A stretch of DNA of 64,000 nucleotides from Polyangiales bacterium (lineage in GTDB: Bacteria > Myxococcota_A > Polyangia > Polyangiales > Ga0077539), in assembly GCA_044229975.1 (NCBI GenBank), contig JBGARZ010000001.1, forward strand, positions 288,001-352,000. Reading direction: 5' to 3'. The translations under genes were made by a program, and so were the position numbers. Positions 1-64,000 of this stretch are shown here, piece by piece. Position 1 is the first letter of the stretch; every line of letters starts with the position of its first letter. The notes below the pieces were generated by a model. The model saw nothing but the letters and a program-made list of their open reading frames with translations. It did no database searches and was not told where the DNA came from.

Positions 1-118
1 CCACGACGAGAACCGCCACCAGCCAGCGCCACGCGCGCTCACGCCAGAGCGCGAGCGGGCCGTCATCCTCGACGGCGTCGGGCCACAACCATCGCGCGAT
101 CTGAACGGGGTTCGACAC
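1..118 (-). CDS. 5' end of a probable membrane protein running off the window edge
   Basis: GTG at 118 opens VSNPVQIARWLWPDAVEDDGPLALWRERAWRWLVAVLVV..., with GC-rich third positions and a hydrophobic stretch; divergent from the 147 gene. Confidence 0.4.
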   Translation of the reverse strand, partial: MSNPVQIARWLWPDAVEDDGPLALWRERAWRWLVAVLVV

Positions 119-146
119 GGCGGAGGGACTGATAGCGCACCGCGCG

Positions 147-2132
147 GTGTCACCGGAAGGGGCGTCGCTCGCCGAATGGGAGCTTGACGACGAAGGGCGC
201 CTGCGGGTCTCTTCCGCCCGGAAAGGCGCGGTTTTCCCATTGGGCTGGATCGTCTGGTTGCTTGAGAGTGCCCTCTGTCTGGTCGCGAGCTACGCCGCAG
301 CCGTCGCGGTGTACCCCGACCGCTCGGTGCTCGACCGCTTCATCCTCACGATGGTCGTCGACACGGGGCTCATCCTGCTGGCGATCCACCTGTGCGGCTT
401 CGTCGACCAGCTCTACCCCGCGCCGCTCGCCGTCGTGGCCACGCTGCTCTGCGCCGCGGTGCTCTTCTTCGCGCGCCGTCACACGGCGCCCGGCGTCTTC
501 GCCCAACGACTGAACGACGACCTCCGCGCGCCGGTCCGCTTCGTCGCCGACGTGGTGCGCGAGCGCGAGGTCGCGGTCGGTACGCTCGTCCCAGCGGCGC
601 TCGCGACGGTCACCTGCGCGCTGATGGTCTGGTACTACCGCTCGTGGACGTGGGACCCGGTCTGGTACCACGTCCCCAAGACCTCGCTGGTCATCCAGGA
701 GCACTCGCTCCGCTGGCTCGACATCCCCAACATCTGGACCCAGGGCAACCCCGCCCACCTCGAGCTCCTCGCGGTCTGGAACTGCATCTTCGCCCGCGAC
801 AACCGCTTCGACGACAGCGCGCAGCTCCCCTTCCTCCTCCTCGGCGCCGCGGTCGTCGCCGCGTGGTGTCGTCGCGTCGGTGCATCACGCCCCTTGAGCG
901 CCGCCCTCGGCGCCGTCTGGATCGCCCTCCCCCCGGTCTTCCTCCAGGCCCACTCCACCCACGCCGACGTCGCGTGGAACTCCCTCTTCACCGCCGCGAT
1001 CTACGTCACGCTCGGCAAGCCCGAGCGCCGCGACCGCTGGGTGGGCTTCCTCTGCTGGGGACTCTTCCTCGGCATGAAGTACACGGGCCTCTTCCACATC
1101 GGCCTGTGGGGTCCGTGGCTGCTCGGTCGCGCCGTCTTCGAGGTCGTCCACACCCCGCGCGGCGAGCGCCTGAAGCGCGTGCTCGACGTCATCGCGTCGG
1201 GCCTCTTCGCCATCGCCCTCGGCTGCTTCAAGTACATCCAGAACTTCATCCACGCCCACAACCCGATGTGGCCCTTCGACCTGAAGATCCGGTCGCTCGG
1301 CATCCACTTCCACGGCGAGAGCAACCCCGGCGTCGAGTACGGCTCCGGCCCCGACCAGAGCCCCACCTTCTTCGGCGCGCCCAACGCCCTCAACGACCTG
1401 CTCACGTCGTGGTTCAACGACCACCCGTTCTATGCGCCTGACGTGCGCTCCGGGGGCTTCGGCCCGGCCTTCCGCTGGCTGCTCCTGTGGTGCGTCGTGG
1501 TCGTCGCCTTCGACCTCCTCCGCGGCCGCAACTGGCGCCGCGGCCTGCTCCCGCTCGCGCTCTTCGTCGAGTGCCTCCAGGTGCCCGTCCCGTACATGAC
1601 CCGCTTCATCCTCGCGGCGGCCAGCGCGGCGCTCGTGTGCACCGCCATCGTCGCGTCGGAGATACGCTGGCGCCCGCTGAAGCTCGCCTTCTCGCTCGCC
1701 CTCGTGGGCCTCACCTGGCACGGCTACACCGAAGCCTACCGGGGGTTCATCGTGCACCCGCGCTACTTTGATCGCGCGCGCCGCCTCGACGCCGCCGGTC
1801 GCAACGCGCTGCAGCTCGACACCTTCCTCTGGCCCACCCACTGGGCGGAGCTGCGCGAGCGCGAGCTGCACGCGGGCGACGTCATCGCCTACGACGAGGG
1901 CGTCCACTTCCTCAACGACCTCTTCAACCACGACTTCGGCGCGCGCGTGGAGTTCGTCTCCAGTCGGGTTCCTGCCGAGCGCTACCTCGCTCGCGTGCGT
2001 GCGCTGCGCGCGAAGTGGGTCGGCGTCACGCGCGGAACCGCCGCCGAACAGGCCCTCATCACCGCGGGCGCGACCTTCCTCTTCCAGACCCCCGACTCGC
2101 CCATGGCGATGTACCGCATGCCCCGGCCGTGA
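147..2132 (+). CDS. Polytopic membrane protein, probable GT-C (ArnT/PMT-like) glycosyltransferase
   Basis: 661 aa with many TM segments; loop motif WTWDPVWYHVP after the N-terminal helices; GMKYTG motif; stop overlaps the next start (GTGA 2129-2132). Confidence 0.65.
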   Translation: MSPEGASLAEWELDDEGRLRVSSARKGAVFPLGWIVWLLESALCLVASYAAAVAVYPDRSVLDRFILTMVVDTGLILLAIHLCGFVDQLYPAPLAVVATLLCAAVLFFARRHTAPGVFAQRLNDDLRAPVRFVADVVREREVAVGTLVPAALATVTCALMVWYYRSWTWDPVWYHVPKTSLVIQEHSLRWLDIPNIWTQGNPAHLELLAVWNCIFARDNRFDDSAQLPFLLLGAAVVAAWCRRVGASRPLSAALGAVWIALPPVFLQAHSTHADVAWNSLFTAAIYVTLGKPERRDRWVGFLCWGLFLGMKYTGLFHIGLWGPWLLGRAVFEVVHTPRGERLKRVLDVIASGLFAIALGCFKYIQNFIHAHNPMWPFDLKIRSLGIHFHGESNPGVEYGSGPDQSPTFFGAPNALNDLLTSWFNDHPFYAPDVRSGGFGPAFRWLLLWCVVVVAFDLLRGRNWRRGLLPLALFVECLQVPVPYMTRFILAAASAALVCTAIVASEIRWRPLKLAFSLALVGLTWHGYTEAYRGFIVHPRYFDRARRLDAAGRNALQLDTFLWPTHWAELRERELHAGDVIAYDEGVHFLNDLFNHDFGARVEFVSSRVPAERYLARVRALRAKWVGVTRGTAAEQALITAGATFLFQTPDSPMAMYRMPRP

Positions 2133-3283
2133 CCATCGGGCGCCCGCTCGCGCTTGGCCTCGGCCTCACGGTCGCCACCCGCCTCGCCGCCGCGGCCCTC
2201 TTCCCGACGCTCCCCCGCTGGGACGGGTTCTTCTACCACCGCTACGCCGAGCGCCTCGCCGCGGGCCTCGGCTACACCGACCTCGGAACCCACCGCCCCA
2301 CCGGCTTCTACCCGGTGGGCTACCCCTTCGCGCTCTCGCTCCCCTTGCGCCTCGGCTTCGGCCCCTTCGCCGCCGTCGTGGCCGTCAACCTGGTCGCGAG
2401 CCTCGTCACCACCACCGCCGTCGTGGTCGTCGCGGCCCGTCACCCCGAACCCCGCGTCGCCACCCGCGCCGCCCTCGCCGCCGCGCTCTACCCCGGCCTC
2501 GCGCTGTGGTCCTGCGCCGCCATGAGCGAGTCGCTCACCGCCGCCCTCCTCGTTGCCGCCCTCGCGCTCGTCACCACCGGCTCTTTGCGCGCTCGCCATC
2601 CACTCGGCGCGGGTGCGCTCCTCGGACTCGCTGCCCTCGTGCGCCCGCCGTCGCTGCTCGCGCTCGCTGCCGTCGCCGCGGCGGCGCCATCGGGTCGTCG
2701 CCTGCGCTCACTCGCGCTCGCTTGCGTCGCCGCCGTGTGCGTCGTGGCCCCGTGGACGATTCGCAACGCGCGCGCCCTCGACGCCCCCGCGCTCGTCAGC
2801 ACCAACGGCGGATCGAACCTCCTCATCGGCACCCTCGACGACGCCCGCGGCGGCTATCGACCTCCCGGCCCGCGGTGCGCCAATCTTCACGGCGAGGTCG
2901 AGCGCGACCGCTGCTTCGGCGCGACGGCCCGCGGGCGCATCGCCGAAGCGCCGCTTCGCTGGAGCGTCCTGGGCGTCGAGAAGCTCGCGCGCACCTTCGC
3001 GTGGGAGCACGACCCGGCGCGCCATCTCCGCGACGAGAAGATCCCGCTGCGCCGCGATGCGCGCGCCATCGCCCTCATCGCGTTGTGCACCGTCGCTTGG
3101 TGGGCGCTGCTGGTCCGCGCGTGGCGCGCCGCTCGCCGCGACGATTCGACAAGCCGCGCGGTAGCCGTCACCGCGGCCAGCATCGCCGCGACGCACTTCG
3201 TCTTCCTCGGCGCCGACCGGTACCATCTGGTGCTCGTTCCCACGCTGCTGCTGCTGCTCGCACCACGACCTCCCTCTGCATGA
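2129..3283 (+). CDS. GT39/ArnT-like membrane glycosyltransferase, paralog 1
   Basis: GTG start coupled by GTGA overlap; motifs WDGFFY, PTGFYPVGYP, MSE, LVRP, PWTIRN, STNGGSNLLIG, FLGADRYH. Confidence 0.8.
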   Translation: MTIGRPLALGLGLTVATRLAAAALFPTLPRWDGFFYHRYAERLAAGLGYTDLGTHRPTGFYPVGYPFALSLPLRLGFGPFAAVVAVNLVASLVTTTAVVVVAARHPEPRVATRAALAAALYPGLALWSCAAMSESLTAALLVAALALVTTGSLRARHPLGAGALLGLAALVRPPSLLALAAVAAAAPSGRRLRSLALACVAAVCVVAPWTIRNARALDAPALVSTNGGSNLLIGTLDDARGGYRPPGPRCANLHGEVERDRCFGATARGRIAEAPLRWSVLGVEKLARTFAWEHDPARHLRDEKIPLRRDARAIALIALCTVAWWALLVRAWRAARRDDSTSRAVAVTAASIAATHFVFLGADRYHLVLVPTLLLLLAPRPPSA

Positions 3284-3407
3284 GTTCATCTGTTCCACGG
3301 TCGTCGCAGCGAGTACCGGGGTGCGGGGCAACGCCCAAACCCCAGCCCCCCAGCGGCTTGCACCACGCTCCCGAAGCGCCGACGACGTCCCCGCTACGAG
3401 CCCTCCG

Positions 3408-4604
3408 ATGAGCGCCCTCGCCTGGACCCTGATCACCATCCTGGTGCGCCTCGCCTGGCTGCGCGCAGTGCCGCCCGCCATCGCCTGGGACGGCATCATC
3501 TACGCGCGCACGTCGCTCCGCATCGCGCAGGGTCTGGGCTTCGTCGACAACTACAACAACGTCCCGCCGTGGCCGCCCACCGCCTTCTACCCGGTGGGCT
3601 ACCCCGCGCTCCTCGGCCTCTTCCACGCGCTGCTCGGTCCCGGCACCTGGGTCGCCGGCGCGCTCAACGTCGTCGCCGCCGCCGTCACCACCGCCCTCGT
3701 CTTCACCCTCGCCCGGCGCGCCTGGGGAACGCCCTCCGCCCACCTCGCGGCCGCCCTCTACGCGCTCTCTCCCGGCGCGGTGCTCTACACGTCCACCCTG
3801 ATGACCGAGACCGTCTCGGCCGCCCTCCTCGTCGGCGCCGTCGCCCTCGCCGCGCGCCACGTTCGCACCGCCTCTCCGCACGCCGCCCTCGCCGCGGGAC
3901 TCGCCTTCGGCGTCGCCGGCCTCGTGCGCCCGCAGACCCTCCTGCTCGCCCCCATCGTCGCGCTCCTCGCCTCCCCGTCTCCCCACTGGAAGAAGCGCGT
4001 CCGCACCGTCGCCCTCGTCGGGGTCGCGTGTGCCGCGGTGGTGCTCCCGTGGACGGCCCGCAACTGCCGCGTCCTCGACGGCTGCGCGCTGGTCTCCGTC
4101 AACGGCGGCTCCAACCTCTTCATCGGAACCGACCCCGACGCCCACGGCAACTACCGCGCCCTTCGCCGCGGTGAAGGCTGCGACCGCGCCCCCCCGGAGG
4201 TCGCCAAGGACCGGTGCTTCGGCCACCTCGCCGTCGCCCGCATCCGCGCCCATCCGCTGCGTTGGATCGCGCTCATGCCCGCCAAGCTCCAGGCCCTCCT
4301 CGACTACGAGACGGCGCCCGCCAACTACCTCCGCGAAGCGGGTTCCCTCGCTGCGCCCGCCGCCGAGCGTCTCGGTCGCTGGCTCACCGCTGCGCACCGG
4401 CTCACCAGCTTCCTCGCGCTGCTGGTGCTGGTCGCGCGCCGACGTTCGCTGCCGCGCCCGGTCGCGCTCAGCGTCGGCGGTGTCGTCGGCTCCCTCGCCG
4501 TCCACGCCGTCTTCTTCGGCGGCGATCGCTACCACATGGTCTTTCTCCCGCTGCTCGCGATCATCGCAGGCGGCGTCCTCGCGCCGTCCACCAGGACCCC
4601 GTGA
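3408..4604 (+). CDS. GT39/ArnT-like membrane glycosyltransferase, paralog 2
   Basis: ATG 3408 (MSALAWTL); motifs WDGIIY, PTAFYPVGYP, MTE, LVRPQ, PWTARNC, SVNGGSNLFIG, FFGGDRYH. Confidence 0.8.
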   Translation: MSALAWTLITILVRLAWLRAVPPAIAWDGIIYARTSLRIAQGLGFVDNYNNVPPWPPTAFYPVGYPALLGLFHALLGPGTWVAGALNVVAAAVTTALVFTLARRAWGTPSAHLAAALYALSPGAVLYTSTLMTETVSAALLVGAVALAARHVRTASPHAALAAGLAFGVAGLVRPQTLLLAPIVALLASPSPHWKKRVRTVALVGVACAAVVLPWTARNCRVLDGCALVSVNGGSNLFIGTDPDAHGNYRALRRGEGCDRAPPEVAKDRCFGHLAVARIRAHPLRWIALMPAKLQALLDYETAPANYLREAGSLAAPAAERLGRWLTAAHRLTSFLALLVLVARRRSLPRPVALSVGGVVGSLAVHAVFFGGDRYHMVFLPLLAIIAGGVLAPSTRTP

Positions 4605-5848
4605 CCCACCGCAGAAGCACCCTCGCGCTCTCGCTCGTCGCCCTCGTCGCGCGACTCGCCTGGGGCTTCTCGGTGCGGGTCCCGCCGGTGTGGGACGGCG
4701 AGCTCTACGAGCGCGGCGCGCGCGCCCTCGCGACGGGCCTCGGCTACTCCTGCTTCCTCTTCGGACCAGCCGCCGACCCGACCGTCCCGACCGCCTTCTA
4801 CCCCGTCGGCTACCCCGCCTTCCTCGGCGCCCTCTACCGGATCTTCGGCATCTCCGCGGCCGTCATCGTGGTCAGCGGCGCCCTGCTCGGCGCGGTCACC
4901 GTCGCCCTCACCCACCGCCTCGCGCTGCGCTGCGCGCCTCCGCTCGCGGCGCACGTCGCGGCGCTCGCCGTCGCGCTCTCTCCAGGCGCCGTCATCCTCT
5001 CCACGACGCCGATGAGCGAGACCCTCTGGGGCACCCTCGTCACCGCCGCGGTCTATGTGCTCACGCGTGCCCGTCTGCCGCGGGTTGAGCTCCTCCTCAC
5101 CGCCGTCCTCCTCGCTGCTGCCGTCTACGTGCGTCCGCAGGCGGTGCTCCTCGCGCCGCTGCTCCCCGCGCTCGTCCCCGGAACCCTCCGCCAACGCCTC
5201 GCCCGCGCCGCCGTCGTCACCGTCGCGGTGCTCGCGCTCGTCGCCCCGTGGACGGCCCGCAACTGCCGCTCGCTCGACGGCTGCGCCTTCGTGAGCACCA
5301 ACGGCGGCAGCAACCTCGCCATCGGCGCCATTCCCCGCGCGACAGGTCAGTACCTCCGCCTCACCGCCGACGACGGATGCCGCGGCGTGAAGGGCGAACG
5401 CGCCCGCGAGCGCTGCTGGCAGTCCGTCGCCATCGCCAGCATCCGCGCCAACCCCACCCGCTGGCTGCGCCTCGGCCTCACCAAGCTCCACGAGACCTGG
5501 CGCCACGAGTCGTACCCCGCGGGCTACCTCCGCACCGCGCGCCCCGACCTCGTCGACGCAAGCCGCGAAGAGTCCCTCCAACGATGGATGGCCCGCGCGT
5601 GGATGGCCCTCTGGCTCGTCGCCCTCCTCGGCCTCATCCCGCTCCCGTCGCGACGCCGCATGGCGCCCGCGGCGACGCTCTCCCTCGGAGCCATCGCGGC
5701 GGTGATGGCCACCCACGCGGTGGTCTTCGGCGGCGACCGCTATCACCTCCCGCTGGTCGGTCTCGTGGCCGTGCTCGCGGCCTCCGCGTTTCGCCAAAGC
5801 GCTGGAGATCTAAGCGCTCCCGCGACCGTCGACCCATCGCGTCGTTGA
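4601..5848 (+). CDS. GT39/ArnT-like membrane glycosyltransferase, paralog 3
   Basis: GTG start coupled by GTGA overlap at 4601-4604; motifs WDGELY, PTAFYPVGYP, MSE, YVRPQ, PWTARNC, STNGGSNLAIG, VFGGDRYH. Confidence 0.8.
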   Translation: MTHRRSTLALSLVALVARLAWGFSVRVPPVWDGELYERGARALATGLGYSCFLFGPAADPTVPTAFYPVGYPAFLGALYRIFGISAAVIVVSGALLGAVTVALTHRLALRCAPPLAAHVAALAVALSPGAVILSTTPMSETLWGTLVTAAVYVLTRARLPRVELLLTAVLLAAAVYVRPQAVLLAPLLPALVPGTLRQRLARAAVVTVAVLALVAPWTARNCRSLDGCAFVSTNGGSNLAIGAIPRATGQYLRLTADDGCRGVKGERARERCWQSVAIASIRANPTRWLRLGLTKLHETWRHESYPAGYLRTARPDLVDASREESLQRWMARAWMALWLVALLGLIPLPSRRRMAPAATLSLGAIAAVMATHAVVFGGDRYHLPLVGLVAVLAASAFRQSAGDLSAPATVDPSRR

Positions 5849-5911
5849 AAAGTTCGCCCCGCGCGAGACCGCGCATAGAGTCCGTTCACACCGCGGACAG
5901 GCGATGCAGGG

Positions 5912-8311
5912 GTGAGCGTCGGTCGTGTGGACTTCTCCGTCGTGGGAGACGTCCGCGCGCCCGTCGTCACACCCCCATCGACCTCACGCCGCGCCTGTGG
6001 ACGCATGACCCCGATCGACCTGCTGATCCATCGCGCTCCGACCCGGTCCACCCGCAGCGAGCGTCTCGGCGGTGCGACCGCCGCCGACACCGTCGCGCTC
6101 AGCCTCGCGGAGGGCGCCCACCTCCTCGACCTCGACCTCGCCGGTCAGCGCTGCACCCTCGCTCAAGACGGCGAGAACGCCGCCTACCTCCTCCGCGACG
6201 TCGCCGCGGCGCTCGTCCCCGTCTTCGAGGGACGCGCCGCCAAGGCCCAGGTCGTCGCCCACGACACCCCTTGGGAGCTCTGCTTCGTCCCCGGCGACGC
6301 CGCCATCCTCGTCAGCGTCTTCCGCGGCGGCCCCGTCCCCGAAGTCCGCGCCCTCGACCGCGCCGTCGAGCCCACTGCGCTCCTCGCCGCCCTGCGCCGC
6401 GCCGCCGACGCGCTGCCCTTCCCCGCCGACGGCCTCGACGCCCTGCTCGACCGCCTCGACGCCGCCTCGCCGCATCACCTCGTGGCCCCCGCGCGCGGCC
6501 CCTCGATGATGCTCCAGTGGGCGAGCCGCGCGGGTGATCTCGGCGACGACGCCCTCTCGGTCACCTTCAACGCCCTCAGCCCCGGCGAGACCGCTGCGCG
6601 CCGCGAGAGCACCCAGTCCGACCTCCACGCGCTGCTCGTCCAGGGTCGCATCGGCATCAGCCTGCGCGGTCGTGGCGTCGAGCTCGCGCCGGGCTTCGTC
6701 GCCCTCCAGTTCGAGCGCCTCGTCGCGCTGTGTCGCCCGCTCCTCGAAGCGTGGGCCGCGCGTCGCCCGCTGCACCTCCGCATGCAGGTGTCCGACCTCT
6801 CGCTCGGCATCCGGCTCTCCACCGACGAGCGCCTCGCCCTCACCCTCACGCGCAACCCCGGCGGCTCCGTCACCCTGCCCGCGCTCGCCCCCGCGGCCTT
6901 CGTCGCCCCGGTGCTCGACGGCGCCCTCGCGCTCGCCGCCGCGCTCTCCCGCTGCGACCGCAGCCTCGCCCGCAACCTCCGCCTGCGCGCGCTCCGCAAC
7001 GAGGCCCGCGCCCTCCGCCGCTGGCTGCGCAACCTCGGCCGCAACGACCGCCGCACCAACCCCGACCCCACGCTCTACCAGGTGCCCGTCGAGGCCCCCG
7101 TCACGAGCGATGCGCTCGACCTGCGCGACGCCACGCGCCTCCGCTACTCGGTCCGCTGGCGCGCCGAGATCGAGGGCCTCGACCTCGCCGGAACCCTCCT
7201 CTGCGGCGACCGTCTCATCGTCCCCGGCGCGCGAGAGCTCCACGCCCTCGACCGCATGACCGGCGCGGCCGTCTGGTCGGTCCCGGTGCCGCGCGCGTCG
7301 ACCACGTTGGCAGGCGACGCCCTGCTCCGGCAGAGCCCCCGCGGCGAGGTCGAGCTGCGCGCAGCGTCGAGCGGCGAGGTGCTCTGGAGCACGCGCATCA
7401 CCCCCCGCGTCGGAACCCTCTGCCTCCCCCACGCCGTCACCGCGCCGGGCCTTCCCCGCCTCGTGGTCGTGGCCGAGGGCGAGCGCCGCCTCGTGGCCCT
7501 CGACCTGCGCACCGGCGAGCCCCGCTGGAGCTTCACCGCGCGCCACGCCGGAACCTTCCGCATGAAGCGCGCAGGTCGCCTGCTCGTGGTCGTGTCGGGC
7601 GACGCCACGGTCACGGCGCTCGACCTCGCGAGCGGCGAGGTGGTGTGGCGCTTCGGTGATCGCGTTCCGTTTCACACGACGCCGCTCTTGCACCGCGACC
7701 AGCTCTTCGCCGTCGCGGGCGAGGCCACGCGCGGGTCGGCCCGCCTCTACGCGCTCGACGCCTACGCGGGCGAGCCGCTGTGGTCGTGCGCCATCGACGC
7801 GAGCGTGTGCGCTCCGGCGTGCGTGACCAAGGACACCGTCGCCGTCCCGGTCGCGAGCCGCGAGGGCTTCTCCCTCGAAGGCCGCTCGGCCGCCGACGGA
7901 ACCGTCCTCTGGACCACCTCGCTCTCTGCCGTCCAGGGCTCCTCGTCGCGCCCCTCGGTGACGGCCTTCGACGACCTCTTCGTCGCCAACCTCCCGACGG
8001 GTCGCGTGCTCGCGGTCGACGCCGCCGACGGCTCCACCCGCTGGTCGCGCACCCTCCGCGCGCCCCTCGGCGACGACCTCCCGCGCCGCCTCGACGCCCA
8101 GCTCCGCGCGGGCGCCCTCTTCATCCCGCAGAGCGCGCTCGCGGTGCTGCGTCCACGCGACGGCGCCGTGCTCGCCGAGGTCGACGCCTGCGACCTCGTG
8201 CCCGACCTCGTGCGCGTCGACGAGCAGTGCGCCATCTACGTCGCCGAGGAGAGCGGCCACCTCGGCTGCTACGAGCCCGGCGCGCGCCTCCGGGTCATCC
8301 GCGCGGTCTGA
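5912..8311 (+). CDS. Protein with a C-terminal PQQ-like (BamB-type) beta-propeller and an unknown N-terminal half
   Basis: Repeated ALDxxTG(E/A)xxW blades (ALDRMTGAAVW, ALDLRTGEPRW, ALDLASGEVVW, ALDAYAGEPLW, AVDAADGSTRW); no signal peptide; start uncertain. Confidence 0.75.
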   Translation: MSVGRVDFSVVGDVRAPVVTPPSTSRRACGRMTPIDLLIHRAPTRSTRSERLGGATAADTVALSLAEGAHLLDLDLAGQRCTLAQDGENAAYLLRDVAAALVPVFEGRAAKAQVVAHDTPWELCFVPGDAAILVSVFRGGPVPEVRALDRAVEPTALLAALRRAADALPFPADGLDALLDRLDAASPHHLVAPARGPSMMLQWASRAGDLGDDALSVTFNALSPGETAARRESTQSDLHALLVQGRIGISLRGRGVELAPGFVALQFERLVALCRPLLEAWAARRPLHLRMQVSDLSLGIRLSTDERLALTLTRNPGGSVTLPALAPAAFVAPVLDGALALAAALSRCDRSLARNLRLRALRNEARALRRWLRNLGRNDRRTNPDPTLYQVPVEAPVTSDALDLRDATRLRYSVRWRAEIEGLDLAGTLLCGDRLIVPGARELHALDRMTGAAVWSVPVPRASTTLAGDALLRQSPRGEVELRAASSGEVLWSTRITPRVGTLCLPHAVTAPGLPRLVVVAEGERRLVALDLRTGEPRWSFTARHAGTFRMKRAGRLLVVVSGDATVTALDLASGEVVWRFGDRVPFHTTPLLHRDQLFAVAGEATRGSARLYALDAYAGEPLWSCAIDASVCAPACVTKDTVAVPVASREGFSLEGRSAADGTVLWTTSLSAVQGSSSRPSVTAFDDLFVANLPTGRVLAVDAADGSTRWSRTLRAPLGDDLPRRLDAQLRAGALFIPQSALAVLRPRDGAVLAEVDACDLVPDLVRVDEQCAIYVAEESGHLGCYEPGARLRVIRAV

Positions 8312-8318
8312 CCGACCG

Positions 8319-8807
8319 CTACGGCTCGGTGCACATCCAGTCGCGGCTCGTGCACTCCGTTCGGTTGTGGCAGCTGATGCAGCGGCTCACCCGGCCGTCT
8401 TCGAGCACCGCGCGGTCGCTCGCGCGCACCCGCTGCCAGTGCCAGTCGCCGTGCGCGGTGTCGTAGCCGGGCTCCTTCCGCATCACCGTCCACCCGATGA
8501 CCGTCGAGCACGAGCTGTCGGCGAACTCCTCCTTGATGACCAACGAGCCCGCCGGGAGCGTGCGCCCCTCGACCCGGTAGTTGGCCATCGCCTCGGGGCT
8601 CGCCACCACGCGGATGTTGCTGATCGACGGCGTCCCCGGGCCGTAGCTCGACGCATGCTCGATGGTGTTGCGACACCCGCGCACCTCGGGAAATCGTCGC
8701 GCGTAGTCCGTCGGAACGAGCGACGTCGCGGCGGGCGTTTCGTCCGGCCCGCACCCACCAGCGAGCACCACGAGCGAGAGGGCGACGGAGGCGACGACGC
8801 GGTTCAT
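8319..8807 (-). CDS. Cytochrome P460-family lipoprotein
   Basis: ATG 8807; lipobox-like LAGGC; LPAGSLVIKE, MRKEPGY..GDWHW; C-terminal CISCH heme c motif. Confidence 0.8.
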   Translation of the reverse strand: MNRVVASVALSLVVLAGGCGPDETPAATSLVPTDYARRFPEVRGCRNTIEHASSYGPGTPSISNIRVVASPEAMANYRVEGRTLPAGSLVIKEEFADSSCSTVIGWTVMRKEPGYDTAHGDWHWQRVRASDRAVLEDGRVSRCISCHNRTECTSRDWMCTEP

Positions 8808-8826
8808 CGCCCGCCATCGTAGCGCC

Positions 8827-10479
8827 TCAGCGTCGTCGAGAAACCCTGCGGCGCCGCGTCCCCAGCGCGACGAGCGCCAGCATCGACCACCCCGCCGACG
8901 CGCCTCCCGTTGTCGGCGCCGCGCGACAGCTCCCGTACAGCGTGCGGTCACCCTCGCCCGCGTCGCCCTCCACCACATCCTCCTTCGCCGTCCCCGCGTC
9001 CCCTGGCTCGCGACCGACGTCTTCCACCACTGCGACGTCCTCGACCGCCACCATCCCCGCGTCGCGCTCCATCGTCCCGACATCCACCAGCGCCGTCGTC
9101 CCCGCGTCGCGCGTCGCCATCCCCGCATCCACGGGCACCGCCGTCCCCGCGTCCACCGGGCACGCCACGACGTGAAACGACAACCACAGCTCCGGCCCGA
9201 ACCACTGCCGCAGCTCATCGACCAGTTGCCATCGCGTGCGCACCACCCCCGGCGTCGCGGGCGCCCTCCCCTCCATCCGAAACACCGTCCGCCGACACCC
9301 GTCGCGGTCGTTGCAGTCCGCGCCCGCGGGCGTGCCCATCGCCGATCGCACCACGTGGCTCGACGCCCGGTTGATGGACACCCGCCCCTCGCCCGTCAGC
9401 GGGTCGCCCGTGTCGTGCGGAACCGTCCCCAGCCGCACCGCGCCACCCGCCACCGCACCCGGCGTCGCAGAGTCCGTCCACGCCGCGGTGCCGACGTTCT
9501 CCACCTCGAAGGAGAAGCGCACCGCCTGCCCCGCGCACACGTGAAACTGCGCGCCGCTGTCGTCGGTCTCGGGCGCCGCGTCGCTGCCCTGGTTGACGAA
9601 GCGCGCATCGAGCGTGGGCTGCACGCGGGCCAGCGCGCGCAGGTCGTCGAGGGTTCCGTCGAAGACGTCCATGTCGACGGCCGACGAGCCGAAGGTTCCC
9701 GCTCCGCCGAGCGTCGACGCGATGGTGTTGTCGCCCGCGTACTGCCAGAACGTGTACCGCGGCCAGTGGTTGCTCACGTACCGCGCACACCCGCCGTTGG
9801 GCACCGGATCGGCCCACGATCGCCGCGTGCTGTAGTTGGGGTACTCCGCGTGGAAGAGCGGCAGCGACGCCCACTCCGACGACTGCACCCACGAGTCCCA
9901 GTAGTAGCCGCCCGTATAGATGATCGGGTCGCGACCGAGGCGCGCTCGCGCGGTGTCGATCCACTCGCGCAGCCGCGCCTGGTAGACGGCGGGCGTGACC
10001 GACGGGCGGTCGTTGGTGCCGTCGCCGTTGGAGTCGACGTTGGTGTACTCGACGTCGAGCATCGGCGGCAGATCGCCGGGCCCGAAGCCCCGCGCCTGGA
10101 GCTGGTCGAGGAAGAAGCTGGCCTGCGCCGTCCCGCTCTGCGTGGCGTTGAAATAGTGGTACGCGCCGCGCAGCACCCCGGCGCTCTGCGCGCCCGACCA
10201 GTTCTCGGCGAAGCGCGTGTCGAGGCTCATCCCATTGGACAGGCGGATGATCGCGAAGCGCACGCCCGCGCCCGGCAGGCGCGCCCACTGGATGGTCCCC
10301 TGCCACTGCGACACGTCGATGCCGCGCACCTCCGTGCGCGCCGCGCAGGACATGTGGATCGCCTCCACGGTCTGCCCGACACCCTCGGACGAGTCACCGC
10401 CGAGACAGCCCGGCGCCGCGGCCAGCGCGATCAGCCACCATGCGCGTCGCGGACCGCGGAGACGATCGTCGGCCCTCAT
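8827..10479 (-). CDS. GH25 muramidase with an Ig-like (NBR1/FW-like) domain and a MYXO-CTERM-like tail
   Basis: GIDVSQWQG, GAYHYF, PPMLDVE (DxE), PIIYTG, FWQY, VDMDVF; then FEVENVGTAAW...WQLV..WFG; DAG-rich linker; C-terminal GSC...hydrophobic helix-RRRR. Confidence 0.9.
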   Translation of the reverse strand: MRADDRLRGPRRAWWLIALAAAPGCLGGDSSEGVGQTVEAIHMSCAARTEVRGIDVSQWQGTIQWARLPGAGVRFAIIRLSNGMSLDTRFAENWSGAQSAGVLRGAYHYFNATQSGTAQASFFLDQLQARGFGPGDLPPMLDVEYTNVDSNGDGTNDRPSVTPAVYQARLREWIDTARARLGRDPIIYTGGYYWDSWVQSSEWASLPLFHAEYPNYSTRRSWADPVPNGGCARYVSNHWPRYTFWQYAGDNTIASTLGGAGTFGSSAVDMDVFDGTLDDLRALARVQPTLDARFVNQGSDAAPETDDSGAQFHVCAGQAVRFSFEVENVGTAAWTDSATPGAVAGGAVRLGTVPHDTGDPLTGEGRVSINRASSHVVRSAMGTPAGADCNDRDGCRRTVFRMEGRAPATPGVVRTRWQLVDELRQWFGPELWLSFHVVACPVDAGTAVPVDAGMATRDAGTTALVDVGTMERDAGMVAVEDVAVVEDVGREPGDAGTAKEDVVEGDAGEGDRTLYGSCRAAPTTGGASAGWSMLALVALGTRRRRVSRRR

Positions 10480-10487
10480 GACGACCG

Positions 10488-10516
10488 AGCGTCCCGACCC
10501 ACGGGGTGGGTGTCAA
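10488..10516 (-). promoter_or_regulatory. Putative sigma70 promoter for the GH25 gene (near-leaderless)
   Basis: TTGACA (10516-10511), 17-nt spacer, GACGCT (10493-10488), ATG 8 nt further on. Confidence 0.5.
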
Positions 10517-10524
10517 GGCGGGCG

Positions 10525-11976
10525 CTACTCGAGCTCGTTCTCGATGTGGATGGGATCGAGGGTGATGGTGCCGTCGCGGCCGACGTGGCCGGTGATGGAG
10601 TAGGTCGAGAGCGTTCCGTCGCCGTCGAGGTCGCCCTGCGCGCGCGCCGTGAAGGTCGTCCGCCCGTCGCTCTGCACGTCGTAGACGTAGCGGTGCGGCG
10701 CGTCGAGGTGGAACCCGAGCGCGCGCCACGGGACGGCGTCCCAGGTGCCGGCCGGGTCGGCGCGGGGCGACTCCGACGGCGCGAGCGGCGGGGTGCGCGG
10801 GATCGCCCCGATGAGGCGGCGACGGGGGCGCGGCTGGGCGTTCCAGTGGGCGACGATCGCATCGGCGATGCGCGGAACGTTGGTGGTGGCCTCGGTCGCC
10901 TGCGAGCGGTGGGTGTAGCGGGTGAAGGCAGGCGCCGCCGCGCCCGCGAGGGCGCCGAGGATGGCCGACGCGCTCATCGCATCGAAGTGCGACTCGTAGA
11001 CGAGGTCGGACCCCACCACCCGCGGCTGGAGCATCGACTCGACGAGCCGGGTGTACGCGCGCGACATGGCAGCGAGCATCTGGTCGCGGTGGGGGTGATC
11101 GGCGAACTCGTGCTCCAGCGCGCGCAGGACCATGCTGGGGAGCCCCCGTTCATTGAGGGCGCGCTGCGTGTCGAGGGCCTGCTGCGCGGCGACGGGCGTC
11201 GCGAAGTGGGTGGTCCAGCGGAGCAGGCTGCGGTCGGCGGACGCGTCGGCCACCTCGACGCGGAGCGATCGCGCCGAGAGGAGCTGCGGGCTGAGCTCCG
11301 CCAGCGGAAACTCACGGTCTTGAAACACCCCCGGAGAGCGCTCGCGCAGGGACGCGAGGTCGACCAGCAGCGTCGCGTGCGAGTCGCGCAGCGACGGGGT
11401 CATCCCCGCGAAGGGGGCGGACTCGCGCATCGAGGCGGAGCGCCCCAGCACCGTGGCCTCGACGTGCGTGAGAGCGCCCGGTGAGCCCGCGAGGACGAAG
11501 GTCGTCCCGCTCGGCGACGCGGCGGTTCGCGGAGTCGACGACGCCAGGCGCATCAAGGCCGCCGCGCAGGCGGCCCCGGTGGGGTCGGCGATGGGACCCG
11601 CCGCCAGCAACGCGGCCCCGGTGGGGTCGCGGGCGTCTTCGAAGGGGCCGACGGCGAGCGAGAGCTCCCGAACGGTGTCCCAGAGCTGCTCACCGCAGGC
11701 CGCGCGCACCGGGTCGAGCGCGGCGTGCCAGATGACGATCGGCCACAGCAGTTGGAGGACCTCCGAGCGCATGAGCGCCGCGACGTCCAGGCGCACCGCG
11801 ACGAGCGAGTCCGCGGGCACGCGCGCCCGCAGCGGATCGTCCTCCGTGGTGGGCAACGGCACCGTCGCCGCCGCAACCGTGGAGGCGACGGGGCTCGGGC
11901 AACGCTGCGGGGCGCCGCTGGTGGCGCAGGCGGTGAAGCAGGCCGCGGCGAAGAGGGAGGCGAGAGGTCGGGTCAA
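10525..11976 (-). CDS. Lipoprotein with a C-terminal type IV pilin-like domain
   Basis: N-terminal FTAC lipobox-like signal; C-terminal ILGALAGAAAPAFTRYTHRSQATEATTNV...WRALGF...YVY...FTARAQGDLDGDG, resembling deltaproteobacterial/myxobacterial pilins. Confidence 0.65.
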   Translation of the reverse strand: MTRPLASLFAAACFTACATSGAPQRCPSPVASTVAAATVPLPTTEDDPLRARVPADSLVAVRLDVAALMRSEVLQLLWPIVIWHAALDPVRAACGEQLWDTVRELSLAVGPFEDARDPTGAALLAAGPIADPTGAACAAALMRLASSTPRTAASPSGTTFVLAGSPGALTHVEATVLGRSASMRESAPFAGMTPSLRDSHATLLVDLASLRERSPGVFQDREFPLAELSPQLLSARSLRVEVADASADRSLLRWTTHFATPVAAQQALDTQRALNERGLPSMVLRALEHEFADHPHRDQMLAAMSRAYTRLVESMLQPRVVGSDLVYESHFDAMSASAILGALAGAAAPAFTRYTHRSQATEATTNVPRIADAIVAHWNAQPRPRRRLIGAIPRTPPLAPSESPRADPAGTWDAVPWRALGFHLDAPHRYVYDVQSDGRTTFTARAQGDLDGDGTLSTYSITGHVGRDGTITLDPIHIENELE

Positions 11977-12098
11977 GGGAGTGGTCTCCGGGGACGTCGA
12001 GAGAAGCCCTGGACGCTACCCAACCGAAGGCCCCCATGGTGAGTTCGTTGCTCGCAGATTTTCGATGGTGTCCAATCGCACGCTGGACGGAGAAGTCG

Positions 12099-15000
12099 AT
12101 GACGCGATCACGGGGGAGTGTCGGGGGTTTCGGGTGGGTGGCGCTTCTCGCGGTCGCGTGCGTAGGCGGCGCAGCGCGGCGGCCGACGACGGGCGCGCTC
12201 TCCCCGGCGGAGCAGTTGCAAGCCTGGGAGCGCGGGTGCGCCGTCGGCGAGTCGGGCGACTGCCTGGCGCTCGGCGTGGCATACGCCGAGGGCGAAGGCG
12301 TGCGGGAGGACATGACCCGCGCGACGGCCCTCTTCCGCCGCGGCTGCGAGAGCGGAAACCTGCGGGCGTGCGCGCGGCTGGGGTCGATGTTCCAGGCGGG
12401 GCTCGTGGGCGGCGCGCGCGACGCGGCGATGGCGGAGACGCTGTACCGACGGGCGTGCGACGGCGGCGACACCTGGGGCTGCACCAACCTCGGGGCGATG
12501 CTGGTCGAGGGCGAAGACGTCCCGCGCGACCTCGTGCGCGGCTTCGCGCTCTACGAGCGGGCCTGCGACGGCGGTGACGGCGTCGCGTGCTCCAACCTCG
12601 CCAACAACTACCAGTCCGGGGAGGTCGTCGTGCGCGACGAGGCGCGGGCCCTCGGGTATTTCGAGCGGGCCTGCGCGGGCGACGGGTACGCGTCGTGTCG
12701 ATCGCTCGGGTGGCAGCACCTCGAAGGCCGCGGCATGACCGTCAACGTGCGCCGCGGCGTCGAGCTGCTGGAGCGCGCGTGCAGCCACGCCGTGCCCGAA
12801 GCCTGCACCGACCTCGGGTCGCTCTACCTCGACGGCCGCGTCGTCCCGCGCGACGAGGCCCTCGCGCGCCGATGGCTCCAGCGACGATGCGAGGTCGACC
12901 GCGCCAGCACCTGCGACGCGGCCGACCAGGTGCAGCGCGACGCCGAGGCGTTCGCCACCGCGCGCCAGCAGTGCGACGCCGGCCCGGCGACGGCGTGCGT
13001 GGCGCTCGGCATCGCGTACGTCCGCGGCGCGGGTACGGTCGTCGACGTGGCGCGGGCCGCCGAGATCCTCACGCGGGCCTGCGACGCGGGCGCGGTGGAG
13101 GCCTGCTCCGTACGAGCGGCGGCGCTCCACGACTCCGAAGCGCCCGGCGACCGCGCGACCGCGGTGCGCCTCTTCCAGCGGGCCTGCGACGGGGGTTGGA
13201 TCCCGGCCTGCAACGACCTCGGCGCGATGTACGACGCGGGCCGCGGCGTGCCGCGCGACTGGGTCCGCGCGATCGAGCTCTACCGCCACGTGTGCGACCG
13301 GGACGACGGCGCCGGGTGCGGCAACCTCGCGATCCATCTGGAGTCGGGCGAAGGCATCGCGCGCGACGACACGCAGGCCGCGCAGCTCCATCAGCGGGCC
13401 TGCCGGCTGGGGCAGTCGATCTCCTGCGCGCACCTCGGGCACATGCTCTTCGACGGCCGCGGCGTCACGCGCGACCTCGCGCAGGGCGTGCAGATGCTGG
13501 TGCGCGCGTGCGAGCTCGGGCACACCGCGACGTGCGATGGCCTCCGCGCGGTCACCGCCTCCCGCGCCTCGGCCGAGCGGGCCGCGCGCGCCTGCGAACG
13601 TCACGAGGCCCGCGGCTGCTACGACCTGGCGCAGCACCTCAGCGAGGGGCGCGGCATCGATCGCAACCCGGCGCGCGCGGCGGCGATGTTCCTGGTGGCC
13701 TGCGACGGGCGCTACCTCGCGGGCTGCAACGCGCTCGCGCGGATGTACCTGAGCGCGGAGGGCGTCGCGCGCGACTACGCAGGCGCGGCGGTGCTCGCGG
13801 GTCGCGCCTGCGACGGCGGGCACGCGCCGGCGTGCAGCACCCTGGGATGGATCCACTCGCGCGGGTACGGCGTGCCGCGCGACGAGGCGCGGGCGGCGAC
13901 GCTCTTTCGTCGGGCGTGCGACGGGCGCGACGCCGCGGGCTGCGAGGTGCTCGGGTGGATGTCGTCGCAGGGGCGCGGGATGCCGCGCGACGTCGTGCAG
14001 GCGACACGCTTCTACGGGCGGGCCTGCGAGCTGGGACACCGCGGGGGCTGCCTCTACCTGGGCTGGGCCTACGAGGTGGCGAGCGGCGTCGAGCGTGACG
14101 CCGCCCGTGCCGCGTCGCTCTACCGCCGCTCGTGTGAGGCGGGCGAAGCCGAGGCGTGCCGTCGCCTGGGCGGGTGCCTCGCGACCGGCTACGGGGTCGC
14201 GCAAAACGTCGCCGAGGCCCTGCGGCGCTACGAGCAGGCGTGTCGCGGCGGCGACGACGAAGGCTGCGTGAGCTGGGGCCTGTCGCTCGCCGTGGGCTTC
14301 GGCGGGCTGGAAGACCCGGCGCAGGCGATCGACCTGATGGGCGGCGCGTGCGACCGGGGAAACGCGGGCGCGTGCTTCAACACGGCCTCGCTCCTGGCGG
14401 GCGGGCGCGGCGCGGCGCGCGACGTCGCGAGGGCCGACGCGCGGTGGGCGCAGGCGGCGACCATCTACCGGCGCGAGTGCGACGGGGGCAACCGCGGCGC
14501 GAGCTGCGGCGAGCTGGGCAACATGCTTCGCCTCGGGCTGGGCGTCGATCGCGACGCGGCGCAGGCGCGAGACCTCCTCACGCGCGCCTGCACCACGCAT
14601 CCTGGGTACTGCATCGACCTCGCGGCGTCTCCCGCGGGCCAGCGAGACCCGCGGGCCGCGGGTTGGTTCGAGCGGGCGTGCGAGCAGAACGTCGCCGAAG
14701 GCTGCGTGCGCTTCGCCGAGCTGCTGGAGTCGGGCGTCGGGGTGACCCGTGACGCCGCGCGCGCCGTCGCCCTACGGCAGCGCGCCATCGAGATGCTGGA
14801 GGGCTCGCTGGAGACCTCCTTCGACGGCCACGTCGGGCTGGTGCTCGGTCGGCTGTACCTCGCCGGTCGCGGCGTCGCGCAGAACCCCACGCGCGCCGCG
14901 CTCGTGCTGCAAGGCGGGTGCGACCGCGGGTTGGGGGAGGCCTGCGGCGAGCTGTCACGGCTCTATGGCAGCGGCCTCGGCGTGACCCGCGACGCGGCGC

Positions 15001-15170
15001 GTGCGGCTTCGCTGCGAGCGGCGGCGTGTGCGTTGGGAGAGCTTCGGATGTGCCCGGCCGGGAGGCGGCCGAGGCCCGCGCGACCGACCACGACTCCGGC
15101 CCCGGCGGCGCCCCCGCGCGAGACCCCCGTGCTGGAGGTCCCGCTGCCCTGGGACGGCGCCATGACCTGA
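12099..15170 (+). CDS. Large secreted Sel1-like (Hcp-type, Cys-paired) repeat protein
   Basis: GGAG upstream of ATG 12099; signal with AVAC; more than 20 copies of the ~36-aa unit RACDGGxxxxCxxLGxxYxxGxGVxRD. Confidence 0.9.
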   Translation: MTRSRGSVGGFGWVALLAVACVGGAARRPTTGALSPAEQLQAWERGCAVGESGDCLALGVAYAEGEGVREDMTRATALFRRGCESGNLRACARLGSMFQAGLVGGARDAAMAETLYRRACDGGDTWGCTNLGAMLVEGEDVPRDLVRGFALYERACDGGDGVACSNLANNYQSGEVVVRDEARALGYFERACAGDGYASCRSLGWQHLEGRGMTVNVRRGVELLERACSHAVPEACTDLGSLYLDGRVVPRDEALARRWLQRRCEVDRASTCDAADQVQRDAEAFATARQQCDAGPATACVALGIAYVRGAGTVVDVARAAEILTRACDAGAVEACSVRAAALHDSEAPGDRATAVRLFQRACDGGWIPACNDLGAMYDAGRGVPRDWVRAIELYRHVCDRDDGAGCGNLAIHLESGEGIARDDTQAAQLHQRACRLGQSISCAHLGHMLFDGRGVTRDLAQGVQMLVRACELGHTATCDGLRAVTASRASAERAARACERHEARGCYDLAQHLSEGRGIDRNPARAAAMFLVACDGRYLAGCNALARMYLSAEGVARDYAGAAVLAGRACDGGHAPACSTLGWIHSRGYGVPRDEARAATLFRRACDGRDAAGCEVLGWMSSQGRGMPRDVVQATRFYGRACELGHRGGCLYLGWAYEVASGVERDAARAASLYRRSCEAGEAEACRRLGGCLATGYGVAQNVAEALRRYEQACRGGDDEGCVSWGLSLAVGFGGLEDPAQAIDLMGGACDRGNAGACFNTASLLAGGRGAARDVARADARWAQAATIYRRECDGGNRGASCGELGNMLRLGLGVDRDAAQARDLLTRACTTHPGYCIDLAASPAGQRDPRAAGWFERACEQNVAEGCVRFAELLESGVGVTRDAARAVALRQRAIEMLEGSLETSFDGHVGLVLGRLYLAGRGVAQNPTRAALVLQGGCDRGLGEACGELSRLYGSGLGVTRDAARAASLRAAACALGELRMCPAGRRPRPARPTTTPAPAAPPRETPVLEVPLPWDGAMT

Positions 15171-15177
15171 GGCGCGA

Positions 15178-16452
15178 TCAGCGCATCAGGACGACGCGGA
15201 TGCGCTGGTTGTACGTGTCGGCGATGAAGAGCCGGCCGCCGGTGTCGGTCTCGACGCCGTTGGGGCGATCGAGCAGGGCGAGCGTGGGAGAGCCGCCGTC
15301 GCCGTCGAAGCCGCGCATGCCGCAGCGGCCCGCGACGGTGCGGATGTTTCCGTCGGCGCCCACGGCGCGCACGCAGGAGTTCTGCGTGTCGGCGATGTAG
15401 ACGGTTCCGTCGGGGCCGACCTCGACGTCGGTGGGCTGGTTGAGCGTCGCCGCCGTGGCCGCGCCGCCGTCGCCCGTGGCGCCGACCATGCCCGTGCCCG
15501 CGAAGGTGGTGATCATGCCCGCGGTGGTGACCTTGCGGATGACGTTGTTGCCCGTGTCGGCGATGTAGAGGTTGCCGAGGCTGTCCATGTCGATGCGGCC
15601 CGCGGGGTTGGCCGCCTGACCGATGGGGTTGCGGAGCTGCGCCATCAGCGCCGGGCCGTTGTCCCCACTGAAGCCCGCCATGCCGTTGCCCACGACGGTG
15701 TTGATCATGCCGTTGCCGTCGACGCGGCGGATTCGCTGGTTGGCCTGGTCGGCGATGTACACGTCGCCCGTCGGCGCGATCACGATGCCCACCGGGAGGT
15801 CGAGGATCGCGTTGAGGGCCGGGCCGCCGTCGCCGCCGAAGCTGCGGCCGCCGGTGCCGCAGATGTCCTCGATCATCGAGTCGGCCATGCCGACGTTGGT
15901 CACGCGCTTGATGAGGCTGTTGTGCCACGCGGCGATGATCATCCGCCCCTGCGGGTCGAAGGCGATGTTGGTCGGGTGGTTGAGGCGGAAGCGCAGCGCG
16001 GGCGACGCCATGCGCGGAGTGCCCGGAGGGATGGGCGGGTCGACGCCGTCGGAGAGCTCACCCGTGCCGACCACCGTACGAACGGTGCCGTCGGAGGCCT
16101 GTTCGCGGACGACGTGGTTGTTCCAGTCGAGGAAGTAGAGTCGGCCGTTGGGGCCGAGGGTCATGTCCTGCGGGAGGTACGTGCGCGACGCGGTGCCCGC
16201 GACGTTGTTGGCGCCGACTCCTGCCTCACCGTTGCCGATGATGGTGCAGATGGTGCCCGCGCGCGGCGTGCACTGGGTGTTGGTGACCGGCGGCGGCGTG
16301 TCGAGGGTGGCGCCGCAGCTGCTGGCGAGCGCCTGGTCTTCGGTGAGCACGTCGGCGCAGGGGTCGTTGGTGCAGCTCACGGCGACGACCGCCAGGGTGA
16401 GCAGGGAGAGGTGGTGGTTTCGCGCGCGCATCGTTCGCTCCATGAGACTCAT
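15178..16452 (-). CDS. NHL-repeat (beta-propeller) lipoprotein
   Basis: AVSC lipobox; repeats such as GDGGPA..A.L..P..I....G.LYIADTGNNVIRKV; ATGA overlap with the upstream gene. Confidence 0.88.
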   Translation of the reverse strand: MSLMERTMRARNHHLSLLTLAVVAVSCTNDPCADVLTEDQALASSCGATLDTPPPVTNTQCTPRAGTICTIIGNGEAGVGANNVAGTASRTYLPQDMTLGPNGRLYFLDWNNHVVREQASDGTVRTVVGTGELSDGVDPPIPPGTPRMASPALRFRLNHPTNIAFDPQGRMIIAAWHNSLIKRVTNVGMADSMIEDICGTGGRSFGGDGGPALNAILDLPVGIVIAPTGDVYIADQANQRIRRVDGNGMINTVVGNGMAGFSGDNGPALMAQLRNPIGQAANPAGRIDMDSLGNLYIADTGNNVIRKVTTAGMITTFAGTGMVGATGDGGAATAATLNQPTDVEVGPDGTVYIADTQNSCVRAVGADGNIRTVAGRCGMRGFDGDGGSPTLALLDRPNGVETDTGGRLFIADTYNQRIRVVLMR

Positions 16453-18593
16453 CGCCAGACCCGGCGCACGCGGTCGTTGAGCGTGTCGCAGATGAAGAGG
16501 TTGCCCTGGGCATCAAACGCGATGCCGTGCGGGCGGTAGAGGGAGGCCTGGAGTGCCGGGCCGCGGTCGCCGCCGTAGCCGCGCTGGCCGTTGCCCGCGA
16601 CGGTGGTGATGACGTTGGTGGTGAGGTCCACCGCGCGGATGCGGTGGTTGTTGGTGTCGGCGATGTAGAGCCGACCGTCGGGGCCGAACTCGATGTCCTG
16701 CGGCGAGTTGAGCTGCGCCATGAGGGCGGGGCCGTCGTCGCCCGCGTAGCCGAAGGTGCCGGTGCCCACCAGGGTGGTGATCATCCCGGTGGCAAGCTCG
16801 ACGCGCCGGATGCGGTGGTTGCCGGTGTCCGAGATGTAGAGGTTGCGCTCCTCGCGATCGAGCGCGATGCCGCCCTCGGGCTCGGGGTTCTCACCCGTCT
16901 GGAGGTTGAACGACGCCATCATCGCCGGGCCGTTGTCGCCGCCGTAGCGGCGCATGCCGTCGCCCGCGATGGTGGTGACCATCCCGCCGGCGATGTCGAT
17001 GCGACGCACGCGGACGTTGCCCTGGTCGAGCAGGTACATCGTGTTGCCGTCGCGGGTCATCGCGCCCTTGGAGGGTTGCTTGATGCGGGCCATCGCGAAG
17101 GGTCCGTCGATCCAGCCGGGGCCGCGGCCGAGCGGGACGAAGGTCATGCCCGTGGCCGGATCCCAGCGGCGGATCTTGTGGTTGTGCCAGGCCACCACGA
17201 ACAGCCGCCCGTCGGGGTGGAACATCAAATCGGTCGGGTGGTTGAGCGCCACGGTGTCGCCGGGCGCGCCGGGCTCGGTGAGGTCGGTGGGCATCGGCGG
17301 GCCGTCGCCAGGCTCCGCCGTCCCCATGATGGTCTCGAAGGTGTTGTTGGCCGTGACGCGGCGGATGCGGTGGTTGTTCCAGTCGAGGATGATGGGTCGC
17401 CCGTCGGGGGCGAACTCCATGTCCATCGGCCAGTACATCATCGACTCGCGGAGGGGGCGGTTGTCGCCGTTGAAGCCCGCGACGCCGGCGCCCGCGTACG
17501 TGCAGATGTTGCCCGCCGTCGGGTCGCAGCGGGTGATGGACTCCGGCGTCACGATGGTCGTGCGGGGAATCGCCTCGCCGAAGCGGTAGATGACACCGCG
17601 GGTGAGCGCGCTGGTCTGGAGGTCGCCGCCGACGGCCCACACGGCGCCCGTCGGGTCGACCCAGACGGCGTGGAAGTCGAGCTGCGTGCGCGGCGCGCGA
17701 GCGACCTCACGCCACGCCCCCGAGCGACGCTGGAAGAGCGCGCCCGAGTTGCCCACCGCGAGGGGCGAACCCTCCGCCGGGATGTACACACCGCTCAGCC
17801 GCGGGGCCGTCTCGACGGTGACCGCGCGCCACGGGCTGGTGCCCTCGGACTCCAGGATGATGCCCGACACATTGCCGCCCACGGCGTAGCGCTGCGTGCC
17901 GCGCTGATAGACCGTGAAGAGCGGGCCGCGGCCGCCCTCGGGGACGGCCTGCTGCTCCCACGCGGTACCGTTCCAGTGGATCAACGCGCCGTTGGTGCCG
18001 CAGACGGTGACGTCGTTGGCGGCGGTGCCGTTGACCTTGTACCAGACGGTGGTGGCGTTCATCCCGCCGGGCGCGGCCTGTGCCGACCACGCGGTGCCGT
18101 CGAAGTGCCAGAGCGCGCCGCCGCTGCTGCCGTTGGGGTCACCGCCCACCGCCCACACGTCGTTGGCGCTGGCGCCCCACACGCCGAAGAGCGTCGGGGT
18201 GCTGGCGGGCGTGGTCATGCGCTCGGTGGCGCCGGTGGCCGGGTTGTGGCGCAGCACGGTGCCGTCGCTGCCGACCATGAACACCAGCGTCGGCGAGATG
18301 CCCTGCACCCACCAGAGGCTGCCGTGGCCGAGCCGGGTGTCGATGCGCGTCCAGCGTGTGCCATCGAAGTGCAACGCTTGCGGACCTGTGCCGTCGTTGG
18401 CGTCAGCGCCGACGGCGTAGACGTCCTGCGCGGTGGTGCCCCAGATGGAGAGCATCGCGCCCGGCAGGTCGGCCTGCACCGCCTGCCATTGGAAGCTCGG
18501 CGGCATCTCATCGCTGCAACCGACGGCGGACGCACCGAGCGCCGCCACGACGAGCGTCAACACGCCCGGCCTCATTCCTGATCGCAGTGTCAT
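16449..18593 (-). CDS. Lipoprotein with N-terminal Trp-rich propeller repeats and C-terminal NHL repeats
   Basis: GGAGG then ATG 18593; AVGC lipobox; repeats of VWGxSxxDVWAVG...HFDGxxW followed by NHL blades (LYIADTNNHRIR). Confidence 0.88.
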   Translation of the reverse strand: MTLRSGMRPGVLTLVVAALGASAVGCSDEMPPSFQWQAVQADLPGAMLSIWGTTAQDVYAVGADANDGTGPQALHFDGTRWTRIDTRLGHGSLWWVQGISPTLVFMVGSDGTVLRHNPATGATERMTTPASTPTLFGVWGASANDVWAVGGDPNGSSGGALWHFDGTAWSAQAAPGGMNATTVWYKVNGTAANDVTVCGTNGALIHWNGTAWEQQAVPEGGRGPLFTVYQRGTQRYAVGGNVSGIILESEGTSPWRAVTVETAPRLSGVYIPAEGSPLAVGNSGALFQRRSGAWREVARAPRTQLDFHAVWVDPTGAVWAVGGDLQTSALTRGVIYRFGEAIPRTTIVTPESITRCDPTAGNICTYAGAGVAGFNGDNRPLRESMMYWPMDMEFAPDGRPIILDWNNHRIRRVTANNTFETIMGTAEPGDGPPMPTDLTEPGAPGDTVALNHPTDLMFHPDGRLFVVAWHNHKIRRWDPATGMTFVPLGRGPGWIDGPFAMARIKQPSKGAMTRDGNTMYLLDQGNVRVRRIDIAGGMVTTIAGDGMRRYGGDNGPAMMASFNLQTGENPEPEGGIALDREERNLYISDTGNHRIRRVELATGMITTLVGTGTFGYAGDDGPALMAQLNSPQDIEFGPDGRLYIADTNNHRIRAVDLTTNVITTVAGNGQRGYGGDRGPALQASLYRPHGIAFDAQGNLFICDTLNDRVRRVWR

Positions 18594-18632
18594 CGACGTT
18601 CCTCCATGGGATGGGTCACGAGGCGATGCGGA

Positions 18633-18647
18633 GCACGGCCCGTTCCA
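18633..18647 (-). promoter_or_regulatory. Putative sigma54 (-24/-12) promoter
   Basis: TGGAAC-GGGCC-GTGC, i.e. GG-N10-GC spacing, about 40 nt upstream of ATG 18593. Confidence 0.4.
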
Positions 18648-18720
18648 GCTCAACGTTGGTACCTGATGGGAGGTGCTTCGGGGAAGCCGCGGCACTGACC
18701 GGTGATAGCTTCGCGGCGCG

Positions 18721-19452
18721 ATGTTCTGCCGGGTGTTGCTGGCCTGCGGGTGGTGCGTGTTCTTCGGGTGTTCGAAGGACGCGGTGGTGGAGGTCGACGC
18801 GGGCCCGCTGCGGGTCGACCGCGGAGTGACGCAGGACTCCACGGTCGACCTCGGAAGCGAGCCGATGGACGCCGCGACGCTCGCGGATGGTCCGGCGGCG
18901 GACGTGCCCGTGGCGGCGGACGTGGCCGTCGACCGAGGGGCACCCAGGGACGTCGGGCCGCCGCGCACGCTGGCCTGCGGGGCGTTGGCGCGCACGGAAG
19001 ACCCGACGAGCGACACCGTGCTGCTGGGCAACGAAGCGGGCGGCCAGTTCACGCTGGTCATCGATGTGCCGGTGGTGAACGTCGGGATCATCGCGCGCGG
19101 GCCCGTCGACCTCGCGCTGGCGGGTGACTTCGTGGACCGCGTGCGCGTGGTGCACATCGTCGGCGAGGGGTCGATGGCGTCGACACTGTATGCGCCGGCT
19201 GCGGTGCGCTTCGAGCGAGCGGGAACGCCCGCGGCGCCGGTGGCGGACGTCACGGGCAACGCGACGATGACCTGCGCGAGCGACTGCGAGACGGGTCGCG
19301 TACCGGGCGACCGCGGGTGCAACTCGGCGACGCAGGTGCGAACGTATTTTCAGCGGTTTTTCGGGGAGAGCCGGCGGATGGTGCATCTGCAGACGAGCAC
19401 CTTCGACGGGCTGTTTGTGTTCGTCGGGCGCGGCGGGTGCTGCCTGCCGTAG
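18721..19452 (+). CDS. Hypothetical lipoprotein
   Basis: 243 aa; FFGC signal; Asp/Ala-rich linker; Cys-containing C-terminal domain; TGaTAGCTT 9 nt upstream of the ATG. Confidence 0.6.
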   Translation: MFCRVLLACGWCVFFGCSKDAVVEVDAGPLRVDRGVTQDSTVDLGSEPMDAATLADGPAADVPVAADVAVDRGAPRDVGPPRTLACGALARTEDPTSDTVLLGNEAGGQFTLVIDVPVVNVGIIARGPVDLALAGDFVDRVRVVHIVGEGSMASTLYAPAAVRFERAGTPAAPVADVTGNATMTCASDCETGRVPGDRGCNSATQVRTYFQRFFGESRRMVHLQTSTFDGLFVFVGRGGCCLP

Positions 19453-19460
19453 CGGGCGGG

Positions 19461-19907
19461 TCAGCCGGTCTGCTTTACGGGCTCCGGATCGAGCAACGCG
19501 TTGAGCGACCGGCCCGCTTGTGGCGTTGCGAGGACTTCCTTGAGGGCCCCCACAAGTTCGGCCGAGTCTGATGCGAGTTGAAACCCGCCGTCGTAACGAA
19601 CCTTGACCGGGTAGCCAGCCGGGTCGGGCTCGAACTCGCAGAGCATCGTGGGCGCACGGCCTTGGCGTTCGAAGACGAGGGCTTGATAATGCCGCGTAGT
19701 CGATGCCTGTCTCACGTTGCCCGGAGGAACATACATCGTGATTACTGGTGGCCAGATGCGTTCGACCACACCGACCTCGCCGCCCGAGAGCAGTCGGATC
19801 TGAGCGTCGAGATCATCGACGATGGTCTTGATCTCGCGGAGGCGTGCGTCTGCATCGAGCGCTGCCTGTCTCCCCTGCTTCGCGGCCTCCAAGAAATTCT
19901 CACCCAT
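19461..19907 (-). CDS. Hypothetical 148-aa protein coupled to the EEP nuclease
   Basis: 8-nt overlap with the upstream stop; GAGGGA SD-like sequence inside the upstream gene; lower GC than the flanks. Confidence 0.7.
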   Translation of the reverse strand: MGENFLEAAKQGRQAALDADARLREIKTIVDDLDAQIRLLSGGEVGVVERIWPPVITMYVPPGNVRQASTTRHYQALVFERQGRAPTMLCEFEPDPAGYPVKVRYDGGFQLASDSAELVGALKEVLATPQAGRSLNALLDPEPVKQTG

Positions 19908-20820
19908 CGTCTTCCCTCACTTCGGCAGCAGCTTGGTGAATGTACTCCAGCGTGACGACCAGCGGGAGGTGGTCGAGTTGCTCGTCCAGATACGCTCCAC
20001 GGCGACCGCGAAGGGAGTCGCCATGCCATGGAGCAGTCTCATCCTCGCGGAGTGTCCATCCCACTCCCTCGACGAGCGACGCCGACGCCAACACCTGATC
20101 GTAGGTTCGCCAACGGCTCTCGACGCCGCTTCGATAGAAGTGGGTCCCCGAGGATGTGGCACCGCGCAGGTGACCATCGAAAGGCACCCTCGCCCCGAGC
20201 CAACGCCAGGCTGCGTTGTAGAGCAGGTCCGAACGCTTGCGCACCTGGTCGATGTCCCTGGTTCCGTTGAGCAACGCCATGGGCGACTGAAAGGGTTCGG
20301 TGTTGAAGTCTCCCGCGATGAGAACGTGGTCGAACCGACGCTGCGATCCCACCTCAAGCGCGGCGCCCAGCATGATGGCAGCCTGACGCTGAAGGCGTCG
20401 CACATGGTCCTGGTCTCCCATCCCAATGGCCGGCCAGTGGCACAGTCCCAGTCCGAGGAGGTCCTTCGTCGGCAGACTCAACTCGACGACAAGCCCCGCG
20501 CAGATCTTGTGACGGCCGACCTCCGCCGGGACGAGTCGAGCTTGCTCCGCACTCACGACGCGGGTATCGAAGGCGATCACCAGATCGTGTGACACCTCGC
20601 CGCGCTGTCGCGGCACGAGAACGTCCCACTCGCCGTCCAGCCTCAGCCATCCCATCAGCATCCGCAGGGATGCGGCCGTCATCTCGCACAGGCCAATCAC
20701 CGAGCACTGCTCGTCGTCGATCAGCGCCCGCACGACTCTCGCGACCCCCGCGATCTGCGCCTCGGTCAGCTCGGTCCCACCGACGAACCCGGTGTTCCAC
20801 CACCCGAAGCGGAGCTTCAT
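19900..20820 (-). CDS. Endonuclease/exonuclease/phosphatase (EEP, ExoIII/DNase I fold) family protein
   Basis: WWNT, IGLCE, CHWP, IAGDFNTEPF, GTHFY, TYDQVL, LDHLP: full EEP catalytic set; TATGAT 6 nt upstream of ATG 20820. Confidence 0.85.
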   Translation of the reverse strand: MKLRFGWWNTGFVGGTELTEAQIAGVARVVRALIDDEQCSVIGLCEMTAASLRMLMGWLRLDGEWDVLVPRQRGEVSHDLVIAFDTRVVSAEQARLVPAEVGRHKICAGLVVELSLPTKDLLGLGLCHWPAIGMGDQDHVRRLQRQAAIMLGAALEVGSQRRFDHVLIAGDFNTEPFQSPMALLNGTRDIDQVRKRSDLLYNAAWRWLGARVPFDGHLRGATSSGTHFYRSGVESRWRTYDQVLASASLVEGVGWTLREDETAPWHGDSLRGRRGAYLDEQLDHLPLVVTLEYIHQAAAEVREDDG

Positions 20821-20905
20821 CTCGCGATCATACGGAAGCTCATCAACGAGACCCAGGCCGCAACCAGTCAACCTTCACGATGCGTGGCCGTCGTCCGGTG
20901 GCGGT

Positions 20906-23900
20906 TCAGCGCACGGCGCGCTCGTCCGCGATCTCCTCCAGTTCGACGGTGCACAGCCCGCTGCGCTCGGCCTTCACGTTGACCACCTTGAGCGCGGTGC
21001 CGGGCGCGAGCAGGTACTCCTCCTCGCCCGAAAACGCCGAGTACGCCCGCACGCCCACCGCCCGCGCCGGCTTCACCGCAAACAATGTCCGCTTGCCCTT
21101 CGCCCCCAGGAACGAGTGCGCCACCGACAGCTTCGCCGTGCACGACGACACGCCCCACCACGTCACCGTGCGGCCCGCCGGGTACTGCCCGCGCAGGTCC
21201 ATCGCGACGCCGCGCCACAAGGTCCCATCGAAGCGCTCGATCTTCTCCAGCGCCGCGAGCAGCAGCCGCAGGTACGGCCGAAACGCGTCGACGTTCGCGC
21301 GGTCGGGGTCGCGCAGCGCGGCGTTGACCTGCCGGTAGAAGCCCGAGTCGCAGGTGTACAGGTACAGCGCCGCCACCTCGTGCTCGTCGAGCGCTCCGGC
21401 GCCCGCGGCCAGCTTCCGACGCGCGAAGTCCGACGACTGCTGCGCGAAGTGACCGAGGCCCTTGATCTGCGCCGCAAGCGGGGCGACCGCATCGGCGAAG
21501 GCCACCGCTGCCATCGCGCGCACACCCGTCACCTCGGGCAGCGCCTGCTGCGGCTCCTCCTTCACCTCCTGGAGACGCTCCAGGTAGAGCTTGTGGAGGT
21601 CCATGGTGCGGGCGATGAAGTCACCCATGCGGTCGGCCTCGCCGGTCGACGATGTGGCCACGGCGGACTTGTTCCAGCCGACGCTCGGGAGCCAGTCGAT
21701 GGTCTCCATCGCGAGGCCCTTGAGGGCGGCGTTGACGGCGCCGAAGTGATCGCCGTCGCAGAAGATGTCGCCCTGCGCTGCGGGGTTGGGGTGGTCGATG
21801 TGACGCACCTTCACCGCGGGGTACTTCCGCTCCACGCGCTGCACCACCGACTTCAGCGCCTTCGCCGCCGTGCCCCACCACGCGAACACCACGCCCTTGT
21901 GCGCGGCATCACCGCTCCCCTGCTTGGCCTTGAGAATCTCCTCGACCACCTTCTCCACCACGGGTCGCCAGAACGCCGTGTGCCGCGCGATGGCGTCGGT
22001 GTCGCCGCGGCCCCCATCCGCACTCGCGGTGAGCGCCGCGTTGAGCAGCAGCACCCCCTGCGTCAGCATCGCCTGGAACCACTCCGGCGGCTGCACGGCC
22101 TTCTTCTTGTCGAGCAGCGCGCGGATGTCCGCGATGGGCGTCGCCTTGGGGATGCCGTACTTCGACATCACCGCCGCCTTGATGATGCAGCGGATGCTCG
22201 TGACCCTCCCGAACTGGCTGTCCTTCCAGTGGTTGAAGGTGTTGTCGAACATCGCGATGCCCGTCGCCGACTCCACCCGCGGATACGGGTTCTGCCCGAA
22301 CACCACGACCTTCCACTTCTCGGGGGGATTGGGCTTCAGCGCCTGGAACGTCAGCTCGCGCACCGGCACCACGTCGGGCCCACGCTTCGGACCGATGAAG
22401 TCCGCCGCGTCGCGCTGCGCCTCGATCACCGGCTTGAGCAGCGGCAGCCACGCCTCGCCGCCGCCCTCGAAGAGCTCGTCGAGCTGCAACCCCGACGACA
22501 CGCCCGGCGCGCTAGCCGCCTTCGCGAGGCGCTTGAGCGACCCGATCACCCGGTAGAAGGTCCCATGCGCGCTGAGCTGAACGTCGTCGGCGACGTAGCG
22601 CACGCCCGCCTCGCGCACCGCCCTCGGAACGAGCACCGGAACCGCTCCGTCGACGCGCTCACCATGCGCCGTCACGCGCAGCTTTCCGCCCTCGTGCTCG
22701 CAGGTGAGCAGCACGCCCGACCCGACCTCGGTGACCTCCGGCAGCGACTTCGCCGACCCGCCGCCCGCGCCGCGCGCGCTCAGGTCGGCGCGGCTGCGGG
22801 AGCGCCCCTGGTACGACTGATCACGCAGGATCTTCCGCGCGCTCCGGTCGAGGCCGCCGCCCTCCACGGCGTTGGCGAAGTGTTCGAGCTGCGAGACCTC
22901 CTCGGCGATCTCGTACTCCTCGTCCATCGCCCGCGCGCGCTGGTCGGCCGCCTCGCGTCGCAGCACCGCCGCAGCCTCCGCGCGCTCGCCCGCGTCCGAA
23001 CGTCGCACCGCGCGCTCCTTCGCGAGCGCCACGCGCAGGCGGCTCACGGCGCGCATCACGTTGGGGTCGGGCCGTTCGTCCCCGGCCGCCGTCACGGCCG
23101 CGCGCACGACGGCGTGCCCGGTGACTTCTCCCCGCTTCGCCTGCGCGGCCACGGGGTCGTACTCGTACTCGACGTCGAGGAGGTCGAAGTCGCCCGCCTC
23201 GTCGGGCGCGTGCACGGTGAGCGTGAGGGCGAGGTGGCGGTCTTCGCCGCCGTACACGTCACCTACGGGAACGGTCACCGATCCGTCGCTCTGCGGCACA
23301 AGCCCGCGCGCATCGAGGAGCTCGGTGATGGTCACGCCGCGGCGCGGGCGCAGCGTGACGAAGAGCCCCTGCGCTGCGACCGAGGTGATGCTCTCGCCCT
23401 CGATCATGAACACCTGCGTCGCGTCTTCGGGCGTCTCGATGAAGTAGAAGTTTCCGCGCCCGGCCTCGGCCATGCCGATGAGCAGGTCTTCGTTGAAGTC
23501 GAGGCCGAAGCCGAGGGTCGTCGTGACCACGCCGCGCACGGCTCGCGTCGCGGCCTGGGCGATGATGTCAGGCGTCGACGTGACGCCCACGTTGGCCTGC
23601 CCGTCGGTGAGGAGCAGCACGCGCTTGAGGTCGTCGGCCGCGTCGGGCCGCGAGAGCACGAGGTCGCACCCGCGGTCCCACCCGCCGTGCAGCGCCGTCG
23701 CGCCGCCGGGCCGCACCGCGCGGATCTTCTTGATGATGGCCTCCGGGTCGTCGACCTTCGTAGGCGCGACCAGCGTCTCGATGCGGTTGTCGTAGACCAC
23801 CACGGAGAGCGTGTCGGCGGGCGAGAGCTGCCGCACCAGCAGCCCCGCGGCCTCGGTGGCCTGCTTCAACGGCGCACCCGACATCGAGCCCGAGCGGTCG

Positions 23901-24040
23901 ATCACCACGCTCACCGACAGCGGCCGCCGACCGGGCCGTCGGGACGCGGCGTAGTCGCCGTGGAAGGTCAGGAGGAGGTCGACCGTGATGGTCTGGCCCG
24001 CGGGCAGCGCGGGGCGCGTGAGTCCGTACGAGAGCTCCAT
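20906..24040 (-). CDS. Multidomain fusion: VWA, unknown domain, uracil-DNA glycosylase-like domain, ADP-ribosyltransferase (R-S-E type)
   Basis: [25 protein letters not shown]-like [60 protein letters not shown]; start ATG 24040 follows TCGACA-18-TACACC. Confidence 0.88.
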
Positions 24041-24177
24041 GCACGCTGGTGTATCGAAGCCCGGCGCACGCTGTCGAGAGGAGGCGTCGAGGGAGGTGTC
24101 AGGCAATGACCAGTTGATGGAGTACCGTGCGGCGATGACGAGAAGGTCCGCCACGTCACGATGACCCCGGTCGGTGC

Positions 24178-24456
24178 GTGGTCCGTACGTCCGCGCATCA
24201 GGTCGGCGGTCACGAAGGCGACAACCGCCTCATCGCGCAGACGGTGTTCGACGGGATGCCTGCGCACGTCGAGACCGTGGTGGCGCAGCCCGGGCTCGGC
24301 GTGATCCACGGCGCGCGGCTGCTGGAGAGCACTGCGCGCAGGCACCTCGTGGCCGCCGCCGCGACGATCAACGCGAAGCGCAAGGTGCCCTTCGAGCTGG
24401 TGATCCCACCGCCGCTTCGCGCGAAGCCGCCCAGGGCGAGGGCGACGAAGCGGTAG
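24178..24456 (+). pseudogene. Short coding-like ORF or gene remnant
   Basis: 92 codons with strong GC3 bias; an in-frame stop at 24136 limits the frame; no recognisable product. Confidence 0.3.
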
Positions 24457-24496
24457 GGCGTCACGCGAGTGCTGCGAGCACCGTTGCACCCACTGG

Positions 24497-26113
24497 ATGA
24501 ACGGCCGCCTGTGGAAGCTTGCCGCCACGTTGGCCGTCGTCGTCGCGGTTGGCGTGGGCTCGCGGTTCACCGTCCGCCGCCCTCCTGACCGCGGCTTCAT
24601 CCACCGTGAGGGCAACCGCCTCGTCCTGCGCGGTCGCACCTTCCGCTTCGTCGGAACCAACGCCGACATCATGCACGGCCACCAGGAGCGCCGCGAAGCC
24701 ACGCGCGTGCTCGACGCGCTGACCGCCGACCGCATCACCGTCGTACGTCTCTGGGCGCTCGGCGAGACCGACGGCACCGAGGCGTGGCGCGACGACTACG
24801 CCTTCCGCCGCGGCCCCAACGGTTGGATCGCGGTCTCCTTCGCCCACCTCGATCGCATCCTCGTGGCGCTGCGATCGCGCGGCCTCCACGCCATCGTCGT
24901 CCTTGCCAACCGTCTGGGCGACTACGGTGGCTTCCCGCAGTACCTGCGCTGGGCGGGCGTCCGACCGCGCACCAACGTCCTTCGCGCTGGCGAGTTGCAC
25001 CGCGCGTATAGCGACCCAGCCGTCGAGTACGCGTGGCGCGAACACGTCCGGCGCATCGTGGGTCGCACCAACAGCGTCACCGGCGTGGCCTACCGCGACG
25101 ACCCCACCATCATGGCGTGGGAGCTGATGAACGAAGGCACGTCTCCCACCTGCGAAGTCGGTGATCGCATGGTGCGTTGGGTCGACCGGCAGGCGCGCTT
25201 CATCCACGGGCTCGACCCCAACCACCTCGTGAGCGCGGGTCACTTCGGCTACGCGAGCGTGCAGGGGCGCGCGATCTGGCAGCGGGTTCACGCCCTCGAC
25301 AGCGTCGACTACGCCGACCACCACGCCTACCTCGAAGCCACCGAGGCCGTGCTCGAACCTGCGGACCTCGCCCCCTGGTTGGCCGACCGCGTCGCGCTCG
25401 CCCGCGACACGCTGCACAAGCCGCTCGTCATCGGTGAGGTCGGCTTTGCGCGCGAGGACCACACGCGCGACGAACGCGGTCGATGGTACGGCGCCTTCTT
25501 CGACGCGGCGGAGCGCCTCGGCATCTCCGGCGTCGCCGTGTGGACCTATCAGCGCGGGACGGCGGGCGTCAGCGCCCACGGCATCTTCGGCTGGGGGCCG
25601 CTCGCCCAGGAGAACGAGCCCACCCGTGCCGCGCTTCGCGATGCCTCGGAGCGCTTGTCGCGCGCCACCGATGCACCGCCGCCGCCCTCGGCTCGCACAA
25701 CCACGCTGCTCCACGAACAGGGACCGATCTTCGCCCAGGACGCCTGGGTGGACGACGGCGACGGAGCGACCATGGGGCTCGATCCATGGACCTTCGAGGA
25801 GGCTTGCGCGCGGCCGCCGACGGCGTGGGTCGAGTTGCCGCTGTGGCTGCCTGCACGCCCCGTCACGACGCTGGAGCTCACGCTGACGTCGGCGTCGCTC
25901 GGACCGCTCGGCATCACGGTCGCGTTCGACGAGGTGGTGCTCGGTCGACTCGATGCGCCCGGCGTCACCATGCGATCCACGGTCGCGCCCGAGCGTCGGC
26001 ACGAGGTCCACTGGTTGCGGCTGTCGACGTCAGCGCCACGAGGCCGTGCTCTGCTCACCCGCTACAACGTCGAGCTCCCCAGCTCCGACCGCCTCACGCT
26101 GCACGCGCGGTGA
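24497..26113 (+). CDS. Glycoside hydrolase family 5 (endo-beta-mannanase-like) with an N-terminal anchor
   Basis: FRFVGTN, VVRLWA, NSVTGVAYRDDPTIMAWELMNE (acid/base), KPLVIGEVG (nucleophile). Confidence 0.88.
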   Translation: MNGRLWKLAATLAVVVAVGVGSRFTVRRPPDRGFIHREGNRLVLRGRTFRFVGTNADIMHGHQERREATRVLDALTADRITVVRLWALGETDGTEAWRDDYAFRRGPNGWIAVSFAHLDRILVALRSRGLHAIVVLANRLGDYGGFPQYLRWAGVRPRTNVLRAGELHRAYSDPAVEYAWREHVRRIVGRTNSVTGVAYRDDPTIMAWELMNEGTSPTCEVGDRMVRWVDRQARFIHGLDPNHLVSAGHFGYASVQGRAIWQRVHALDSVDYADHHAYLEATEAVLEPADLAPWLADRVALARDTLHKPLVIGEVGFAREDHTRDERGRWYGAFFDAAERLGISGVAVWTYQRGTAGVSAHGIFGWGPLAQENEPTRAALRDASERLSRATDAPPPPSARTTTLLHEQGPIFAQDAWVDDGDGATMGLDPWTFEEACARPPTAWVELPLWLPARPVTTLELTLTSASLGPLGITVAFDEVVLGRLDAPGVTMRSTVAPERRHEVHWLRLSTSAPRGRALLTRYNVELPSSDRLTLHAR

Positions 26114-26148
26114 CCCCAAACTCGTCGGAAGAGAAGCACCGCCCACGC

Positions 26149-27153
26149 TCACCGCCGCGGCGGCGGCCCTTCGACCCTCGGCGCCGTGCCCACGATCGGC
26201 AGCCGCCGGTGCCCCGCATGCGCCGCGCAGTGTCCGCGCACCACGTCGGCCATCAGCTCCACGAAGGCCGTCGCATCGTTGACCGCACCCGCGCGCTCCA
26301 TCACCAGCCCAACCTCGTCGCAGGTCTCCCTGAGCTCGTGGTCGAGGTCGTACAGCACCTCGACGTGGTCGCACACGAAGCCCAACGGCGACACCACCAC
26401 CGCCTCCAAGCCCTTGGCCCGCTCGGCCCGCGCGTACTCGTTGACGTCGGGACCCAGCCACGGGTCTTCCGGCCGCCCGCTCCGCGATTGAAACACCAGC
26501 GCGTAGTCCGTTCGCCCGAGCCGCTGCATCACCAGCCGCGCCGTCTCTTCGAGGTTGGCCACGTAGCGGCTCTCCGCCGCCATGCTCACCGGGATGCTGT
26601 GCGCCGTGAACACCACCCTCGCCCCCGCGCGCTTCTCCGCCGGCAGCCGCGCGAGCGCCGCCGCCACCCGCTGCGCGTTCGCCAGCACCAGGCCCTCGTG
26701 CGCGAACCAGTCGCCCACGAAGCTCACCTCGACGTCCGCCAGCCCTCGCGCCGCGAGCTCTCTCCGCGCATCGGCGACGTTCACCTTGTACTGCCCGCAG
26801 CTCGAATAACTCTTGTGCCCCGCGGTGATGAACCCCACCGCTCGCCGCACCCCGGCGCGCGACATCTCCGCCAGCGTGTCCGCCAGGAAGGGCCGCCAGT
26901 TTCGCATCCCCACGTAGACCGGCAGCGCCGGACCGTACGCCTTCAGGCGCTCTTCCAGCCCCTTGGCCTGCGCCATCGTCAGCGCCGTGATGGGCGACAC
27001 GCCACCGAACAACTCGTAGTGATGCGCGACCTCCGCCAGCCGCTCAGGGCTCACCCGTCGACCGCGCAGCACGTTGTCGAGAAATGGTCGGATCTCCTCC
27101 ATCCCCTGCGGACCACCGAAGGAGACCACCAGCACCGCGTCGAAGGGCTTCAT
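26149..27153 (-). CDS. hemH: Ferrochelatase
   Basis: VLVVSFGGP, HHYELFGGVSPI, GMRNWRPF, FTAHSIP, FQSRSG..PWLGPD, GFVCDHVEVLYDLD. Confidence 0.95.
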   Translation of the reverse strand: MKPFDAVLVVSFGGPQGMEEIRPFLDNVLRGRRVSPERLAEVAHHYELFGGVSPITALTMAQAKGLEERLKAYGPALPVYVGMRNWRPFLADTLAEMSRAGVRRAVGFITAGHKSYSSCGQYKVNVADARRELAARGLADVEVSFVGDWFAHEGLVLANAQRVAAALARLPAEKRAGARVVFTAHSIPVSMAAESRYVANLEETARLVMQRLGRTDYALVFQSRSGRPEDPWLGPDVNEYARAERAKGLEAVVVSPLGFVCDHVEVLYDLDHELRETCDEVGLVMERAGAVNDATAFVELMADVVRGHCAAHAGHRRLPIVGTAPRVEGPPPRR

Positions 27154-27170
27154 CGTCGCGGTTGAGATGC

Positions 27171-28094
27171 TCAGATGCCCGCGTCCGTCGCGCGCGTCCA
27201 ACCCGATCCCGCCATCATCACCGACCCGATGCGGCGCCACTGCCCGCGCACGATGTCCGTCAGCCCGAACGCCTCCAGCATCGAGCCCACCGTCTCGCCT
27301 TCGAGGTCCGCCGCTACCGCCGACAGCTCCTCCGCGATGCTCGTCCGCAACACCGGCCGCTGGACGTTGTGCGCCACGATCGCCGGCGTCATCGCGTCGA
27401 CCTCCGCCCACGCCACGCGCCGCCCCCGCTTCGCGCCGCCCGACTCCGTCCCCTCCAGCGCCTTCGCCACGCCGGCGCCCCAGCGCTTGCCGATGGCCTT
27501 CGCGGTGTCCTCGCTCTTCAGCCGCTCGGCGATGCGCTGCTGCACGCTCGTCATCGCGCCATCGACGAAGTCCCCGACCTTGTCCATGAGCTGCCGCTGG
27601 ATCTCCTCCCCGACGCCACCCAGCACCTTGCCCGCCGCCTTCGCGCCGAAGGACAGCGCGCCCCGCAGCATCCCGCCACCGACCGCCGCCGCCGCACCGC
27701 CGCCCGACCCCGCCTTCTGCACGAACGACGTCAGCGCCTCGGTGAGCGTCGCCTTCACGCCGTCGCGCACCTTCTCGCTCGCCACGAGCTCGTCGACCAC
27801 CTTCGGCGGCAACGGCCGCGGACGACTCGCGCGCTCGACGATCTTCGTCGCGACCTCTTCGGGCAGCCAGTCGCGGAGCTTCACCTCGCTCTTCGCCGCG
27901 CGGTCGAGGATGCGATCGCGGAGCGGGACCATCAGACGGGAGTTCCAGTGCGCGACGCGCTCGGGATCGGAGACGGCGTCGAGGGTGGCGAGGAAGGACT
28001 CCGGCTCGAAGAGCACCCCGACGGGCAACGCGCAGAGGCGGTCGAAGGAGTCGTCGAGGAGGGCGATGGTGGTGTCGTCGGCGAGGGCGCTCAT
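27171..28094 (-). CDS. Hypothetical helical protein
   Basis: ATG 28094 with TACAAC 8 nt upstream; GC3-biased; directly upstream of hemH. Confidence 0.65.
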   Translation of the reverse strand: MSALADDTTIALLDDSFDRLCALPVGVLFEPESFLATLDAVSDPERVAHWNSRLMVPLRDRILDRAAKSEVKLRDWLPEEVATKIVERASRPRPLPPKVVDELVASEKVRDGVKATLTEALTSFVQKAGSGGGAAAAVGGGMLRGALSFGAKAAGKVLGGVGEEIQRQLMDKVGDFVDGAMTSVQQRIAERLKSEDTAKAIGKRWGAGVAKALEGTESGGAKRGRRVAWAEVDAMTPAIVAHNVQRPVLRTSIAEELSAVAADLEGETVGSMLEAFGLTDIVRGQWRRIGSVMMAGSGWTRATDAGI

Positions 28095-28119
28095 GGCCCG
28101 CGGTTGTACCGCAGGACCG

Positions 28120-28845
28120 CTACCGCGCGCGACGCACCTCTCCGCCGAACGCGTACCGCAGCCCCACCGTCGGCGCGACGATGAAGGCGTTGTTCGACGC
28201 GCTGTACCCGAGGAATACCGGCACATCGAGCAGCACGTCGAAGCGCTCGCTGGCGTGCACCGCGAAGCCGCCGTTGACGGCAAGGTACGCCGTCGTGAGG
28301 AAGCGCCGGTCCCCATCCCCCGTGAGCTCCGCACCCGCGGGCACCGCGAAGGGGACGCTCAGCGCCACCGCCGCACCCGCGTAGGGCTCGAAGACCCCGC
28401 TGCCCGGACGCCACGACGTGCGGAGGCCCACGTCGATGGTTCCGTACGAGAGGGCGTTGTTGCTGCCGCCGCCGCCGAGCCCGAAGGTGAGCGCCGTGCT
28501 CTCGGTGCCGCCGGGGTTGATCTGCGCGTGCAGCCGCCCCGCGTAGAGCGTACGCGGTGATGCCTGCACCGAGCTCGGGTTGGGGGTCGCGCCCGCGATG
28601 CCATCGACGCCCATCGCCACCGAGTCGCTGAGCCGGTGCGCGATGCGGGCGCCGCCGCCGAGCGAGGGCTCGATGAAGGGTCCGCCCATGACACCACCGA
28701 AGGCCGTGACCGCCGTACCGCCGATGGGCCCCTGCGACGCGCCGCCCAACCCCATGAGCGACGGCGGAGGCGAGACCGTCGCACAGCCTGCGAGCGGAGC
28801 GAGGAGCAGCCACGCAGAACCGAGAGATCGCTTCGAGGTGTTCAT
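28120..28845 (-). CDS. Hypothetical lipoprotein/outer-membrane beta-strand protein
   Basis: GGAGG then ATG 28845; LAGC lipobox; alternating Gly/aromatic strands ending GLRYAF. Confidence 0.65.
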   Translation of the reverse strand: MNTSKRSLGSAWLLLAPLAGCATVSPPPSLMGLGGASQGPIGGTAVTAFGGVMGGPFIEPSLGGGARIAHRLSDSVAMGVDGIAGATPNPSSVQASPRTLYAGRLHAQINPGGTESTALTFGLGGGGSNNALSYGTIDVGLRTSWRPGSGVFEPYAGAAVALSVPFAVPAGAELTGDGDRRFLTTAYLAVNGGFAVHASERFDVLLDVPVFLGYSASNNAFIVAPTVGLRYAFGGEVRRAR

Positions 28846-28860
28846 GGGAGACCTCCCATC

Positions 28861-28875
28861 GCAACGCATGTGCCG
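28861..28875 (-). promoter_or_regulatory. Putative sigma54 (-24/-12) promoter
   Basis: CGGCAC-ATGCG-TTGC immediately upstream of the SD of the 28845 gene. Confidence 0.55.
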
Positions 28876-28994
28876 CACGCCGAAGGCCGCACCACCCGAC
28901 GCTTCTCCCGTGTGGTCACCGGCCACTCAGACCGCCAGTCGGCCAGCGCGCGAGCCTGCGACGACACCCGCGCAGTGCGTAGCCCGCGAGGCGG

Positions 28995-30299
28995 TCAGCC
29001 GTGTAGTTCTTTTGCGCGCAGGGCGAGGCCGCTTGCCACGCTGGTGAGCTCGTCGCCCGCCCGCAGCCGGTCTTCGCCGAAGCGGTCGACGAAGATCTTC
29101 CGCACCGCCGGCACCATGGACGTGCCGCCGGTGAGAAACACCCGGTCGATCTCCGCGGCCTTCACCCCGGTGCTCGCCAACAACCGATCGATGCACCCGC
29201 GCAGCAGGTCGAGGTCGCCGCGAATCCATCGCTCGAAGTCCGCGCGCGCCACCGGCACCTCGATGTCCACGGGCGCGTCGACGAAGCGCAACGCGACCTG
29301 GTCCTCGCGCGAGAGCTTCACCTTGGTCCCTTCGACGACGCGGTGCAGGTCGAAGCCGAGGTCGTCTTCCACGAGGTGCAGCAGCGCCGAGAGCGCCGTC
29401 CGATCGGGGCTCTGGTCCCGCATCTCCTGGATGAACCGCAGCGTCTCGCGGCTCCGCAGAAACGACAGGTGGTGCCACCGCCGCACGCGCTCGTAGAGCC
29501 ACGAGGGCACCGCGATGTCCTTGCCGTCGAGGTACGAGCGATACATCGACCCCTTGCCGAGCCGCGGCGACACCACGGCGTCGACGATCTCGCCGTCGAA
29601 CACATCCCCCGCGAGCCCGACGCCCTCCGTCCCGAGGATGCGCGACGCCGACGCGGTCTTCTTCGCGCCGGGCCCCACGCGTACGAGACAGAAGTCGCTC
29701 GTGCCGCCGCCGAAGTCCCCGATGAGCACGAGCTCGTCGTGGTCGAGGCGCGACTCGTAGAAGTACGCCGCGCCCACGGGCTCGTACTCGAAGACGACAT
29801 CCTCCAGGCCCGCGAGCGCCAGCGACGCGCGCAGCCGATCGAGCGCCCGCGCCTCGTCCTCGGGCGTGTCGGCGTTGGAGAACTTCACCGGACGCCCCAC
29901 CACCACGCCGCGCACCACCGACGTCGGGTCACCCAGCGCCGTCCCGCACTGCTGCCGGATGCCGCGGAGGATGAGCGCGATGAGCGCTTCGAGCGTGTAG
30001 CTCTTCTCGAAGACCACGGTCGATCGCAGGAGGTCGGTCGCGAGGTACGACTTCAACGACTGGATGAGCCGCCCCGGCGAGACCGCGTCGCGATAGCGCT
30101 CCAGCGCCTGGGGCCCGGCGTGGGCGCGAACGCCCGACTTCGGATCGAGGTCCGTCGGGTCGAAGAAGAGCACCGAGCGGAAGGTGCTGCTCGGCCCCTC
30201 CCGCGTCTCGAAGCGAACGAGCTCCGACTGCCCGTCACGACCGGCGAGGGCGAGTGCGCTGTTGGTGGTTCCGAAATCGAGGCCGATGAAGCGCTCCAT
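28995..30299 (-). CDS. yegD: Hsp70-family protein, YegD-like
   Basis: IGLDFGTTNS, RLIQSLKSYL, VVGRPVKF, YEPVGAA, DFGGGTSDF, VFLTGGTS; no substrate-binding domain. Confidence 0.88.
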   Translation of the reverse strand: MERFIGLDFGTTNSALALAGRDGQSELVRFETREGPSSTFRSVLFFDPTDLDPKSGVRAHAGPQALERYRDAVSPGRLIQSLKSYLATDLLRSTVVFEKSYTLEALIALILRGIRQQCGTALGDPTSVVRGVVVGRPVKFSNADTPEDEARALDRLRASLALAGLEDVVFEYEPVGAAYFYESRLDHDELVLIGDFGGGTSDFCLVRVGPGAKKTASASRILGTEGVGLAGDVFDGEIVDAVVSPRLGKGSMYRSYLDGKDIAVPSWLYERVRRWHHLSFLRSRETLRFIQEMRDQSPDRTALSALLHLVEDDLGFDLHRVVEGTKVKLSREDQVALRFVDAPVDIEVPVARADFERWIRGDLDLLRGCIDRLLASTGVKAAEIDRVFLTGGTSMVPAVRKIFVDRFGEDRLRAGDELTSVASGLALRAKELHG

Positions 30300-30433
30300 G
30301 GGGGTGATCGCTCTCCTTCGCGTGCTCTCGTCACGTCCCGTCGTGACGGTAGGGGGCGGGCGGGATAGCCCAAGCGCCCCGCGGTGGGCAACACCCCGCG
30401 TCGTGATGTGCGCTACCTTCGCCGACCTCCGTC

Positions 30434-30778
30434 ATGCGCCTGCGCTCCGTCACCCTCAGCTTCGGTTGTTGCCTCGCGGGCGCCCTCGTCGCGCTCCAAC
30501 CCTCCGGCGTCGACGCGCAGCACTCCGGCGGCAGCTTCGGCGGATCACGTTGGGGCAGCGGCTCCACCGCCCCGACACCCCCGCCGCGCCCCACCAAGAC
30601 CTGGGGGCAGAAGACCGGCGGCGTGTCGCGACCGACCCCCTACGGGAGCACCTACGACCCCAACCGCAACCGCCCCGCGAGCGGCGGCGGTGAGTGCGCG
30701 GCCTCCCTCGCGATGATCACCATGGGCCTCGTCGGCGGCCTCGTCGCCACCCGACGAGCGCGCAATCGACGACCCTGA
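30434..30778 (+). CDS. Small secreted/membrane protein, Gly/Pro-rich
   Basis: Signal peptide ending DAQ; HSGGSFGGSRW; C-terminal Cys, hydrophobic helix, Arg tail. Confidence 0.5.
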   Translation: MRLRSVTLSFGCCLAGALVALQPSGVDAQHSGGSFGGSRWGSGSTAPTPPPRPTKTWGQKTGGVSRPTPYGSTYDPNRNRPASGGGECAASLAMITMGLVGGLVATRRARNRRP

Positions 30779-30801
30779 CCATCGACCCCATCGTCACCGC
30801 C

Positions 30802-31416
30802 GTGAGCATCACCCTCGACCGCGTCGCCCGCGCCCTCCACAGCCCCACCGACCGCTGGACCTACGAGGGCGAGGTTCGCTGGCGCGCCGCCGTCGCGGTG
30901 ATCCTGCGCGAGCGATCGGGCGTCGTGGAGGTGCTGGTGATCCGCCGCGCCGAGCGCGCAGGAGACCGCTGGTCGGGTCAGGCCGCGCTGCCCGGCGGCA
31001 AGGTCGACGCGGCCGACGCGACCATCGACGACACGGCCGTCCGCGAGACCTTCGAGGAGGTGGGCCTCGACCTGCGTGCGCTCGGCGCCCGCCGCCTCGG
31101 GCAGCTCAACGACCACCCCGGGCTCAAGCAACGGAGCTGGGCGCGGTTCACCGTCGTCCCGGTCGTCTACGCCATCGAGGGTGACCCCGCGATGACCCTC
31201 AACGGGCGCGAGGTCGCCGAGGCGATGTGGGTGCCGCTCGACGAGGTGCAGCGCACGCAGGGCTCGATGCTGTGGTGGTTTCGGCCGGTGAAGGCCATCC
31301 CGGTGAAGCTCCCGATGCGGCTGCCGCGCTGGCAGTGGCGCGGGCTCACCATCTGGGGCCTGACCTACGGGATGTTGCGGGAGCTGGTGGAGAGGGCGGA
31401 GGCCGCGGCGCCCTGA
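30802..31416 (+). CDS. Nudix hydrolase (CoA pyrophosphatase/NudL-like)
   Basis: RAAVAVIL, WSGQAALPGGK, AVRETFEEVG Nudix box, IWGLT; start approximate. Confidence 0.88.
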   Translation: MSITLDRVARALHSPTDRWTYEGEVRWRAAVAVILRERSGVVEVLVIRRAERAGDRWSGQAALPGGKVDAADATIDDTAVRETFEEVGLDLRALGARRLGQLNDHPGLKQRSWARFTVVPVVYAIEGDPAMTLNGREVAEAMWVPLDEVQRTQGSMLWWFRPVKAIPVKLPMRLPRWQWRGLTIWGLTYGMLRELVERAEAAAP

Positions 31417-31419
31417 GCC

Positions 31420-31435
31420 CCACCCGATCGGGTGG
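31420..31435. terminator. Perfect 16-bp palindrome between convergent genes
   Basis: CCACCCGATCGGGTGG is its own reverse complement and lies just after the Nudix stop; no U-tract. Confidence 0.4.
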
Positions 31436-31460
31436 AGCCCAGGTCAGCTCGCGAGGGTCG

Positions 31461-34400
31461 TCACTTCTTCGAGCGACGACGGCGGAGCGCGGGGATCGCC
31501 ACCGCGAGGGCGCCGAGCGCCAGCAGACCCAGGCCGTTGGCGTCGTTGGAGCCCGGGTTCACCGTGCACGAGAAGCCGTCGCCCTGGTAGCTGTACCGCG
31601 CGGCCACGGCGCCGCCGTCGGTGGCCACGCCCGCGTCACCGCGCGCCACGCACATCCCGATGGAGGTGTTGCACACCGGCAGGCCCGGCATCGTGCAGTT
31701 GGCGTCCGCGCTGGCCGACGGGAGCATCGCGTTGATGCGCGCCGCGCCATCTTCGCGCGGGTCGTTGTCGGGCACGCAGTCGTTGTCCGAGTCGCGGTCG
31801 AGGAAGTCCGGTCCGTCGCCGGTGGCCGTGCCGCCGTCGGTGTTGGCGGGCGTCATCGGGTTCGCGCCGGCTTCGTCGCGGTCGAGGTCCATGTCCCCAT
31901 CCGAGTCGAGGTCGCGGTACGACGGCAGGCCGTCCATGTCGGCATCATCGTCGGGCGTGGTGTCGAGCGTGCGCTCCACCGCCGTCGGGATGGTGTCGTT
32001 GTCGTCGTCCGGATCGAGCCAGTCCGGGTTGTCCATCATGTCCGTGTTGCGCGGAGACATGAACCCGCCGCTGCCCACTTCATCGCGGGTCGGCACGGTG
32101 TCGTTGTCGTCGTCGGGGTCACGGGCGTCGATCATCCCGTCCATGTCCGAGTCGCGCGGGGTGGTCACGCCGCCCGGCCCGATCTCGTCGCCGTCGCGGA
32201 TGGAGTCGCCGTCCGTGTCGGGGTTGTCCGGGTTGGTCCCGATGCGGGTCTCGTCGGCGTCGGGGATGCCGTCGCCGTCGCGGTCGCCGGGCGCGCCGCA
32301 GGTGCCCGAGATGCGGTTGCAGACCATGCCCGCGCCGCAGTTGGTGTCCGGGTTGACCGACGGGAGCATGGCGTTGGTGCGGGCGGCGCCGTCCTCACGC
32401 GGGTCGTTGTCCGTGATGCAGTCGTTGTCCGAGTCGCGGTCGAGGAAGTCCGGACCGTCGGTGCTCCCGGTGGCCATGTCCGTGTTGACCGGCGTCGCGG
32501 GCGCGGGGCCCGCCTCGTCGCGGTCGAGGTCCATGTCACCGTCCGAGTCGAGGTCGCGGTACGACGGCAGGCCGTCGGTGTCGAAGTCGTCGTCCGGCGT
32601 CATGTCGAGCATGCGCTCGACGCGCGTCGGGATGGTGTCGTTGTCGTCGTCCGGATCGAGCCAGTCCGGGTTGTCCATCATGTCGGTGTTGCGCGGCGTC
32701 GCGAAGCCGCCCGGGCCCAGCTCGTCGCGGGTCGGCACGGTGTCGTTGTCGTCGTCCGGATCGAGCGGGTCGATCATCCCGTCCATGTCCGAGTCGCGCG
32801 GGGTGGTCACGCCGCCCGGCCCGAGCTCGTCGCCGTCGCGGATGGAGTCGCCGTCCGTGTCGGGGTTGTCCGGGTTGGTCCCGATGCGGGTCTCATCCAT
32901 GTCCGGGATGCCGTCGCCGTCGCGATCGCCGCCGCCCGGGCCGGTGCCGCAGGTGCCCGTCATCCGGTTGCACACCATGCCGGTGCCGCAGTTGGTGTTC
33001 GGGTCGAGCGAGGGGCGCGCCGGGTCGATGCGCGCGGTGCCGTCCTCGCGGGCGTCGCTGTCGGGCAGGCAGTCGTTGTCCGAGTCGCGGTCGAGGAAGT
33101 CGGGGCCGTCCGTGCTGCCCGTCGACGCGTCGCTGTTGGCGGGCGTCGCCGGCGAGCTGCCGGCCTCGACCGAGTCGAGGTCCATGTCCCCGTCGGAGTC
33201 GAGGTCGCGGTACGAGGGCGTACCGTCCATGTCGAAGTCGCGCCCGGCGGACATGTCGCGCGCCTGCTCGACGGCCGTCGGGATGGTGTCGTTGTCGTCG
33301 TCCGGGTCGAGCCAGTCGGGGTTGTCGACCATGTCGGTGTTGCGCGGCGACGCGAAGCCGCCGGTGCCCAGCTCGTCGCGGGTCGGGACGGTGTCGTTGT
33401 CGTCGTCGGGGTCGAGGTAGTCCGGGAAGGTGTCCGTGTCGCTGTTGCGCGGGCTCATGCCGCCGCCCGGCCCGAGCTCGTTGACCGTCGGGATGGTGTC
33501 GCCGTCGTCGTCGGGGTCACGGAAGTTGGGAACGCCGTCCATGTCCGTGTCGACCGTCGGCCCCTCGGTGAGGTCGGGGATGGTGTCCATGTCCGTGTCG
33601 ACGGTGGCGCACAGCATCGGGCTCACGGGCCGGAAGGAGATGCCGTCGATGGCGAAGTCGTTGCCCTGATCGGTGGGCTCGTTGTCCACCACCTGGAAGC
33701 TCGCCATGCCCGAGGCGGTGGGGCGATAGATGCCGCCGACGAAGTCCCAGAACATCTGGACGCCGTCCGAGGCGCGCAGCCGGAGCTGCGGCGTCACCGA
33801 GGTGCCGTTGACCGTCACCACGAGGAGGGCGGTGCGCTGCAGCGGACGGGCCGGGTTGAGCCCGCCCCAGTCGGCCACGTTGAACTGCACCACGTAGTCG
33901 CGCCCGGCCTCGACGAGCACGTTGGCCCGGTAGGCCGTGCGGACGCCGATGCCGTTGAAGAGCGCCGCGTAGCCGTCGCCGTTGGCGTCGGCCCAGGTCA
34001 CGGCGCCGACGGTGCGGAACACGCCGTTCCACCCCGACGGGTTGTTGGTGACGGTGAAGTTGCCCTCCGGGCCGCCGCCGCCGTAGCCGTCCACGAAGTT
34101 GCGCGAGTCGTCGTAGGTGTAGTCCGACGTGAAGCCCATGCGACCCATGATGAAGTCGCCGTTGGGCGCCAGGTTGGTCGTCGTGTCACGGCAGCCGTAG
34201 CCGAACTCCGTCACACAGGCCGGGCTGCAACCGTCGCCCGCACGCGTGTTGCCGTCGTCGCAGTCCTCACGGAAGCGACCGGCGCCCGCGCGGATCGAGT
34301 CACCACAGACCGCCACGCACGCGGAGCCCAGGGTCGCGCACGAGAAGCCCGGCTCGGTGATGCAGGTGGCGCCGCAGCCGTCGCCGCCTGCGGTGTTGCC

Positions 34401-34535
34401 GTCATCGCAGGTCTCACCCGCGTTCAGGATGCTGTTGCCGCAGCCAATCGGCTGGGCCTGCAGGACAGTGGGCGAGGCCACCGCCGCAATCACTCCTGCG
34501 AGCCCCCAGTGCCATCGGTGCAATCGTCGTCTCAT
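31461..34535 (-). CDS. Surface protein: Myxococcus Cys-rich repeats, a beta-sandwich domain, TSP3-like Ca-binding repeats and a MYXO-CTERM-like tail
   Basis: Signal ending AQ; two CGN/D..ExCDDGN...DGCS units; many DxDxDG.PD/DDDNDT motifs; C-terminal GFSC..helix-RRRRSKK. Confidence 0.9.
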   Translation of the reverse strand: MRRRLHRWHWGLAGVIAAVASPTVLQAQPIGCGNSILNAGETCDDGNTAGGDGCGATCITEPGFSCATLGSACVAVCGDSIRAGAGRFREDCDDGNTRAGDGCSPACVTEFGYGCRDTTTNLAPNGDFIMGRMGFTSDYTYDDSRNFVDGYGGGGPEGNFTVTNNPSGWNGVFRTVGAVTWADANGDGYAALFNGIGVRTAYRANVLVEAGRDYVVQFNVADWGGLNPARPLQRTALLVVTVNGTSVTPQLRLRASDGVQMFWDFVGGIYRPTASGMASFQVVDNEPTDQGNDFAIDGISFRPVSPMLCATVDTDMDTIPDLTEGPTVDTDMDGVPNFRDPDDDGDTIPTVNELGPGGGMSPRNSDTDTFPDYLDPDDDNDTVPTRDELGTGGFASPRNTDMVDNPDWLDPDDDNDTIPTAVEQARDMSAGRDFDMDGTPSYRDLDSDGDMDLDSVEAGSSPATPANSDASTGSTDGPDFLDRDSDNDCLPDSDAREDGTARIDPARPSLDPNTNCGTGMVCNRMTGTCGTGPGGGDRDGDGIPDMDETRIGTNPDNPDTDGDSIRDGDELGPGGVTTPRDSDMDGMIDPLDPDDDNDTVPTRDELGPGGFATPRNTDMMDNPDWLDPDDDNDTIPTRVERMLDMTPDDDFDTDGLPSYRDLDSDGDMDLDRDEAGPAPATPVNTDMATGSTDGPDFLDRDSDNDCITDNDPREDGAARTNAMLPSVNPDTNCGAGMVCNRISGTCGAPGDRDGDGIPDADETRIGTNPDNPDTDGDSIRDGDEIGPGGVTTPRDSDMDGMIDARDPDDDNDTVPTRDEVGSGGFMSPRNTDMMDNPDWLDPDDDNDTIPTAVERTLDTTPDDDADMDGLPSYRDLDSDGDMDLDRDEAGANPMTPANTDGGTATGDGPDFLDRDSDNDCVPDNDPREDGAARINAMLPSASADANCTMPGLPVCNTSIGMCVARGDAGVATDGGAVAARYSYQGDGFSCTVNPGSNDANGLGLLALGALAVAIPALRRRRSKK
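31650..33570 (-). repeat. Three intragenic tandem copies of a ~642-nt (214-aa) TSP3/Cys unit
   Basis: DRDGDGIPD..ETRIGTNPDNPDTDGDSIRDGDE starts at 32927 and at 32285 (period 642 nt); a more diverged copy lies upstream; ends approximate. Confidence 0.85.
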
Positions 34536-34639
34536 CACGCTTGAAGCCTCCACAAAGCGATGTTGCGCTGCCCTCTACGAGAACACAACGCGCTTCTCCC
34601 TCGCCAGTGACCGGCATTTGCTGCCGAGAATTTGGAGTT

Positions 34640-35938
34640 CTAGCGACGACCTGAAGGGCGACGCGCGCGGCGTCGGAGCAGCACCGAAAGGGCCCCCAGC
34701 ACCCACGCCGCGCCACCCCTCGACGGCCCCACGCGACAGCCACAACCGTCCGCGGGCGGAGGCGCCACCACCGCAGCCCCGTCGGTCGCCGCGTCGAGGC
34801 CGGCGTCGGCGCGACCGAGCGTCCGCTGCACCACGCTCCAGCGGCCGGGGCAGACGTCGCGGGAGAGCGTCCCCACGGGGCAGCGCGCGGGCGGACCACC
34901 GATGGCCGACGCCTCCAGCACCGTCGCAAACGCTCCATCACCATCGCCTCGCAGCAACAGCGCACCGCCGGGGACGTACGTCCGGCACGCCCACAGCGCG
35001 CCGTCGCTCCACCGCAGGCACTCCACCGGCGTGTCCGTCAACCGGGTCGGCGCCGCGCCGTCCGCGATGCGCCACACGCCATCATCGGGACCGCCGGCCC
35101 ACACCCGCTGACCATCGTCGGAGATGGCGAAGCCGCGCATCGGGCCGTTGGTTCGCAGCACCGCACGCACCGTCTCGCCGCCGTCGTCGCTGCGGAAGAG
35201 CACGCCCGATCCGTCGACGGAGCCCGCGTCCATGTCCTCGGGCGCGGCCGTCGCGCGGAGGTACACCACGTCGGCGTTGCGGCCATCGACGCCCGACACG
35301 TAGAGCCCCGTCGCGCCGCCGAAGCGCCCCGCCGCGCGCACCCAGTGGGCGCCGCCGTCGACGCTGCGGAAGAGCACCGGAGCGCCCGCGCTCACGCCGC
35401 TCGCGTAGAGGCGCATCGGGTCGGACGCGGCGACCTCGATGGTCTGGAGCGACACGCCGACGAAGCGCTCGCCGACGAACTCGAAGGTGAGCCCGTTGTC
35501 CGTCGAGCGGGCGACGCGGGAGTCGGGCGTGGCGTTGCGGGTGAGCGCGATGGCCCACGCGGTGCGGCCGTCGGGCGAGGCCGCGAGGTCGCGGATGGTG
35601 AGCGATTCGAGGTCGGGCTGGCGGCGGAAGGTGCAGCCGTTGCGGGTGGTGACGAGGCCGTCGTCGAGGGCAACGAGGAGCGTCCCGTCGGCGGTGTAGA
35701 TGAGCGGCGGGTCGTAGTTGTCGCCGTACTGGAGGGCGTCCTCGCACCAGTACTCCCAGCGGCGGCCGCCATCGACGCTGACCACGAGGCCGAAGGTGGC
35801 GCGCAGCACCATGAGCTCGCGGTTGCCCGCGGGCCCCTGGTGGAACTCCTGTGCGTTGGGGAAGCGACCGTTGGCGAGCGCGTCGCCGGTCGCGAGGAGG
35901 AGGAAGAGAGCGGCCGCGAGGGCGGCGCGGAGGATCAC
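34640..35938 (-). CDS. Secreted BNR/Asp-box beta-propeller protein with a MYXO-CTERM-like tail
   Basis: GTG coupled to the upstream stop (GTGA); signal then ANGRFP; Asp-boxes SVDGGRRW, STDNGLTF, SVDGGAHW, SDDGGET; GCGC..helix-RRR. Confidence 0.85.
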   Translation of the reverse strand: MILRAALAAALFLLLATGDALANGRFPNAQEFHQGPAGNRELMVLRATFGLVVSVDGGRRWEYWCEDALQYGDNYDPPLIYTADGTLLVALDDGLVTTRNGCTFRRQPDLESLTIRDLAASPDGRTAWAIALTRNATPDSRVARSTDNGLTFEFVGERFVGVSLQTIEVAASDPMRLYASGVSAGAPVLFRSVDGGAHWVRAAGRFGGATGLYVSGVDGRNADVVYLRATAAPEDMDAGSVDGSGVLFRSDDGGETVRAVLRTNGPMRGFAISDDGQRVWAGGPDDGVWRIADGAAPTRLTDTPVECLRWSDGALWACRTYVPGGALLLRGDGDGAFATVLEASAIGGPPARCPVGTLSRDVCPGRWSVVQRTLGRADAGLDAATDGAAVVAPPPADGCGCRVGPSRGGAAWVLGALSVLLRRRARRPSGRR

Positions 35939-36258
35939 ACCGAGAAGGAGCTGCCGCAGCCGCAGGTGCCCTTCACGTTCGGGTTGCCGAACTTGAAGCC
36001 CGCGCCGGAGAGGGACTCGACGTAGTCGATCTCGGTGTTTTCCAGGTACTGGATGGAGAGCGGATCGACGAAGAGCTGGATGCCCAGGCACTCCACGATC
36101 TGGTCCATGTCGGTGGGCTTCTCGTCGAAGTACAGGTCGTACTGGAAGCCCGAGCAGCCGCCGCCCTTGACCTGGAGCCGGAGCCCCTGGCCTTCGAGGC
36201 CCTCTGCCTTGGCGATCTCCTTGACCTTGTTCGCAGCGATCTCGGTGAGCGTGATCAT
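35935..36258 (-). CDS. A-type Fe-S carrier protein (HesB/IscA/ErpA family)
   Basis: GGGCSGFQY and NPNVKGTCGCGSSF; GAGGAG SD. Confidence 0.95.
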   Translation of the reverse strand: MITLTEIAANKVKEIAKAEGLEGQGLRLQVKGGGCSGFQYDLYFDEKPTDMDQIVECLGIQLFVDPLSIQYLENTEIDYVESLSGAGFKFGNPNVKGTCGCGSSFSV

Positions 36259-36345
36259 CGTCTCTCCTCTTCAACCGTGGCCGTCGCACCGCGACCGCCA
36301 ACGTCCGTGCTCTGTACCGCACGGCCCCACGACGGTCCAGCGACC

Positions 36346-36636
36346 TCACAACACCCGCAGCCGCACGACGCCCTCACCCGGCCCCACCCGGAGCTGGCAC
36401 CCGAGGCGAACCGTCTCTCGCTCCTTCAGGTACGTGAGCAATTCGTCCTCCCACTCGGTGCGCGGCTCGCACAGCTCCAGGCCCTCGGTCACCTCCAGCC
36501 GACAGATGCCGCAGTTGGCGTGCCTGCACGAAAACGGAACCCCCGCCTTGATGTCCCGATCACACGCTTCGAGCACCGACACCCCGTCGGGGTAATCCAC
36601 CACGAAGCCCGTCCGCTCGAACACCAGCCTCGGCAT
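36346..36636 (-). CDS. 2Fe-2S ferredoxin
   Basis: VPFSCRHANCGIC...RLGCQ; TGATG overlap with the upstream gene. Confidence 0.9.
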   Translation of the reverse strand: MPRLVFERTGFVVDYPDGVSVLEACDRDIKAGVPFSCRHANCGICRLEVTEGLELCEPRTEWEDELLTYLKERETVRLGCQLRVGPGEGVVRLRVL

Positions 36637-39608
36637 CACCACAACCCCGCGGCGCTCGCGCCCACGTCCACGCCAAAGCCCCGCTCGCTCGTCGCCTCGC
36701 CGTGCACCCGCTGCGTCCACGCGCCGTCGTTGCGCGGCACCACCGTCGTCACGGCCGCGCCCTGCCGGTACATGTCCGCGCCACCGCGATCGATGAACAC
36801 CCCCACCGTCGGCCGCGACAGCCGCCCCATGTCCGTCAGCGACTCCAGCGCCGCGTTGCCCAGCGTCAGCACCGACGCCGCGTCGTAGGTGTCGTCGCCC
36901 CCTTCGTCCGCGAAGATGCCCGCCCCGTTGGCGTTGCCCGCCCCCAACGCCAGGTTCGGAACCCCATACACATCCGCCCCGTCCCCCAGCGCCAGCAGGA
37001 TGCCCAACGAGAAGTCGTGGCCTGCGCCGCCGGTCATGTTCTCGCGGGCGCTCGTCTGGTTGTGAACGTCCCTCCCGCCGCCATCGACCAGCGCCCCGTA
37101 GGCGAAGTGCGCCGCGGCTCCCTGCACGTACCAGCGCGCGTCGTAGTGGTCGTCGCCCGCACCATCGAGCAGCAGCCCCATCGCACCCCAGTAGCCCGTC
37201 CCCTGCGCGAAGACCCCGGCGGTGTAGCGATCGTTTCCCTCGCGATCGCGCAGCACGCCGATGCCACCGGACATGTTGGTTCGGTCGACGGTGGCGTCGC
37301 CCCGACGGCCGAAGCCCGCGCCCTGCGTGAAGCTGGAGTTGGACATCGGGCTCTGCGCCGACGGATGTATCACCGGCGTCACCCGGCTCTCGTAGACATC
37401 ATCGCCCGCGCGATCGTGATGCAGCCCGACGCCCTGCACGTAGCCGAAGCCCTGCGCGTAGGCCCACGCCGAGTACTCGTCACGACCGCCGCCATCGACC
37501 AGCACGCCGACGCCCACGATCGCAGCACCCTGGCCGCCCGACTCGATGGCGTACCGGTCGTCGCCGCCGTCGTCGTAGAGGCCGCCCACGCCCAGCGCGC
37601 CGAAGCCCTGCGCCATGCGAAGCGCGCGGTAGCGATCGGCCCCGCCGCCGAGGTCGTAGAGCAGGCCGACGCCGAGGCGACCGCTGCCCTGGCGTGGCGT
37701 TCGGCTGAGGGAGGCGCCCACCGCGCCGCCGATGCGAACGCGACCCGCCGCGTCGGAGGGCAACGTGTCGGGCGTGTCGAGCGGGCTCGCGACCACCGGG
37801 TAGCCCCATGTGTCGTCACCACCGAGATCGATGACAACCCCGACGGGTTGCGCCGCGTCGACGTTGGCGCCGACGGGCGCCTCCCAGGTGTCGTCACCGC
37901 CCAGGTCGAGCGCCAGCAGCGTTCGCGGATACTCCTCTGCGCTGTACCGGTGCGCCGCGCCATCGCGAATCACCACCCGCCCCGCGGGCGTGTCCTGCGT
38001 GAAGCTCACGCCCGTGCGGCCCGCGAACGGTCGCCAGTCGACGGACTCCACCGTCGTCGCAAGGTCGATGGACTCGCGCAGCGGCAAGGTCACCTCCCCA
38101 AGAACAATCGAGAGGTCTGCCGGGTCGGCGAAGTTGGCGCGCTCGTCGACGCGGTTGGTGGGCAGCACCAGAAACGGCGCCACGCGGAAGAGGTGCGCCC
38201 GCTCAACATCGGTCGGAAAGCGGGCGAGCCCGCGGTCGCGCGCCTCGGCCGCCACGAGCGACGCGCGCAGCACCCGCGCCACGGCCCGTTGCAGCTCCAT
38301 CGGAACATCCGCCGCATCCTCGATGGCCGCCGCCCGATCGAAGGCCCCTCCCCCACGCGTCGCCCACGCTGCGACGGCATCGACCAACGGCTGCTCTCCC
38401 TCCGCGCTCATCACGGGCGACGCTGTGGCGAGCGCGTCGAGCTCACCCGTCAGCCGCAACCCCGCCGCGGCCCGGAGCGCACCCGAGAGCGTCGTCGCCA
38501 TCACGTCGAGGCCGGGTCCCATCGCCTGCGCCCAGCGCGCGCCCGCGAGCCAGTCGCGATGCACGCGGTCGAACACCGGGAGACGAAAGCGATCGCGCGT
38601 GACGAAGGCGCCGAAGGCGTCGAGCGTGGCGGCGCTGAAGAAGAGGTTGCAGCGGTCCCACGGGGCCGTCGGGTCGGCGCGCAGGGCGAGGTCGATGAGC
38701 TCATCCCGCGACTCGAACCCGCAGCGACACCCATCAGGAACACACACCGACTGCGATCGGTCGCAGCGCGCACCGGGACCACACGCCGCGTCGTCGGTGC
38801 ACGCGACGGTGCAGAAGCCTCGCAGCGACGGAGACGCCGGCGTCACGCATCTCAGCCCACCTGGACACGAACGCGTCATGTCACAGGGTGCGTTGAGACC
38901 ACGCACATCGATGGCGCCGTTGCCGCACGCGTCGGGTCCGATGCGATCGTCGGGGACGCACGCCCTCACCGCCGCTCCGCCGCTGGTGCGAACGTCACGG
39001 CAACGCCGTGCGCCGTCCTCGCAGTCGAGGTCGGTGAGGCACGCGCCGAGACACGCCGTACCCGCGCGACCGACGGAGGGGCGGGTGGCGTCGAGGTTCA
39101 CGCACTGGTCATAGCGGCCCACGCAGCCCGCGGCCGGACACACCGCGCCGCGCCGACTCTCCATCGGAACACACCCCGCCGCGACGTCGGGTGTACACAC
39201 GCGGTTGCCCTGATCGTCCTCGCGACAGGTCGCTGCCACGGCAGCATCGCAGGGCTCTCCAATGGTCGGGCAGGCGAGGCGGCACTCGCGCAATCCGGGT
39301 GCGCGGGTCGGGTCGACGGCGACGCAGACGCTCCCATCGTCGCCACACTCGGCGTCGACGCGACACGGTCGGCAGGTGCGCGGCGGAGCGGCCGCGATCA
39401 CCACCGGGACGTCTTCCTTCGCGACGACGTCCGCCAACGCAACGTCCGTCGCGGGGACGTCGGGCACGGAGGCTTCCACAGCGGCGTCGTGGGTGGTGGG
39501 GGCGCCAGGTGTTGGGTCGTCGCACGCGGCCAGGAGGCCGAGCAGCAGGCCGAGCGGGGCGGTGCGTGTCACGGTGAGAGCGACAGTAGCAGCGGGGCGC
39601 CGGGTCAC
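36636..39608 (-). CDS. Large lipoprotein: Cys-rich N-terminus and about 12 DxxGxDxY repeats
   Basis: LAAC lipobox; Cys-rich modules; DLGGDDTW, DDGGDDRY, DRAGDDVY, DREGNDRY, DGAGDDHY, DEGGDDTY. Confidence 0.8.
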   Translation of the reverse strand: MTRRPAATVALTVTRTAPLGLLLGLLAACDDPTPGAPTTHDAAVEASVPDVPATDVALADVVAKEDVPVVIAAAPPRTCRPCRVDAECGDDGSVCVAVDPTRAPGLRECRLACPTIGEPCDAAVAATCREDDQGNRVCTPDVAAGCVPMESRRGAVCPAAGCVGRYDQCVNLDATRPSVGRAGTACLGACLTDLDCEDGARRCRDVRTSGGAAVRACVPDDRIGPDACGNGAIDVRGLNAPCDMTRSCPGGLRCVTPASPSLRGFCTVACTDDAACGPGARCDRSQSVCVPDGCRCGFESRDELIDLALRADPTAPWDRCNLFFSAATLDAFGAFVTRDRFRLPVFDRVHRDWLAGARWAQAMGPGLDVMATTLSGALRAAAGLRLTGELDALATASPVMSAEGEQPLVDAVAAWATRGGGAFDRAAAIEDAADVPMELQRAVARVLRASLVAAEARDRGLARFPTDVERAHLFRVAPFLVLPTNRVDERANFADPADLSIVLGEVTLPLRESIDLATTVESVDWRPFAGRTGVSFTQDTPAGRVVIRDGAAHRYSAEEYPRTLLALDLGGDDTWEAPVGANVDAAQPVGVVIDLGGDDTWGYPVVASPLDTPDTLPSDAAGRVRIGGAVGASLSRTPRQGSGRLGVGLLYDLGGGADRYRALRMAQGFGALGVGGLYDDGGDDRYAIESGGQGAAIVGVGVLVDGGGRDEYSAWAYAQGFGYVQGVGLHHDRAGDDVYESRVTPVIHPSAQSPMSNSSFTQGAGFGRRGDATVDRTNMSGGIGVLRDREGNDRYTAGVFAQGTGYWGAMGLLLDGAGDDHYDARWYVQGAAAHFAYGALVDGGGRDVHNQTSARENMTGGAGHDFSLGILLALGDGADVYGVPNLALGAGNANGAGIFADEGGDDTYDAASVLTLGNAALESLTDMGRLSRPTVGVFIDRGGADMYRQGAAVTTVVPRNDGAWTQRVHGEATSERGFGVDVGASAAGLW

Positions 39609-39658
39609 ATAGAGTGCCGCCCCCTCGCGCGACGGCGCGACGTTACGGAGAGCATGTG

Positions 39659-40603
39659 ATGGACGAGACGCAGCCGACGACCCCGGAGACCGTGAGCGAA
39701 CGTGAGGCCACCGACCTCGCGGTGATGGCGCTCGACGCGGCGGCGTGGTCGGCCGAGCGGGGGACGCGACCCGATGGCGTGCTGCGGTGTGACCCGGCGT
39801 GGTTTCGCACCGTGGAGCTTCCGCGGGTGCGCGGCGCGGTGGAGCGTGTGCTGATGGGGCGTCACCCCGATCACGGGCTCGACATGCTGCTGGAGGTGGG
39901 GGCGCTCGATGCGCTGCTGCCCGAGGTGAAGGCGATGGTCGGCTTCGGCGACGGCGAGTGGCGCCACAAGGACGTGTGGAAGCACACGAAGCAGGTGGTG
40001 ACGCAGGCGGTTCCGCGCACGGAGGTGCGGTGGGCGGCGCTGCTGCACGACATCGGCAAGGTGAAGACGCGGCGAATCGAGGCCAACGGCGAGGTGCACT
40101 TCTTCGGGCACGCCGAGGTCGGCGCGTCGATGTTCGACCGGATGCAGCGGCGCATTCCGTTGTTTACGGGCGAGGAGGCGCTGTCGCGGACGGTGCGCTT
40201 CCTGATTCTTCATCACCTGCGAGCGAGCGCGTACGACGCGACGTGGACGGACTCGGCGGTGCGACGGTTCGCCAAGGAGATGGGCGCCGGGATGTGCGAC
40301 CTGCTCGACCTGTCGCGCGCGGACATCACCACCAAGCGCCCCGAGAAGAAGAAGCGCGGCCTCGACGCCATCTCCGAGCTGGCGCGGCGGGTGCGCGCGA
40401 TCGAGGAGATGGACGCGAAGGTTCCGCCGCTGCCGAAGGGGTTGGGGACGGCCATCTCCGCGCGCTTCGGGATTCCCCCGTCGCCCGCGCTCGGCGACCT
40501 GATGAAGGTGCTGAAGGAGCGCGTCGACGGCGGCGAGCTCGAAGCCCAGCGCGACAACGACTACTACCTCGCGTACATCGCGGACACGAAGCTCATCGGG
40601 TAG
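39659..40603 (+). CDS. Stand-alone HD-domain protein resembling the C-terminal half of CCA-adding/poly(A) polymerase enzymes
   Basis: GALDALLPEV, HKDVWKHT, ALLHDIGK, FFGHAEVGA, TDSAVRR, ADIT; no GGxVRD/DxD nucleotidyltransferase head. Confidence 0.8.
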   Translation: MDETQPTTPETVSEREATDLAVMALDAAAWSAERGTRPDGVLRCDPAWFRTVELPRVRGAVERVLMGRHPDHGLDMLLEVGALDALLPEVKAMVGFGDGEWRHKDVWKHTKQVVTQAVPRTEVRWAALLHDIGKVKTRRIEANGEVHFFGHAEVGASMFDRMQRRIPLFTGEEALSRTVRFLILHHLRASAYDATWTDSAVRRFAKEMGAGMCDLLDLSRADITTKRPEKKKRGLDAISELARRVRAIEEMDAKVPPLPKGLGTAISARFGIPPSPALGDLMKVLKERVDGGELEAQRDNDYYLAYIADTKLIG

Positions 40604-40685
40604 CTGGCGCGGAGGTCACGGGCCCGCGGCGTTGGCCCGCTGACTGCGGGCGTGGTCGACGCTCCCCGAAGCGACGAGTACCAAC

Positions 40686-41621
40686 TCACCCCGTCTGACC
40701 GCGCCCATCGGGCAACTCGGCGTCCTCGAAGCGCTCGGCGCTCGCGTTCCACACCCGCGCGTAGGCCCGCAACAGACCGCTCGCGCGGTCGATCTCATAC
40801 ACGTTGTACGAGGCCATCTTCTCGGGGTCGTGATGCACCAGCGAGGCGCTCGTCGCCCCGAGTCGGTGCAGCGTCACGCCGCGCGCGTCGGTGATCTTCT
40901 CGTGTCCTCGGCGATGCCAATGGCCGTGCAGCGCGAGCACGTCGCGGTGGTGGTGCAGCGACGCGCGGAAGTCCCCCAGGTCCTCCAGCCCCCGCATGAA
41001 CGCCGCCACTCCGCCGCGCGGATCGACCACCGGGTGATGGCTCAACACCACCGGAACCCGCTCGCGCACCTCCGCATGTGCGAGCGCCTCTCGCAGCGCC
41101 CGCTGCTGCGCTTCGCCGATGCGCCCCGAGGCGACGAGCGGCAGTCGCGGAACGGCCGACGACAGCCCGATGAGGGCGACGTCGTCGCGCAGCCGCACGA
41201 AGGGGAAGCGCCCGCCGGGATGGTCGACGGCGAGGTCGAGGTCGCTCGTGATGTACTTCGCGAAGAAGCTACCGAAGCGCCCCGCGCGACGTGCCCCTTC
41301 GGTGTAGAGGTCGTGGTTGCCAGGGATGACGCTCACCTGCGCGGGGTCCATCCCGAGGCGCTCGATCATCGCGCGGGCGGCCTCGAACTCGGGTTCGAGC
41401 GCGAGGTTGGTGAGGTCGCCGGTGATGGCGACGTGGTCGGGCGAGAGCGCGCGGAGGTCGGCCATCATGGCCTCGACGACGGCGGGCCGGTGCTTGTGGC
41501 CGCGCTTGAGGCGGAGGTTGACCCAACCGGTGAGGCGCTTGTTGAGCAGCATCCGGTGGAGGGGGACGCCCCGCAGGTCGAGGATGTGCGGGTCGGACAG
41601 GTGCGCGAGGATGATCGACAT
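40686..41621 (-). CDS. Calcineurin-like metallophosphoesterase (Icc/CpdA-like)
   Basis: HLSDPH, ITGDLTN, IPGNHD, SHHP, LHGHWH. Confidence 0.9.
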   Translation of the reverse strand: MSIILAHLSDPHILDLRGVPLHRMLLNKRLTGWVNLRLKRGHKHRPAVVEAMMADLRALSPDHVAITGDLTNLALEPEFEAARAMIERLGMDPAQVSVIPGNHDLYTEGARRAGRFGSFFAKYITSDLDLAVDHPGGRFPFVRLRDDVALIGLSSAVPRLPLVASGRIGEAQQRALREALAHAEVRERVPVVLSHHPVVDPRGGVAAFMRGLEDLGDFRASLHHHRDVLALHGHWHRRGHEKITDARGVTLHRLGATSASLVHHDPEKMASYNVYEIDRASGLLRAYARVWNASAERFEDAELPDGRGQTG

Positions 41622-41743
41622 CGCAGCGGGCACCGTACCACTCGGCGGAGGCGCGGCATCGCGGCGTTGACAGGCCGCGGCGCCGCGTGGAGAGATGCGC
41701 GCGCTTCGGCGGCGTTCACGCTGGAGCAGCGAAGGGTTGAGCG

Positions 41744-42493
41744 ATGGACAAGGTCGTGGTCGACGCCGACACGGCGTGCGCGGACATCCCCGACGGAGCG
41801 AAGGTTCTCGCCGGGGGTTTCGGGCTGTGCGGCATTCCCGAGAACTGCATCGCGGCGCTGCGCCGCAAAGGCACGCGTGACCTCTGGGTGGTCAGCAACA
41901 ACTGCGGCGTCGACGACTGGGGCCTCGGGCTCCTGCTCGGCAACAAGCAGATCCGCAAGATGACCAGCAGCTACGTCGGCGAGAACAAGGAGTTCGAGCG
42001 ACAGTTTCTGAGCGGCGAGCTGGAGGTCGAGCTGGTGCCGCAGGGCACCCTCGCCGAGCGGCTGCGCGCGGGCGGCTCGGGCATCCCGGCGTTCTTCACG
42101 CCGGCGGGTGTTGGAACGCAGGTGGCCGAGGGCGGTCTCCCGATGCTCTACGGCCCCGGCGGGACCATCAAGAAGGGCAGCGAGAAGAAGGAGGTGCGGG
42201 TGTTCGACGGCCGCGAGTACGCGATGGAGCGCTCGATCACGGGCGACTTCGCCATCGTGAAGGCGTGGCGCGGCGACCGGCACGGCAACCTCTTGTTTCA
42301 CGCGAGCGCGCGCAACTTCAACCCGCTGTGCGCGATGGCGGCGAAGGTCACCATCGCGGAGGTCGAGGAGCTCGTCGAGCCCGGCCTCATCGACCCCGAG
42401 CAGGTGCATCTGCCAGGGGTGTTCGTGCAGCGGGTGTTTGTCGGCAAGGACTACGTGAAGCGCATCGAGCGGCGCACGGTGCAGAAGGGATGA
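41744..42493 (+). CDS. scoA: 3-oxoacid CoA-transferase subunit A
   Basis: [43 protein letters not shown]. Confidence 0.95.
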
Positions 42494-43152
42494 GCGCCAT
42501 GTTGACCAGAGAGCAGATCGCCCGCCGCGTCGCGCGCGAGCTCCGCGACGGCTTCTACGTAAACCTCGGCATCGGCATGCCGACGCTCGTCCCCAACTAC
42601 GTCGCGCCCGGCGTCGAGGTGGTGCTCCAGAGCGAAAACGGCGTGCTCGGCGTCGGCCCGTACCCCACCGCGGACAAGGTCGACCCCGACCTCATCAACG
42701 CCGGCAAGGAGACGATCACCACGCTGCCCGGCGCGAGCTACTTCGACAGCGCGATGAGCTTCTCGATGATCCGCGGCGGCCACGTCGACCTCGCCATCCT
42801 TGGCGCGATGCAGGTGAGCGAGACGGGCGATCTCGCCAACTGGATGATCCCCGGCAAGATGGTGAAGGGCATGGGCGGCGCGATGGACCTCGTGCACGGC
42901 GCCCGCCGCGTCATCGTGATGATGGAGCACTTCGCCAAGGACGGCGGACTCAAGATCGTGAAGCAGTGCAACCTGCCGCTCACGGGCAAGAAGGTGGTGC
43001 ACCGCATCATCACGGACATGGCCGTCATCGACGTCACGCCCGACGGACTCGTCCTCAAGGAGCTCGCGCCCGGCATCAGCGCCCGCGAGGTTCAGGACAA
43101 GACCGAGGCCACGTTGAAGGCCGCGCCCGACCTCGCCGAGATGGAGTTCTGA
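42490..43152 (+). CDS. scoB: 3-oxoacid CoA-transferase subunit B
   Basis: ATGA overlap; [14 protein letters not shown] (catalytic Glu), [15 protein letters not shown]. Confidence 0.95.
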
Positions 43153-43168
43153 CCTCCCGCTTCGTCGC

Positions 43169-44779
43169 CTACGGCCTTCGCTCCGTCACCAGAAACTCCA
43201 CCCGCCGGTTGCGCGCCCTCCCCTCGTCCGTCGCGTTGTCGACGAGCGGTCGGGTGTCCGCGTAGCCGCGCGCCACGAGCCGCTCCGCCGCGATGCCGCG
43301 GGTCACCAGATAGTCGCGGATCGACTGCGCGCGCCGCTGCGAGAGCTGCCCGTTGAGCTCCTGTCGGCCGCGGTCATCGGTGTGCCCCTGGATCTCGACA
43401 CGCAGCAGCTCGGGATGCGCCTCCAGCACCTGCGCGACCTCCATCAGCAGCGACATGCTCTCCGGGAGAATGACCGCGCGGTTGGTCGCGAAGCGCGGCT
43501 GCTGCTGGATCACCACGTGGTCGGCGGTGACGAACACGCGGGGACAACCGTTGGTGGCGGCGTCGTTGGTGGCGGGCCCGCGGTCTTCGGGGCAGGCGTC
43601 GTGCTCGTTGGAGATGTCGTCGTGGTCGATGTCGGGGTCGGGGCAGCCGCGCCGCGCCGCGTCCGGGTGCGCCCCGGCCGACTCCACCGGGCACACGTCC
43701 TCCCGATCCGGAACACCGTCCCCATCGCCGTCATCGAAGCGACGGTCGCGCGGACACCCCGCCCGGTTGGGGTCGGGGTCATCACCCGGCGCCTCGGTCG
43801 GGCACGCGTCGAGGTCATCGCGCATCCCGTCGTGATCGCTGTCGCGCGCCGGACACCCGCGGCGCACCGGATCGGGCCGCTCGCCCATCGCCTCCTGCGG
43901 GCAGCGGTCGTCGACGTCCACGATGCCGTCGCTGTCGCTGTCGCGCGGCGGCGCGTAGCCCTCCGTCGGTTGCGGCGCGTACCCGACGAGGCCCACGACG
44001 CGTACGTCGGCGGCGCTCTCGCCGTCGAGCACACGAGGCCCTGCGGCGAGCCCGAGCGCGAGCCCGTTGGGGTTCACGTAGTGGACGCCCGCGAGCAGTT
44101 CGAGGGAGAGCGCGCCATTGGCAATGGGGTCGCTGATCAGCGTCTCGAAGTTGGCCTCGCCGGTGATGAGCACCCGCGCGGCGACGGGGATGGTGAGGCC
44201 CAGGCGCGCGATGAACTGGTTCTCCCACCCGGGCCGGATGGCGACGCCGACGTTGGCGGCGAAGACGAAGTCGCGCGTGCTGGTGAGCTCGAAGATGAAA
44301 CGCGGAACGACGCCGACCGAGCCGTCGCCCGCGTAGGCGCCGCCATCACCGGTTGGGACGAGGAGCGTGGCGGCGAGGGCGATGCGGCTGGTTCCGCGAC
44401 GGGGGAGGCCGAAGAGACGAACGCGGGCGTCGACGCGCAGGTCGCCGGGCGCGACGGCGGCGGCGTTGCCGGAGATCTGCTGGGTGAGCACGACCGGCAT
44501 GGAGACGCCGAGCTGGAGGCGGTCGAAGAAGCCGACGGTGACGGCGAGCTGGCCCGTCACGCGGTGCTCGATCGGAACGATGTGGAGCGAGCGGGCCCAG
44601 TCGACGGCGAGCAGGGCGCCGACGCGGAGGTGGGGCGTGACGAGGGCGCGCTCGGTGACGTTGAGGTCGTCGCCCGAGAAGGGCGCGGCGTAGCGGGTGA
44701 CCGACCAGCCCTGGGCCTGCGCGCCGACGGGCGCGAGCAGGAGGGCGAGCGCGAAGGACAGCGGTTTCACGGGGCGCAC
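43169..44779 (-). CDS. OmpA-family outer-membrane protein with TSP3 repeats
   Basis: Signal; beta-barrel-like region; DxDxDG..D..DxCP repeats; IQGHTDD, LSQRRA, RNRRVEF. Confidence 0.92.
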   Translation of the reverse strand: MRPVKPLSFALALLLAPVGAQAQGWSVTRYAAPFSGDDLNVTERALVTPHLRVGALLAVDWARSLHIVPIEHRVTGQLAVTVGFFDRLQLGVSMPVVLTQQISGNAAAVAPGDLRVDARVRLFGLPRRGTSRIALAATLLVPTGDGGAYAGDGSVGVVPRFIFELTSTRDFVFAANVGVAIRPGWENQFIARLGLTIPVAARVLITGEANFETLISDPIANGALSLELLAGVHYVNPNGLALGLAAGPRVLDGESAADVRVVGLVGYAPQPTEGYAPPRDSDSDGIVDVDDRCPQEAMGERPDPVRRGCPARDSDHDGMRDDLDACPTEAPGDDPDPNRAGCPRDRRFDDGDGDGVPDREDVCPVESAGAHPDAARRGCPDPDIDHDDISNEHDACPEDRGPATNDAATNGCPRVFVTADHVVIQQQPRFATNRAVILPESMSLLMEVAQVLEAHPELLRVEIQGHTDDRGRQELNGQLSQRRAQSIRDYLVTRGIAAERLVARGYADTRPLVDNATDEGRARNRRVEFLVTERRP

Positions 44780-44854
44780 CGTGCCGCGGAACGCTCAGGC
44801 GGAGCAAGGGAGCACTCGCGCGGCCGACGGCGAAGTGATATCCGCGACGGCACT

Positions 44855-45556
44855 ATGGGCGCACAGTGGAAGCAGAAGGGGCGGGAGGCGGCGGCCAACG
44901 CCAAGGGCAAGGTCATGACCAAGCTCACCAAGGAGATCATGATCGCGGCGCGCGACGGGGCCGATCCGTCGGGCAACTCGCGGCTGCGCATGGCGCTCGA
45001 CGCCGCTCGCAAGGCGTCGATGACGAAGGACACCATGGAGCGCGCGATCAAGAAGGGCGCCGGCATGCTCGACGAGGGTGTGAGCTTCGACACGGTGTTC
45101 TACGAGGGCTTCGCGCCGTATCAGGTGCCGGTGATCGTCGAGTGCCTGACGGACAACCGCAACCGCACGTCGTCCAACATCCGCATCCTCTTCAAGAAGG
45201 GTCAGATCGCGGCGGCGGGCGCGGTGTCGTGGGACTTCGCTCGCCTCGGCGCCGTCGAAGCGACGCCCCCGGCGGGCGCAGCGGTCGACCCCGAAGAGGC
45301 CGCCATCGAGTCGGGCGCGCAGGACCTCGAAGCGAGCGACGACGGCGCGACGACGTTCTACACGGAGCCCACCGACCTCGACCTCGTGGCCAAGGCGCTG
45401 GCCGAGCGCAAGTGGTCCGTGTCGTCGGCGAAGCTCATCTGGAAGGCGAAGAGCCCGGTCACCGTCGACGACGCGCAACGCGCAGAGGTCGAGAGCTTCC
45501 TCGCGGCGCTCGACGACGACGACGACGTCCAGACGCTGTACGTCGGCCTCGCCTGA
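44855..45556 (+). CDS. yebC: YebC/PmpR family protein
   Basis: KLTKEIMIAAR.GADP..NSRLR, YEGFAP, VECLTDNRNRT, DDDDVQ. Confidence 0.93.
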   Translation: MGAQWKQKGREAAANAKGKVMTKLTKEIMIAARDGADPSGNSRLRMALDAARKASMTKDTMERAIKKGAGMLDEGVSFDTVFYEGFAPYQVPVIVECLTDNRNRTSSNIRILFKKGQIAAAGAVSWDFARLGAVEATPPAGAAVDPEEAAIESGAQDLEASDDGATTFYTEPTDLDLVAKALAERKWSVSSAKLIWKAKSPVTVDDAQRAEVESFLAALDDDDDVQTLYVGLA

Positions 45557-45568
45557 CCCGATATCCGC

Positions 45569-45712
45569 CTACCGAAACACCTTCCGCAACAGCAGGTGCC
45601 CGAGGTCCGGGTCCGGCTCGTCGGCCAGGGCCCAACGGGCGAGTTCGTCCGCCACCTTCCCATCGAGGGACCCCAGCAACGTGACGCCGTCCCGCTCGAA
45701 CGCCCGCTTCAC
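45569..45712 (-). CDS. 47-aa small ORF coupled to the phospho-sugar mutase
   Basis: GTG overlaps the mutase TGA (GTGA 45712-45709); VKRAFERDGVTLLGSLDGKVADELARWALADEPDPDLGHLLLRKVFR; GC3-biased. Confidence 0.45.
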   Translation of the reverse strand: MKRAFERDGVTLLGSLDGKVADELARWALADEPDPDLGHLLLRKVFR

Positions 45713-47439
45713 GCCCCCGCGTCGCGCGTCGCCGCCTCCGCCAGAAACGCCGCCCGCAACGCCGCCAGGTTCACCTTCGCGCGCGCCTCGCACGCCTCCG
45801 CGCTCTCGCCTTCCAGCCGCGGCTCGCGGTGGTCGAAGTAGTACTTGATCTTCGGCTCCGTCCCGCTCGGCCGCAGCATCACCCGCGACCCGCCTTCGAG
45901 CTCCAGGCGCAGCACATTGGACGGCGGCAGCCCCATCGCCCTCTCGCCTGCTGCGTCCTTCTTCACGCCGCTCTGGTAGTCCGACCACGCCACGACGCGC
46001 CTGCCCGCGAGCGACTCCACCGGCCTCGCGCGAAAGGCCGCCATGATGTCCGCGATGCGCTTCTGCCCCGACGCGCCCGGCGCCGTCAGGTTGTGCTGCC
46101 CCGACACGAAGAGCCCGTGCGTCGCGTGGATCTCCTCCAGCCGATCGAGCAGCGTCTGCCCCTTCGCCTTGAGCTCCGACGCCAGCGCCGCGACCATGAG
46201 CGCCGCCGAGACGCCGTCCTTGTCGCGCACCCACGGCGTCACCGCGTACCCGAGCGCCTCCTCGTAGCCGAACTCGAAGCGCTCCTCTCCCTTGGCCTCC
46301 GCCGCGATCGCCACCTGCGCGATCCACTTGAAGCCCGTGAGCACCTCGGCGTAGCGCGCCCCGTACGACGCCGCGATCACCCCGAGCAGCGGCGACGACA
46401 CGATGCTCGTCGCCACCACCCGCGGCCCCGACGTGCGCCGCAGGATGTGGTCCCCCAACAGAGCGCCCACCTCGTTGCCCGTGAGGGGCCGCCACCGATC
46501 GCCATCCGGCACCGCGACCGCGAGGCGATCGGCGTCGGGGTCGTTGGCGAGCGCGACATCGGCGTTCTTCGAAGCAGCCAACGCGAGGAGGAGGTCCATC
46601 GCGCCGGGCTCTTCGGGGTTGGGAAAGCGCACCGTGGGAAAGCGCCCGTCGGGCTGCGACTGCTCGGGCACCGAGAACGCCGTCCCGTACGGCTTCAGCA
46701 CGTCCATCGTGAAGCGATCGCCCACGCCGTGCATGGCCGTGTACGCGATCGTCAGCGGCGCCTTCGGCACACCCGCCTGCGCGATGAGGTCGACGTAGTC
46801 CTCCTCGACCTTCTCGCCGAGCGACTCCCACAAGCCCTTCGCGCGCGCCTCTTCCTCCTCGACGACCTTCACCTCGGCGAGCGACGTGATGCCCGCGATC
46901 TCCGCCGCGATCCCGCCATCCACCGGCGGAACGATCTGCGCCCCATGATCCCAGTACACCTTGTAGCCGTTGTACTCGGGCGGGTTGTGGCTCGCCGTAA
47001 CGACCACACCCGCCGCCGCGCCCAGTCGCTTCACCGCGAAGGCCACCACGGGCGTCGGAACCTCCCTCCCGAACACCTTCGCCTTCACCCCTTCGCCCGC
47101 GAGCGCCCGCGCCACGTCGCGCGCAAACACCCTGCTCCCGCGCCGCCCATCGAAGCCGACGATCACTCCAAGCTCCGCCGCCCGCGCGACCGTCACCTTG
47201 AGGTGCCGCGCCAGCGCCGCCGAGGTCCGCAACACCACCGCGCGGTTCATCCGGTTGGGCCCCGCGCCCATCAGCCCGCGCAGCCCCGCGGTGCCGAACT
47301 CCAGCGTCGTCCCGAAGCGATCCGCGATCGCCGCGTCGTCGCCGCGCGCCAGCAGCTCGCCGAGCTCGGCCTTCGTCTCGGGGTCGGGGTCCTCCGCCAT
47401 CCAGCGCTGGGCCGCGTGTCGAAGCTCTTCCGGGTTCAT
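45709..47439 (-). CDS. Phosphomannomutase/phosphoglucomutase
   Basis: FGTAGLRG, TASHNP (phosphoserine), DPDADR, YEEALG, RPSGTEPKIKYY; ATGA overlap with the upstream gene. Confidence 0.95.
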   Translation of the reverse strand: MNPEELRHAAQRWMAEDPDPETKAELGELLARGDDAAIADRFGTTLEFGTAGLRGLMGAGPNRMNRAVVLRTSAALARHLKVTVARAAELGVIVGFDGRRGSRVFARDVARALAGEGVKAKVFGREVPTPVVAFAVKRLGAAAGVVVTASHNPPEYNGYKVYWDHGAQIVPPVDGGIAAEIAGITSLAEVKVVEEEEARAKGLWESLGEKVEEDYVDLIAQAGVPKAPLTIAYTAMHGVGDRFTMDVLKPYGTAFSVPEQSQPDGRFPTVRFPNPEEPGAMDLLLALAASKNADVALANDPDADRLAVAVPDGDRWRPLTGNEVGALLGDHILRRTSGPRVVATSIVSSPLLGVIAASYGARYAEVLTGFKWIAQVAIAAEAKGEERFEFGYEEALGYAVTPWVRDKDGVSAALMVAALASELKAKGQTLLDRLEEIHATHGLFVSGQHNLTAPGASGQKRIADIMAAFRARPVESLAGRRVVAWSDYQSGVKKDAAGERAMGLPPSNVLRLELEGGSRVMLRPSGTEPKIKYYFDHREPRLEGESAEACEARAKVNLAALRAAFLAEAATRDAGA

Positions 47440-48308
47440 GTCGTCTCCGTCCTTCCGATGCGCCACCGCGCCGTCTTCCCGGCGCCCGTCTGATCCACCG
47501 CGCCGCGCCGCCGCAGCCGTTCGAGGTGCGCCCGCGCGCTCTTCGCCGCCACCGGCCACAGCCACGCCGGCGTGTCGTCGTACGCCCGCGCCACCACCGC
47601 GGACACCGTGTCGGCGCCGCCTGCGACGGCCGCGCGGATACGCTCCTCGCGGGCGAGTCGGTGGGTCACGTATCCCTTGAGCTTCGCGACGCCGTTCGCA
47701 ATGGGTTCGCCGTGCGCGGGGAAGAGCGTGGTCGGCGCGAGGTCGGCCATGCGTCCGAGCTGCGCGAGGTAGTCGTCCATGTCGCCGTCGTCGTCGGGGT
47801 CGATGACGATGGTGCTCACCGACGAGAGCATGTCGCCGACGATCATCCACCCGGCCGATCGCTCGTGCAGGCACACGTGCCCCGGCGCGTGCCCGGGCGT
47901 GTGCAGCACCGCGAGATCGAGCCCCACCGCGCGACCGAGCTCACCCTCCGAGCCATCGAGCAGCGAGTGCACCTCGACCCGCCCCGTGAGCTTCTCGCGG
48001 GTGCGCGCGTGGGCCAGCAACGGAACGCCAAACCGCTGGCACACGGCCGTCGCACCGCCGATGTGATCGGCGTGGTGGTGCGTCGCGATGACGGCGATCA
48101 GCTTGTGACCGCGCTCGATGCGAGCCTCGATGAGCTCGTGCAGGCGCGCCTGCTCGGGCCCGTACGGAGACGAGGGCTCGACGAGATAGAAGTCGCGCGC
48201 GCCGACGAAATAGCTGTTGGTGTGCGTCGCTGGCGGGAGCGTCGGGGTGCGCAGCGGGAGAAGCTCGACGCCGACGGCGTCCGTGTCCTGGAGGCTGTCA
48301 TCGCGCAT
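47436..48308 (-). CDS. MBL-fold metallo-hydrolase (LACTB2-like) with a C-terminal winged helix
   Basis: TPTLPPATHTN, THHHADHIGG, HTPGHAPGH, VGD, PAHG, HRLARE. Confidence 0.9.
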   Translation of the reverse strand: MRDDSLQDTDAVGVELLPLRTPTLPPATHTNSYFVGARDFYLVEPSSPYGPEQARLHELIEARIERGHKLIAVIATHHHADHIGGATAVCQRFGVPLLAHARTREKLTGRVEVHSLLDGSEGELGRAVGLDLAVLHTPGHAPGHVCLHERSAGWMIVGDMLSSVSTIVIDPDDDGDMDDYLAQLGRMADLAPTTLFPAHGEPIANGVAKLKGYVTHRLAREERIRAAVAGGADTVSAVVARAYDDTPAWLWPVAAKSARAHLERLRRRGAVDQTGAGKTARWRIGRTETT

Positions 48309-48376
48309 CGGCTCGACCGCGGCCGACACTACCACGGCACACAGCGCGGACTCCCATGGTGGTAGCGTCCCGGATC

Positions 48377-50158
48377 GTGAAGCGCGCAAGCCGTTGGGCC
48401 GGATGTTTCGTCGTGGTCGCGCTGGGCTGTCGCGGCCCCACCAACGCCGGCCTCTATCCCGAGGACGTCCCTCCGCAAGACCGCGCCGCCGTGGGCAACG
48501 ACCTCGCCGCGAGCGACACCCCTGAGTCGCCTGACGCGCCCATCTCGTCCGACGCCCCCGGTGACGACACGCCCGCCGTCACGCTCGACGTGCCCTCGCC
48601 CGATGTCCCCTCGATCGACATGCCCGTCGCGATGGACCTGGGCATGGACGCGGGCACGACCGCCCCCGACGTCCGAACCGACGCCGGAACGGTCGTCCCC
48701 ACGGACTTCGGCGGCCCCGTCGACCTCGGCCCGCGCAACGATATCGGTCCGCTGACCGCGGGCATCGGCGAGGGTCTCTCACCCGACGCGCGGCCCGAGG
48801 TGCGTGTGACCTGCGGGGGAGTGGTTCCGCCGGCGCCGCGGGTGACAGCGGGCGCGGCCGACCGGTTCGTGCTGCGTGGGCGTGTGGTCACGCCGACGGG
48901 TGTGCTCGCGACAGGCGAGGTGCTCTTCGCGGGCAACACGCTGACGTGCGTGGCGGCGAGCTGCGCGGGGCGCACGGGCTACGCGGGCGCGACCATCATC
49001 GAGACGGGCGGCGTCATCTCGGCGGGGATGATCGATACGCACAACCACCCGCAGTACAACTTCCTCCCCCCTTGGCCGCCCGTGCGGCGCTACACGCGCT
49101 CATCCCAGTGGCAGGACGAGCCCTCGTATCACGACTTCACCGACGTCATCCGCAACAACGAAAACCTCAACGTCGGAGGCGTCAGCAACACGTGCGCGAT
49201 GGTGAAGTGGGGCGAGCTCCGCGCGATCATGGCGGGCACCACGACCATCCAGGGCGGGCCCAACCGCGTGTGCGTGACGCGCACCCTCGCGCGCAACATC
49301 GAGTACGGCAACGACTTCGGCGGCGTCGACCACCACCGCCCCAACACCCTTGGCATCTCCACGGTCAACGCGACGGACGCCATGGGGCTCCGCGCCGACA
49401 TGGATTCGGGCGAGCTCACCGCGTACATCCTCCACCTGAGCGAGGGCATCGACGAGCCCGCCCGGCGCGAGTTCGACCTGCTCGCGACGCGCAACCTCAT
49501 CACGCCCGCCATGGTGATCATCCACGGCACCGCGCTCGGCGTGCCCGAGTTCACGCAGCTCGGCGCGGGTCGCTCGAAGCTCATCTGGTCGCCCCGCTCC
49601 AACATCATCCTCTACGGTCGCACCACCAACGTCGGCCTCGCGCTCGACATGGGCATGACCGTCGCGCTGGCCCCCGACTGGACCCCGTCGGGCGGCCCCA
49701 ACCTCCTGTCCGAGCTGCGCTACGGCCGGTACGTCTCGCAGGTCGCGCTCTCGGGTCGCTTGAGCTCGCGCGACCTCGTCGAGATGGTGACCTCGCGCGC
49801 GGCAACCGCCGTCGATCGCCCGCAGGTCGGGTCGCTGGTCGACGGCCGCTACGCCGACGTCATGGTGGTGCCCGACCGGGGCTGTGACGCGTACGACACG
49901 CTCATCGACGCGCCCGCTGCCGACGTTCGCCTGGTGGTAGTCGGCGGCCGCCCCATGTACGGCGACGCCGCCCTCATGAACGCCCTGCCCGACGCCGCTC
50001 GCGCGCGCTGCGAGGCAGTCTCGGTGTGCGGTCAGTCCAAGACCATGTGCGCGGCCCTCGCGACGACGACCGACGGGCTCAACCAGACGCTGGCCAACGT
50101 CGAGTCCCAGCTCCGCACCTTCACGGACCCGTATCCCCTCGTCCCCCTGTGTCCTTGA
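48377..50158 (+). CDS. Exported amidohydrolase-family lipoprotein
   Basis: ALGC lipobox; Asp/Pro linker; GMIDTHNH, LHLSEG, IIHG, WSPRSN, LAPDW, G.YAD; TGGTAGCGT 8 nt before GTG 48377. Confidence 0.85.
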   Translation: MKRASRWAGCFVVVALGCRGPTNAGLYPEDVPPQDRAAVGNDLAASDTPESPDAPISSDAPGDDTPAVTLDVPSPDVPSIDMPVAMDLGMDAGTTAPDVRTDAGTVVPTDFGGPVDLGPRNDIGPLTAGIGEGLSPDARPEVRVTCGGVVPPAPRVTAGAADRFVLRGRVVTPTGVLATGEVLFAGNTLTCVAASCAGRTGYAGATIIETGGVISAGMIDTHNHPQYNFLPPWPPVRRYTRSSQWQDEPSYHDFTDVIRNNENLNVGGVSNTCAMVKWGELRAIMAGTTTIQGGPNRVCVTRTLARNIEYGNDFGGVDHHRPNTLGISTVNATDAMGLRADMDSGELTAYILHLSEGIDEPARREFDLLATRNLITPAMVIIHGTALGVPEFTQLGAGRSKLIWSPRSNIILYGRTTNVGLALDMGMTVALAPDWTPSGGPNLLSELRYGRYVSQVALSGRLSSRDLVEMVTSRAATAVDRPQVGSLVDGRYADVMVVPDRGCDAYDTLIDAPAADVRLVVVGGRPMYGDAALMNALPDAARARCEAVSVCGQSKTMCAALATTTDGLNQTLANVESQLRTFTDPYPLVPLCP

Positions 50159-50193
50159 CTCCGGTGCGCCCGCGCGGCTAACGCTTCGCCACC

Positions 50194-50481
50194 ATGGCCG
50201 AGAACGAACGCCTCCTGGGAATGCTCCGCGCCCTCGCTGAAGTGAAGGAGGAGGACGGTTCCTTCACTGCTCCGGATACGGCGCTGCTGACGTTGCATGC
50301 GGGCCACCAGGGCGTCCCCCTGACGGTGACGCAGGTGACGACGGTGACCGTCCGCGGCGCGCTCGTCGTGGCGCAGACGACCAAGGGTCAGCGCTACGTT
50401 CTCGATGCGTCGGACGTGTATGCGATCGCGCAGGAGTCGGCCCCCACCGATCGTGGTGGCCGGAAGGCTGGGTTCTTCTGA
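50194..50481 (+). CDS. Hypothetical 95-aa protein
   Basis: GC3-biased ORF ending GRKAGFF. Confidence 0.65.
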   Translation: MAENERLLGMLRALAEVKEEDGSFTAPDTALLTLHAGHQGVPLTVTQVTTVTVRGALVVAQTTKGQRYVLDASDVYAIAQESAPTDRGGRKAGFF

Positions 50482-50532
50482 GTCTGGCCTAGAGGGTCGA
50501 CGGCGGAGCAGGCGGGCGGTGACCGGGGAGGG

Positions 50533-50886
50533 TCAGCGCCCGACCTGAACGCTGCCCTGGAAGGTCGGAACCGCGACGCCAACCCCAGCGCCGTAGGCCG
50601 GGCGTGCGTACACCGGCTGCTGGTAGACCGGCTGCTGATAGGCCGGCTGCGCGACCACGGCGCCCTGGAAGAAGGGGGCGTGACGCTGGTAGTAGCCCGG
50701 CCGGTAGTAGGTGCCGCCGTAGGTGCCGCCCTGGTAGTAGACGGTGTTGGGCTGCGCGTACGTGGTGTAGCCGTAGCTCCCGTAGACGCCGGGCTGGGCC
50801 CCGACGAAGCAGCCACCGAGGGCGTAGGCCGCGCCCGTGACGCCGAGCGCGAAGAGAGTGGAGCGGGCGATGGTCGAGAGGTTCAT
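50533..50886 (-). CDS. Small Tyr/Gln/Pro/Gly-rich lipoprotein
   Basis: ATG 50886 with TGGTAGCGT 7 nt upstream; LGGC lipobox; YQQPV repeats. Confidence 0.7.
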   Translation of the reverse strand: MNLSTIARSTLFALGVTGAAYALGGCFVGAQPGVYGSYGYTTYAQPNTVYYQGGTYGGTYYRPGYYQRHAPFFQGAVVAQPAYQQPVYQQPVYARPAYGAGVGVAVPTFQGSVQVGR

Positions 50887-51020
50887 GGTTTTCACGCTAC
50901 CACCCCCCAGAGGGTCTTTCCAACGAGCGCAGTGGCGATGGATGGAGGGCGCGCGGCGCGGGGGGTGAGCAGCGGCGGCGACCGTCTGGGGCGATGGTAC
51001 GAGGACAGCCCGCCAGAGTT

Positions 51021-51602
51021 TCACTCCATGATCATGACGGATGGGCGGATTAGCGGTCGGTCGACCTCGTACGGCGGGTCACCTGGGGCCGTGGCGAGCA
51101 CCGCGATGGCGTAGGGCTGGGCGGTCGCAGAGCTGGAGAGTTCGAGGCGCCAGACACCATCGTGGGCGGCGCACGCCAGACGCCGACGACCAAGGACCAT
51201 CAGAGGAGCAAACACGGTGCTCTCGTCGTCCACGACCGTCGACTGATCGTAGAGGCGTAGCGTTCGCGGGTCGGACGAAGGCATCGCGACGATGATGCGA
51301 TAGCAAAGCCCCGCCTGGACGGGCACCTGGTGCACGGCGGGCCGACCCGCCGTCGTCGTCGCGTGCGTGTCGCGGAAGACCCGCGAGAAGACCTGCTGCT
51401 CACGCGCGACGTACAGGTCGAGCTGCGCTTGGAGCGCCGCGTCCCACGGCCGATGGTGCGTCGGTGGCGAAGCGACGAGCGCCTGTCCGAGAGGAATCGA
51501 TGGTGATGATGGTGGGATCGCGCGGGAGTCGGCGGTGACCGGCGCGGGGCTCGCGCAGCCGCTCGCGAGGAGCAGCGACGCGAGCGTGCGCCACGGAGAC
51601 AT
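51021..51602 (-). CDS. Hypothetical lipoprotein with a PPC-like beta-sandwich
   Basis: ASGC lipobox; AGLCYRII...LRLYD, resembling the upstream neighbour's domain. Confidence 0.6.
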   Translation of the reverse strand: MSPWRTLASLLLASGCASPAPVTADSRAIPPSSPSIPLGQALVASPPTHHRPWDAALQAQLDLYVAREQQVFSRVFRDTHATTTAGRPAVHQVPVQAGLCYRIIVAMPSSDPRTLRLYDQSTVVDDESTVFAPLMVLGRRRLACAAHDGVWRLELSSSATAQPYAIAVLATAPGDPPYEVDRPLIRPSVMIME

Positions 51603-51609
51603 CGGGTGG

Positions 51610-52284
51610 TCAGTTGCCCGCGAAGGCCTGGACGCCGAACTCGCCGCCGCCCGAGTACATGATGATCTCGACCTGGAAGGTCCCGGAGAAGTTGAGGCAG
51701 AGCGGGCGCTGGAGGCCGAGCACGGGGAAGTTGTCCGTGGCGACGTCCTGGTCGAGCACGTTGCCGTTCATGTCGCGGAGGCGGAGGTCGAGGTCGCGCA
51801 CGCCCGCGCCGCCGACGCCGATGATGCGGTAGCAACGACCGGGCTGCGCGTCGACGGTGACGTACTGCCGCTGGCCCTGACCCATGGTCGAGCGGAAGAG
51901 CTGCGTGATGGGGATGTAGCCGGCGGCGAACTGCCGAGCGCGCAGGGACATGTGATACGAGACGAAGTCCTGCTCGGCGTAGCCGTTGGTGACCCAGGTG
52001 GCGCCCACGGGCTGAAACCCGATCTGGGCGTTGACGCCGACGCTGGGAGGCGCCGCGTACACGCCGCCCTGCACGGCGACCGTGGCGGGCGACTGGTAGA
52101 CCGGCTGCTGGTAGACGGGCGCCGGCTGCGCGACCACCGCGGTCTGCGAGGGCTGAACGTTGATGGTGCCGCTGGTGCCGTAGGTGCCCGCCGAGCCACG
52201 GACAACGCAGTCCGTGAGGGCGAGGCCCGCGATCACACTCACTCCAACACGAACGAGGGTCAGGACGGAGGCTCGGGTCGACAT
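51610..52284 (-). CDS. Lipoprotein with a YQQPV linker and a PPC-like domain
   Basis: AGGAG SD; LTDC; GRCYRIIGVGGAGVRDLDLRLRD.NG....D. Confidence 0.7.
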   Translation of the reverse strand: MSTRASVLTLVRVGVSVIAGLALTDCVVRGSAGTYGTSGTINVQPSQTAVVAQPAPVYQQPVYQSPATVAVQGGVYAAPPSVGVNAQIGFQPVGATWVTNGYAEQDFVSYHMSLRARQFAAGYIPITQLFRSTMGQGQRQYVTVDAQPGRCYRIIGVGGAGVRDLDLRLRDMNGNVLDQDVATDNFPVLGLQRPLCLNFSGTFQVEIIMYSGGGEFGVQAFAGN

Positions 52285-52446
52285 CGTTGAGATTCTCCTG
52301 CTGCGAGGGTTGTCGAGGACGACGCTGGTCCTCATACGGGGTGGTTGGTGCCATCGCCGCCCGACGGCCTTGGCGCGGTACTCTCGCGCAACCACCGGCG
52401 CGGATGCAACCGCCCGCGGCCGCGAATCCCTGGCGGGCCTTCCGCC

Positions 52447-53130
52447 TCAGCGCGCGCCGAAGATCGCCGTCCCGACGCGCACCATCGTCGCCCCCGCGGA
52501 CACGGCCACGGCCATGTCGTGGGTCATGCCCATGGACAGCTCGGGCAGCGCCTTCGCCCCGCCGTGGATCTCTCGCAGCTCGCGCAGCGCATCGAACCAG
52601 CGCCGCGATGACTCCGGGTCATCCGCCGCGGGCGGCACCGTCATCAGCCCGCGCACGTCGACCCCGGCCGTCTCCCGCGCGACCGAGAGGATCGCTTCGA
52701 GCTCCACGGGCGAGCACCCCGACTTCTGCTCCTCCATCGCCACGTTTACCTGGACGAGTACTCCGACACGCCGCCCGTCCGCCGCCGCCCGCCGCCCGAG
52801 CTCGCGCACGAGCCGCTCCGAGTCGACGCTGTGCACCACCGCCGCGTGCTTCGCGACCGGGCGCGCCTTGTTGGTCTGGAGGTGGCCGATGAAGTGCCAG
52901 CGCAGGTCGGTCAGGTCGGCGAGGGCCTCGGCCTTGGCGAGGAGTTCTTGCACGTAGTTTTCGCCGAAGTCGCGCTGCCCGGCCGCGTAGGCGGCGCGCA
53001 CCGCCTCGGGCCCGCGGGTCTTCGAGACGGCGACCAGGGTGACCTCGCGCGGGTCACGTCCGTATGCCCGCGCGGTGGCGTCGATGTCCGCCCGCACCTC
53101 GGCGAGCGCCTCGGAGATGCCCGCGGTCAC
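52447..53130 (-). CDS. yggS: PLP homeostasis protein YggS
   Basis: LVAVSKT, FGENYVQE, WHFIGHLQTNK, LSMGM, VRVGTAIFG. Confidence 0.96.
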   Translation of the reverse strand: MTAGISEALAEVRADIDATARAYGRDPREVTLVAVSKTRGPEAVRAAYAAGQRDFGENYVQELLAKAEALADLTDLRWHFIGHLQTNKARPVAKHAAVVHSVDSERLVRELGRRAAADGRRVGVLVQVNVAMEEQKSGCSPVELEAILSVARETAGVDVRGLMTVPPAADDPESSRRWFDALRELREIHGGAKALPELSMGMTHDMAVAVSAGATMVRVGTAIFGAR

Positions 53131-53753
53131 AGCGGGAAGCCGTCGATCGCCTCGGCGCGCAGCAGCACCTCGACGACGCGGTGCAACGGGAGACCGACGA
53201 CGTTGGTGTAGCTGCCCTCGATGCGCTCGACGAAGGCCCCGGCGAGCCCCTGGACCGCGTACCCGCCGGCCTTGTCGGTGCCCTCCCCCGTGGCCGCGTA
53301 CCGACGCACCTCGTCCTCGGACAATCCCCGAAAGGTCACCGCCGTGGTCTCCGCGTAGGCGGGCGCGTCGAAGGCGTCGGCGCCGTGCAGCACGAAGCCC
53401 GTCGTGACGTGGTGGGTGCGCCCCGAGAGCAGCCGCATCATGCGCCGGGCGTCATCGTCGTCGCGGGGCTTGCCGAGGAGCTCACCGCCGATGTGCACGA
53501 TGGTGTCGGCGCAGAGGATCCAGCGCGGCGGGTCGGCGCGGCCGTCGCGGTGCAGCGCGTAGAGCACCGCGGCGCCCTTCTGCCGCGCGAGCCGCGTGGC
53601 GAGAGCATCGGGCCGCTCGCCCGGCACCAGCACCTCGTCGACGTCGACGCGGTAGACCTCCACCGGCAGGTTGAGGCCCCGCAACAGTTCGAGCCGACGC
53701 GGCGACTGCGAGCCCAGGAGCAGCGGATTATCCGGACCGATCGGGCGAAGCAT
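53127..53753 (-). CDS. maf: Maf nucleotide pyrophosphatase
   Basis: LGSQSPRRLELL, ADTIV, LGKP, LSGRTH, DKAGGYAVQG, NVVGLP. Confidence 0.95.
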   Translation of the reverse strand: MLRPIGPDNPLLLGSQSPRRLELLRGLNLPVEVYRVDVDEVLVPGERPDALATRLARQKGAAVLYALHRDGRADPPRWILCADTIVHIGGELLGKPRDDDDARRMMRLLSGRTHHVTTGFVLHGADAFDAPAYAETTAVTFRGLSEDEVRRYAATGEGTDKAGGYAVQGLAGAFVERIEGSYTNVVGLPLHRVVEVLLRAEAIDGFPL

Positions 53754-53786
53754 CAGGCGAGCATTCTTCCCCGGAATGGCTTTTCG

Positions 53787-54893
53787 TCAACCGCCCGCGC
53801 GGCGCCCGACGATCGACGCGACCGACGACGCTCCGTCCGAGCTCAGCCGCGCACGAAGACCCGCGGAGAGCTCTCGCGCCATGGTCGGGCCGCGGTAGAT
53901 GAAGCCCGTATACACCTGCACCAGCGACGCGCCCGCCTCGATGAGCGCCCACGCATCGTCGGCCGTGAAGACCCCGCCCACGCCGATGACCGGGAGGTCT
54001 CGGCCCGCGCGGCGGAAGATTCTCGCGACCACCTCGCGACTGCGCGCCCGCACCGGGGCACCCGAGAGCCCGCCGGCCCCCATCGCCATCACCGCCTCGG
54101 GCGGGGTGACGAGGCCGTCGCGGCGCAGCGTGGTGTTGGTGGCGACGAGGCCCGCGAGCCCTTCGGCGCGCGCGAGGTCGACCACGGCGTCCACGTCCTC
54201 GTCCGCGAGGTCGGGCGCGATCTTCACGAGGAGCGGAACGGCCCGATCGACGAGCGCCGGGCGCACCGCGCGGACGATGGCCGCGAGCGCGTCGACGGAC
54301 TGGAGCGAACGTAGCCCCGGGGTGTTGGGCGACGACACGTTGATGACCGCGTAGTCCGCGTACGGCGCGAGGGCACGGGCGCTGGTCGCGTAGTCGGCGG
54401 GCGCGTCGGCGAGCTCGGTCACCTTGGACTTGCCGAGGTTGACGCCGACGATGACGCCATCGGGCGGGTGCGCCGCGAGGTGCTTCGCCGCGGCCTCGCA
54501 GCCGGGGTTGTTGAAGCCCATGCGGTTGATGACCGCGCCGTCACGGGGCAGCCGGAAGAGGCGGGGGCGATCGTTGCCGGGCTGCGCGTGGGCGGTGACG
54601 GTCCCCACCTCGACGAAGGAGAAGCCCATCGCGCCGAGGGCGTTGTAGGCGACGGCTTCCTTGTCGAGCCCGGCCGCGACACCGATGGGCGTGGCGAAGC
54701 GCCGACCGAAGACCTCGACGGCGAGCGATGCGTCAGCCTCGACGCCGAGGGTCGCGCGGAGGGCGGCGCGCGCCACACCGCTCGACTGCGCGAGGCTGAG
54801 CCCCGCGAGGGTGAGCGAGTGGGCCCGCTCGGCGTCGAGACCGAAGAGCAACGGGCGCAGCGCGCCGCGGTAGAGGCCGCCGACCAGGCTCAT
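53787..54893 (-). CDS. pyrD: Quinone-dependent dihydroorotate dehydrogenase
   Basis: GVAAGLDK, EVGTVT, INRMGFNN, NVSSPNTPGLR, KIAPDL, TNTT, GGLSG; ATGA overlap. Confidence 0.96.
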   Translation of the reverse strand: MSLVGGLYRGALRPLLFGLDAERAHSLTLAGLSLAQSSGVARAALRATLGVEADASLAVEVFGRRFATPIGVAAGLDKEAVAYNALGAMGFSFVEVGTVTAHAQPGNDRPRLFRLPRDGAVINRMGFNNPGCEAAAKHLAAHPPDGVIVGVNLGKSKVTELADAPADYATSARALAPYADYAVINVSSPNTPGLRSLQSVDALAAIVRAVRPALVDRAVPLLVKIAPDLADEDVDAVVDLARAEGLAGLVATNTTLRRDGLVTPPEAVMAMGAGGLSGAPVRARSREVVARIFRRAGRDLPVIGVGGVFTADDAWALIEAGASLVQVYTGFIYRGPTMARELSAGLRARLSSDGASSVASIVGRRAGG

Positions 54894-56086
54894 GTGTCGT
54901 CGCCGCAGGAGAGCGCGCGGACGGCCACGCCGAGGGCCGGGTTGGATGGATCGACCTCCAGCAGCGAGAAGCCCGCGGGCGTGGCGAGCACGTTGCCAGC
55001 AGCGCAACGCTGGGCGCTGCTCGACTCGTGGATGATCGCTCGATGACGGACGTCGTAGACGTGCACCGTGCAGCCGCCGCCCGCGATGGGCGCGTGGAGC
55101 ACCAGCAGCCGGTCGCCCGACACCGCGACCGCCTGCACGTCGTTGGTGTCGATGCTGGTGTCGATGCTGGCCGCGGAGCCAACGATGGGGGCGAGCTGAA
55201 GCACCTGCGAGGGCGCATTGAACTGCCCCTCCAACTGCCTGTCCGTGGCCGGGGTGAGCTCCGCCCGCACGCAACCGCTGAGCAGGCACACGACCTTGCC
55301 AGGACCCGCCCAGGTGTTGCGGCCATCGGGTTCGAGCACCCACGACCACAGGGTGCTGTCACGGCCCAGATACCCCTGCACCACGAAGCGCCCGAAGTCC
55401 CAGCGCACCTCCATCGACCGCAGCTGCTCGGACACATCGGATTGCGGGCCCGGCACGGACAGCGGACGTGGATCCATCAAGAGCTCGCCGTCGGCTCCCA
55501 CCAGCGCGACCCACGGTGTCCCCCCACCGTGGCCGACGTATTCCTCGCGGATCCAACCCAACAGCACGGCGCCCTCGCGCGATGCCGCTCCGACGATCGT
55601 CTCCCGTTCGCGCAACGCGGTCGGCAAGGCCATCGCCCCGTCGAGCGACAGGCGCCGCACCGGACGCGGCGACAGGAAGCGCGCATCGACGAAGGTCACC
55701 CTCTCGTCCGCCGCGCCGACATACCCACGCCCCGTCCACCCCAGGGCCTGCGGCCAGAGCGAGAGGGCGCTTGGCAACGATCCCTCGACCGCCACGTCGC
55801 CCGCGTCGCGGTCGACCATCGGGGCGTGCGCGTCACGCCAGGAGAGCCGCTGGCCGCGCGCGGCGCGCCCGATCACCCGCGGACCGTTGGGGCCGGCGGA
55901 CAACCACGGAGACTCCAGGCCCTCGGGGGTCGCGACGTAGTGAGCCTCCTCCAGGGAGCAACCGTGCTGCGTCGCACGCGGCGCGGCGAGCGGTATCGTC
56001 GCGGACGCGTCGGGCCTCACGTTGCTGCTGCGAGGACAACCGAGCAGCGACCACCCCAGCACCAGCAACACGCCTACGGCACGCAC
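54890..56086 (-). CDS. Hypothetical lipoprotein
   Basis: LLGC lipobox; TATGGT 6 nt before the GTG; coupled to pyrD. Confidence 0.65.
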   Translation of the reverse strand: MRAVGVLLVLGWSLLGCPRSSNVRPDASATIPLAAPRATQHGCSLEEAHYVATPEGLESPWLSAGPNGPRVIGRAARGQRLSWRDAHAPMVDRDAGDVAVEGSLPSALSLWPQALGWTGRGYVGAADERVTFVDARFLSPRPVRRLSLDGAMALPTALRERETIVGAASREGAVLLGWIREEYVGHGGGTPWVALVGADGELLMDPRPLSVPGPQSDVSEQLRSMEVRWDFGRFVVQGYLGRDSTLWSWVLEPDGRNTWAGPGKVVCLLSGCVRAELTPATDRQLEGQFNAPSQVLQLAPIVGSAASIDTSIDTNDVQAVAVSGDRLLVLHAPIAGGGCTVHVYDVRHRAIIHESSSAQRCAAGNVLATPAGFSLLEVDPSNPALGVAVRALSCGDDT

Positions 56087-56112
56087 CGCGCGACCATAGC
56101 GCGATCTGCCGC

Positions 56113-57075
56113 TCAGTTACGACGATGGAGGCGAAACTCCACCAGCATCCCCGACGGCCCGCCTTCGAGGTTGCCGAAGTTGCGCGTGGCGCCGTCGCGC
56201 GCCGGCAGGCTCAGCGGCGCCGCGAGCAGCGGCAGCGTGCGGGGCGCGTCGACGTGACGATCGGCGTGGGTGAGCTCGGGCGCCGTGACCCGCTGCGCGT
56301 CGAAGTTGAGGATGAGCGACCCGCTGCCCGGATCGATGTTGCCCGTGACGGCCGTGAGGACGTTGCCTCCCACCGCGCGCCCTCGGCGCACGGTGCTGTC
56401 ATCGCAGGTGCCGAAGTTGGCGAGGCGCGCGGTGCAGCGACCCGGGCCGAGCGAGGTCACCCGCAGGTCGTCGCTCACCGAGAGGTCGACGGTCATGTTG
56501 CGACATGTGAGCTCGTAGTTGGCCAGGGCGCTGATGCCCACGCAGCGCGCGGCATGGGTGGTGTCGATCTCCAGGCGCCACGAGCGCTCGATGAGCCGCA
56601 GCGAGGTGGTCATCGACAGGCTGTCCACCACGCGATTGCCCTCGGAGAGGTCGATGCGAACGCGCACCTCCAGCTCCGGGGGATCGGGCAGCTGCGTCGG
56701 CGCCGTGTACCGCGCGTTGCCGTTGAGCCCCGGGGTGAGCCCGCCGCCGCCCGCTGCGTCGGTCGACCCGCTCGACGACCACTGCACCCGCACCGAGCGG
56801 CCGCCGCCCACGTCGCCCACCGTCGGAACCTCCGGCGCGCCCGCGCCCGTCGGGTTGCGCGTCGAGGGGATGCCCGTGCAGCGCACCTCCAGCTCGGAGG
56901 TCGCGCCCGGCACCAGCACCCGACGATTGACGTCGAGCCGACACGAGAAGCGCCCCTGGTTGGAGCGGTTGAGGGAAGGGTCAGCCGCCCCCGCGTCCTG
57001 AGCGAACGCGGGCGCAGCAAAGACAAGCGACATCAGCGCGGGCACGAGGCCCTTCGATACCCACCGATCGGTCAT
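56113..57075 (-). CDS. Hypothetical secreted beta-rich protein
   Basis: Signal peptide ending AFAQ; Ig-like ARYTAP motif; several Cys. Confidence 0.65.
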   Translation of the reverse strand: MTDRWVSKGLVPALMSLVFAAPAFAQDAGAADPSLNRSNQGRFSCRLDVNRRVLVPGATSELEVRCTGIPSTRNPTGAGAPEVPTVGDVGGGRSVRVQWSSSGSTDAAGGGGLTPGLNGNARYTAPTQLPDPPELEVRVRIDLSEGNRVVDSLSMTTSLRLIERSWRLEIDTTHAARCVGISALANYELTCRNMTVDLSVSDDLRVTSLGPGRCTARLANFGTCDDSTVRRGRAVGGNVLTAVTGNIDPGSGSLILNFDAQRVTAPELTHADRHVDAPRTLPLLAAPLSLPARDGATRNFGNLEGGPSGMLVEFRLHRRN

Positions 57076-57192
57076 GGCGAGAGTGTGCCTCCGCGACGCG
57101 AAGCGCCGCAACATCCTGGACAGCCAGGACGCGCCGCCCGGAGGCGGCATTCAACGATCGGTCGAGAGGAGAAAGGGAGCGGGAGACGCGAA

Positions 57193-59604
57193 TCAGTTGG
57201 TGCCGACGACGACGGCCGGAGCCTCGGCCCCGAGCACCACCGGGGTCTCCAGCGCGTACTGAAGAACGTCCTCCATCTTGCTGACGGGGATGAACTCCAT
57301 CGCGTCACGGATCTCCTGCGGCACCTCCTCCAGGTCGGGCTTGTTCCGCTCGGGGAGCAGGATGCGCTTGATGCCCGCGCGGTGCGCCGCGAGCACCTTC
57401 TCCTTGATGCCGCCCACCGGCAGCACGCGGCCGCGCAGGGTGATCTCACCCGTCATGGCGACGTCGTGGCGCACGCGGATGCCCTTCAGCATCGAGAACA
57501 GCGCCGTGAACATCGTCACGCCCGCGCTCGGCCCGTCCTTGGGCATGGCCCCGGCCGGGATGTGGATGTGGATGTCGCTCTTGTCGAGGAAGTCTTCGGG
57601 GATGCCGAGCTGCCGCGACTTCGATCGCACGAAGGACAGCGCGGCCTGCGCCGACTCCTTCATCACGTCGCCGAGCTGCCCGGTGAGCTGCATCTTGCCC
57701 GTGCCCGGCATCCGCGTGGCCTCGATGAAGAGGATCTCTCCCCCCACCGGCGTCCACGCGAGGCCCGTCGCCACGCCGGCCTCTTCGGTGCGCTCGGCCA
57801 CCTCGCTCGTGTACTTCGCCTGACCGAGGTACGGCACCAGGTCGTCGGCGCTGTCGATCTTGTACGGACCGGCGTTGCCCTCGGCGATCTTCACCGCGAC
57901 GCCACGGATGACGCTCGCCACCTGACGCTCCAGGCTGCGAACGCCCGCTTCGCGCGTGTAGAAATCGGTGATCGCCTCGATGGCCGCGTCGGTGATCTCG
58001 AGCTGCGCGGTCTTGATGCCGTGCTCGTCGAGCTGCTTGGGCAGCAGGTGCTGCCGCGCGATGGCCCGCTTCTCGTTGCGCGTGTACCCCGGAATATCGA
58101 GGATCTCCATGCGGTCGCGGAGCGGCGCGGGGATGGGGTCGGCCACGTTGGCCGTCGCCACGAACATCACCTGCGAGAGGTCGTACGGGATCTCCAGGTA
58201 GTGGTCGCTGAAGGTGTGGTTCTGCTCCGGGTCGAGGACTTCGAGCAGCGCCGCCGAGGGGTCGCCGCGGAAGTCGTGGCCGATCTTGTCGACCTCATCG
58301 AGCATGAACACCGGGTTGATGGTGCCCGACTTCTTCATCCCTTGGATGACCTGACCGGGGAGCGCGCCGACGTACGTACGACGGTGGCCACGAATGGCCG
58401 CCTCGTCGTGCACGCCACCGAGCGACACGCGCACGAACTTGCGACCGAGCGCCTTCGCGATGGACCGACCGAGGGAGGTCTTGCCGACGCCGGGCGGGCC
58501 GAGCAGGCAGAGGATCGGGCCCTTCTTGTCGGCCTTCAGCTTGCGCACCGCGAGGTACTCGAGGATGCGCTTCTTCACCTTCTCCAGGCCGTAGTGGTCC
58601 TCGTCGAGCACCTCGCGAACCTTGGCGATCTCCAGGTTGTCGGGCGTGCTGTTGGTCCACGGCAGGTCGAGGATCCAATCGAGGTACGTCCGCACCACGG
58701 TGTACTCGGCCGACCCGACCTGCATCGAGCGCAGCCGACGGAGCTGCTTGCGCGCGACCTGCTCGCTCTCGCCCGGGAGGTTCGCCTTGGTGATGCGCTC
58801 CTCCAGACCGTCGAGGTCTCCCTGGTCGCCCTCGTCTTCGCCCAGCTCTTCCTTGATGGCCTTGAGCTGCTGGCGGAGAACGTACTCCCGCTGGTTCTTG
58901 CCCATCTCCTCCTTGATCTGGGAGTTGATGCGCTCGCGCATCTTCAGGATCTCCAGCTGCCTCGTGAGCAGCTTGAGCACCTGCTTGATGCGGTCTTTCA
59001 CGTCCGGTGAGGACATGAGCTGGGCCTTCTCCTCCACCGGCGCATCGAGCTGCGCGGCGACGAGGTCGGCCAGCGCCCCCGGCTCCTGGATGGAGTCGAT
59101 GAGCGACTGCGCCTCGCGCGGCAGCTCGGGCATCAGCGTGATGACCTGCTTGGCCACCTCGCGCAGGGACATCGCCAGCGCCTCGGCCTCGACGTCATCG
59201 GCCACGGGCGACTCCTCCACCCGACGCACCTTCGCGCGGAGGTAGGGAGCGTGCTGCGTGATGCCGTCGAGCTTGATGCGGGTGAGCCCCTGGAGGATCA
59301 GGGAGTAGTTGCCGGTGGAGTGCTTCAGGCTCTTCAGCACCCGCGCCGCGGCGCCCACGGGGTAGAGGTCGCCCTCCCCCGGGTCGTCGATGTTGGGGTC
59401 GCGCTGGGCGAAGATCGCGATGACGGGCTGCGAAAGGTTTTCCAGGTCTTCGACCAGGGCGACGGACTTCTCGCGCCCCACGTCGAAGGGCGCCACCGCG
59501 CCCGGAAACAGAACCGCGTTGCGGATCGGCAGCACCGGCAGCTCGTCACCAAACTTCAGGTCGTTTTCGTCCGGGGGAGTCCCCCCGCGCTTGCGCTCGG
59601 GCAT
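57193..59604 (-). CDS. lon: ATP-dependent Lon protease
   Basis: LON N-domain LPVLPIRNAVLFPG; Walker A GPPGVGKT; RRTYVGALPG; PKDGPSAG catalytic Ser; GGIKEK. Confidence 0.98.
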   Translation of the reverse strand: MPERKRGGTPPDENDLKFGDELPVLPIRNAVLFPGAVAPFDVGREKSVALVEDLENLSQPVIAIFAQRDPNIDDPGEGDLYPVGAAARVLKSLKHSTGNYSLILQGLTRIKLDGITQHAPYLRAKVRRVEESPVADDVEAEALAMSLREVAKQVITLMPELPREAQSLIDSIQEPGALADLVAAQLDAPVEEKAQLMSSPDVKDRIKQVLKLLTRQLEILKMRERINSQIKEEMGKNQREYVLRQQLKAIKEELGEDEGDQGDLDGLEERITKANLPGESEQVARKQLRRLRSMQVGSAEYTVVRTYLDWILDLPWTNSTPDNLEIAKVREVLDEDHYGLEKVKKRILEYLAVRKLKADKKGPILCLLGPPGVGKTSLGRSIAKALGRKFVRVSLGGVHDEAAIRGHRRTYVGALPGQVIQGMKKSGTINPVFMLDEVDKIGHDFRGDPSAALLEVLDPEQNHTFSDHYLEIPYDLSQVMFVATANVADPIPAPLRDRMEILDIPGYTRNEKRAIARQHLLPKQLDEHGIKTAQLEITDAAIEAITDFYTREAGVRSLERQVASVIRGVAVKIAEGNAGPYKIDSADDLVPYLGQAKYTSEVAERTEEAGVATGLAWTPVGGEILFIEATRMPGTGKMQLTGQLGDVMKESAQAALSFVRSKSRQLGIPEDFLDKSDIHIHIPAGAMPKDGPSAGVTMFTALFSMLKGIRVRHDVAMTGEITLRGRVLPVGGIKEKVLAAHRAGIKRILLPERNKPDLEEVPQEIRDAMEFIPVSKMEDVLQYALETPVVLGAEAPAVVVGTN

Positions 59605-59729
59605 CGATCACCTCGCCTACTGCCGACAGAGCGCCCGACCGCCCCGAGGCACCCCGTATCCACCCCGCGCACCAAGCGCGAACCGTCACGAGACCTCAGG
59701 AAACAGCCGTGTCTGCGGCGTGACGGGAG

Positions 59730-59758
59730 ACCTTAGTCACCTTGCCCCCGCATGGCAA
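59730..59758 (-). promoter_or_regulatory. Putative sigma70-type promoter of lon
   Basis: TTGCCA (59758-59753), 17-nt spacer, TAAGGT (59735-59730). Confidence 0.5.
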
Positions 59759-59887
59759 CGGCACATCTCGCGCCAACGCCTCTGCGCGCCCACGCCCTCG
59801 CCGCACGGTCCGTCGTCGCAGTCGCCGTCGTTGGGGCACGCCCGCTCGGCCATGCCCCCCATCGCCCGCGGCGCACGTCGTCCCGCT

Positions 59888-61174
59888 TCAGTACCAGCCG
59901 CTCGCCGCGGGCATCGGAGGGAACGACAGCCGCATGTCCATGCGCCGCTCGTCGGCGAGCTCTTCGAAGTACCGCCGCCAGTCGGGCACGCCCTCCACCA
60001 GCCGCAAGAACATCGCGCTCGGCAACACCAGCACCACGCCGCCCTCCGTCGCCGTCACCGTCGCCGTCACCGGGACGTTTTCCAGCAGCGAGATCTCGCC
60101 GAACACGTCGCCCGGCCCGAGGTCGGCCAGCGGCGCCGGTCCGTTGGGCGTCTCGCGGCTCACCGACACCGCGCCGTGCAGCACCACGTGAAGCCCACTG
60201 CCCAGGCCGCCTTCGCGCAGCAGCACGTCGCCCGCGTTGATGGGCTTCGCCTCGAAGCGCGACCCGAGCTGCACCCGCTGCCCCGCGTCGAAGGGCGCGA
60301 ACATCGCGTGCGTGTCGAGCAGCCGCTTCACCAGGCGCTGCCGCATGAAGCGCTCCAGGGCTGCCGCAATCACCGGCAGTTGCTTCGCCGCCGCCGACAG
60401 CGCGTCGCGCCCGAACACCAGCACGTCCGACGGCTCCACCGCCGTCACCGTCGCCGCGCGCGGCGCCGCCGAGAGCAGGGCCATCTCGCCGAAGATCGCG
60501 CCGTCCTCCAGCGTGGCCAGCGTGTCCTTGCCCCGCGTCACCCGCACGCTTCCTCGCGCGAGCAGGAAGAACGAATCGCCCGGGTCACCCTCGCGCACCG
60601 CCGTCTCGCCCGCGGCGAGCGAGCGACGCGAGACCGCGCCCAGCACGTCGGCGAAGGCGTCGGGCGGCAGCTCCGAGAGCAGCGGGATGGCGGGCACCGC
60701 GCCCGACCACGCGGGCAATCCGTCGCGGGATGAAGCGAGCTGCGCGGCGGCGTCGCAGACCTGTGCGTCGCTCCACGCAACGGGGACCCACGCCTCGGGG
60801 GGGACCAGCATGTCGGGGTCGGGGCGCGCGAGGCGAACGGCGCGACCGAGCGAGGGTGACCCGGCGGCGTAGCGCGCGGCGAAGGTGGGGAGCAGCGCGC
60901 GGGCCGCGGGGTCGAGGGCTTCGAGGGCCTTCAGCGCGACAAGGGCGAGCATCGGGTGCCCCGCCGCGCTCGCCTCGGAGAGCACCAGCGAGAAGACCTG
61001 GACGGCCTGCGGGAGGCGGCCGAGCGCGGCGAGCACGTCGCCGATGCGGAGGCGCGACTCGAAATCGTGCGCGGCGGAGCGCACCAGCGAGACGAGTCCG
61101 CGGAGCGCATCGACGGGAGCGTTGGCGCGGAGGGCGTCGTCGGTCTGGACGGCGAGGTCACGTCGGGTGGGCAT
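59888..61174 (-). CDS. Protein with an N-terminal TPR-like region and two cyclic-nucleotide-binding domains
   Basis: VREGDPGDSFFLLARG...IFGEMALL...RAATV; LREG...VFGEISLL...TATV; TATCGT 7 nt before the ATG. Confidence 0.9.
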   Translation of the reverse strand: MPTRRDLAVQTDDALRANAPVDALRGLVSLVRSAAHDFESRLRIGDVLAALGRLPQAVQVFSLVLSEASAAGHPMLALVALKALEALDPAARALLPTFAARYAAGSPSLGRAVRLARPDPDMLVPPEAWVPVAWSDAQVCDAAAQLASSRDGLPAWSGAVPAIPLLSELPPDAFADVLGAVSRRSLAAGETAVREGDPGDSFFLLARGSVRVTRGKDTLATLEDGAIFGEMALLSAAPRAATVTAVEPSDVLVFGRDALSAAAKQLPVIAAALERFMRQRLVKRLLDTHAMFAPFDAGQRVQLGSRFEAKPINAGDVLLREGGLGSGLHVVLHGAVSVSRETPNGPAPLADLGPGDVFGEISLLENVPVTATVTATEGGVVLVLPSAMFLRLVEGVPDWRRYFEELADERRMDMRLSFPPMPAASGWY

Positions 61175-61242
61175 CGCGGCGACGATAACCCGCGAGCCCG
61201 GTTGCTGGCACGACCCCGCCGGGGCTGGTAGATCGCTCCTCC

Positions 61243-61878
61243 ATGGACACCTCCGGGCTCGACCTGCGCTTCCGTCTCGGATCGACCCCGGTCACGGTGA
61301 CCCCGTTGTTCTGGCTGTCGGGGCTCTTCATCGTCATGCAGCAGCGGCTCAGCGGGCCGCAGCTCGTCTTGTGGCTGCTGCTGTATTTCGTGTCGATCCT
61401 CGTGCACGAGATGGGGCACGCGCTGGTGTCGCAGGCGTACGGATCCCACGCGGCGGTCACGCTGCACTCCTTCGGCGGCGAGGCCCGCCACCGCCCGCTG
61501 TCACGGTGGCGCTCGGTCGCGGTCTCGCTCGCGGGCCCCGGCGCGGGCTTCGTGCTCGGCGCCATCGCGTTTGGCGTGTTGCGTGGCACTGGCCTCAGTA
61601 CGTTCACGCTCGGCGGTTGGGCGCTCCTCCAACTGGTGATCATGAACTTCTTCTGGGGGTTCATGAACCTCCTGCCGGTTCTGCCGCTCGATGGGGGCAA
61701 CGTGCTGATGGGGGCCCTCGGCCGACGCCACGAGCGCACCGTTCACATCGTCGGCGTCGTGGTGGCCGGGCTCGTGGTGCTCTGGGCGGTGACCGCGGGA
61801 CAGATCTTCATCGCGCTGATGTTCGGGATGCTGGCCTTCCAGAACATCCAGACCCTGCGAGCCCTCGGCGGGCGCTGA
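61243..61878 (+). CDS. Site-2 protease (M50) family membrane metalloprotease
   Basis: HEMGH, SLAGP, NLLPVLPLDGG. Confidence 0.92.
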   Translation: MDTSGLDLRFRLGSTPVTVTPLFWLSGLFIVMQQRLSGPQLVLWLLLYFVSILVHEMGHALVSQAYGSHAAVTLHSFGGEARHRPLSRWRSVAVSLAGPGAGFVLGAIAFGVLRGTGLSTFTLGGWALLQLVIMNFFWGFMNLLPVLPLDGGNVLMGALGRRHERTVHIVGVVVAGLVVLWAVTAGQIFIALMFGMLAFQNIQTLRALGGR

Positions 61879-61888
61879 CGGGAAGGTC

Positions 61889-62536
61889 TCAGGGCGCCGC
61901 GGTGCCCTCGATGATCGGAAACTCATCGCGGTAGGTCAGGAAGGTCGCGCGCACCGCGATCGCGTGCACCAGCGACACCAGGCAGTACGCGGCCGTCGCC
62001 ACGAGGAACTCGTCGTGCGGGTGCAGGCGCCACCACACGAGCGCCGCCACCAGGGCCAGCGCGTTGTAGATCCCGATGACCTTCGCGGCCCGCAGCGTCA
62101 CGCGGTCGGCCCGGCCACGTTCGCCGCGAACCAGCGCGCAGCCCGCCGACCAGCAGAGCCACGCGCACCAGATCCCGGGGAAGAACGACGCGAACACCAC
62201 CATCCCCACCGGATCGCCGCGGTCGTTCACCAAGCCGTACGGCCGATCATTGAAGACCAGCAGACCCAGGCACCACAGCAGGAAGCCCGGGACGGCCATC
62301 TGCCCGAGAAACCAGCTCACGAACGCCATGAACCGCAGCCCGGCGGGTGCCTTCCTTCGCGGCGGCCCCTCTACGACCATCCGCACGTTGCCCTCGCGGA
62401 AGGCGCCCTCTCCCAACACGCCGAGGTCTCGCTCCTGCGGTATCGCCCAACGCGAGCGCCACCGCCCCTCGACGATGATCATCGTAAGGAACGGCACGAT
62501 CAGCGAGCCCACCACCACCGCCGCCAACACGTCCAT
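61889..62536 (-). CDS. Hypothetical membrane protein
   Basis: About 5 TM segments; TAGTCT 7 nt before ATG 62536. Confidence 0.65.
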   Translation of the reverse strand: MDVLAAVVVGSLIVPFLTMIIVEGRWRSRWAIPQERDLGVLGEGAFREGNVRMVVEGPPRRKAPAGLRFMAFVSWFLGQMAVPGFLLWCLGLLVFNDRPYGLVNDRGDPVGMVVFASFFPGIWCAWLCWSAGCALVRGERGRADRVTLRAAKVIGIYNALALVAALVWWRLHPHDEFLVATAAYCLVSLVHAIAVRATFLTYRDEFPIIEGTAAP

Positions 62537-62664
62537 GGCCGCCAGACTATCCCGAGCGACGGACACCGGCACCCGCCGTCGCGACCGTTGAGCAGCGACC
62601 CACGACCGCTCGCGGTGGTAGCGTCGCCGAGGCGTCCTCGACCGCCCGAGCGAACAAGACACCC

Positions 62665-63657
62665 ATGAAACCGCACGCCGCACGCACACTACGGGTCGCC
62701 TTCTGCGCGGCCTCGCTGTTCACCACCGGGGCGCTCGCCCAGGTCGATCCGGCGGTCACCGCGAACACACGACGCGACCTCATCCGACAGGCCCAGGAAG
62801 CCCGAACGCAAGGCGACCACGCCCGCGCCGTCGAGCTCGCCACGCGCGCTGGAGAGCTGGGAATCAACGTCGCCCTCCGCCGCTTCATCGCGGAAGAGCA
62901 GGTCGCCGCCGGGCTCATCGGCCCCGCGCTCACCAGCGCCCGGCTCTGCGTCACCGACGCCGACCACGACGCGAGCCCCGGGCGCGAGCCCCACCTCGCC
63001 GCGTGCCGCGCGCTCCAGACGAGCCTCGGCGTCAGGGTCGGGCGCGTGGTGGTCGAGGCCACGATGGTTCCGGGCATGGTGGTGCGCCTCAACGACGCCG
63101 AGCTGTCGTCGTCGGCGTGGGGGACGCCGCAGGTGGTGACGCCCGGCGCCGTGCTCGTGACGGCCACTGCACCAGGGCAGCGGCCGTTTCATGCCGTGCT
63201 CGATGTGGCGGCGGGCGCGACGAGCAACGTGCGGGTGAGCTTCGGCGGCAGCGCGTCGACTGCGGTCGGCGCGACGACAACTCCTCCGGCCGAGGCGCGC
63301 GGCCCGATCAACCCGGCGCCCTTCGTCGTGCTGGGTATCGGCGCGGCGGCCGTGGTCGCTGGTGGGGTGTTCTTCGTGCTGCGCGGATCGGCCATCGACG
63401 CGCGCGACAACCAGTGCGACGCGAGCGGTTGCCCCGAGGCGGCGCGGGCCGACCATGATCGCGCGGTGTCGTTCAACACGGCGACCAACGTCTCGATGGG
63501 CGTCGGCGCGGCCCTCGTCGCGGGTGGTCTCGTCTGGTACCTCGTGGCGCCGCGAAGGGCTGCGACCACCGAGCAGAGCGCACCGGCCCGACGCGCTGGT
63601 CCGTGGGTCTCACCGGCCAACGGCGGCGCGATGCTGGGCTGGCAGGGGACGCTCTGA
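62665..63657 (+). CDS. Secreted TPR-like + PEGA-like protein with a C-terminal membrane hairpin (myxobacterial type)
   Basis: Signal ending ALAQ; helical region; VTPGAVLVTATAPG; two hydrophobic helices flanking C...GC; ends LGWQGTL. Confidence 0.75.
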   Translation: MKPHAARTLRVAFCAASLFTTGALAQVDPAVTANTRRDLIRQAQEARTQGDHARAVELATRAGELGINVALRRFIAEEQVAAGLIGPALTSARLCVTDADHDASPGREPHLAACRALQTSLGVRVGRVVVEATMVPGMVVRLNDAELSSSAWGTPQVVTPGAVLVTATAPGQRPFHAVLDVAAGATSNVRVSFGGSASTAVGATTTPPAEARGPINPAPFVVLGIGAAAVVAGGVFFVLRGSAIDARDNQCDASGCPEAARADHDRAVSFNTATNVSMGVGAALVAGGLVWYLVAPRRAATTEQSAPARRAGPWVSPANGGAMLGWQGTL

Positions 63658-63729
63658 TTGCACCCTGGCTCTGGCCCAGGTCGGCACAGACGGTTCGTTG
63701 CCGGACGCTTGATTCGTCGACGAAATACG

Positions 63730-63744
63730 TGGCACCCCGATTGC
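63730..63744 (+). promoter_or_regulatory. sigma54 (-24/-12) promoter consensus
   Basis: TGGCAC-CCCGA-TTGC, an exact TGGCAC-N5-TTGC match, 13 nt before ATG 63758. Confidence 0.65.
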
Positions 63745-63757
63745 GAAGGGATGAGCC

Positions 63758-64000
63758 ATGAACCAACGACCTCGCTACCTGGGTGACCTCTTCCATCGGA
63801 TCGTGTTGATGATCGCGGTTCCGGTCGCGGGCTGCGGGAGCTCGGTGACGCCCGCGGTAGAGACCGACGCGGGGTCGGTGGACATCGGCTCGCCCGTCGA
63901 CCGACAGAACCCCGTCGACACCGGCACGCCGCGACCGGACGTCCCCTACGGCGACCTCCCTGGGATCGATGCGGGCACGCCGCGAGAAGACGTTCGCCTG
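63758..64000 (+). CDS. 5' part of a lipoprotein running off the window edge
   Basis: MNQRPRYLGDLFHRIVLMIAVPVAGCGSS... with VAGC lipobox and a DAG-rich linker; open to 64000. Confidence 0.6.
   Translation, partial: MNQRPRYLGDLFHRIVLMIAVPVAGCGSSVTPAVETDAGSVDIGSPVDRQNPVDTGTPRPDVPYGDLPGIDAGTPREDVRL

Follow-up and report, generated by a model that had tools for sequence, protein, structure and literature searches.

The closest relative of known structure to the sensor-like domain reported here is the uracil-DNA glycosylase (UNG) of Nitratifractor salsuginis (5x3g/5x3h), which is reportedly active and Ugi-resistant. Both share YPRxESA after motif 1, a helical insert after the PPS position, ATS or VTS and a non-canonical motif 2. 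The Nitratifractor enzyme is a stand-alone protein that retains Asp, Phe and His, whereas the present domain has Asn, Met and Asn at these positions and is fused to an ADP-ribosyltransferase (ART). With the family 1 enzymes E. coli Ung and human UNG it shares the fold (Z of about 18-20), GQxPY, GVLLLN and the C-terminal IDW, but Asp64, His187, Phe77, Leu191 and the PPS prolines are replaced. With family 2 (MUG/TDG) it shares Asn in motif 1 and the lack of a motif-2 His, although its scaffold is of family 1 and carries Tyr66. Motif 2 of E. coli MUG opens with Asn.

PARP1 and the bacterial WGR-PARPs with macrodomain erasers follow the same logic of DNA-damage sensor, helical element, ART and macrodomain; here the proposed sensor is a UNG fold instead of zinc fingers or WGR, and the ART is cholera-toxin-like (R-S-E), not PARP class. 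DarT/DarG is likewise a pair of ART and macrodomain, but the ART class differs and the genes of the present system are divergent or fused. The arginine ARTs Tre1 (6drh/6dre), Vis and ART2.2 share the R-S-ExE motifs and the fold; unlike them, the protein described here has no export-type hydrophobic segment, and its clustered flanks showed no conserved neighbour for secretion or ARH immunity. In Streptomyces, a RecA-NDp promoter controls the macrodomain protein SCO6735, whose endogenous transferase had still to be identified according to PMC9411070. The macrodomain of the present system is nearer to YmdB/MacroD types by sequence (a weak match, E 5e-4 to 4e-3), and no link between SCO6735 and UNG-ART is claimed. 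A prior description of the UNG-ART system was not found in the literature searched.

Gene layout and domains

The gene lies in a myxobacterial window (the whole stretch of DNA analysed, 64,000 nucleotides) and encodes, in order, a VWA domain, a small beta-barrel, a UNG-fold domain, a helical linker and an ART (Table 1). Its GC3 is 0.94. The longest form given by the ORF finder (20906-24154, minus strand, GTG start at 24154) has 1082 aa, and residue numbers refer to this form.

Table 1. Features of the UNG-ART gene (window positions)
Feature	Position	Strand	Basis or remark
Promoter-like pair TCGACA - 18 nt - TACACC	24048..24077	(-)	by eye; 7 nt before ATG 24040
Gene for 1044-aa multidomain protein	20906..24040	(-)	ORF and Pfam; database protein P0280, 1044 aa, N-terminus MELSYG
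VWA domain, residues 82-247, DxSGS motif	23414..23911	(-)	PF00092, E 1e-13
Small all-beta domain between VWA part and UNG fold	22499..22777	(-)	model pLDDT 88
UNG-fold domain, residues 559-823, Nitratifractor-UNG-like subfamily	21686..22480	(-)	profile and fold searches
Motif 1, GQNPY	22283..22297	(-)	Asn622 (AAC, 22289-22291) at catalytic Asp64; Tyr624 (22283-22285) at Tyr66, kept
Met635 at uracil-stacking Phe77	22250..22252	(-)	alignment
VTS at PPS loop, Ser kept	22196..22204	(-)	subfamily trait; ATS in 5x3g
Asn705 of GVLLLN, retained counterpart of Asn123 (which contacts uracil N3/O4 in UNG)	22040..22042	(-)	34/35 ART-clade rows
Motif 2, H-P-N-P-A-A-Q	21773..21793	(-)	HPNPAA 21776-21793; His788 codon 21791-21793; Asn790 (21785-21787) at catalytic His187; Ala792 at Ser189; Gln794 (21773-21775) at Leu191
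Long conserved linker helix, residues 838-866	21557..21643	(-)	helix in predicted model
ART domain, R-S-E class	20921..21418	(-)	PF01129, E 6e-11, above cut-off
ART catalytic residues	Arg981 21212-21214; Ser1004 21143-21145; Glu1044 21023-21025; Glu1046 21017-21019	(-)	

The VWA domain is present in 27 of the 120 long homologues and missing from the actinobacterial form; it is an accessory domain that likely docks the myxobacterial protein to a partner. The best fold match of the small beta domain reached Z 4.7, its weak matches include many OB-fold nucleic-acid binders, and an ESM Atlas search returned no usable match; it is possibly OB-like. The linker helix is strongly conserved among diverse homologues (F846 in 24/24, H854 and R860 in 23/24 each) and is a candidate coupling or auto-inhibitory element. 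A downstream EEP gene was considered as a base-excision repair (BER) partner and was rejected, having no match in 108 other loci.

The ART domain matches 6drh (Z 18.6) and 1gxy (Z 18.3) in fold. Arg, an STS-type Ser and ExE within an ART fold place it in the R-S-E (ARTC) class; Arg, Ser and the last Glu were found in 24/24 diverse homologues and the first Glu in 22/24. The catalytic motifs are thus intact, and the domain is a putative transferase. A phmmer search of the domain against the PDB gave no match, although relatives were recovered by profile and by fold. ARTs that modify arginine typically carry an ExE motif (PMC8120803), and arginine-linked ADP-ribose is removed by ARH/DraG enzymes, not macrodomains, according to a review (PMC7050489). 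An arginine-type ExE beside a macrodomain-type eraser therefore counts, on chemical grounds, against a pairing of writer and eraser.

Replaced residues and conservation of the UNG fold

The UNG-fold domain has a family-1-like UDG fold. Its best PDB sequence match is 5x3g (E 1e-13), its AlphaFold model (pLDDT 92) matches 5x3g with Z 21.0 and rmsd 2.7 Å over 230 aligned residues, and the UDG profile match has E 3e-35. It has the Nitratifractor-like traits, YPRxxSA after motif 1, the helical insert and the lack of a PLS wedge loop, in a comparison whose tree did not include 5x3g. Pfam UDG does not recognise the domain, and the NCBIfam ung model TIGR00628 scores 63 bits, far below its cut-off of 185.75. 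The domain lacks the GQDPY Asp, the motif-2 His and the full uracil pocket of active family 1 enzymes and, as in family 2, combines Asn in motif 1 with no His in motif 2. Among the sequence and structure matches listed, every UDG was of family 1 and no MUG/TDG chain occurred; a resemblance to MUG/TDG on this scaffold would be convergent.

An earlier note on this DNA had read GQNPY, HPNPAA, VTS, the pocket Tyr and the GVLLLN Asn correctly, at the positions given in Table 1. Its view that the catalytic His is retained did not hold. Joint and profile-profile alignments (DHPNPAAQG against GAHPSPLSV) place Asn790 at the catalytic His and leave His788 off-register. The Asn790 column is His in 29/29 GQD-type relatives and 3/3 canonical UNGs, and in 2/35 ART-clade rows; column 788 is A, S, N, Q, G or T in the GQD-type relatives and is His in only 24/35 ART-clade rows. 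The earlier register, with His788 as the catalytic His, does result when the domain is aligned without gaps to a single canonical UNG (3tr7). In the predicted model a strand ends at His788, which agrees with the new register at the level of secondary structure, not of residue superposition. The supposed change of the Leu wedge to Ala arose from the same shift, the wedge position being Gln794.

Asp at the motif-1 position is found in 0/35 ART-clade rows, whereas the GQD-type relatives have Asp in 27 and Glu in 2 of 29. A third pocket change, absent from the earlier note, is Met635 in place of Phe77: this column holds Met in 25, Leu in 5 and His in 5 of the 35 ART-clade rows, and Phe in 29/29 GQD-type and 3/3 canonical sequences. 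Judged by the alignments, both catalytic residues (Asp and His) and the stacking Phe are replaced in the window domain. The equivalents of Gln63, Tyr66 and Asn123 are kept. Neither VTS nor the wedge can be read as a sign of inactivity, as had been proposed, since VTS typifies the subfamily, and 5x3g (EHPYNHTF) and 23/29 GQD-type relatives themselves lack the wedge loop. For the same reason, the objection to a Ugi decoy that was drawn from the loss of Leu needs another basis.

The domain remains under purifying selection, as judged from codon and column comparisons: median dN/dS is 0.20, compared with 0.25 for the ART, and 44% of its columns are invariant, compared with 33%. Asn622, His788 and NPAAQGD are invariant in 120/120 close homologues, which answers whether the Asn and Ala are fixed. 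Private decay, with the domain as a redundant copy of ung, could draw only on the canonical ung (L004) in the same genome and is ruled out, as the changes are shared by 120/120 close homologues at a dN/dS of about 0.2, the homologues number at least 1174 and the frame has no stops in 14/14 order-level carriers. A canonical ung was present in all six carriers checked, the window genome and 5/5 others.

The UNG-ART core is spread over actinomycetes, myxobacteria, planctomycetes and protists. Carriers are scattered (27/121 Streptomycetaceae genomes and 14/151 at the order level), these counts including related genomes that are non-independent observations. Among other degenerate UNG-fold members there are fusions to zf-PARP/FHA/PBZ, WWE, SAP, kinase and RING domains. 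Four close copies were found in plasmid records, of which two are 5.7 and 11.9 Mb long. In one metatranscriptome, the share was 0.08 and short contigs were mostly 90-99% alike, which says nothing firm on expression.

Macrodomain partner and promoters

The system context, namely the ART fusion, the macrodomain partner and the DNA-damage promoter, was absent from the earlier note. A divergent macrodomain gene adjoins UNG-ART in 67/80 loci, including 65/66 actinobacterial loci. Among 121 Streptomycetaceae genomes, UNG-ART occurs in 27 and the macrodomain in 28; all 27 carriers have both (27/27), adjacent in 26. A single Macro-UNG-ART chain is found in 87/120 long homologues. In the window myxobacterium the macrodomain orthologue is not at this locus and lies in a WGR-PARP operon elsewhere; in myxobacteria the same macrodomain family stands behind a WGR-PARP_reg-PARP gene, so the co-occurrence of UNG-ART and macrodomain in 14/14 myxobacteria is no independent support. 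Complex prediction for UNG-ART and macrodomain (the L017 pair) scored 0.00 and was counted neither for nor against.

The motif TGTCR-N11-TAnnnT (RecA-NDp/PafBC) was found in 59/65 actinobacterial intergenic regions, and it agrees with the consensus tTGTCRgtg-8nt-TannnT given in PMC5656591. Across the 65 loci, it faces the macrodomain gene in 52, at a distance of 58-67 nt in 48 cases, and UNG-ART in 29. The background was low (6 matches over 1.3 Mb of flanking DNA; 0.1% of shuffles), and genomes had 71-116 sites, compared with 24-41 for a reversed control. The actinobacterial loci are thus predicted to lie behind a DNA-damage promoter. No such motif was found upstream of the window gene. The promoter-like pair seen there has like spacing upstream of L007, L008, L009, L010, L033 and L035, and the transcript is likely leaderless.

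Proposed function and its alternatives

On balance, it appears somewhat probable that the protein is a non-cutting lesion sensor that gates a reversible ADP-ribosylation signal. The UNG fold, devoid of both catalytic residues, would sense damaged DNA, likely by recognising an abasic site or a uracil-like base that is flipped out of the helix. Lesion binding would act through the conserved linker helix, presumably by allosteric coupling, to switch on the fused ART; the partner macrodomain would remove the resulting mark, on which it would be active, and DNA damage would induce the actinobacterial loci. We infer that turnover by the UNG fold was lost while DNA is still bound. A loss of catalysis is supported by Asp in 0/35, His in 2/35 and Phe in 0/35 ART-clade rows, residues that are near-fixed in the GQD-type relatives; human UNG D145N retains 0.04% and H268L 0.32% activity (PMC1919486). 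The canonical ung in all carriers checked, the purifying selection on the domain, the intact ART motifs, the macrodomain pairing, the actinobacterial promoter motif and the domain fusions of other degenerate members likewise favour the proposed function. Near the expected DNA face, Ser653 (32/35), Arg655 (34/35) and Arg626 (34/35) are kept. The proposal of the earlier note that the domain binds but does not cut is strengthened by conservation and by the loss of His besides Asp, although two of its three items of evidence fail. Its uracil reader is less certain than claimed: Tyr624 and Asn705 are kept, but the stacking Phe is lost, which makes uracil doubtful as the ligand. Against the proposed induction, the promoter support is confined to actinobacteria, faces UNG-ART in only 29/65 loci and is absent at the window gene.

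A rather unlikely reading is that of a slow but active glycosylase of altered specificity, in which Asn622 positions the water (as in MUG/TDG) and the enzyme releases a base, be it uracil, xanthine, a different lesion or one that is ADP-ribosylated, and stays on the abasic product while the ART modifies either that site or its own chain. Family 2 enzymes are active with Asn in motif 1 although their motif 2 lacks His (PMC5387724), so the Asn/Asn combination need not be dead; SMUG1 without its His has 26-29% activity (PMC1919486), and the bacterial members invariably have Asn622 and Asn790, encoded by AAC and AAT alike. Position 622 is nevertheless Ser, Ala, Met or Thr in 14/35 ART-clade rows, a variation that is easier to reconcile with lost catalysis than with a newly catalytic Asn. 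The scaffold, moreover, is of family 1, where the change of Asp to Asn alone lowers activity to the value cited above, and the stacking Phe is gone too.

It is quite improbable that UNG-ART serves as an anti-phage or conflict sensor-effector, in which phage DNA that is modified or rich in uracil is detected by the UNG fold, or phage UNG inhibitors are baited by it, the ART arrests the cell and the macrodomain protects from leaky activity. A defence gene would also be in keeping with the patchy distribution among soil bacteria and protists that feed on microbes, as with the toxin-like ART fold, the VWA fusion and the fact that ART-macrodomain pairs can be toxin-antitoxin systems, e.g., DarT/DarG (PMC8120803). 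PADLOC 2.0 (2023 library), however, matched 0 families for 4 proteins, and the clustered, unannotated flanks show no apparent defence-island pattern, the next neighbour cluster occurring in at most 9/80 loci. Identity between phyla is 66-77% with native codon use, and the divergent genes have separate damage-type promoters, unlike a toxin-antitoxin operon. In 50,697 phage records there was no close copy; 41 matches were distant, those listed being about 25% identical. Damage sensing and defence can coexist.

Highly improbable is a role without lesion read-out, either with the pocket adapted to a small molecule (free uracil, dUMP, nicotinamide or some other product of NAD) or with the domain as a general clamp or scaffold on DNA. 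The contacts of Phe77 and His187 are lost while Gln, Tyr and Asn remain, and the motif-1 Tyr itself decays in the zf-PARP fusions of dictyostelids; the retained DNA-face residues, the DNA-damage promoter and long wedge residues (Gln, Met, Arg or Tyr) in 30/35 ART-clade rows speak against such a role.

More tentatively, the non-cutting lesion sensor may belong to a second, PARP-independent system of DNA-damage ADP-ribosylation common to bacteria and protists, a possibility to which we give less than even weight. A pseudo-glycosylase would read uracil or abasic lesions and activate a cholera-toxin-class ART, with a macrodomain-reversible acceptor (lesion DNA or an acidic residue) despite the arginine-type ExE; the same UNG subfamily would have been recruited as a dead sensor to eukaryotic PARP-zinc-finger/PBZ proteins and kinases.

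For DNA-damage ADP-ribosylation in bacteria, erasers are known and writers are few. UNG-ART is a candidate writer with its own putative lesion sensor, eraser and damage promoter; it can be studied with two small proteins and is carried by about one-fifth of the sampled Streptomycetaceae genomes. If uracil or abasic sites are bound uncut and reported by ADP-ribosylation, the domain would be usable as a lesion probe. If the proposed function is true, UNG-ART would be a natural pseudo-glycosylase in signalling and a convergent counterpart of PARP1.

Fold, order and surroundings of the UNG-ART protein

The protein joins a VWA domain, a small beta-barrel, an UNG fold (residues 559-823), a helical linker and an ADP-ribosyltransferase (ART) domain, numbered here on the 1082-aa ORF form (GTG 24154). 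The true start is likely the ATG at 24040, because the database protein (1044 aa) begins there and because a TCGACA-18-TACACC pair, found by eye at similar spacing in six related loci, ends 7 nt ahead of it. Pfam did not recognise the UDG domain in this protein, and the NCBIfam ung models scored 63 bits, one third of the cut-off. Residues 559-1082 were modelled with AlphaFold (121-row alignment, pLDDT 92.2, pTM 0.80). In a fold search the model matched the Nitratifractor UNG 5x3g (Z 21.0, rmsd 2.7, 230 aligned), and its C-terminal part matched two ARTs, 6drh (Z 18.6) and 1gxy (Z 18.3).

Features of the window and of related loci (G, genome, G000 being that of the window; C, contig; L, locus)
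Feature	Position	Strand	Source or remark
UNG-ART ORF	20906-24154	-	ORF finder
VWA domain	residues 82-247		Pfam
ART domain PF01129	residues 913-1078		Pfam
EEP-family nuclease/phosphatase gene and 148-aa ORF	19461-20871	-	Pfam, ORFs; GC below rest
Paralogous EEP/148-aa pair	G000:C32:406804-408184		EEP match in two pieces
1044-aa Sel1-repeat, two NHL-repeat and 1030-aa Asp-rich repeat proteins	12036-19322 and 31461-34553		
WGR-PARP_reg-PARP, macrodomain orthologue, 844-aa HEAT-like, SWIM-finger and reverse-transcriptase operon	G000:C38:251943-260758 (L103:3944-12759)		
Canonical ung gene directly 3' of a UNG-ART gene	L098 (G114:C1:8117739-8121530)		
UNG-ART homologues apparently frameshift-split near the UNG-fold start (assembly error or decay)	L007:4448-7575; G133:C917		

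The repeat proteins are ordinary for myxobacteria, and the EEP gene pair was not found in 108 other loci. UNG-ART occurs in 14 of the 151 genomes of the order, all 14 among the 25 with a macrodomain orthologue; an UNG-fold query gave no match in five same-genus genomes. A WGR-PARP_reg-PARP gene precedes the macrodomain orthologue in G000, in G114 and in one copy in G016. This macrodomain family thus has two different ARTs as partners, each bearing a sensor, and the orthologue may also serve the window protein. HEAT-like, SWIM and reverse-transcriptase genes come after it in G000, the operon order is similar in G114 (L104), and the PARP-macrodomain pair is present in G016 (L108). A PARP joined to a reverse-transcriptase system may merit separate study.

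Pocket residues and catalysis

A representative search gave 760 proteins, of which 150 were used. The 68 that passed the coverage filter, the query and 15 locus-derived rows formed an 84-row quick tree; the motif columns were part of its alignment. With P0143, P0144 and P0174 (truncated) and P0264 and P0268 (long branches) left out, this tree grouped 79 rows into an ART clade (35), GQD-type relatives (29, mostly short stand-alone proteins), canonical UNGs (3), zf-PARP/PBZ (9) and kinase/RING (3) proteins. In a quick tree, the ART group forms one side of a branch (SH-aLRT 99, 29 rows).

The codon positions in the earlier note were all correct. Its reading of motif 2, with His788 as the retained catalytic His and the Ala as the altered Leu wedge, agrees with one ungapped pairwise alignment, but three lines of evidence speak against it. 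Column 790 is N32/H2/G1 in the ART clade but His in 29/29 GQD-type and 3/3 canonical rows, with an invariant Pro after it (79/79 rows), while column 788 has His in just 24 of the 35 ART rows and in no row of the other groups; hhalign paired DHPNPAAQG with GAHPSPLSV; and the strand of the predicted model ends at His788. On this alignment and model evidence, Asn790 is the predicted counterpart of E. coli Ung His187, Ala792 of Ser189 and Gln794 of Leu191. The note had also singled out VTS in place of PPS and the wedge change; 5x3g has ATS and EHPYNHTF at these positions, so both are inherited subfamily traits. Nitratifractor UNG is reportedly active and Ugi-resistant. GQD-type UNGs of this kind, with a shortened motif 2 (HPxx-xxF), form a broad, sparsely annotated group that occurs in protists and bacteria (P0157, P0170, P0171, P0187, P0218, P0235 and others).

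The pocket residues of UNG are given in PMC5387724 as Q63, Y66, F77, N123 and H187. In the ART clade, column 622 is N21 S8 A4 M1 T1 and column 635, the Phe77 position by count from motif 1, is M25 L5 H5; the GQD-type rows have D27 E2 and F29 at these two columns. Tyr624 is kept in 33/35 and Asn705 in 34/35 ART rows. The human UNG mutants D145N and H268L retain 0.04% and 0.32% activity (PMC1919486), and Leu191 fills the gap once the base is flipped (PMC3989344). Robust base-excision turnover appears unlikely, because Asp, His and Phe are all lost on a family-1 scaffold and column 622 drifts. A slow MUG-like enzyme would resemble family 2, described in PMC5387724 with Asn in motif 1 and without the motif-2 His, and SMUG1, which has Asn at the first catalytic site and shows 26-29% activity without His (PMC1919486); we regard such an enzyme as rather improbable here.

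Macrodomain partner, damage promoter and proposed sensor

In 24 diverse full-length homologues the ART motifs are intact (Arg981 24, Ser1004 24, Glu1044 22, Glu1046 24), the linker helix is conserved from bacteria to protists (F846 24/24, H854 23/24, R860 23/24), and 116/265 UNG-fold and 55/166 ART columns are invariant. Of 173 genomic loci the best 80 were compared, and in 67 of these a macrodomain gene (PF01661) is divergent from the UNG-ART gene, comprising 65 of 66 actinobacterial loci and 2 planctomycete loci; no other neighbour cluster exceeded 9/80 loci among the matches listed. UNG-ART is present in 27 and the macrodomain in 28 of 121 Streptomycetaceae genomes (centre included); all 27 carry both, 26 of them adjacent, and the exceptions sit at the ends of contigs. 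Of 291 long homologues the best 120 were analysed; in 87 of these, macrodomain, UNG fold and ART form a single chain (Macro-UNG-ART), and 27 have the VWA. Several myxobacteria have a second class of UNG-ART paralogues, with about 54% identity (L101, L102; P0138, P0199), and some of its members regain the catalytic-position His (HWHPA), still without the Asp.

The motif TGTCR-N11-TAnnnT, a pattern picked after viewing three loci and modelled on a known motif, is present in the intergenic DNA of 59 of 65 actinobacterial loci, facing the macrodomain in 52 (48 of these at 58-67 nt upstream) and UNG-ART in 29. As background, 6 matches occurred in 1.3 Mb of flanking DNA, and 0.1% of the shuffles matched. 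Positions 6-8, left unconstrained, are G48, T41 and G43 in the 52 macrodomain-facing matches, in agreement with the gtg of the published damage promoter consensus tTGTCRgtg-8nt-TannnT (PMC5656591), which is bound by PafBC and extends to other actinobacteria (PMC8223512). Three genomes contain 71-116 such sites, versus 24-41 for a reversed control; in G153, one such site is about 75 nt ahead of the canonical ung match. Neither the window gene nor any of 12 further non-actinobacterial loci has the motif upstream.

A non-cutting lesion sensor gating damage-induced, macrodomain-reversible ADP-ribosylation is the reading we favour, by a modest degree of belief. DNA damage would induce the gene pair, the pseudo-UNG would bind the lesion without cutting, the linker helix would pass the signal to the ART, and the macrodomain would take off the mark. 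The weak point is the chemistry of the mark. The ExE motif usually means an arginine acceptor (PMC8120803), and arginine ADP-ribose is reversed by ARH enzymes, while macrodomains act on ADP-ribose at acidic residues, at phosphates and at some bases (PMC7050489); the acceptor may therefore be other than arginine, or the macrodomain may be a reader of the mark or dispose of free ADP-ribose. TARG1 removes uracil-N3 ADP-ribose (bioRxiv 10.64898/2026.03.31.715305). A role as defence sensor or bait is unlikely, and a small-ligand pocket or scaffold decidedly doubtful.

With the UNG-ART part as query, 1174 proteins were obtained out of 7999 scored candidates; the best 120 are 65-77% identical, most of them from actinomycetes and about 538 aa long. 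Asn622, Met635, His788 and NPAAQGD are invariant in all 120, which answers the earlier note's question of whether the Asn and Ala are fixed: the pocket changes are fixed across close homologues. Both AAC and AAT encode Asn622 and Asn790 (78 coding sequences). For the actinobacterial copies, the Nei-Gojobori method, which is rough at high GC, gives a median pairwise dN/dS of 0.20 (UNG fold), 0.31 (linker) and 0.25 (ART). Decay of the domain can practically be dismissed. The housekeeping role is covered by a canonical ung, with GQDPY/PPS/HPSPLS in the window's genome (L004) and also present in 5/5 other carriers tested.

Eukaryotic members and precedent

Names were looked up for 20 of the 150 representatives. 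Eukaryotic members with an ART fusion come from Noctiluca, Paulinella, Amoebophrya and Flectonema, among others; other fusions are to a kinase in Thecamonas and to zf-PARP, FHA and PBZ in dictyostelids. WWE, SAP and SAM fusions were also present among 67 proteins scanned. The Asp is absent from all three fused groups (ART, zf-PARP/PBZ, kinase/RING), and of their 47 rows only 2 have the catalytic His. The dictyostelid proteins P0201, P0210, P0231, P0236, P0252 and P0269 combine a PARP-type zinc finger, a degenerate UNG fold, FHA and PBZ, and P0159, P0164, P0184 and P0281 have a degenerate UNG fold joined to a RING finger or, in Thecamonas, to a protein kinase; P0281 has the UNG fold twice in tandem, along with a SAP domain. 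The original PBZ paper reportedly lists a UNG from Dictyostelium that carries a PBZ domain.

No paper on an UNG/UDG-ADP-ribosyltransferase fusion was found in a literature search that covered mainly freely accessible papers. By word search, 'uracil' and 'glycosylase' are absent from PMC8120803, PMC4245714 and bioRxiv 10.64898/2026.10.17.759577, 'UNG' and 'uracil' are absent from PMC9411070, and only reference entries match in PMC11377751. A comparative-genomics review may hold an earlier mention; database entries for these proteins carry automatic names only. A damage-linked ART with a macrodomain is an already known kind of system, and the present one, in which a disarmed UNG would serve an R-S-E ART as sensor, appears to be a new form of it.
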